The translations under genes and the position numbers were made by a program. Shown here piece by piece: positions 1 through 64,000 of a stretch of 64,000 nucleotides of DNA; the first letter of the stretch is position 1; each line of letters starts with the position of its first letter. Under the pieces are notes generated by a model. That model saw only the letters and a program-made list of their open reading frames with translations. It had not been told where the DNA came from and did no database searches. The stretch is from Macrostomum lignano (Eukaryota), in NCBI GenBank assembly GCA_002269645.1, contig NIVC01001550.1, positions 124,001 to 188,000 on the forward strand, written 5' to 3'.

Positions 1-2628
1 ATTGGATTGCTAATCTATCCATGGTAAATAGCATTGGATTGCTAATCTATCCATGGTAAATAGCATTGGATTGCTAATCTATCCATGGTAAATAGCATTG
101 GATTGCTAATCTATCCATGGTAGATAGCATTGGATTGCTAATCTATCCATGGTAAATAGCACTGGATTGCTAATCTAGCCAACATCGTGGAGGTAGGCAT
201 GCACTGGATTGCTAATCTAGCCAACATCGTGGAGTACGAAATGGATTGGATTGCTAATCTATCCATGGTAAATAGCATTGGATTGCTAATCTATCCATGG
301 TAAATAGCACTGTATTGCTAATCTATCCAACATAATGGAGTACGAAATGGATTATTGGATTGCTAATCTATCCAACATAATGGAGTACGAAATGGATTGG
401 ATTGCTAATCTATCCATGGTAAATAGCATTGGATTGCTAATCTATCCAACATCGTGGAGTACGAAATGGATTATTGGATTGCTAATCTATCCAACATAAT
501 GGAGTACGAAATGGATTGGATTGCTAATCTATCCAACATAATGGAGTACGAAATGGATTATTGGATTGCTAATCTATCCAACATCGTGGAGTACGAAATG
601 GATTATTGGATTGCTAATCTATCCAACATAATGGAGTACGAAATGGATTGGATTGCTAATCTATCCAACATAATGGAGTACGAAATGGATTGGATTGCTA
701 ATCTATCCAACATAATGGAGTACGAAATGGATTGGATTGCTAATCTATCCAACATAATGGAGTACGAAATGGATTATTGGATTGCTAATCTAGCCAACAT
801 AATGGAGTACGAAATGGATTGGATTGCTAATCTATTCAACATCGTGGAGGACGAATGGATTGGATTGCTAATCTATCCAACATAATGGAGTACGAAATGG
901 ATTGGATTGCTAATCTATTCAACATCGTGGAGGACGAATGGATTGGATTGCTAATCTATCCAACATAATGGAGTACGAAATTGATTATTGGATTGCTAAT
1001 CTAGCCAACATAATGGAGTACGAAATGGATTATTGGATTGCTAATCTATCCAAAATAATGGAGTACGAAATGGATTATTGGATTGCTAATCTAGCCAACA
1101 TCGTGGAGTACGAAATGGATTGGATTGCTAATCTATCCAACATCGTGGAGTACGAAATGGATTGGATTGCTAATCTATCCAACATAATGGAGTACGAAAT
1201 GGATTATTGGATTGCTAATCTAGCCAATATAATGGAGTACGAAATGGATTATTGGATTGCTAATCTATCCAACATAATGGAGTACGAAATGGATTATTGG
1301 ATTGCTAATCTAGCCAACATCGTGGAGTACGAAATGGATTGGATTGCTAATCTATCCAACATAATGGAGTACGAAATGGATTATTGGATTGCTAATCTAG
1401 CCAACATCGTGGAGTACGAAATGGATTGGATTGCTAATCTATCCAACATAATGGAGTACGAAATGGATTGGATTGCTAATCTATCCAACATAATGGAGTA
1501 CGAAATGGATTGGATTGCTAATCTATCCAACATAATGGAGTACGAAATGGATTGGATTGCTAATCTATCCAACATAATGGAGTACGAAATGGATTATTGG
1601 ATTGCTAATCTAGCCAACATAATGGAGTACGAAATGGATTGGATTGCTAATCTATTCAACATCGTGGAGGACGAATGGATTGGATTGCTAATCTATCCAA
1701 CATAATGGAGTACGAAATGGATTGGATTGCTAATCTATTCAACATCGTGGAGGACGAATGGATTGGATTGCTAATCTATCCAACATCGTGGAGTACGAAA
1801 TGGATTGGATTGCTAATCTATCCAACATCGTGGAGTAGGAAATGGATTGGATTGCTAATCTAGCCAACATAATGGAGTACAAAATGGATTATTGGATTGC
1901 TAATCTATCCAACATAATGGAGTACGAAATGGATTGGATTGCTAATCTATCTAACATATTGGAGTACGAAATGGATTGGATTGCTAATCTATCCAACATA
2001 ATGGAGTACGAAATGGATTGGATTGCTAATATATCCATGGTAAATACATTGGATTGCTAATCTATCCAACATCGTGGAGTAGGAAATGGATTGGATTGCT
2101 AATCTATCCAACATAATGGAGTACGAAATGGATTGGATTGCTAATCTATCCAACATCGTGGAGTACGAAATGGATTGGATTGCTAATCTATCCAACATCG
2201 TGGAGTAGGAAATGGATTGGATTGCTAATCTATCCAACATCGTGGAGTACGAAATGGATTGGATTGCTAATCTATCCAACATAATGGAGTACGAAATGGA
2301 TTGGATTGCTAATCTATCCAACATCGTGGAGTACGAAATGGATTATTGGATTGCTAATCTAGCCAACATAATGGAGTACAAAATGGATTATTGGATTGCT
2401 AATCTAGCCAACATAATGGAGTACAAAATGGATTATTGGATTGCTAATCTATCCAACATAATGGAGTACGAAATGGATTATTGGATTGCTAATCTAGCCA
2501 ACATCGTGGAGTACGAAATGGATTATTGGATTGCTAATCTATTCAACATCGTGGAGTACGAAATGGATTATTGGATTGCTAATCTATTCAACATCGTGGA
2601 GTACGAAATGGATTGGATTGCTAATCTA
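1..2628 (+). repeat. Minisatellite array, GGATTGCTAATCT-core family (32-bp units at the start, then 42/45-bp units)
   Basis: Units ATTGGATTGCTAATCTATCCATGGTAAATAGC and GGATTGCTAATCTATCCAACATAATGGAGTACGAAATGGATT(ATT). The WIANLSNIMEYEMD ORFs are translations of the repeat. Confidence 0.97.
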
Positions 2629-2686
2629 AATATCCAAAGCTTCCGGAGCCAAGGCGTCCAGCAAAGATAAAAATCGAGGCTCTCAC

Positions 2687-2798
2687 CAACTGAAGTTGCC
2701 GGCCGCAGATGAACTTGCGCTTTCACCACCTCCATGGGAAGCGATGAGGCGCCCAGCATCACCGCGGTGACCAGGCAAAACGCCAGCAGGTATCGCAT
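2687..2798 (-). CDS. Probable first coding exon of a secreted protein (signal peptide); the rest lies beyond the array or outside the window
   Basis: ATG at 2798 in an AAATG context gives MRYLLAFCLVTAVMLGASSLPMEVVKAQVHLRPATSV, with a hydrophobic signal-like N-terminus. Donor G|GTGAGA at 2686 (phase 1). Confidence 0.6.
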
Positions 2799-3503
2799 TT
2801 CGATGCTGTCCTAGAGCGACTCAAAATACAGCAATTGAATTGCTGCTTTGAGTAATTGAACACGACTCAAGGAACTCTAGCAAGACAACGGAAAACCGTG
2901 ATTCAGTTGCGAGTTAGAAAACTGTCATTAACTCACTGAGTCCCGCTGACAAATCTTTCCGGTGTAAAAAAACCCGAGGCTGAGACCGAGCTTTAATGCA
3001 GCATAGAGGCTGCATGGTCTGGTTTGCTCATCTGCCACCCTGAGTACATAAGCTATTGTGGCATATTGGGCACAGTGCGCAGTATGAGCACAGTGTGCCA
3101 TTGTTTGAGTCCACTGTACAATTCCTAACTCGATGTTGGCCCAGCTGAATGTTGACACTCGCGCCCGAAGCACGTTTTAGTCTGCGCATACATTAATGCG
3201 AAGCAAACGCCTTAGACTAGGCTAAATAACTCTTTAATTTTAGCTATTCCTCGTGCACATAATCTGCAACATCTGCAACTGTCTACTAATTCTACTCAGT
3301 CTACTAATTTAGTAGACAGTAGTAGCGAATACATATGGTTTTTCAATTTCAAGAATGCTTGTATTAAATCATTTTTAGATTGCTTGCATCGTGCATCGAA
3401 AGATATAGTAGGATCAATAGTAGATATTAAATGGTGTATAAACTAGCAATATCCTGCTGTCAAGGCACCAAATAAAGAGTTACGGTATTCCTGGGTTACT
3501 GGG

Positions 3504-4845
3504 TTACGGCATCTCAGCAACTCCCCCTTGAGCCATGGAATCTCAGCAACTCCCCTTTGAGTCATGGCATCTCAGCAACTCCCAGCCCATTGAGCCATGG
3601 CATCTCAACAACTCCCAGCCCATTGAGCCATGGCATCTCAACAACTCCCAGCCCATTGAGCCATGGCATCTCAACAACTCCCAGCCCATTGAGCCATGGC
3701 ATCTCAACAACTCCCAGCCCATTGAGCCATGGCATCTCAACAACTCCCAGCCCATTGAGCCATGGCATCTCAACAACTCCCAGCCCATTGAGCCATGGCA
3801 TCTCAACAACTCCCAGCCCATTGAGCCATGGCATCTCAACAACTCCCAGCCCATTGAGCCATGGCATCTCAACAACTCCCAGCCCATTGAGCCATGGCAT
3901 CTCAACAACTCCCAGCCCATTGAGCCATGGCATCTCAACAACTCCCAGCCCATTGAGCCATGGCATCTCAACAACTCCCAGCCCATTGAGCCATGGCATC
4001 TCAACAACTCCCAGCCCATTGAGCCATGGCATCTCAGCAACTCCCCCTTGAGCTATGGATCTCCGCAACTCCCCCTTGAGCCATGGATCTCAGCAACTCC
4101 CCTTTAAGCCATGGATTCTTCGCAACTCCCCTTAAAGCCATGGATCTCCGCAACTCCCCTTTGAGCCATGGATCTCAGCAACTCCCTATTGAGCCATGGA
4201 TCTCAGCAACTCCCCTTTAAGCCATGGATTCTTCGCAACTCCCCTTAAAGCCATGGATCTCCGCAACTCCCCTTTGAGCCATGGATCTCAGCAACTCCCT
4301 ATTGAGCCATGGATCTCAGCAACTCCCTATTGAGCCATGGATCTCAGCAACTCCCCTTTAAGCCATGGATCTCCGCAACTCCCCTTTGAGCCATGGATCT
4401 CAGCAACTCCCCTTGAGCCATGGCATCTCAACAACTCCCAGCCCATTGAGCCAGGCATCTCAACAACTCCCAGCCCATTGAGCCTTGGCATCTCAACAAC
4501 TCCCAGCCCCTTGAGCCTTGGCCTCTCAGCAACTCCCCTTTGAGCGTTGGATCTCAGCAACTCCCCTTTGAGCCATGGATCTCAGCAACTCTCAGCCCAT
4601 TGTGCCTTGGCATCTCAACAACTCCCAGCCCTTTGAGCCTTGGCCTCTCAGCAACTCCCCTTTGAGCGTTGGATCTCAGCAACTCCCCTTTGAGCCATGG
4701 ATCTCAGCAACTCTCAGCCCATTGTGCCTTGGCATCTCAACAACTCCCAGCCCTTTGAGCCTTGGCATCTCAGCAACTCCCCTTTGAGCCTTGGCCTCTC
4801 AGCAACTCCCCTTTGAGCCTTGGCCTCTCAGCAACTTCCCCTTTG
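3504..4845 (+). repeat. Minisatellite, 33-bp homogeneous core with 29-31-bp flanking variants
   Basis: Unit GAGCCATGGCATCTCAACAACTCCCAGCCCATT, degenerating to GAGCCATGGATCTCAGCAACTCCCC(T)n. Confidence 0.96.
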
Positions 4846-5447
4846 AGCTTCTGAGTCTCATCCCTGAGAATGAGTTCCAGATTCCTAATCAAGTGTTGGA
4901 TGTGTGTAGCCAGGCCGCTAAGCTGGATCTGCACTTTTGCACCAATGGTGCGTCGTCTCGGGCTCGAGATTAGCTTGAATTGTTTGAAGTAATTAACCTC
5001 TTATGAGGCCAAAAATTTAAAAACTATTTATGACATTAACACTGATATTAAACTCTTGCAAGAATAGATAAGGTTTACAAATAGCCGTTCATTTCTCAAA
5101 AAAAAAATGATTGACACTAAAATTTCCGTCCCGAGCTTCACAAATTCTATGAACCAATCGAATCATGAAGCTTTTAATTTCAGCGCATCAAATTCAATAA
5201 ATATTGGAACTAAAGAATAAAATCTGTTTGGGATTACTGAGATACATGTATGTATATAATTGAGTGAAGAATGTATTTGAGTACACAATTGTATTAATAT
5301 TTATTTGTTTAATAATTTAATCCGAACAAAGAATACAGTGTCCAATTAATAGTTGAGCTGGAGTTCGTAACAGCTATAAGGCTATCAGATTTGAATCCGC
5401 TTTAGGCATTGTTTTGCACTTTAATAGTATAGTAGAGTCGCAATCAA

Positions 5448-5866
5448 TCATTCTCTCTCGACGCTCTGACCCTTCATGGCGAAGCTCTTGACCTCCTGGC
5501 CCTCCTGGATGAGGGCGCACAGGCCGCAGAAAAACCAGACGCAGAAGTCGCCGATAAAGCTGCCATCGATGCCCTGACGCTCCCTGATCTTGCCGCGCAC
5601 GATGGGGCCGAGGATGAAGCCGAGACCGCAGGCCATGCCCAGGGCGCACAGCATGCAGCTGTCGCCAACAGCCTCTGCATTCTTGCCGAACGTGTAGCAC
5701 GGCACAAAATAGGTGATGATGCACAGGCCTGCAGGAGAGTGCACGCATTCAAACAAATTTGTTCGCCAATAGCTAATGAATGAAAGGTGAATCGTTAGTT
5801 GGCGAGCTGCCCGGACTTACCGCAATCGTCGAAGCAGCCGCAGAGTCCGTGCTGAAATTCGCCCAT
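5448..5866 (-). CDS. PLAC8/cornifelin family Cys-rich protein, 2 exons, 108 aa
   Basis: Exon 1 5821-5866 (MGEFQHGLCGCFDDCG, donor GTAAGT), 92-bp intron, exon 2 5448-5728 (acceptor CTGCAG). Shows the GLCGCFDD..LC...PC..FGKNAE, RGKIRERQGIDGS and DFC...C..CAL.QE motifs typical of PLAC8. Confidence 0.93.
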
Positions 5867-6180
5867 GTTGCTGCAGCAGAGTTGTTAGTTGCGAACTAAT
5901 TAGCGAGTGCGCGCCTGTATAGAGCTTGATCCAATTTGCCCGAGCCGCAGTCTAAGCGTGGCTTGCTGTTGTAGGCCCCATATATATTTCCGCTTCGAAT
6001 ATATGCGCGCCTGAGCCACACTGCCTGTACAGCGATAAGTTTTATCGCTGTGCAGCTCGAGGCATGGAGCCGGTCCTCGCTGTTAGAGCAATGGCAATGG
6101 GCTCCGATAACACCGCTTGGTGCCGGCGGTGCCGCCCCAACCCTTCCTCCCTAGCGAGTGTTGGCTTGTTGCACTGCGCC

Positions 6181-6194
6181 GTTGCTATGGTAAC
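6181..6194. promoter_or_regulatory. RFX X-box-like palindrome
   Basis: GTTGCTATGGTAAC matches the X-box consensus GTTNCCATGGNAAC with one mismatch; about 315 bp upstream of the PLAC8 ATG. Confidence 0.5.
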
Positions 6195-6551
6195 CCCAGC
6201 AAGTAAATGTCTCTCCCGCCCTGCTGTCTCTCCATTTTGTTTTATTTTTATATATCTGCGCAACTGATTCACATGAATATTTTGTTGCTATTGGTGATGG
6301 AAACCACTTGGAGAGAGAGGTCAGATTTTCATTGATAATGAAATTGTGCATTGGAGCTTTGGCTAGTTATGAGCCTATCTGTCTCTAATATCTGACTTAA
6401 ACCTGTTTCGTTACAGCGAATCACCATATATGGTGAAATTCTGTCTTCAAGCGCACACAGTCTGCTTTCTCTGCAATAGAGATACTCCAATGAGATTTAG
6501 GCTGCCGCGACTGCCCGCAATGCATGCCTTGTGAATTGTTTTCAAGCTGGA

Positions 6552-7645
6552 ATAGATTGCTAATCTATAGCCTGGCTTATCGTGATGATGGAATAGAATG
6601 GATTGCTAATCTATAGCCTGGCTTATCGTGATTTATGAAATAGAATGGATTGCTAATCTATAGCCTGGCTTATCATGATGATGGAATAGAATGGATTGCT
6701 AATCTATAGCCTGGCTTATCATGATGATGGAATAGAATGGATTGCTAATCTATAGCCTGGCTTATCATGATGATGGAATAGAATGGATTGCTAATGTATA
6801 GCCTGGCTTATCATGATGATGGAATAGAATGGATTGCTAATCTATAGCCTGGCTTATCATGATGATGGAATAGAATGGATTGCTAATCTATAGCCTGGCT
6901 TATCATGATGATGGAATAGAATGGATTGCTAATCTATAGCCTGGCTTATCATGATTTATGAAATAGAATGGATTGCTAATCTATAGCCTGGCTTATAGTG
7001 ATGATGGAATAGAATGGATTGCTAATCTATAGCCTGGCTTATCATGATGATGGAATAGAATGGATTGCTAATCTATAGCCTGGCTTATCATGATTTATGA
7101 AATAGAATGGATTGCTAATCTATAGCCTGGCTTATCGTGATGGTGGAATAGAATGGATTGCTAATCTATAGCCTGGCTTATCGTGATGATGGAATAGAAT
7201 GGATTGCTAATCTATAGCCTGGCTTATCATGATTTATGAAATAGAATGGATTGCTAATCTATAGCCTGGCTTATCATGATGATGGAATAGAATGGATTGC
7301 TAATCTATAGCCTGGCTTATCGTGATGATGGAATAGAATGGATTGCTAATCTATAGCCTGGCTTATCGTGATTTATGAAATAGAATGGATTGCTAATCTA
7401 TAGCCTGGCTTATCGTGATGGTGGAATAGAATGGATTGCTAATCTATAGCCTGGCTTATCATGATTTATGAAATAGAATGGATTGCTAATCTATAGCCTG
7501 GCTTATCGTGATGATGAAATAGAATGGATTGCTGAGCTATAGCCTGGCTTATCGTGATGGTGGAATAGAATGGATTGCTAATCTATAGCCTGGCTTATCG
7601 TGATGATGGAATAGAATGGATTGCTAATCTATAGCCTGGCTTATC
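6552..7645 (+). repeat. Minisatellite, GGATTGCTAATCT-core family, 46/47-bp unit
   Basis: Unit GAATGGATTGCTAATCTATAGCCTGGCTTATCATGATGATGGAATA. Confidence 0.97.
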
Positions 7646-7999
7646 CCGGTGGCTACTGCAGCCTAGAGTTGGGAACTAGCCAATTGACTCAAGGTCAATA
7701 GGAGTCTGCAAGGAGATAAGGGTAAATCCCTAATTGGTTGGCTGAGAGCGACTCCCTTATCAAATCCCTCCTTCCAGTAACAGGATTTGAGATTTACCAC
7801 TCTGTGCTGATTCTTTTAGATATACTGAACTGGACGCACCGTTTTTTAGTGTTACTAAAAGTAGTCTGTTTTGTTAGATTCTAATTGAATTTTCTTTTCT
7901 TTTCTTTTTTGCGCAATATCAGCGCAAAAAAGAGGGAGCTCTGTTTGTTTGCACTGGACACGGCAGGTGAAAGGTGAAGCAGAGCCATTACGAGCGTAG

Positions 8000-8389
8000 C
8001 GATCGAAAAATCAATCAATCAATAATCAGTCAGTCGATCCGTTAATAAATCAAACAGTCAATCAATTCTTTATCAATCAATAGATCAATCAATTATCAAT
8101 CAATGAATCACTCAACTTTATCTATCTATCAATCAGTTACGCTCGAAATCAATCAACCAATCAATCAATCAATCGGTCAATCAATCAACTAATCAATCAA
8201 TCAACCAATTAATTAATCAATCGATCAACCAATCGATAAATCCTTCAATCAATCAACCAATCAATCAACCAACCAACCAACCAATTAACCAAGCAATCAA
8301 TCAATCAATCAATCAATCAAACAACCAACCAACCAATCAACCAACCAATCAATCAATCAATCAATCAAACAACCAACCAACCAACCAAC

Positions 8390-8432
<43 letters not shown>

Positions 8433-8446
8433 CCAACCAACTAATG

Positions 8447-8500
<54 letters not shown>

Positions 8501-8749
8501 CCAACTAATGAATCAATCAATTAACCAATCAATCAATCAATCAATCGGTCAATCAATCAACTAATCAATCAATCAATCAATCAATCGGTCAATCAATCAA
8601 CCAATTAATTAATCAATCGATCAACCAATCGATAAATCCTTCAATCAATCAATCAATCAATCAACCAACCAACCAACCAACCAACCAATTAACCAAGCAA
8701 TCAATCAATCAATCAATCAAACAACCAACCAACCAACCAACCAACCAAC

Positions 8750-8784
<35 letters not shown>

Positions 8785-9045
8785 CCAACCAACTAATGAA
8801 TCAATCAATTAACGAATCCATCAATCAATCAATCAATCAATCAACCAACCAACTAATGAATCAATCAATTAACCAATCAATCAATCAATCAATCGGTCAA
8901 TCAATCAACTAATCAATCAATCAATCAATCAATCGGTCAATCAATCAACCAATTAATTAATCAATCGATCAACCAATCGATAAATCCTTCAATCAATCAA
9001 TCAATCAATCAACCAACCAACCAACCAACCAACCAATTAACCAAG

Positions 9046-9077
<32 letters not shown>

Positions 9078-9137
9078 CAACCAACCAACCAACCAACCAA
9101 TCAATCAATCAATCAATCAAACAACCAACCAACCAAC

Positions 9138-9180
<43 letters not shown>

Positions 9181-9350
9181 CCAATCAGTCAACCAACCAA
9201 CAAACCAACCAACCAACTAATCAACCGATAAATCAATCAGTCTACCAATGAATCAATGAATGAATCAATAAATCAATCAATCAATAAATAAATCAATCAA
9301 TAAATCAATCAATTAATAAATAAATCAATCAATGAATCAGTCAGTTGATC
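8000..9350 (+). repeat. Compound (AATC)n/(AACC)n microsatellite with internal block duplications
   Basis: Long AATC/AACC runs; the marker CCAATTAATTAATCAATCGATCAACCAATCGATAAATCCTTC recurs near 8205, 8600 and 8948. Confidence 0.96.
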
Positions 9351-9814
9351 CGAGCATGAATTCCACTAGTCTGATTTCATCCCGTGCATTTACATTGTTG
9401 CGTCAGCTTAAGCATCCTCTATAAACAAGCTGAGCAGCCTCAGCTGAGCCCTTAGCTTCGAAGAACACTATTTTTAGCTTTGAATTGAGCTGCAACTTGT
9501 AAATAATAGCAAATGTGTCTATTATTCCGAGGTTGAATAACTGGTTTATCTACCTGGATATTTTTACAAGTATAGCTAGGAATGACAGCGAAAGGTTTTT
9601 TATGCAGTAGAATTGCAAATATTTCAATATTTAATATTAACTCTATGAGAGTTATTGCTTAGTTTGCTAAGACAGCAAAGCAGTTCTCTGAAGTATAAGA
9701 ATAATTGGCTTTTTGAAGTCATATATGCAAGTACATTATAAGCAACAGGGCAAGCTCGGTCAATACCTGCTCACAAGGACGCAAGGGTAAGTAAGTAGGA
9801 CCAGTTTGGGTCTT

Positions 9815-10735
9815 AGCTGACTCCGCCAGATCATGATAGGCCTAGCTAGGTCATGACCCGGCGGAGTCATCTATGACCCAGCTATGACCCAGGACTAGAT
9901 AGGTGATAGATGACTCCGCCAGGTCATGATAGGACTAGCTGGGTCATAGATGACTCCGTCAGGTCATGATAGGACTAGCTGGGTCATAGATGACTCCGTC
10001 AGGCCATGATAGGACTAGCTGGGTCATAGATGACTCAGTCAGGCCATGATAGGTCTAGCTGGGTCATAGATGACTCCGTCAGGCCATGATAGGACTAGCT
10101 GGGTCATAGATGACTCCGTCAGGTCATGATAGGACTAGCTGGGTCACAGATGACTCCGCCAGGTCATGATAGGCCTAGCTGTGTCACAGATGACTCCGTC
10201 AGGTCATGATAGGCCTAGCTGGGTCATAGATGACTCCGCCAGGTCATGATAGGTCTAGCTGGGTCATAGATGACTCCGTCAGGCCATGATAGGTCTAGCT
10301 GGGTCATAGATGACTCAGTCAGGCCATGATAGGTCTAGCTGGGTCATAGATGACTCCGTCAGGCCATGATAGGTCTAGCTGGGTCATAGATGACTCAGTC
10401 AGGCCATGATAGGTCTAGCTGGGTCATAGATGACTCCGTCAGGTCATGATAGGCCTAGCTGGGTCATAGATGCCTCCGTCATGTCATGATAGGCCTAGCT
10501 GGGTCACAGATGACTCCGCCAGGTCATGATAGGCCTAGCTGGGTCACAGATGACTCCGCCAGGTCATGATAGGCCTAGCTGGGTCACAGATGACTCCGTC
10601 AGGTCATGATAGGCCTAGCTGGGTCATAGATGACTCCGCCAGGTCATGATAGGCCTAGCTGGGTCATAGATGACTCCGCCAGGTCATGATAGGTCTAGCT
10701 GGGTCATAGATGACTCCGTCATGTCATGATAGGCT
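9815..10735 (+). repeat. 40-bp minisatellite made of two related halves
   Basis: Unit GACTCCGTCAGGTCATGATAGGCCTAGCTGGGTCATAGAT; halves share GGTCATGATA/GGTCATAGAT. Confidence 0.96.
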
Positions 10736-10743
10736 TGGCAACA

Positions 10744-13700
10744 CTATAGCAATTGGCTGGACTCCAGCTGCTCATAGGTGATCAATCTCGGGAATTCCTT
10801 GTACGCATCAAACGTTGGCATTCGCTGCTTGTGGTAGCCGAGGTGCGTGAACTGGTGAATGGCCACCGTCCTGTTTGTTATGAAGAGTTCGTCGCTTTTC
10901 TCAAAGCCCATCTGCTGCAGTTGAAGGCACACTCGCTGGCTTGGTGAGAGCCCTCCGGAGTGCCTTTGGAGACGTGGCGCCACTGCGGAGTGAGAGTGCG
11001 TTGGACTGTGCTTGCGAATGGCTAGATTAGCAATCCATTCTATTCCTTTATCCATTATAGGCTAGATTAGCAATCCATTCTATTATTTTATCCAATGTAG
11101 GCTAGATTAGCAATCCATTCTATTCCTTTATCCAATGTAGGCTAGATTAGCAATCCATTCTATTCCTTCATCCAATGTAGGCTAGATTAGCAATCCATTC
11201 TATTCTTTTATCCAATGTAGGCTAGATTAGCAATCCATTCTATTCCTTCATCCAATGTAGGCTAGATTAGCAATCCATTCTATTCTTTTATCCAATGTAG
11301 GCTAGATTAGCAATCCATTCAATTCCTTTATCCAATGTAGGCTAGATTAGCAATCCATTCTATTCCTTTACCCAATGTAGGCTAGATTAGCAATCCACTC
11401 TATTCCTTTATCCAATGTAGACTAGATTAGCAATCCATTCTATTCCTTTATCCAATGTAGACTAGATTAGCAATCCATTCTATTCCTTTATCCAATGTAG
11501 GCTAGATTAGCAATCCATTCTATTCTTTTATCCAATGTAGGCTAGATTAGCAATCCATTCTATTCCTTTATGTATGTAGGCTAGATTAGCAATCCACTCT
11601 ATTCCTTTATCCAATGTAGGCTAGATTAGCAATCCATTCTATTCCTTTATCTATGTAGGCTAGATTAGCAATCCATTCTATTCTTTTATCCAATGTAGGC
11701 TAGATTAGCAATCCATTCTATTCCTTTATCTATGTAGGCTAGATTAGCAATCCATTCTATTCTTTTATCCAATGTAGGCTAGATTAGCAATCCATTCTAT
11801 TCCTTTATGTATGTAGGCTAGATTAGCAATCCACTCTATTCCTTTATCCAATGTAGGCTAGATTAGCAATCCATTCTATTCCTTTATCCAATGTAGACTA
11901 GATTAGCAATCCATTCTATTCCTTTATGTATGTAGGCTAGATTAGCAATCCATTCTATTCCTTTATTGGTGTAGGCTAGATTAGCAATCCATTCTATTCC
12001 TTTATCCAATGTAGACTAGATTAGCAATCCATTCTATTCCTTTATCCAATGTAGGCTAGATTAGCAATCCATTCTATTCCTTTATCCAATGTAGACTAGA
12101 TTAGCAATCCATTCTATTCCTTTATTGGTGTAGGCTAGATTAGCAATCCATTCTATTCCTTTATCCAATGTAGGCTAGATTAGCAATCCATTCTACTCCT
12201 TTATCCATGTAGGCTAGATTAGCAATCCATTCTATTCCTTTATCCAATGTAGGCTAGATTAGCAATCCATTCTATTCCTTTATGTATGTAGGTTAGATTA
12301 GCAATCCATTCTATTCCTTTATCCAATGTAGGCTAGATTAGCAATCCATTCTATTCCTTTATCCAATGTAGGCTAGATTAGCAATCCATTCTATTCCTTT
12401 ATCCAATGTAGGCTAGATTAGCAATCCATTCTATTCCTTCATCCAATGTAGGCTAGATTAGCAATCCATTCTATTCCTTTATCCAATGTAGACTAGATTA
12501 GCAATCCATTCTATTCCTTTATCCAATGTAGGCTAGATTAGCAATCCATTTTATTCCTATATTCATGTAGGCTAGATTAGCAATCCATTTTATTCCTATA
12601 TTCATGTAGGCTAGATTAGCAATATATTCTATACCTTTATCCATGTAGGCTAGATTAGCAATCCATTCTCGTATTACAGAGCACCGCATCACTCAGCAAG
12701 CAATATTTAGAACAACAAGAGAAGCCCCTCACTACTCTTGCAGCGGCCGTAGATGCCGCTCCGCGGGTTAATCTTTGGCGAGAAGTAGGTCTCGTTGAGC
12801 ATGACAACTGTCGGGTTAGCTGCGTCCCTCTTCCACAGGTCGAACTGTTTCGTGAGCATTTCCGGGCCCGTAGTGGAGAAAATGGCTGAAACAGGAGTCG
12901 GGTGATCTGGCTTTGCAGAGAAGTTCTGTCCAATAATTTCTTGAAAAAAAAACAATTTTGCGACTCACAAACAGGAAAAAGGAAATTCCTTTTAGCCGTG
13001 CTTGGTCGGAACACGAACTGGATAACTTGGCGAAAGAACGGATGCTCAGGCGTGCAGCCCATGGCCGAGTTCATGGCTGAGTACTGCCTGCCGTGTAGAA
13101 ACTGAGTCTGGTGCCGCCGCTCGCTGTCCAAGAAGCAACTGTGCGATGCCAGACTGGGCAGCAGCGGCGCATGGCAGGTCATGTCTAAGTCCATGTACAG
13201 CCCTGTGCAAGCAGCGGGCGGATGCTGGGAGTTGGCATTCAATATCGGATGAGCGACGCCCAACGCTCTCGACCTCATGCAAATTTCAGAGGAAGATGCA
13301 GGTCTTTGCCCAGCCGAAATTCATGTCACACGCTTTGGTCGAGAGGTTTACCAGTTAGACTGGCAGTTGTACCCAATAGACTGGCAGTTTTATCAGTTAG
13401 ACTAGCAGTTTTACCCAATAGACTGGCAGTTTTACCCAACAGACTGGCAGCTTTACCCAACAGACTGGCAGTTTTACCCAACAGACTGGCAGTTTTACCC
13501 AACAGACTGGCAGTTTTACCCAATAGACTGGCAGTTTTACCCAACAGACTGGCAGTTTTACCCAACAGACTGGCAGTTTTACCCAACAGACTGGCAGTTT
13601 TACCCAACAGACTGGCAGCTTTACCCAACAGACTGGCAGTTTTACCCAACAGACTGGCAGTTTTACCCAACAGACTGGCAGTTTTACCCAATAGACTGGC

Positions 13701-16700
13701 AGTTTTACCCAATAGACTGGCAGTTTTACCCAACAGACTGGCAGTTTTACCCAACAGACTGGCAGTTTTACCTAATAGACTGGCAGTTTTACCCAATAGA
13801 TTGGCAGTTTTACCCAATGGACTGGCAGTTTTACCCAATAGACTGGCAGTTTTACCCAACAGACTGGCAGTTTTACCCAACAGACTGGCAGTTTTACCCT
13901 ATAGACTGGCAGTTTTACCCAATAGACTGGCAGTTTTACCTAATAGACTGGCAGTTTTACCCAATAGACTGGCAGTTTTACCCAATAGACTGGCAGTTTT
14001 ACCCAATAGACTGGCAGTTTTACCCAATAGACTGGCAGTTTTACCCAATAGACTGGCAGTTTTACCTAATAGACTGGCAGTTTTACCCAATAGACTGGCA
14101 GTTTTACCCAATAGACTGGCAGTTTTACCCAATGGACTGGCAGTTTTACCTAATAGACTGGCAGTTTTACCCAATAGACTGGCAGTTTTACCCAATAGAC
14201 TGGCAGTTTTACCCAATAGACTGGCAGTTTTACCCAATGGACTGACAGTTTTACCCAATAGACTGGCAGTTTTACCCAATAGACTGGCAGTTTTACCCAA
14301 TAGACTGGCAGTTTTACCCAACAGACTGGCAGTTTTACCCAACAGACTGGCAGTTTTACCTAACAGACTGGCAGTTTTACCCAACAGACTGGCAGTTTTA
14401 CCCAATAGACTGGCAGTTTTACCCAATAGACTGGCAGTTTTACCTAATAGACTGGCAGTTTTACCCAATAGACTGGCAGTTTTACCCAACAGACTGGCAG
14501 TTTTACCCAACAGACTGGCAGTTTTACCCAATAGATTGGCAGTTTTACCCAATGGACTGGCAGTTTTACCCAATAGACTGGCAGTTTTACCAATAGACTG
14601 GCAGTTTTACCCAATAGACTGGCAGTTTTACCCAATAGACTGGCAGTTTTACCCAATAGACTGGCAGTTTTACCCAACAGACTGGCAGTTTTACCTAATA
14701 GACTGGCAGTTTTACCCAACAGACTGGCAGTTTTACCCAACAGACTGGCAGTTTTACCCAATAGACTGGCAGTTTTACCCAATAGACTGGCAGTTTTACC
14801 CAACAGACTGGCAGTTTTACCTAATAGACTGGCAGTTTTACCCAACAGACTGGCAGTTTTACCCAACAGACTGGCAGTTTTACCCAACAGACTGGCAGTT
14901 TTACTCAACAGACTGGCAGTTTTACCCAATAGACTGGCAGTTTTACCCAATAGACTGGCAGTTTTACTCTGATGAACTGATGAACTTTTGAGTGGTTGGC
15001 TAAACCTGCCACTTCTGACTTACTCTATCGATTTTCGCTGGCACTGACCCTGAGCCTAACCTGTACTCGCCTGCTCAATTTTGTACACTCCACCCATCCC
15101 ATTCATTGTTGCTTGAGGCGCTCTCACACTCTCACAAGCCATAAATTTTTCACAGCATCCACCACCCTCTCCGGTGTTGAGAATGCAACAGCACTTCATC
15201 TGTGAATGCCCCGCCTTTCCTCAGGACAAGGCTCACCTACCTCCGCCCAAACCCGGACCTCTCCAACGTTTTCAGGCCACCTCGTCCGCTACCTGAGGGC
15301 TACCGGGCGAGCGACCACCCACCTCCTTGACTCTCCGGAAGGGGGCCCGCGCTGTGGACACCGGCACCACTGGATCACCCTTCGCGGCACCGCAACCACA
15401 AGCTCTGTGGTCGCCAGGGGTTAGCGGAATTGGTGACAACGCCTTCCCGCTGTATCCGGATGCCCGAAGCCCCCTGCAGCTGAGTCAAGTAAGTCACCAG
15501 CTCACAGCACCCACCACCCCACAGAACCCCTCACCCACAGCACCCATCACCCCACAGCACCCACCACCCCACAGCACCCATCACCCCACAGCACCCACCA
15601 CCCCACAGCACCCACCACCCACAGCGCCCACCACCCCACAGCACCCACCACCCCACAGCACCCACCACCCCACAGCGCCCACCACCCCACAGCACCCACC
15701 ACCCAACAGCACCCACCATCCAACAGCACCCACCACCCTACAGCACCCACCACCCCACAGCACCCATCACCCCACAGCACCCACCGCCATACATAGGAGC
15801 CACAACGCCACAGAACCCCAACCACCCCAAAGCACCCACCACTCATAGCACCGACACAACCGTCACATAACACACAGCACCCACCACTTACCGCCATATT
15901 TGTACAATATAAGATAGCGAATGGCGTCGGATCGTTGAATTTTGTGCGGGAAAGATTCAAACACTTTCATATGGGAGGAAAAGTGCTTCTGCATGAAGGC
16001 TTTAATAGCTTGGTCAGTCCACAGCACCACCTGCCAGTCGGGGTTCTTGGTCACGCAGGTCTGCAGCGCCTCTCTGTAAGGCGCTAAAACATTGGCATCG
16101 CGATAGACAAAATGAATTATTTTTGGCACTCCGGCGGGGGTCCGCGGTATCTTAGTTTCCGCCGCTGGCTTTGATATCAGTACCAGCGTCGTAACGTTGT
16201 ATCTGGTAGCGTTGCCGCCACCTCGGCCGCCGTCTTGACCCGCCTTATCAGCATTGATCAGTCTGTTCTCAAAGAGTCGATACGAATTGCCAAATGATTT
16301 TGCGCTGAATTTGTTGCTGACAAAGACCAGGCCAATTAGTGTGAGCACCGATAGAGTTGTTAGGATCTGTCAGGGGTTAAAATTTGGCACGAATTAATTT
16401 GTGGCTGAATGACATTCTGACACTCACTATGGCCTTCTGACACTCACTATGGCCTTCTGACACTCACTATGGCCTTCTGACACTCACTATGGCCTTTTGA
16501 CACACACTCTGACCTTCTGGCACTTAATCAACCTTCTGACACTCACTCTGACACCTTCTGACACTCACTCTGACACCTTTTGACACTCACTCTGACCTTC
16601 TGACACTCACTCTGACCTTCTGACACTCACTCTGACCCTCTGACACTTACTCCAAGCTTCTGACTCTCACTCAACTTTCTGACACTTACTCAACCTTCTG

Positions 16701-17069
16701 ACAGTCACTTTGGCCTTCTGACACTCACTCTGACCCTCTGAAACTTACTCAACCTTCTGACAATTACTCTGGCCTTTTGACACTCAATCTGACCTTCTGA
16801 CACTTAATCAACCTTCTGACACTCACTCTGACACCTTCTGACACTTATTCTGACCTTCTGACACTCACTCTGGCCTTCTGACGACACTCACTCTGACCTT
16901 CTGACACTCACTCTGACCTTCTGACACTCACTCTGACCTCCCGACACTCACTCTGACCTTCTGACACTTCATTGTTTACTATAACTCGCATCTTTGCTGA
17001 TTTCTAACCAAACAAGATCGTACAAGTGCAGAATGTAGAGGGAAAATAAAACTTTACCTTTCTCTTCAT
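10744..17069 (-). CDS. GT32 / DXD sugar-binding glycosyltransferase (OCH1/SUR1/A4GALT superfamily), type II membrane protein, 5 exons, 370 aa
   Basis: Exons 17058-17069 (MKRK), 15892-16366, 12969-13202, 12733-12885, 10744-10982; all GT-AG and phase-consistent (1113 nt). N-terminal anchor [16 protein letters not shown]; motifs [30 protein letters not shown] (DXD), [21 protein letters not shown]. Confidence 0.92.
11021..12670 (-). repeat. Minisatellite, GGATTGCTAATCT-core family, 39/40-bp unit, filling intron 4 of the GT32 gene
   Basis: Plus-strand unit GGCTAGATTAGCAATCCATTCTATTCCTTTATCCAATGTA. Confidence 0.97.
13350..14968 (+). repeat. 21-bp minisatellite in intron 2 of the GT32 gene
   Basis: Unit TAGACTGGCAGTTTTACCCAA; source of the 589-aa RLAVLPN repeat ORF. 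Confidence 0.97.
15000..15330 (+). mobile_element. Decayed 3' end of an I-group/R1-like non-LTR retrotransposon ORF2
   Basis: Frameshifted pieces LRRSHT..SGVENA / [10 protein letters not shown] / [15 protein letters not shown] / [10 protein letters not shown] resemble the C-terminal H..eCP zinc-knuckle region of such LINEs. Confidence 0.45.
15500..15885 (-). repeat. G-rich 17-22-bp degenerate repeat just inside the donor of GT32 intron 2
   Basis: Plus-strand CACAGCACCCACCACCC units; reads GGGTGGTGGGTGCTGTG on the transcript strand. Confidence 0.9.
16415..16970 (+). repeat. About 20-bp minisatellite in intron 1 of the GT32 gene
   Basis: Unit TTCTGACACTCACTCTGACC with variants. Confidence 0.93.
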
Positions 17070-17431
17070 CTGACAGATGCACAGGTTTTTTGTTAACCCT
17101 ATCTTGTTGAGCTGAAGAATTATTATTGATCGCTCGCTTTGTTCAGTCTGATGCTGCTGCTTCACAGAGAGGGGGCAAAGCAGTTTCTCATTTTATCTAG
17201 ATATGCAAACTGCTGCCTGTTTGTCGTCTGGGGAGGAAGGGGTGGCCCGCATTGCCTGCCTGCCTTAAGCCTGCACGCGATTGTTTGGACAGGGGCTTGG
17301 AAACTAAGCCAGCCCAGTTCTACACCTCACTCCAAGCCAGCCGGCCAAGGACATCTAGGACTGCATCTGGATTGGAAGCTGTTACGGTGGACCCTGCCTA
17401 AAACTAAAGAAAGTTTGCCTGTACTGAATTG

Positions 17432-18155
17432 TCTGATCTGAATGAGAGTTTGCCTGTACTGAAGTCTGATCTGAATGAGAGTTTGCCTGTACTGAAGTCT
17501 GCTCTGAATGAGAGTTTGCCTGTACTGAAGTCTGATCTGAATGAGAGTTTGTCTGTACTGAAGTCTGATCTGAATGAGAGTTTGCCTGTACTGAAGTCTG
17601 ATCTGAATGAGAGTTTGCCTGTACTGAAGTCTGATCTGAATGAGAGTTTGCCTGTACTGAAGTCTGATCTGAATGAGAGTTTGCCTGTACTGAAGTCTGA
17701 TCTGAATGAGAGTTTGCCTTACTGAAGTCTGATCTGAATGAGAGTTTGCCTGTACTGAAGTCTGATCTGAATGAGAGTTTGCCTGTACTGAAGTCTGATC
17801 TGAATGAGAGTTTGCCTGTACTGAAGTCTGATCTGAATGAGAGTTTGCCTGTACTGAAGTCTGATCTGAATGAGAGTTTGCCTGTACTGAAGTCTGATCT
17901 GAATGAGAGTTTGCCTGTACTGAAGTCTGATCTGAATGAGAGTTTGCCTGTACTGAAGTCTGATCTGAATGAGAGTTTGCCTGTACTGAAGTCTGCTCTG
18001 AATGAGAGTTTGTCTGTACTGAAGTCTGATCTGAATGAGAGTTTGCCTGTACTGAAGTCTGCTCTGAATGAGAGTTTGCCTGTACTGAAGTCTGCTCTGA
18101 ATGAGAGTTTGCCTGTACTGAAGTCTGATCTGAATGAGAGTTTGCCTGTACTGAA
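17432..18155 (+). repeat. 33-bp minisatellite
   Basis: Unit CTGTACTGAAGTCTGATCTGAATGAGAGTTTGC. Confidence 0.96.
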
Positions 18156-18419
18156 TCTATAAAGACCCTATTATTATCATCAATTAGTCCATCGGCCAGC
18201 ATGCTCAATCCAGAGTTCAGCTTCCAGACCGCCTTGGCTGTATGCTTTGCCGCCCGCCCCCTCTCTCTCTCTCTGTGCCCCTCGCCGTGCTCAATGCTGA
18301 ACTACAATGCGCTAGCCCACCCCTACTCACTGAGCTGTGTCCATAGGGAGAGAATGGAAGGAGGGGTGAGGCGGGAGAGAAGGGAAGATTTAGGGGGAAG
18401 GAGAGAAATGAGGTGGAGC

Positions 18420-19500
18420 TGTCTGCATGCGAGGAGAGGCCTGTGCAGAAAATTCACTCATCGGCTGCTCAGTAGCCTTCAGCTGCGAAGCAGCTGTTTC
18501 CGCAATCGGTTTGAATTAAAAGCAAAACGTAAAGTTTCAAGGAGGGAAAAGGCAGTTTCATGATTGTCATGCACGAGTTTTAAGCAGTCGGTGATCGTTG
18601 GCTCGTTGGATACTCGTTGGATCGTTGGATCGTTAGATACTCGTTGGCTCCAGATGCACCCAGAGGTCTGGTTGACCGTCCTCTTGTCTTCTGGCCTGCG
18701 TTGGCGCGCTGTAGCGCTGGAGAACCGTCGACGACTCAAACTATTGTCCTGCAACAGTACAAGTAACTTGAGCTCCTTTTCCAAAATGATGTTCCCATGA
18801 TTCGCGTACTCTACCAGAAATGGATGAACTGCTAAAAGGGGATTCTCATTCTCTTGTGCTTTGTATCTCAGGACGAGATTAAAGGAAACGCGTTTATGAG
18901 GTGGAATTTTCGAGATCCTGGTATTTGTCTTCCTAACAAGTCAATCATCGTTAAGAGTACCATCCTACCCCTGGATCCCAGGAGCCGAGTTGCTTCCAAC
19001 TTCCAGGAGAGTGTCGTCAATGTTGGCAAGGCTATGAAAGGCGTGATTACTGAGGAGATGTCGCTGATGTTGCAACGGAGGCGCGCATGCTGAAGCGAGT
19101 GGATCATCAAATTTGTACTCAATGTCGACAGCAGCATCGTAAAATTCTGGCTTCAAGTGAGAGCTTTGGATTAACTGGCTCTTGCATCAATTTGCTTGCC
19201 GCGTTGTAAGAGCGTCAGGTATGCCAGAGCGTCTCCTCAAGCTGTTGACCTCAAATCTGTTCGATGAGCGCAACTGACTGTCGGATGAAACGCTGCACTC
19301 CACGCTGGTTCTCAAGTCCAGACTTTCGGTACGCAGTTTGACAGCTAAATCTCAGAGGCTTGAGCAGTCGCGGATGGAGAAAGAAACTGACGAGGCGAGA
19401 TGAGGGCTGAGAAGGATGCAAAAGCAGCAGAGTTATTGATCCAATGGTTCCGCAAACGGAGGCATAGGTACAGCGCGTTAGTACGAGTATAAAGGGTTCC
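18420..19500 (+). pseudogene. Degenerate hAT-superfamily transposase
   Basis: Ordered, frameshifted motifs: DTRWL..VDR.LVFWPAL, LELLFQNDVPMIRVLY, IVKFWLQV..LALASICLP, and ERLLKLL..ERN*LSDETLHSTLVLK (hAT C-terminal dimerisation-like, likely CGA>TGA stop). Confidence 0.68.
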
Positions 19501-20114
19501 ATATTAAAGTTAGTTCTGGCTCAGTACGACAAGCAAGAGCCCTGTGTATCAGCACATTGCGCTAGTTATTTTCGAATAAAAGCCTCTTAATATCAAATGG
19601 AGGTATCTTCAGTGAAAATGGAAGCACTCATCATGGAAACCTGGATAAAGTTTTGTGCAAGGCATGTATCAATTTCGAAAAGCGAAAAGCTATTTCGTTG
19701 CATTAAAACAAAATACGCCGCACCGACTAGGAACAAAAAGGACAGTCTTGGGTGCGCAATTTTTCTATCACTTGACGCGACTCGAGGGAGGGGTGTTTAA
19801 AAGCAATTTCGCATTCATGGAAAGATAATATCAACTACTAAGTATTTTCACGAATGTGGCTGGCTGGCCCTAACTCTGCTGTATTTAGCTTTTTTTTCTA
19901 TTGCTTGTACTCTAGATATTACAACACTTTTTTAAGCAATCGCAATTCAAACACAGCAATTTTGCTTCAAATACTCGTTGCATCATGATGCTGATAATTA
20001 TTATATTAAGCTCGCTCTGTATTTTCAGGTAATTTTCAGGTTAATTACGCTCGTATTTTGTTGGTTGGAGTTACGGTGGGCTAAGAAGGCTTTTGACTGT
20101 GCAGATGAAGGTCA

Positions 20115-20390
20115 TTGGGCAATGGGATGGCGGGGCAATGGGGTGGAGGGCAATGGGGTGGTGGGCAACGGGGTGGTGGGGCAATGGGGTGGTGGGGCAA
20201 TGGGGTGGAGCAATGGGGTGGTGGAGCAATGGGGTGGTGGGGCAATGGGGTGGTGGGGCAATGGGTGGTGGGGCAATGGGGTGGTGGGGCAATGGGTAGT
20301 GGGGAATATGGTGGTGGTACATGCGTCGTTGGGTGTCGGTGAAACGGGGTGACGAGCCAATGGGTGTTGGGGCAATGGGGTGGTGCAACT
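20115..20390 (+). repeat. G-rich about 17-bp repeat
   Basis: GGGCAATGGGGTGGTGG units. Confidence 0.9.
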
Positions 20391-20519
20391 ACAAGCGTAA
20401 GCATCGAACAGCTGTAAATTAATGTTTTTCCCGTTTCCGAAAAATCACTCCGACGGCATCCACCGTTGAGATTCTTGACGCGCTAACATATATAGACAGC
20501 AAGGAGTCAGTCTTGCAGG

Positions 20520-29124
<8,605 letters not shown>

Positions 29125-29719
29125 TTGCCTTCTCGGCCCTGTTAGCTGTCTGATTTCGAGTTTAGATTTAAAAGAGTATTGCATTCCTGGTTCGCCAGAA
29201 ACTCCATATATCTGAGCTGCTCTGGCCAGGGTTGGACACGATAACAGGCGCAGACAGGGCAGCGTACAGTGCCAGGGACAGAAAAGGGCTCTGCACTGGC
29301 CTCACTGCGAGTAATTATGTACTTTGGAATCGACACATGAGCGAATGAGGCGTACATATTTCCCCCCTCTCCCATCTCCCTCTCACCCTGTCCACATGTG
29401 TGCAGCTTGTGCAGTGCTAGAATTGCATTACTCGTAATAAATGACTGACATTCAATTTCTTTGAACGCTAATATTTGTTTTATTCTTCGCCTGTGTTTGT
29501 CTCTGCAAGTATTTAACTGATGTTAATCTGCTAACTAGAATTTTAAACTAACTGCCAAACAGTTGACCTGAGATGAACTTTCCGTTTTGATTGAAGCAAC
29601 TGGGTTGCGCGAGGGGGGCTGGATTAATTTCAAGTTTATTTAACCATTGTTTCATTCCTTCATTCATTCGTCAGCTGGTCAGTGGCAGTCTGATAAAATG
29701 GGGACTGCTCTCGTGCTTT

Positions 29720-30240
29720 CTCTGGGAGAGAGAGATAAGAGAGAGGGAGATGGGAGAGAGAGGGAGACGGGAGAGAGGGAGATGGGAGAGAAAGGGATAC
29801 GGGAGAGAGGGAGACGGGAGAGAGGGAGATAGGAGAGAGGGAGATGGGAGAGAGGGAGATGGGAGAGAGGGAGATAGGAGAGAGGGAGATAGGAGAGAGG
29901 GAGATAGGAGAGAGGGAGATGGGAGAGAGGGAGATGGGAGAGAGGGAGATAGGAGAGAGGGAGATGAGAGAGAGAGGGAGACGGGAGAGAGGGAGATGGG
30001 AGAGAGGGAGATGGGAGAGAGAGGGAGACGGGAGAGAGGGAGATGGGAGAGAGGGAGATGGGCTAGAGGGAGATAGGAGAGAGGGAGATAGGAGAGAGGG
30101 AAATGGGAGAGAGGGAGATGAGAGAGAGAGAGGGAGACGGGAGAGAGGGAGATGAGAGAGAGAGGGAGACGGGAGAGAGGGAGACGGGAGAGAGGGAGAT
30201 GGGAGAGAGGGAGATAGGAGAGAAGGAGATGGGAGAGAGA
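29720..30240 (+). repeat. Polypurine about 15-bp repeat; inverted counterpart of 27905-28930
   Basis: GGGAGAGAGGGAGAT units are the reverse complement of the upstream array motif. Confidence 0.93.
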
Positions 30241-30924
30241 ATGAAGTAAAGGGCGGGGATAATCTAACTAATTGCGGATTTCGACTTAAATCAAGAGGTG
30301 TCATTTTTGGCTGAGCTGAGAGGTAAAAAAAATACTTTAGTTGAAGGTACAGAGAATTAGATAATAATGAATTATTTGAAATCTATAATGACACGCTCGT
30401 ACTAAGCCTCACATACAACTTGAGAATCGTAGTACTGGAAGGATAGGAAGTCAAATTGATTCTATTGTAAAATTCCAATTCTCAGTATTCTCCAATTTCA
30501 AATTCCGTGTATACATGTATGTCAGATAGAGAGCCCTGGGGGCAAGCAAATGAAATTAATCCATGCCTAGTCGATTTCGCTGATAACTAGATAGATTTTA
30601 TTCAACCATGCCGGATGATAAGATGATACGGTTGCAATGACAATCAGATTTTCTCGTTAACTTGTCGGCCTTCGAGAGCTTCAACGTGTTGAAAAAAGAT
30701 GCGCAACCAGTGTTACGCCTCTGATCAGTGATCAGTCTCCTACATCATACAGACGCAGGCGCAGCATACAGATACAGTTTATTAGAAAACTATACTGGAA
30801 ACACATTTGCCATTTTAAATGCAACTGATACCGAAATAGTGAAGCTACTAGCAATCCAGCCCGTTTGGCGAGCGCAAAAATGAAAATTAAAATATGGCTG
30901 AAATATTAAATAATGGACCCATGC

Positions 30925-31722
30925 TTCCAGTAAGCCTTGACATCCCAGCAATTCTCCCCGTAAGCCTCGACATCCCAGCAACTCCTCCCATTAGCCTCGT
31001 AGTCTCAGGAATTCCCCCAGCTGTAAGCCTCATCCCAGCAATCCCCCCATAAGCCTTGACATCTCAGCAATCCCCCCATAAGCCTTGACATCCCAGCAAT
31101 CCCCCCATAAGCCTTGACATCTCAGCAATCCCCCCATAAGCCTTGACATCCCAGCAATTCCACAATAAGCCTTGACATCCCAGCAATTCCCCCATAAGCC
31201 TTGACATCTCAGCAATCCCCCCATAAGCCTTGACATCCCAGCAATTCCACAATAAGCCTTGACATCCCAGCAATTCCACAATAAGCCTTGACATCCCAGC
31301 AATTCCACAATAAGCCTTGAAATCCCAGCAATTCCCCCATAAGCCTTGACATCCCAGCAATTCCACAATAAGCCTTGACATCCCAGCAATTCCACAATAA
31401 GCCTTGACATCCCAGCAATCCCCCCATAAGCCTTGACATCTCAGCAATCCCCCATAAGCCTTGACATCCCAGCAATCCCCCCATAAGCCTTGACATCCCA
31501 GCAATTCCACAATAAGCCTTGACATCCCAGCAATTCCCCCATAAGCCTTGACATCCCAGCAATCCCCCCATAAGCCTTGACATCCCAGCAATCCCCCCAT
31601 AAGCCTTGACATCCCAGCAATTCCCCCATAAGCCTTGACATCTCAGCGATTCCCCCATAAGCCTTGACATCTCAGCAATTCCCCCATAAGCCTTGACATC
31701 CCAGCAATTCCCCCCATAAGCC
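30925..31722 (+). repeat. 29/30-bp minisatellite related to the 3.5-4.8 kb array
   Basis: TAAGCCTTGACATCCCAGCAATTCCCCCA units. Confidence 0.95.
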
Positions 31723-31949
31723 ATCCAGGATGACAGATTTTGTCATCCTGTACATTAGTTAATGACCCTAAGAATGTACATATAGAAGGCAATAAAATAG
31801 GGTGGGGGAAGGGGCAGGGGGTAGAGCGGGGAAGACGCAGTCGGAGCGTTTGGGCTCAGGGGTGTATACCGGTATATATTATATTAAGACGTAGAGGGGA
31901 GGCCCATTGCGCGATCGCAAAACAGGCGGGAAGGGCAGGCAGCAGCAGC

Positions 31950-33200
31950 CTGAGCGGTCAGCTCAAGCGCCGGCAAGTCAGCGATGAGGCAGTCCGCCAG
32001 AGTGGCTCGGTCGGCCGGTGCAGCATGGCCAGGGCCAGAGGGACGGGCGCACCGCGACCCAGGGTCCGTAGGCAGTGGCCCAGCAGCATCTGGCGGCGCC
32101 GGCGCAGGGTAGCGCCTTCAAGATTGTCTCCATCCCGAAGAAAGGCGCCTCCACCAGCTTGGACAACCAGCGGGGCATCGCGCTGGAATGCACAACGCCG
32201 AAGCTGCTGAACGCGATTCTGCGCAACCGCCTCCTGCTCGGCCTTAACACGCTGCTGCTGAGCCTCCAAAGCGGCTTCCGCCGGGCAGGTTCACCACCGA
32301 GCAGGTTGCCACCATCCGCTCTTTCATCGAGGCCTGCAAGACCCGCCAGCGCTCCGTGTCAATCATCTTCGTCGACTTTCGCAAGGCGTTTGACTCAGTA
32401 AGGCTCCGCCGCCCGCGCTTAATTTAAAGCAGTACGGAACAAGCCACGGCAAAGGTGTGACAAAGATGGCAGTAGTTAAAGACAGTACAAGTCCAGGCCT
32501 GCGATCGCTTGGCTTCTATCTCATTATGGCGTACCTGCTACAGAAGAGTTCGGCACCAGCTCAGGCGTCCTTCAGGGCGACACGCTGGCTCCTCTGCTCT
32601 TCCTCGTGGGTGTGGACTACGTGCTTCATCGATCCCTCCGCGAGGATGACAGCTACTTGCTGGTCCCACGCCGAAGCTCCAGACACCCTGCTGTTTCGCT
32701 TCCCGCTCTAGCGTATGCTGACGACATCGCGCTGCCCAGCGCCCTCTCACAAGGCTCTGCGACGAAGGCGCCCGTGTTGGGCTGCTGGTGAACGCTCGCA
32801 AGACGGAGGCGCTGCACGTGGGCACGAATACCGCCCCAACTCTCAGGTTGGCCCAATGGAGACCGCATCGCGGTGTGCGAGGACTTCAGGTACCTCAGCG
32901 CCCTAGTGATGAACCCCAATGCGATTGTCTCTGACAGGAGGAACCAGGCCTGGCACGCCGCGCACCTCCTCAGGAAAGTTTTTAATTCAGCTGCCAGAGA
33001 CGGCCTGAAGGTGCACCTGTTCCGCGCGGCCGTCGAGCTGATTCTCCTGTACGGCATGGAGGCTGTGCCGCTGACCGAGACGAGAGCGAGCCCTGGACGC
33101 GCTCTACCGATCGCTGCTGCGCTACGCGCTGAGTGTGCACTACCCGGAGCGCCTGCCGTCCAACGCTCTGATGGCCCGCGCTGGAACTCCGCTCGGGGGT
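31950..33200 (+). mobile_element. Degenerate RTE-like non-LTR retrotransposon reverse transcriptase
   Basis: Frameshifted RT motifs in order: IVSIPKKG..NQRGIAL, QSGFR, IIFVDFRKAFDSV, QGDTLAP.LF, LAYADDIAL, GLLVN..KTE, DFRYLS, ILLYGMEA. Confidence 0.88.
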
Positions 33201-33329
33201 GTAAGCGGTCGATAAACGGGCTATTAACCAAAAGACAGTCAACTGAGTCAAGAAGAATGCGAGCGTAAGAGGATAACCAGCCAAAGTTTGTTATACAAAG
33301 GTTATCTGTTTTTAAGGTTTCTTAGAGAC

Positions 33330-33400
33330 GGGGCCGTAGCCTAGTGGTCCAGCGCGGCGTTTTTATTGCCAGCGGCCCACCGCCCAGGCTCGCTCCAGTG
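33330..33400 (+). other. Possible tRNA-derived SINE head or pseudo-tRNA
   Basis: GGGGCCGTAGCCTAGTGGT contains an A-box-like TAGCCTAGTGG; degenerate B-box GGCTCGCTCCA at 33387. Confidence 0.3.
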
Positions 33401-33556
33401 CAGTCACATTAATTCGGGGTTAAATTGGAAGATCTAAGAGTAAGAGGCAGTGATTTACAGATGAAAAAAGTTTCTATGTGGCTGCTTTTTACTTAGTCAA
33501 AGGGTTTTAGTAGTCCTTGTACCTGGGCGCACAAATGTTTCTAATATAGCTCGAAA

Positions 33557-33753
33557 TACACTCAGCAACATGAACTAATTGACAATGTTGACAATACCCT
33601 AATATCAGTTTATTTTTCTTCATATCAGCTTGACTGCGAAATCAGCCCATACGAGCCCGCGGACGTGTTGTGAATTGCGTCACTTGGGGCTGAGATCTGA
33701 GGAAAGTTGACCACTGGTTTTGGGGTGGGAACTTTAACATGTTGCTGAGTGTA
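33557..33753. mobile_element. MITE of Tc1/mariner type
   Basis: 14-bp perfect TIR CACTCAGCAACATG / CATGTTGCTGAGTG flanked by TA on both sides; 193-bp non-coding element. Confidence 0.75.
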
Positions 33754-33827
33754 CATGCTCAAGGGAAAGAGTTTAAGCATCAGAAATAGGCGGAGTGGCT
33801 CATCGAGGGTTTTATAGTATCTTTAGC

Positions 33828-36800
33828 CTACACCGAGCTGATGAGTTGCGTCACTCGCAACGCCACCCCTTCCTGTGCTACGACGCCTCCCGCCCGCGGT
33901 CTGGCAGCCAGGCCGACTGTTGCTATGGCAACCGGCTGCCTAGCCGGCTCGGATCGGCAGCGAGCGGCGTCCAGCAGAGCCCGCTTGTAATTATCGTTCA
34001 TGAACAGGTAGAAAAACGGATTTAAGAATGCGTTCATGTAGCACATTATCCAGGACATGATGTACACGGAGTCTGTCTTTCGGATTGCGGTGCGCTGCAT
34101 CATTATCATGTTATCCAGGATGTGCCAGGGCAAATTGGCTAGCAGGAAGGACACCAGGACGCAGGTTACCATGCGGAAGGATTTGCTCAGCCGGCCGCTG
34201 GTAGCTGATGAAGCTGGGCGAGCGAACCGGTCGGAAAGCTGAGGCTTCTGCGAGGTGGCGCTCTAAAATTGGGGAGAATTTAGGAGATTCATAAGCAGTG
34301 ATGAGGCTGTTTTGATGTCGGAGGAGTGAACAGATCGAGCAGTGATGAGGCTGTAATGATCTCGGAGGAATGAACAGATTGAGCAGTGATGAGGCTGTAA
34401 TGATCTCGGAGGAGTGAACAGATTGAGCAGTGATGAGGCTGTAATGATCTCGGAGGAGTGAACAGATTGAGCAGTGATGAGGCTGCAATGCTCTCGGAGG
34501 AGTGAACAGATTGAGCAGTGATGAGGCTGTAATGATCTCGGAGGAGTGAACAGATCGAGCAGTGATGAGGCTGCAATGCTCTCGGAGGAGTGAGCAGAAG
34601 TTACACAGAGCCTTGGAGTACATTCAATCGAATGATTTATTCAAATCGAGCATAATTTTATCTGGCATTATGGCTGACTTGGCCGGTCTCAGTTCCCACT
34701 GCGGACTACAAATATGATTATGCATATTTTCATTTCCGCATTGCAGGGGTGGCCAGCATCTCTATTCTATGAGCCCTAGCTCATTATCTGCCGGACAGAT
34801 TTGATTAGGGCTCCGGGCAATAAAGTCTCGATAGTTCTTTTAGTAGCAGAAGAAGAAGAAGCCAGCAACAGTAGCGGAAGAAGAACCAGTAGTAGACGTT
34901 AGAGCCATCCCAGGCTTAATGAGCTCGGCAGTAATTAGCCCTGAGATCCGAGGCTGGCTTAGAGCTGCTCGGCTAAACTGTGCTCAGGAAAGGTGGGGTG
35001 GACACCGCATAGCGACTGATTTAAACTGATTGAAGCTGCTAGCAAAGCCACGCATCGAACAGTTTGCTGAAGCTGATAACCCGCTAGCTTAATCCGGCAT
35101 TGCGAAAGGATTATTGGAAGGACCGGCAGATTATCTCCCCTTCCCCCTTTGGTCGCTGTCTCTCTATCTCCATCAATATCCTTGTGCCCGAGCAAATTGA
35201 AGGCTTTGGATGTAGAATGGAGAAGCTCAAAAAACATACAGAAGGGAGGCTTCTCTCTTCCTTGCTCAGCCTCGAGGGAATTCCGCTTCATCCCAACACT
35301 CCGCCTCCCTTTTCTCCTTTTCTCTCTGACTTTGAGGTAGCAGCCAATCTAGCTGAGTTGCCTTTCATTCATTCCGCTTTCCGTTGTCGAAATTTCTACT
35401 TTTCTAGTTCAAATCATTCGCTCTCTCCGGAACTGTGGAGTCCCAATTTAAAAAAGTCACTTTTGCTTTTTACTCGGCCTCATCACACGAGTGATCGTTC
35501 AGACGGAGAGTTGCTTTACGCTATCTGGTTTGCTTTGACTCTTAGGGTTTGTCTGACCGTCGCCGGTGTTGGATCCCGGAAGAAATGATTCAGGGACGGA
35601 CTAAGCTTGTGGGTTAGCTTTTCCGAGTTTCAAACAATCAAGAGTTCCCGCAGAAGACTTTCTATAGATGACTACTGCTATGGTCCTCATCTACTGGTTT
35701 CCAGCTTGAGATTTCAATCTAGCGGGTCTCTATTTGTGGTCCCAGCTACGGTCTCAGCTACGGTCTCAGCTACGGTCCCAGCTACGGTCCCAGCTACGGT
35801 TCCAGCTACGGTCCCAGCTACGGTCCCAGCTACGGTCCCAGCTACGGTCCCAGCTACGGTCCCAGCTACGGTCCCAGCTACGGTCCCAGCTACAGTCCCA
35901 GCTACGGTCCCAGCTGAAGTCCCAGCTACGGTCTCAGCTGCAGTCCCAGCTGAAGTCCCAGCTGAAGTCCCAGCTGCAGTCCCAGCTACGGTCCCAGCTA
36001 CAGTCCCAGCTACGGTCTCAGCTACGGTCTCAGCTACGGTCCCAGCTACAGTCCCAGCTACGGTCTCAGCTACGGTCCCAGCTACAGTCCCAGCTACAGT
36101 CCCAGCTACGGTCCCAGCTACGGTCCCAGCTGAAGTCCCAGCTTTAGTCCCAGCTGCAGTCCCAGCTGAAGTCCCAGCTGAAGTCCCAGCTACAGTCCCA
36201 GCTACAATCCCAGCTACGGTCCCAGCTACGGTCTCAGCTACGGTCTCAGCTACGGTCCCAGCTACGGTCCCAGCTACGGTCCCAGCTCAAAACAGCCGCA
36301 ACTCTCACAATCGACGGCTGCAACACTCGAGGAGGATTTCGCCCTCCGCTGCCGCCCTGGCTGGCCCTGAGCAGCGTGTCGGAGCGCCCGACAGCCCTGG
36401 TGGTCCTGGCGCTACGCAAGATCCGCATGACCACGGCCGAGTAGAAGAACACCAGCAGAATGATGGGGATGTACAGGGCCAGCGTGCGCTGCACCAGAGC
36501 CGCGGTGGGATTTCTATAGATGGGATGCGAGCACCGGATCGGCTGGCTGCCGTTGGTGCTACTCCGGAACCCGGTGGCGATCACCCAGACGGGGAAAGTG
36601 GCGACATTCCTGGCCGCGGTCAGCAGCCACAAGGCGACGCAGAGTCGCACCTGGTTGGCCCGGTGCATCCAGCGCTTATGCGCGAACACGCAGTTAGTTG
36701 CCAGGAAACGGTCGAAGGCCACGGCGGTGACGCTGGCGACGCTGACGTTGGTGCTGGTGTAGTCGCAGGTGATCCACAGGTCGCAGAGCCACAGTGGCAG

Positions 36801-37070
36801 CGGCCAGGTGTCAAACAGGGTGTCGGCCAGGTAGCCGGGCAGGGCCGTGGCGCCGATCATGATGTCCGAAGTGACCATCAGGCCGACTATCAGGGCGTGT
36901 CCGGGCACCCGGCGGGGCTCCGGGCGGCGAAGGAAGACGGCCAGCACGGCGGAGTTGACCAAAGTGATGAAGCCGCTAAGCAGCAGGCCGAGGGTGCCGT
37001 AGAGCAGCCGCTGGCTGTCCGAGTACTGCCGCTTGAGTTCAGTTGGCGGAGTGAAATTCCAAGCGGGCAT
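33828..37070 (-). CDS. Class A GPCR, muscarinic/biogenic-amine-receptor-like, 2 exons, about 398 aa
   Basis: Exon 1 36309-37070 (TM1-5; CDLWITCDY with D3.32, DRF; donor GTGAGA, phase 0) and exon 2 33828-34262 (acceptor TTTTAG; TM6-7, CYMNAFLNPFFY). An extra ICL3 exon cannot be excluded. Confidence 0.9.
34293..34598 (+). repeat. 44-bp minisatellite in the GPCR intron
   Basis: GAGCAGTGATGAGGCTGTAATGATCTCGGAGGAGTGAACAGATT, about 7 copies. Confidence 0.93.
35737..36288 (+). repeat. 12-bp minisatellite in the GPCR intron
   Basis: CCAGCTACGGTC units. Confidence 0.95.
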
Positions 37071-37381
37071 TTTCTGATCAACTGTCGGAGCGGCTGCAGC
37101 AGATGATGATGAGGATGAGCACTATGTGGATACAGCCTTGCGTAGCTTTCGGCTGAGCAGTTCATTAAGCTGTGAATTCAACGGGACTGCAAGATGGACA
37201 AGACAGCCAATAGCCGCTCAGCAAGGGGACTCAGTGAAAGTCTCAGGAGGAGCTCAGGAGGCGGAGCCTGTCAGAGAGCATTATAGTGCGCTGCGAAGAA
37301 TTGAAAAGTTGTTGGCCGAGTGCTCGAATCTCATTTGGTGTGAATAATTTAACTGGCTAGAAATCGATTCCTTAATCCGTG

Positions 37382-38270
37382 TTGGCTAGATTAGCAATCC
37401 ACTCTATTCCTTTATCCATGTAGGCTAGATTAGCAATCCATTCTATTCCTTTATCCATGTAGGCTAGATTAGCAATCCACTCTATTCCTTTATTCGCGTA
37501 GGCTAGATTAGCAATCCATTCTATTCCTTTATTCACGTAGGCTAGATTAGCAATCCATTCTATTCCTTTATCCAATGTAGGCTAGATTAGCAATCCATTC
37601 TATTCCTTTATCCATGTAGGCTAGATTAGCAATCCATTCTATTCCTTTATCCATGTAGGCTAGATTAGCAATCCATTCTATTCCTTTATCCAATGTAGGC
37701 TAGATTAGCAATCCATTCTATTCCTTTATCCAATGTAGGCTAGATTAGCAATCCATTCTATTCCATTATCCATGTAGGCTAGATTAGCAATCCATTCTAT
37801 TCCTTTATCCATGTAGGCTAGATTAGCAATCCATTCTATTCCTTTATTCATGTAGGCTAGATTAGCAATCCACTCTATTCCTTTATCCAATGTAGGCTAG
37901 ATTAGCAATCCATTCTATTCCTTTATTCACGTAGGCTAGATTAGCAATCCATTCTATTCCTTTATCCAATGTAGGCTAGATTAGCAATCCATTCTATTCC
38001 TTTATCCAATGTAGGCTAGATTAGCAATCCATTCTATTCCTTTATTCATGTAGGCTAGATTAGCAATCCACTCTATTCCTTTATCCAATGTAGGCTAGAT
38101 TAGCAATCCATTCTATTCCTTTATTCACGTAGGCTAGATTAGCAATCCATTCTATTCCTTTATCCAATGTAGGCTAGATTAGCAATCCATTTTATTCCTT
38201 TATTCATGTAGGCTAGATTAGCAATCCATTCTATTCCTTAACTATCCAGGTAGGCTAGATCAGCAATTCA
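37382..38270 (-). repeat. Minisatellite, GGATTGCTAATCT-core family, 39/40-bp unit, between two divergent genes
   Basis: Same unit as 11021-12670. Confidence 0.97.
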
Positions 38271-38544
38271 TTTTACTGGCTAAATTTCGCCATTACTTAG
38301 CCAGCTAGAAGTGGTTTCCTAGAAATTCTCGCCCTCCAACTGTTGCTAAAAATAGCATCTCTCCCACGCGGCGTTGCTGGCAGCCAGGAGCGGCCCAACG
38401 ATGCCGAAGCCCATGGGAGTGGCCCGCCAGTCGGCTGAGAACTTTTCTCACCGAGGGCGCTGCAGCGATCAGAGACCACCGGAGGCAATAAAAAGTCTCT
38501 CGGCTACTGGGGGCGGGTCCCAGCAGAAGACAAGCTGTCTCAGC

Positions 38545-39722
38545 ATGGCGGCCGCCCGCAGTCAGCAGCAGCAGCAGCAGGATCTGGCTGTCCAGGCTGG
38601 CCTAGTCAGCTCCCTAACCAGCCTGTTCTCGCAGAAGCTCAACTCAACCGAGGAGCTCAAAAAGGTGCCAGTAGTGAAGCCTGTGCCGATTAGATTGAGG
38701 CCCCAACCGCCGCCGGTCTCGCACCTGGGCTACACTCAGGTTGGCAAGCCAGCTCTGATTCAGCTGGTGCATAATTATTCACCGGAGTATAACCAGCAGC
38801 ACCAGCAGCACCAGCAGCAGGCAGCTTACGTCACTAAAAAGACGAAGTACTCGTCCAGAAGCGACTTGAACGGAGCTGGGTCAGGCCAGGCGGGGACGGA
38901 CAAGTACCACCTGGAAGAGTGGACGGTCTACGAGACTCTGCCAGCCGACCTGGCAGCCACTTCAACTTCGTCCAAGTCGGCAGCCGAAGCCGAAGCTGAG
39001 CGTCGACGTTTGAAGGCGGAGTTTGAGGAGAAGCGCCGGCTTCAACGCGTCCAGCGGGAGCGGCAAAGGCCGGCGGCTCCGGCTGCGACGCCTGAGATGT
39101 TCACCAGAGAGGAGTGGACAGTCTACGAGACGGTGCCGAGCCAGCGAGTCCAGGTAACTCGGTCAGCTAGTTCCGGCGCTCACCGGACTGCTCAATTGAG
39201 TCAGCAGCAGCAGCAGCAGCAGCTGTACCGCTCGGAGAGCAGCGACTCTGTCCTTGGCTACCGGCGCTACTTGAATGACAGCCAACATGACAGCGGCAAG
39301 GCCACTCGCCAATCGACATCAACAAAGACTACTACTGCTACCACTGGTACTACCAAGACTGCCCACAATGGCGCCGCAGTGAACAATAGTACAAGACGCC
39401 CCGCCGCTTCCACTCCGGAAATCTTTACGGCGGAAGAGTGGACTGTGTATGAGACCATACCAGCCGTGACTTCCGGTCAGCAACACCAGCATCAGCAGTA
39501 TCGGCAGCAGGAGCAGCAGAAGCAGCACCAGCACCAGCACCAGCAAAAGCAGACTAAACGAAGCGTTCGTTGGACTTCGGATGAGGCGAAATCCACCGCT
39601 AGACGCAACACGCCCGATATTTATTCGAAAGAGGAGTGGACCGTGTACGAGACGGTTCCCATAGTGACAGAGTCTGGAAACTATCAGCAGCAACGGCAGA
39701 GTCAGAGACAGTTGGTGCACCA

Positions 39723-39781
<59 letters not shown>

Positions 39782-40824
39782 GGCTGTACAGAAGTCCCAG
39801 CCAAGAGTCCGTGATTGGCTACAAGCGTTACCTTGACGACGGTCGGCAAAAGTCCAAAGCGGTAGAGTACAGCAGCAGCAGCAGCAGCAGCAAGCGGCAG
39901 ACCTATCAGCACGACAACGGCCAGTTGCGCCAGCAGCCACGGGTGTCCACCAGAAGCGCCGAAAACCGAGTTGGCACCCCGGTGCGTACGGAGGAGTGGA
40001 CCGTTGTGCGCCGCGTGCCGGCCGACTCGGCTGAGCTGCTGCTCAGTGGGCAAGTCGACAGGGCCAGCTGGCGAACTGCTGAGGCCGCCCGGCAACGGCA
40101 GACAGCGGCGAGTCCGGCTGGGTATCGGCGGTACCTGCTGGCCGAGTCCAACAACAGCCTGGCGTCCGCAGGGGACTTTGAGCACCGCGCTGTGCCTGGT
40201 GAGCACCGGTGGGGATGGCGGTGAATCTTGGAGGGGTTTGTGGTAGAGCTTCGGGTAGAGATTGGAGTAGAGACTGGAGTAGAGACTGGAGTAGAGACTG
40301 GAGTAGAGCTTGGGGTAGAGACTGGAGTAGAGATTGGAGTAGAGACTGGAGTAGAGACTGGAGTAGAGACTGGAGTAGAGACTGGAGTAGAGACTGGAGT
40401 AGAGACTGGAGTAGAGACTGGAGTAGAGACTGGAGTAGAGACTGGAGTAGAGACTGGAGTAGAGACTGGAGTAGAGACTGGACGGAACCACCAAAGGTCT
40501 CTCTGTTCGACCCTTCATCGGATCGCTGGATGCAAAGCCTCTCATTGAATTCGCGTTTAAAAGTCTATAAACTCAAATAGAAGCCGAAAGATCGAGTTTT
40601 AAAATTTGTTTTAACTTATAAAATTTGCAGACTGGAGGCGGGCCGGGTCTGATCGAAGCGGTCTGACAGAGAGCGAAAACCCCTTCCACACCGGCTACCA
40701 TATCGCTCGGGACAACCCGATTTACAGCGGGATTTAAACTGAGGCAAGGGGCGGTTGACTGGCCGCTTGATGGATTGGTTGATTGATTAAGGATTGATTG
40801 ATTGATTAATTGATTGACTGATTA

Positions 40825-40869
<45 letters not shown>

Positions 40870-40904
40870 CTGATTAATTGATTGATTGATTGATTGACTG
40901 ATTA

Positions 40905-40941
<37 letters not shown>

Positions 40942-40948
40942 CTGATTA

Positions 40949-40993
<45 letters not shown>

Positions 40994-41032
40994 CTGATTA
41001 ATTGATTGATTGATTGATTGATTGACTGATTA

Positions 41033-41085
<53 letters not shown>

Positions 41086-41124
41086 CTGATTAATTGATTG
41101 ATTGATTGATTGATTGACTGATTA

Positions 41125-41181
<57 letters not shown>

Positions 41182-42100
41182 CTGATTAATTGATTGATTG
41201 ATTGATTAGTTGACTGATTGATCGATTGATTGATTGATTAATTGATTTATCGGTTGCATGATTGATTAATTGATTGATTGGTTGATTGATTTTTTTGTTT
41301 ATTTATTTATTTATCGATTGCTTGATTGAATGATTGATTGATTGATTGATTTTTTGGTTGATTAATTAATCAATTATCAGTTAATTGATTGATTGGTTGA
41401 TTATTTAAATGATTGATTGATGGACTGATTGATCGATTGATTGATTGACTACTTAATTGATTGACTGATTGATTGATTAATTCATCGGTTGATTGATTGA
41501 TTGATTAGTTCATCGGATGATTGATTGATTGATTGATTCATCGATCGATTGATTGATTGATTAGTTCATCGGATGATTAATTGGTTGATTAGTTCATCGA
41601 TCGATTGATTGGTTGATTAGTTCATCGGTTGATTGATTGATTGATTAATTCATCGATCGATTGATTGGTTGATTAGTTCATCGGTTGATTGATTGGTTGA
41701 TTAGTTCATCGGTTGATTGATTGATTGATTAATTCATCGATCGATTGATTGGTTGATTAGTTCATCGGTTGATTGATTGGTTGATTAGTTCATCGGTTGA
41801 TTGATTGGTTGGTTGCTTTTTTAAATGACTTTTTTAAATGATTGATTATTCGATCGAATAAATTTTTATTACTCTTCGTATGAAGCATAGTATAGCCTAG
41901 CAGTAGTCAATCAGGGTTGTCAATCACCCCCCCCCACCGCCCCAGACTCCAAGCTGGACATACCCGACTACTATTTCTATTCGTATGAGAACGGCAACAA
42001 GATGGAGAAGCTCAGGCAGCTGTGCTCACCCACCAGCGAGCGGCGGAACTCGCGAAACGGCCAGCCGCTTGAGAAATTGAACGAATCAACTCGGCTTTGA
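38545..42100 (+). CDS. Uncharacterised Gln-rich protein with repeated EEWTVYETxP and GY[RK]RYL motifs, 2 exons, about 602 aa
   Basis: Open frame 38545-40198, donor G|GTGAGC, acceptor CCCCAG at 41945, exon 2 41946-42100 in matching phase 1 (DSKLDIPDYYFYSYE...). Repeats diverge at synonymous positions. The start codon is uncertain (the frame is open further upstream). Confidence 0.82.
40255..40481 (+). repeat. 12-bp minisatellite, intronic
   Basis: GTAGAGACTGGA units. Confidence 0.95.
40770..41815 (+). repeat. (GATT)n compound microsatellite, intronic
   Basis: GATT runs (reverse complement of the 8-9.3 kb AATC block motif) with patterned interruptions. Confidence 0.95.
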
Positions 42101-42382
42101 GTCTTGGCGGCTTCAAAACAAAAATTATTTATGCCATTGCAGATAGTACAGCGGTAGCCTACTTAATATATTTATTGCGCCTAATTGCGTTACCTGTTGG
42201 TGCCCAATAAAACAAAAATTTAATTTCTTATAAAAGGATTACTTCGTAGTTTCAAGCTCTCTAGCAAATTAGTTTTATTGATTTTCTGTAAAAATAATGA
42301 AATTCTCGCTGGGGGTGGACAATGCATGCGACTTGAAAACTCGATCAGTTGTCACCTCAGCCATCAATCAGGGTTGGTCACA

Positions 42383-56974
<14,592 letters not shown>

Positions 56975-57804
56975 GATTTGGCTTTCAACTGCTGCACATT
57001 TCCTGGCGGGGCGCCACCGCTCTTATAAAGCGAGCTCCGACCCAAAACCGAATTATCCGTGCGGCCCACCCCTCACCCCAAGGCAGGCCCTTCCCATCGC
57101 CATTCGCGGCAGTTGGATAATTTATTCCCCAAGCTCCCCCACCGGCTCTCGGGGATTTAAAGGGCCTGGAGGCGGAGGTCGGGGATTTTAGGTTGGGAGA
57201 TTTTGTAATCCCATTCGAAGTCCTCCTCTGCTAGCGACAGGCCCTTTTCGCGTGCCAGCTGTGAAACACGGCAGCGGTCTGTTGGCAGCTGCTGTATTGG
57301 TGAATTCGCACAAGCACTGTTACTGCAGTCCCCCGAAAAAGGCCACCGCACGAAAGACAGCCGTCAGCACCTCCCGCAGTCCCAGATCCCCCGCCTTACT
57401 ACACTTTATCACTCCTGTCCCTGTGTTGCATTTTCACCTTGGGTTTCAGTTGACTTCAGCTTTCCGCGCAGCGACAACAGAAGACACCCCGGAGACTTCA
57501 TGCTAACGGAGGCGGACCAAGGGAATTCCAGCACCGCGGAGCCCCAAATAGAGTGCGAATGTGACAAGTGCTGTCCTCGTCTGTTCTGCAAAATTCGGTT
57601 ACGGATCTGCTTGGTTTAGGACGCGATTATCCCATTCTCACCTGCCAGTTGTCTGCTTGGCAACTGCCGGGCGTGGGATTAAAGCAGTGTGGGAATCTTA
57701 AAACTGAGTATTGAAGCTATCGGTTCCATCACTGTGCTGGGAGCCCCATCTGCCTGTCTCTCATTTTCTCTCCCATTCTGTATTGACTGTCTGTTACTCA
57801 CTGA

Positions 57805-58635
<831 letters not shown>

Positions 58636-59019
58636 GTATTTCCTGGAGTCTGTCTACTCGCATGTTGGTGCCAGCAAAGCGGTCTCCATGCCCGTGCCTG
58701 ACCCAAATCAAGGACTCGACAATGATGGATACTCGCTATCGCCCCTCATCTCCAGCATTCGCCTCTCTGCTCGCTTTTGCCTCATAAATTAGTTTCCCGA
58801 GCATAAAAGACTGGGATTGGGAATCCAGAGTCTCTCCATCGTGCCTTGCTCAGCCTGTTCCCAACCTGTTTGCTCCAACACGCCCCCTGTCGGAGTGAGC
58901 GGCCCTCCAACACCAGCGCACTAATTGAATGGCCAAATGCACTGGGCGGCTCCAAGTCCGATCTGGCGGGATCTTTGCATAGTGCAATTAGTCATGTGTG
59001 TGTGATCTCCCTCTGCTTA

Positions 59020-59560
59020 TCTCCCTCTTTCCCCCCCCCTCTCCCTGTCTCCCATCTCTCCCTCTCCCTCTCCCTGTCTCCCTGTCTTCCATCTCTTCCT
59101 CTCCCTCTCCCTGTCTCCCCCCTCTCCCTGTCTCCCCCTCTCCCTGTCTCCCCATCTCCCTGTCTTCCATCTCTTCCTCTCCCTCTCCCTGTCTCCCCCT
59201 CTCCCTGTCTCCCCCTCTCCCTGTCTCCCCATCTCCCTGTCTTCCATCTCTTCCTCTCCCTCTCCCTGTCTCCCCCTCTCTCCCTCTCCCTCTCCCTGTC
59301 TCCCCCCTCTCCCTGTCTCCCATCTCTCCCTCTCCCTCTCCCTGTCTCCCCCTCTCCCTGTCTCCCATCTCTCCCTCCCCCTCTCCCTGTCTCCCATCTC
59401 TCCCTCTCCCTCTCCCTGTCTTCCCCCTCTCACTCTCCGGGTATCCCTTGCACTCTCCCTCTCTCCCCCTCTCCTTATCTCCCTCGTCATCCCGCACTCC
59501 CTCTCCCTCTCTCCCTCTTCCTCTCCCTCTCCCACTCCCTCTCCCTGTCTCTCCCCACTC
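59020..59560 (+). repeat. Pyrimidine-rich degenerate repeat
   Basis: CTCCCTGTCTCCC-type units. Confidence 0.88.
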
Positions 59561-59959
59561 CTTTGCCTATATAGTTTATAATCACCGAAAGCAGCCCAGA
59601 ACACAGCAGATTATCCAGCCCCCCCCCCATTTACTCTATTTTGTTATAATAAAACAAAATCCACCCCAGCTGCCTGATCAAGAGATGAAGAAAGTGGATT
59701 CCACACATTCTCCTTTTACCGACCGCTATCTGGCAGCCCTGGGAGACCTGGCAGCGCTCAGCTATGGCTCGAAACTCGTACTTCCCAGTTGCACTTTTTC
59801 TCTTGGTCAAATCAATTCACTTTCTTTGCGGCAATTTTTGGGACGACAACTCAGAAAAGAACGTATAAAGTGAACAGCGGCGTTCGGGAATGAGAAGATA
59901 AAGGAGAAATAAATGCGATAAAACGGAGCCTCAAGATGTGCAGTATGGAGATTTTATAA

Positions 59960-60840
59960 GCGCCAACTTGGAGATTCAGTAAGCGGTAAGCAGGAACCTT
60001 AGTGAGCTTTAAATTGTATCTTCACCAAGCGTAAGATAGAAAAATAGGAAAATTAAGCGCCAAATTGGTACCCCAGTAAGCGCCATAAAGAAGCCTCAGT
60101 AAGCGTTAGGTAGCAACATCAGTAAGTGCCAAAAAGAAATCTCAGTAAGCACCTAATAGGAGCTTCAGTAAGCACCAAATAGGAACCTTAGTAAGCGCAA
60201 AAAAGCCTCAGTAAGCGCCAAAATAAACTTTAGTAAGCGCCAAGTAGCAACATCAGTAAGCGCCAAAAAGAAGCCTCAGTAAGCGTCAAGTAGCAGTAAG
60301 CGCCAAAAAGAAGCCCCAGTAAGCGCCAAAATAAACTTTAGTAAGCGCCAAGTAGCAACATCAGTAAGCGCGAAACATGAGCCTCAGTAAGCTCCTAATA
60401 GGAGCCTCTGTAAGCGCCTAATAGGAACCTCAGTAAGCGCCAAAAAGAAGCCCCAGTAAGCGCCAAAATAAACTTTAGTAAGCGCCAAGTAGCAACATCA
60501 GTAAGCGCCAAAAAGAAGCCTCAGTAAGCGTCAAGTAGCAGTAAGCGCCAAAAAGAAGCCCCAGTAAGCGCCAAAATAAACTTTAGTAAGCGCCAAGTAG
60601 CAACATCAGTAAGCGCCAAAAAGAAGCCTCAGTAAGCGTCAAGTAGCAGTAAGCGCCAAAAAGAAGCCCCAGTAAGCGCCAAAATAAACTTTAGTAAGCG
60701 CCAAGTAGCAACATCAGTAAACGCCAAACATGAACCTCAGTAAGCTCCTAATAGGAGCCTCTGTAAGCGCCTAATAGGAACCTCAGTAAGCGCCAAAAGA
60801 AGCCCCAGTAAGCACCAGAAAGGAACTTCAATAAGCGCAA
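59960..60840 (+). repeat. AGTAAGCGCC-core array with divergent monomers and a 108-bp higher-order repeat
   Basis: 17-23-bp monomers share AGTAAGCGCC; CCCCAGTAAG recurs at 60451, 60559 and 60667. Confidence 0.92.
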
Positions 60841-61153
60841 ATATAAGGTGAATGAGGTAGGCTGTACCTAGAAATCAGTTGAAATGTCTTATTTCGAAGG
60901 AAAGAGGAGGGTGGCTGGATGGTGGGACACTGCAGAGAGTCGAGTTCGCAACCAGCTGCTTATTTTGCGCTGACGGACAGCATCAGTGAATTCCCAATGG
61001 GCACCCAATGCCTTCCTCTGTCAGTTATCTGGATCCATGATTCTAATAATACAGATTGAATGCCGCAGTGTATAATTCATGGAGGCAATGAATGAAGGTT
61101 AGGGTTAAAGATATGCTTATTACATTTCTTAACACAATGCTTTGCAGCTATAC

Positions 61154-62390
61154 CTGCCGCTGTTTCTCTCATTTCCCAGCTTGAGTTTCTGCCTGTCCCA
61201 GTGCTCTCCTTAGTCCTCCTTAGCCCTGAGCTGATCTGAGAAAGTCTCGGGGAGAAAAATGGACTTTGCTCTTAGGGAGTTAGACAACATCATTGACTAA
61301 TCAGTTTCCCCTCCCTGAAGGATCGGAGGGAGGGGCAGTTTCCCCTCCCTGAAGGACCGGAGGGAGGGGCAGTTTCCCCTCCCTGAAGGACCGGAGGGAG
61401 GGGCAGTTTCCCTCCCTGAAGGATCGGAGGGAGGGGCAGTTTCCCTCCCTGAAGGATCGGAGGGAGGGGCAGCAGCAGAGTTTGCCCTTGGCAATTCTTG
61501 TAGCTCCCGTTTTTAATGCGGGATTGCGGGTCATGTGAGAAAGCCATCAATCACCTGCGCCTTCACTGACGCCAGTCGGTTGGTACCTCCGCTGCCGCCT
61601 CCGCCGGCGCCCTCCTCCAACTGCCCGCTTCTTCCATCCTCATCGCCTCGGCCTTGCTGCTGCTGCCACTCTAATACTCTGTCGTACAGGCTGTTGCCCA
61701 AATTTCTGAAAGCCAATAACGAGTGCATGTCAGTGCAGACAGTGTGGGTTTTATTTGATGACCCTGCTTCCAACCTCCGCTCTCTCCGCCCCTGACCTCC
61801 GCTCTCTCCGCCCCTGACCTCCGCTCTCTCCGCCCCTGACCTCCGCTCTCTCCGCCCTGACCTCCGCTCTCTCCGCCCCTGACCTCCGCTCTCTCCGCCC
61901 CCTGACCTCCGCTCTCTCCGCCCCTGACCTCCGCTCTCTCCGCCCCCTGACCTCCGCTCTCTCCGCCCCTGACCTCCGCTCTCTCCGCCCCCTGACCTCC
62001 GCTCTCTCCGCCCCCTGACCTCCGCTCTCTCCGCCCCCTGACCTCCGCTCTCTCCGCCCCCTGACCTCCGCTCTCTCCGCCCCCTGACCTCCGCTCTCTC
62101 CGCCCCCTGACCTCCGCTCTCTCCGCCCCCTGACCTCCGCTCTCTCCGCCCCTGACCTCCGCTCTCTCCGCCCTCTGACCTCCGCTCTCTCCGCCCCCTG
62201 ACCTCCGCTCTCTCCGCCCCCTGACCTCCGCTCTCTCCGCCCCCTGACCTCTTTGCCTCCTGCTGTGTCTGCCTTCCGACACCCGCTTCCAACTACAGAA
62301 AAATAGATTAAATAAAATGAATTAAAATGCCTCGATGCAGACTTACGTGCTACGAATGAGCTCCGTGGCCAAGTATTGAATGATTGACAT
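61154..62390 (-). CDS. Probable 5' exons of an uncharacterised gene (partial)
   Basis: Exons 62347-62390, 61555-61705 and 61154-61235 are phase-compatible: MSIIQYLATELIRSTNLGNSLYDRVLEWQQQQ...ASVKAQISSGLRR...; downstream exons unresolved. Confidence 0.48.
61305..61470 (+). repeat. 33/34-bp hairpin-unit tandem repeat
   Basis: TTTCCCCTCCCTGAAGGA(T/C)CGGAGGGAGGGGCAG, about 5 copies. Confidence 0.92.
61775..62250 (+). repeat. 21/22-bp minisatellite
   Basis: CCTGACCTCCGCTCTCTCCGCC units. Confidence 0.95.
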
Positions 62391-62974
62391 GCCCGCTGCT
62401 TACCTGCAGTTTGCATGGAACTTATCTTTTAAAATACACCTGAAAAACTGTTCTACACCTAAGAAAAACTGTTTGCAAGCAGGGCAGTCTGCTCAGAAAT
62501 AGTTGCTGCATATGGGGGTTAAATTGCGAGAGTAAATATATATATCTTTATCCCTAAGAGCGATCAGATAAGTTATATCGAGTATAGGAGAGCTGAGCAC
62601 ACGAGTGTCCACAACCGTGATCGAGTCTGCTGGTTGGCCAAGCCCCCAAGCACTCGAGAGCAGACAGCCAAGTCACTCACAGTCAGTCACTGTGAATGAC
62701 AGTAGCAAATTGCACGTGCAGGGGATCTTCTGGGCATGACACCATAGCACTGAACATCAAGTTGGATTGGAACTGTAACACGCGTAATCTGGTGCTATTT
62801 TACCCCAAACTTGCATGTATTGAGAGTCCCTAACTTAATACTACATGTACCTAAACTTTGAGTTCTATAAGTTACATATGTATTGTCTGAACTTTTAGTT
62901 ATAATAGAAAACTGCCATGTACACCACGTATTTTACCGAAACTTGAGTCCCACTCAGCTCTCTGCTCTCTCCGC

Positions 62975-63235
62975 CTTCCGACCTCCGCTCTCTCCCTATC
63001 CGACCTCCACTATCTCCCTATCCGACCTCCACTATCTCCCTATCCGACCTCCACTATCTCCCTATCCGACCTCCACTATCTCCCTATCCGACCTCCACTA
63101 TCTCCCTATCCGACCTCCACTATCTTCCTATCCGACCTCCACTATCTTCCTATCCGACCTCCACTATCTCCCTATCCGACCTCCACTATCTCCCTATCCG
63201 ACCTCCACTATCTTCCTATCCGACCTCCACTATCT
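62975..63235 (+). repeat. 21-bp minisatellite related to 61775-62250
   Basis: CCGACCTCCACTATCTCCCTAT-type units. Confidence 0.93.
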
Positions 63236-64000
63236 TACATGTTTACATGTATAGTGTAATTGACGCTCATCATGAGAGGCCCAACCCCAAAGGCACAACA
63301 CAGAGTTACCATGTGTGAGCGTGTGGGTTCTCAAGAATCAGCGAGATGGGCCTGACTGCTTGCCTCACCAGTGGCTGCGGGTGAATTATCGCCTTTAATC
63401 TTTGCCAACTACATGTATAACTACTTATAATCAGTGAGCTCTGGGCCCCAAAAAAGAAGCAAGCCAGCAAGCCAAAACAGGAAAACCTGTGCCATTGTTT
63501 GTGTGAATAATTTGCTAGGTAAAAAACGGAGCATTAACAAATTTGAAACTGAGCAATTTCTGCTTTCAGGCCTGGTTGGCTGGCCAACTCTCAGTGTATT
63601 TATTAATAACTAGCACCTGCTGGGGAAGAACGGCAATTGAATAACAGTGATTATCAGAACAGCTGGACAGGTGAGAAAAATCAAACAGAATGGCCACGCG
63701 GATTGCGGAAGCAGATCGGATTTGTTGATGCAGGAACAATGGGAAACTGCAGAGTGATGGAGAGGGGCTTAATAGCTAATTGTGTGCCACTTTTTATTAG
63801 TCTCAAAATTTTTGTACATAAAAAGGTGAGCAATAGTAATAATAACAATAATAAATAGTAAAAACAGAAAAACGGTATGATTTTTATACACAAACTCAAC
63901 AGAAATTGCTGGCCACCAAATTATGAAGAAGAACAATAATATTGATAAACGGCCTGCAATTCATAATGCACAACACGGATATGCTATAATACGAAACCGA

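What the first reader, a model, noticed from the sequence alone, without database searches (positions are those of the whole stretch)
38545..42100. Protein built from an unrecognised modular motif pair: TPxx[FY]xxEEWTVYETxP and LYRSxSxxSVxGY[RK]RYL
Seen: five copies of EEWTV (38914, 39109, 39433, 39631, 39991) and three of GY[RK]RYL (near 39255, 39815, 40120) occur in the order A-A-B, A-A-B, A'-B', separated by poly-Q/T/S spacers. Unlike the DNA satellites here, the copies differ mainly at third codon positions (the first Thr of the motif uses ACG, ACA, ACT, ACC), so selection acts on the peptide. I do not recognise the motifs as a named domain. Inference: a disordered multivalent scaffold with short linear binding motifs, possibly cytoskeletal or condensate-forming, and phospho-regulated through TP, RSxS and Tyr sites.
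Basis: partly seen in the sequence, partly recalled or inferred. Interest (0 to 1): 0.8.

Follow-up and report, generated by a model that had tools for sequence, protein, structure and literature searches.

The report
Macrostomum-only disordered protein with repeated motifs
This is a real two-exon flatworm gene for a mostly disordered protein carrying five copies of an EEWTV motif and three of a GY[RK]RYL motif; its only detectable relatives are uncharacterised Macrostomum lignano proteins, so it is a modestly interesting lineage-restricted gene of unknown function.

Summary
EEWTV occurs five times and GY[RK]RYL three times, in the order A-A-B, A-A-B, A'-B', all in one reading frame and nowhere else in the window. 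The core copies differ almost only at synonymous third positions.

The only homologues in about 5.8 billion proteins, and in an exhaustive profile search of 1.84 billion representatives, are uncharacterised Macrostomum lignano proteins. They share the motif order, N-terminal blocks, intron position and phase. Their gene models are RNA-seq based.

No match to the protein or its motifs came from Pfam, PDB sequences, Foldseek against PDB or full-text literature. A UniProt label, "CCDC66 domain-containing", on two M. lignano models is not reproduced.

AlphaFold2 predicts disorder, helical ER/K and polyQ spacers, and one moderately confident β-hairpin pairing a conserved basic strand (VTKKTKYSSR) with the first A motif.

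The conserved terminal exon is 40631-40737 and ends in an NPxY/F-like tail.

Best reading: a taxon-restricted, basic, disordered multivalent protein whose β-strand-forming motifs are its functional units. Partner and cell biology are unknown. The phospho, cytoskeletal and condensate ideas remain untested. Interest is modest.

The parts
38545..40198 (+). Exon 1 CDS (aa 1-551 plus the first base of a split Asp codon). ATG 38545 has a good Kozak context (A at -3, G at +4). In-frame upstream ATGs at 38401 and 38413 cannot be excluded as starts.
   Evidence: Full-length tblastn alignment to M. lignano P0001, E=7e-43.
38599..38688 (+). Conserved N-terminal block 1: GLVSSLTSLFSQKLNSTEELKKVPVVKPVP. 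It looks WH2-like by eye, but that was rejected.
   Evidence: about 60% identity to M. lignano across the three N-terminal blocks; hhalign against WH2, probability 0.8%.
38719..38772 (+). Conserved N-terminal block 2: SHLGYTQVGKPALIQLVH.
38827..38862 (+). Conserved basic strand YVTKKTKYSSRS, predicted to pair with motif A1 in a β-hairpin.
   Evidence: VTKKT.Y.SR invariant between the species; AF2 strand 95-107 paired with 121-133, pLDDT about 78-84 in the short construct.
38893..38943 (+). Motif A1: GTDKYHLEEWTVYETLP (no TP).
38980..39063 (+). Short ER/K-type charged helix spacer (AAEAEAERRRLKAEFEEKRRLQRVQRER). The M. lignano counterpart is a spacer of about 115 aa.
   Evidence: helix, pLDDT about 80.
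39088..39138 (+). Motif A2: TPEMFTREEWTVYETVP.
39223..39276 (+). Motif B1: LYRSESSDSVLGYRRYLN.
39412..39462 (+). Motif A3: TPEIFTAEEWTVYETIP.
39610..39660 (+). Motif A4: TPDIYSKEEWTVYETVP. It is preceded at 39559-39591 by a second basic strand-like stretch, RSVRWTSDEAK.
39784..39837 (+). Motif B2: LYRSPSQESVIGYKRYLD. It is preceded by the long polyQ tract at 39717-39781.
39970..40020 (+). Motif A5 (A'): VGTPVRTEEWTVVRRVP. Counterpart of M. lignano STPFRVEEWTVTRQIP.
40099..40143 (+). Motif B3 (B'): QTAASPAGYRRYLLA.
40199..40630 (+). Phase-1 intron of 432 nt (donor G|GTGAGC, acceptor TTTGCAG|AC) containing a 12-mer satellite array at 40255-40482.
   Evidence: Same donor hexamer, phase and split codon (G|AC, Asp) as the M. 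lignano gene in L001. TRF.
40631..40737 (+). Revised terminal exon: (D)WRRAGSDRSGLTESENPFHTGYHIARDNPIYSGI, stop TAA at 40735-40737. It carries a conserved [DE]NP[IV][YF] tail.
   Evidence: tblastn of P0001 against 40669-40731. (reciprocal best hit falls exactly in the M. lignano terminal exon, L001 6040-6102, E=1.3e-4, 26.6 bits against 17.3 bits for the next hit).
41946..42100 (+). It is not supported as part of this gene: an open frame of 70 codons with an AG|AC acceptor, but no conservation and no Pfam match.
   Evidence: best L001 hit 16.9 bits, E about 0.9, scattered; no Pfam.

Best explanation
What it is. The locus is a genuine two-exon gene (38545-40198 and 40631-40737, 586 aa) of a macrostomid flatworm that is related to Macrostomum lignano but clearly distinct from it.

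The product. It is a basic (pI about 9.8), cysteine-free, mostly disordered protein with no signal peptide. It belongs to a family detectable only in Macrostomum.

Functional units. These are short, individually conserved elements:
- five acidic-aromatic A motifs, ([ST]P[ED][IM][FY]xx)EEWTVYETΦP;
- three basic-aromatic B motifs, Sx[DE]S[VI]xGY[RK]RxL;
- three N-terminal blocks;
- a C-terminal [DE]NP[IV][YF] tail.

Spacers. The motifs are separated by spacers whose sequence is free to change (ER/K helix in M. lignano, polyQ or Q/H here) but which are predicted to stay helical or extended.

Proposed mechanism (inferred). The A motif acts as a β-strand that binds by strand pairing. At least the first copy pairs within the molecule with the conserved basic strand VTKKTKYSSR. 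The repeated A and B copies give the protein several equivalent contact sites, so it would work as a multivalent linker or scaffold.

What is shown and what is inferred. Shown: gene reality, motif conservation, spacer turnover, absence from known families, predicted disorder. Inferred: strand-pairing binding and a scaffold role. Unknown: the partner and the cellular site.
For: - Motif counts and positions, and their uniqueness within the window.
- Synonymous against non-synonymous codon differences of 28:5 in the core.
- Full-length homology to M. lignano P0001, E=7e-43, with the same motif order.
- Identity to M. lignano is about 70-88% in paired motif copies and 60% in the N-terminal blocks, against 20% elsewhere.
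- Identical donor hexamer, intron phase and split Asp codon, plus a conserved terminal exon.
- The M. lignano GenBank models come from a genome-guided RNA-seq transcriptome (PMC5730564).
- No Pfam family at E<=10, no significant PDB sequence match and no significant Foldseek match.
- An exhaustive HMMER search with the A-B profile against 1.84 billion representatives found only M. lignano plus one bacterial β-propeller coincidence.
- AF2 on the full protein: mean pLDDT 41.5, with helices in the ER/K and polyQ spacers.
- AF2 on aa 93-250: a β-hairpin between residues 95-107 and 121-133 (the A1 motif), pLDDT about 78-84.
- The same 8-mer EEWTVYET occurs in bacterial globular proteins, at positions I take to be β-strands. 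This is consistent with strand propensity.
Against: - There is no direct transcript or protein evidence for this species.
- The AF2 alignments hold only 3-4 sequences, and the hairpin is only moderately confident.
- A2-A5 and the B motifs were not predicted to pair with anything.
- No partner, localisation or phenotype is known.
- 'Only in Macrostomum' is limited by database coverage. Most free-living flatworm transcriptomes may be absent from the databases searched.
Confidence: 0.55

Rival explanations
1. It is a divergent member of the CCDC66 family, a microtubule-associated centrosome and cilium protein, as the UniProt names of two M. lignano gene models suggest.
For: Cluster members A0A1I8IV03 and A0A1I8I4B6 are named 'CCDC66 domain-containing protein'. 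The protein is basic and disordered, as many microtubule-associated proteins are. CCDC66 is a real microtubule-associated protein.
Against: Pfam-A, which I expect to include the CCDC66 model, gives no hit at E<=10 for the window protein or P0001/P0002, and none at E<=1 for the two named models. The only plausible source of the label is the ER-rich repeat of M. lignano. That repeat is low-complexity, and here it is reduced to a 28-aa helix. The A and B motifs are not known from CCDC66.
Confidence: 0.05
2. The A motif is a phosphotyrosine or sorting signal (TxYxx[VI] ITSM-like, YxxΦ, or a Y/W-type LIR), so the protein is a tyrosine-phosphorylated docking adaptor or an autophagy receptor.
For: Four of the five copies read T-V-Y-E-T-[LVI], which fits TxYxx[VI/L], YxxΦ and the generic LIR pattern (read directly). 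The C-terminus carries NPxY/F-like motifs.
Against: The invariant part across all copies and both species is EEWTV, not the Tyr. The Tyr is V in A5 here and T in the M. lignano counterpart, and Φ at +3 is lost in M. lignano 'WTVYHSAA'. There is no transmembrane segment or receptor context. These patterns are short and match often by chance.
Confidence: 0.1
3. The A and B motifs are strands of a folded repeat domain, such as a β-propeller or β-solenoid with long low-complexity loops, rather than independent linear motifs.
For: The only non-flatworm profile hit is a bacterial repeat protein that I judge by eye, from its sequence, to be a β-propeller of the Reg_prop type, with repeats 'DGAEEWTVYNTSNSGLP'. 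The octamer also occurs in bacterial proteins that look like HemD. AF2 gives one hairpin involving A1.
Against: AF2 finds no compact fold (pTM 0.20-0.25). Motif spacing varies from 65 to 120 aa here and differs in M. lignano. One A copy has decayed in M. lignano without loss of the ORF. Foldseek finds nothing.
Confidence: 0.08
4. It is not a functional gene: a chance ORF, a pseudogene or a translated satellite in a repeat-rich region.
For: The window is crowded with satellites that produce long spurious ORFs. No transcript data exist for this species.
Against: The ORF is 616 codons, with a 551-codon exon. Motif copies differ at synonymous sites, which satellites do not show. There is an orthologue with conserved exon structure in M. 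lignano, annotated from RNA-seq.
Confidence: 0.03

Closest known systems
Macrostomum lignano hypothetical proteins BOX15_Mlig023050g2 (PAA52311.1, UniProt A0A267DSN6), BOX15_Mlig033590g1 (PAA57830.1) and the frameshifted BOX15_Mlig023050g1 (PAA86144.1)
   Same: Same N-terminal blocks, same order of A and B motifs, same phase-1 intron with the same split Asp codon, similar C-terminal NPxF/Y tail, same basic pI and no cysteines.
   Different: The spacers have been replaced: long ER/K repeats and a poly-Pro tract in M. lignano, against polyQ, Q/H, T-rich and poly-S here. One A copy has decayed in M. lignano (STVYETP) and M. lignano has one extra copy (NVEEWTVYHS). Identity outside the motifs is only about 20%. 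None of these proteins has been characterised.
CCDC66 (Pfam CCDC66 domain; microtubule-associated ciliopathy protein)
   Same: An automatic UniProt name on two M. lignano models. Both have ER-rich helical segments and a basic, disordered character.
   Different: No Pfam match for any family member with the current library. The ER-rich tract is not conserved in the window protein. CCDC66 is not known to carry the A or B motifs.
Repeat-motif basic disordered proteins such as tau/MAP2-type microtubule-associated proteins, and sticker-and-spacer scaffolds (resemblance in mode of action only; comparison from my own knowledge, not tested)
   Same: Short conserved motifs repeated along a basic, disordered chain, with variable spacers. 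Multivalency is the likely point.
   Different: No sequence relationship. The motif here is acidic-aromatic and strand-forming. No cytoskeletal evidence exists.
Bacterial β-strands carrying the same octamer: a Reg_prop-like propeller (P0004) and HemD-like proteins (L003-L016). I assigned both families by eye from the sequences, without a scan.
   Same: Identical EEWTVY(E/N)T peptide, often followed by Pro.
   Different: These appear to be single strands inside globular folds. They have no B motif, no low-complexity spacers and no other similarity. This is convergence, not homology.

Membership tests
Macrostomum 'EEWTV/GYRRYL' protein family (unnamed; M. lignano BOX15_Mlig023050/033590) | Full-length sequence homology with the same order of A and B motifs and the same N-terminal blocks | tested here: met
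   tblastn E=7e-43 over aa 8-620 of P0001; alignments; profile search E=2.9e-55.
Macrostomum 'EEWTV/GYRRYL' protein family (unnamed; M. lignano BOX15_Mlig023050/033590) | Shared gene structure: one phase-1 intron splitting an Asp codon before a short terminal exon with an NPxF/Y tail | tested here: met
CCDC66 family | Significant match to the Pfam CCDC66 domain profile | tested here: not met
   No Pfam family at E<=10 for the window protein, P0001 and P0002, and none at E<=1 for the two UniProt-named models.
CCDC66 family | Microtubule binding and centrosome or cilium localisation | not testable with these tools
   Needs experiments.
WH2 actin-binding motif | Amphipathic helix followed at canonical spacing by LKKV/T, with a match to a WH2 profile | tested here: not met
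   No Pfam hit for aa 13-83 at E<=10.
β-propeller (Reg_prop-like) or other folded repeat domain | Regularly spaced repeat units predicted to fold into a compact domain | tested here: not met
   Irregular spacing; AF2 pTM 0.20-0.25 and mostly pLDDT<50; no Foldseek hit.
Disordered multivalent short-motif (sticker-and-spacer) proteins | Predicted disorder, with motifs conserved while spacers turn over | tested here: met
   spacer replacement seen.
Disordered multivalent short-motif (sticker-and-spacer) proteins | Demonstrated binding of the motifs to a partner or to each other | not testable with these tools
   The only hint is the AF2 hairpin between VTKKTKYSSR and A1.
ITSM / YxxΦ / LIR tyrosine-based motifs | Conserved Tyr and +3 hydrophobic residue in every functional copy, in a suitable context | tested here: not met
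   The pattern fits four copies. The Tyr is V or T in the terminal copies and Φ is lost in one M. lignano copy. There is no membrane context.
ER/K single α-helix spacer | Charged E/R/K-rich segment predicted as an isolated helix | tested here: met
   AF2 helix at aa 146-173, pLDDT about 80. This is prediction only.

The most novel reading that the evidence does not exclude
The acidic-aromatic A strands (EEWTVYE) and the basic-aromatic strands (VTKKTKYSSR and the B motif GYRRYL) are mutually complementary 'zipper' elements. They would pair within and between molecules, so the protein self-assembles into a network or fibre. The mesh of that network would be set by helical ER/K or polyQ spacers that are interchangeable in evolution. 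This would be a previously undescribed self-assembling sticker-spacer system specific to macrostomid flatworms.
Probability: 0.12. Interest if true: 0.6.

Novelty: new variant of a known kind. Interest (0 to 1): 0.33.

Why it matters
If the reading is right, this is a clean natural example of a rule often assumed for disordered proteins. Ten-residue motifs, their order and even copy-specific residues are frozen. Meanwhile the spacers between them are swapped wholesale between chemically different low-complexity types (ER/K helix against polyQ). It also adds an undescribed motif pair to the short list of taxon-restricted flatworm genes that could be tested by RNAi in Macrostomum lignano, which is a tractable model. 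In practical terms, it corrects the gene model and flags an automatic 'CCDC66' label as unreliable. It does not open a long-standing question, and genes of this general kind are common in every genome.

Tried and rejected
- First protein search with the raw sequence. PolyQ words filled the candidate list, so I repeated it with low complexity removed. Still only M. lignano.
- WH2 idea for 'VSSLTSLF...LKKV'. Rejected.
- CCDC66 label. Not reproducible.
- PDB sequence search with the A-B profile. Only OTX2 at E=0.017, a chance resemblance 'RYPDIFMREE'.
- Foldseek of the hairpin-helix model. Nothing below E=0.8.
- Metagenome scan for DNA encoding EEWTVYET. Fifteen loci with one copy each, mostly bacterial proteins that look like HemD. 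No relatives.
- Synteny check between the M. lignano locus and the window by tblastx. Only satellite matches, so uninformative.
- Literature searches for the motif strings and for the M. lignano gene identifiers, including supplements of three M. lignano papers. Nothing found.
- A protein search with the neighbouring GPCR ORF, meant to place the species. No hit in the word-index search. Pfam confirms it is a 7tm_1 receptor.
- The first fragment alignment, which included the N-terminal blocks, was misaligned by MAFFT and was discarded.
Full report
**Observation**

The ORF 38374..40224 on the + strand contains, from the ATG at 38545, five EEWTV and three GY[RK]RYL.
- EEWTV is at nt 38914, 39109, 39433, 39631 and 39991.
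- GY[RK]RYL is at nt 39256, 39817 and 40120.
- Neither pattern occurs anywhere else in the six-frame translation of the window.
- The order is A-A-B, A-A-B, A'-B', as reported.
- From the protein's composition I calculate about 2e-4 EEWTV per protein, so five copies cannot be chance.

The copies are not a DNA repeat.
- In the 10-codon core EEWTVYETxP of copies 1-4 there are 28 synonymous against 5 non-synonymous pairwise codon differences.
- 32 of the 37 nucleotide differences lie at third positions.
- The Thr codons are ACG, ACA, ACT, ACC and ACC.
- TRF finds only CAG-type tracts inside the coding region.

**Relatives**

A search of about 5.8 billion proteins returned only Macrostomum lignano hypothetical proteins. 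PolyQ words had filled the candidate list, so I repeated the search with an alignment stripped of low complexity. It again returned only three M. lignano proteins, one of them frameshifted.

An exhaustive HMMER search with a profile of the A-spacer-B unit (alignment A3) ran against 1.84 billion representatives. It found two hits.
- The M. lignano cluster, E=2.9e-55.
- One bacterial protein, E=3e-5, with repeats 'DGAEEWTVYNTSNSGLP'. By eye its sequence looks like a β-propeller with a secretion tail. I did not scan it. I read this as convergence.

Other searches found nothing relevant.
- A scan of JGI metagenomes for DNA encoding EEWTVYET gave 15 single-copy matches. Most are bacterial proteins that look like HemD, with no B motif.
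- Pfam gives nothing at E<=10.
- PDB sequences give nothing meaningful.
- Full-text literature has no relevant paper with the motif strings.

**Orthology and gene model**

M. lignano P0001 aligns to the window ORF over its whole length (E=7e-43). The order of elements is the same in both:
- VSSLxSLF...LK[KR]V;
- LG[YF]T..GKPA.I.[IL]V;
- [YF]VTKKT[KR]Y[ST]SR;
- A1 (E[EQ]WTVYETLP);
- a charged helix;
- A2 (TP[ED][IM]F.REEWTVY[ED]TVP);
- B1 (DSV[LI]GYRRYL);
- further A and B copies;
- A' (TP.R.EEWTV.R.[VI]P).

In M. lignano one internal A copy has decayed (STVYETP) and there is one extra copy.

Identity to M. lignano is uneven.

| Region | Identity |
|---|---|
| Paired A and B motif copies | 70-88% |
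| N-terminal blocks | 60% |
| Everything else | 20% |

The spacers have changed in kind. M. lignano has long ER/K repeats and a poly-Pro tract. The window protein has polyQ, Q/H, T-rich and poly-S tracts.

The M. lignano gene in locus L001 has two exons. Exon 1 ends at G|GTGAGC in phase 1, and exon 2 starts at CAG|AC, giving a split Asp codon. The window has the same donor hexamer at 40198|40199 and two candidate acceptors that both restore G|AC.
- The peptide after TTTGCAG|AC at 40631 is ...ESENPFHTGYHIARDNPIYSGI*. Its best match in L001 falls exactly in the M. lignano terminal exon (DNSNVFHQQFNVSRENPVFRG; E=1.3e-4, 26.6 bits, next hit 17.3 bits).

I therefore revise the model to exon 1 38545-40198, a 432-nt intron holding a 12-mer satellite, and exon 2 40631-40737, giving 586 aa. 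In-frame ATGs at 38401 and 38413 leave the start slightly uncertain.

There is no transcript evidence for this species. The GenBank BOX15 models of M. lignano were derived from a genome-guided RNA-seq transcriptome (PMC5730564). The orthologue and its splice are therefore transcript-supported.

**Nature of the protein**

- Composition: pI 9.8, no cysteine, 14.5% Gln, and only 19.6% order-promoting residues. M. lignano is likewise basic (pI 9.83) and has no cysteine.
- AlphaFold2 on exon 1: mean pLDDT 41.5 and pTM 0.20. Confident structure is limited to the ER/K helix (aa 146-173) and helices in Q-rich tracts.
- AlphaFold2 on aa 93-250, with the second module and the M. lignano counterparts as the alignment: a β-hairpin between YVTKKTKYSSRSD (95-107) and HLEEWTVYETLPA (121-133), pLDDT about 78-84, followed by the helix. 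A2 and B1 stayed unstructured.
- Foldseek against the PDB found nothing.

The A motif thus looks like a strand-forming, acidic-aromatic element. At least one copy has a conserved basic partner strand in the same molecule. The same octamer also occurs in bacterial globular proteins, at positions I take to be strands. That is consistent with strand propensity, although neither their family nor their secondary structure was tested.

**Known families considered**

- **CCDC66.** Two other M. lignano models of the same cluster are called 'CCDC66 domain-containing protein' in UniProt. Neither they nor any other member hits a Pfam family here. The only candidate region, the ER-rich repeat, is not conserved in the window protein. 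I treat the label as a low-complexity artefact.
- **WH2.** An apparent WH2 motif (LKKV after an amphipathic stretch) fails both Pfam and a profile comparison.
- **Tyrosine-based motifs.** ITSM, YxxΦ and LIR patterns fit four copies, but the Tyr is not conserved in the terminal copies of either species.
- **Motif B phospho-site.** The 'RSxS' of motif B is not conserved in M. lignano. TP before the A motif is conserved in most copies.

**Interpretation**

- Shown: a real, selected, taxon-restricted gene; conserved short motifs in fixed order; wholesale spacer turnover; predicted disorder; no known family.
- Inferred: the motifs act as multiple strand-pairing contact sites of a linker or scaffold protein.
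- Unknown: partner, localisation and regulation.

The exon, the RSxS and Tyr details and the cellular role are not.

**Assessment**

This is an uncharacterised lineage-restricted disordered protein with an undescribed motif pair. It is a neat case of motif conservation with spacer replacement, but it belongs to a common general class. Interest is about 0.33.

Noticed in passing
window 40255-40482: A 12-mer satellite, (GTAGAGACTGGA) x19 at 95% identity, sits inside the gene's only intron. It also creates spurious ORFs on both strands, for example 40209-40580 (+) and part of 39319-40545 (-).
   Followed up: partly
window 40767-41815: A (GATT)n-derived complex satellite of about 1 kb starts only 30 nt after the revised stop codon. 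No canonical AATAAA lies between the stop and the satellite, so the 3' end of the mRNA is unclear. AATAAA-like signals occur near 41858 and 42208.
   Followed up: no
window 38000-38272: A 39/79-nt satellite ends 273 nt upstream of the ATG. The gene is an island of unique sequence between tandem arrays.
   Followed up: no
window 38401 and 38413: Two in-frame ATGs lie upstream of the assumed start at 38545. They would add 48 or 44 residues that have no counterpart in M. lignano.
   Followed up: partly
window 36246-37070 (-): An ORF of 274 aa with a rhodopsin-family 7tm_1 domain (Pfam E=1.2e-22). This is a GPCR gene or exon about 1.5 kb upstream on the opposite strand. The word-index protein search found no close relative.
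   Followed up: partly
window 15863-16348 (-): An ORF with a DXD glycosyltransferase sugar-binding region (Gly_transf_sug, E=2.2e-12).
   Followed up: no
window 22252-23211 (+) and 45511-46236 (+): Retroelement fragments: a gag-aspartyl protease ORF and an RNase H / RVT_3 ORF.
   Followed up: no
window-wide (e.g. 454-2670, 3535-4107, 13222-14991, 17327-18208, 26938-28676, 43374-44607, 50053-52208, 57689-59873): Very high density of different tandem satellites, which produce long repetitive pseudo-ORFs in several frames. GC skew swings strongly between arrays.
   Followed up: no
P0004; loci L003-L016 (metagenome contigs): The octamer EEWTVY(E/N)T, often followed by x-P, recurs in bacterial proteins. 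By eye these look like a Reg_prop-type propeller and uroporphyrinogen-III-synthase-like (HemD) proteins ('VEEWTVYETxPE...FTSASTV'). No scan was run on them. I read this as convergence at the peptide level.
   Followed up: partly
UniProt A0A1I8IV03 / A0A1I8I4B6 (P0005, P0006): The automatic name 'CCDC66 domain-containing protein' for M. lignano models of this family is not reproduced with current Pfam. It probably stems from the ER-rich low-complexity repeat.
   Followed up: yes
window 39559-39591: A second basic stretch, RSVRWTSDEAK, lies upstream of A4 and resembles the N-terminal partner strand TKKTKYSSRSD. M. lignano has 'RRTVRSEDRR' upstream of its extra A copy. This may be a third recurring motif class.
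   Followed up: no
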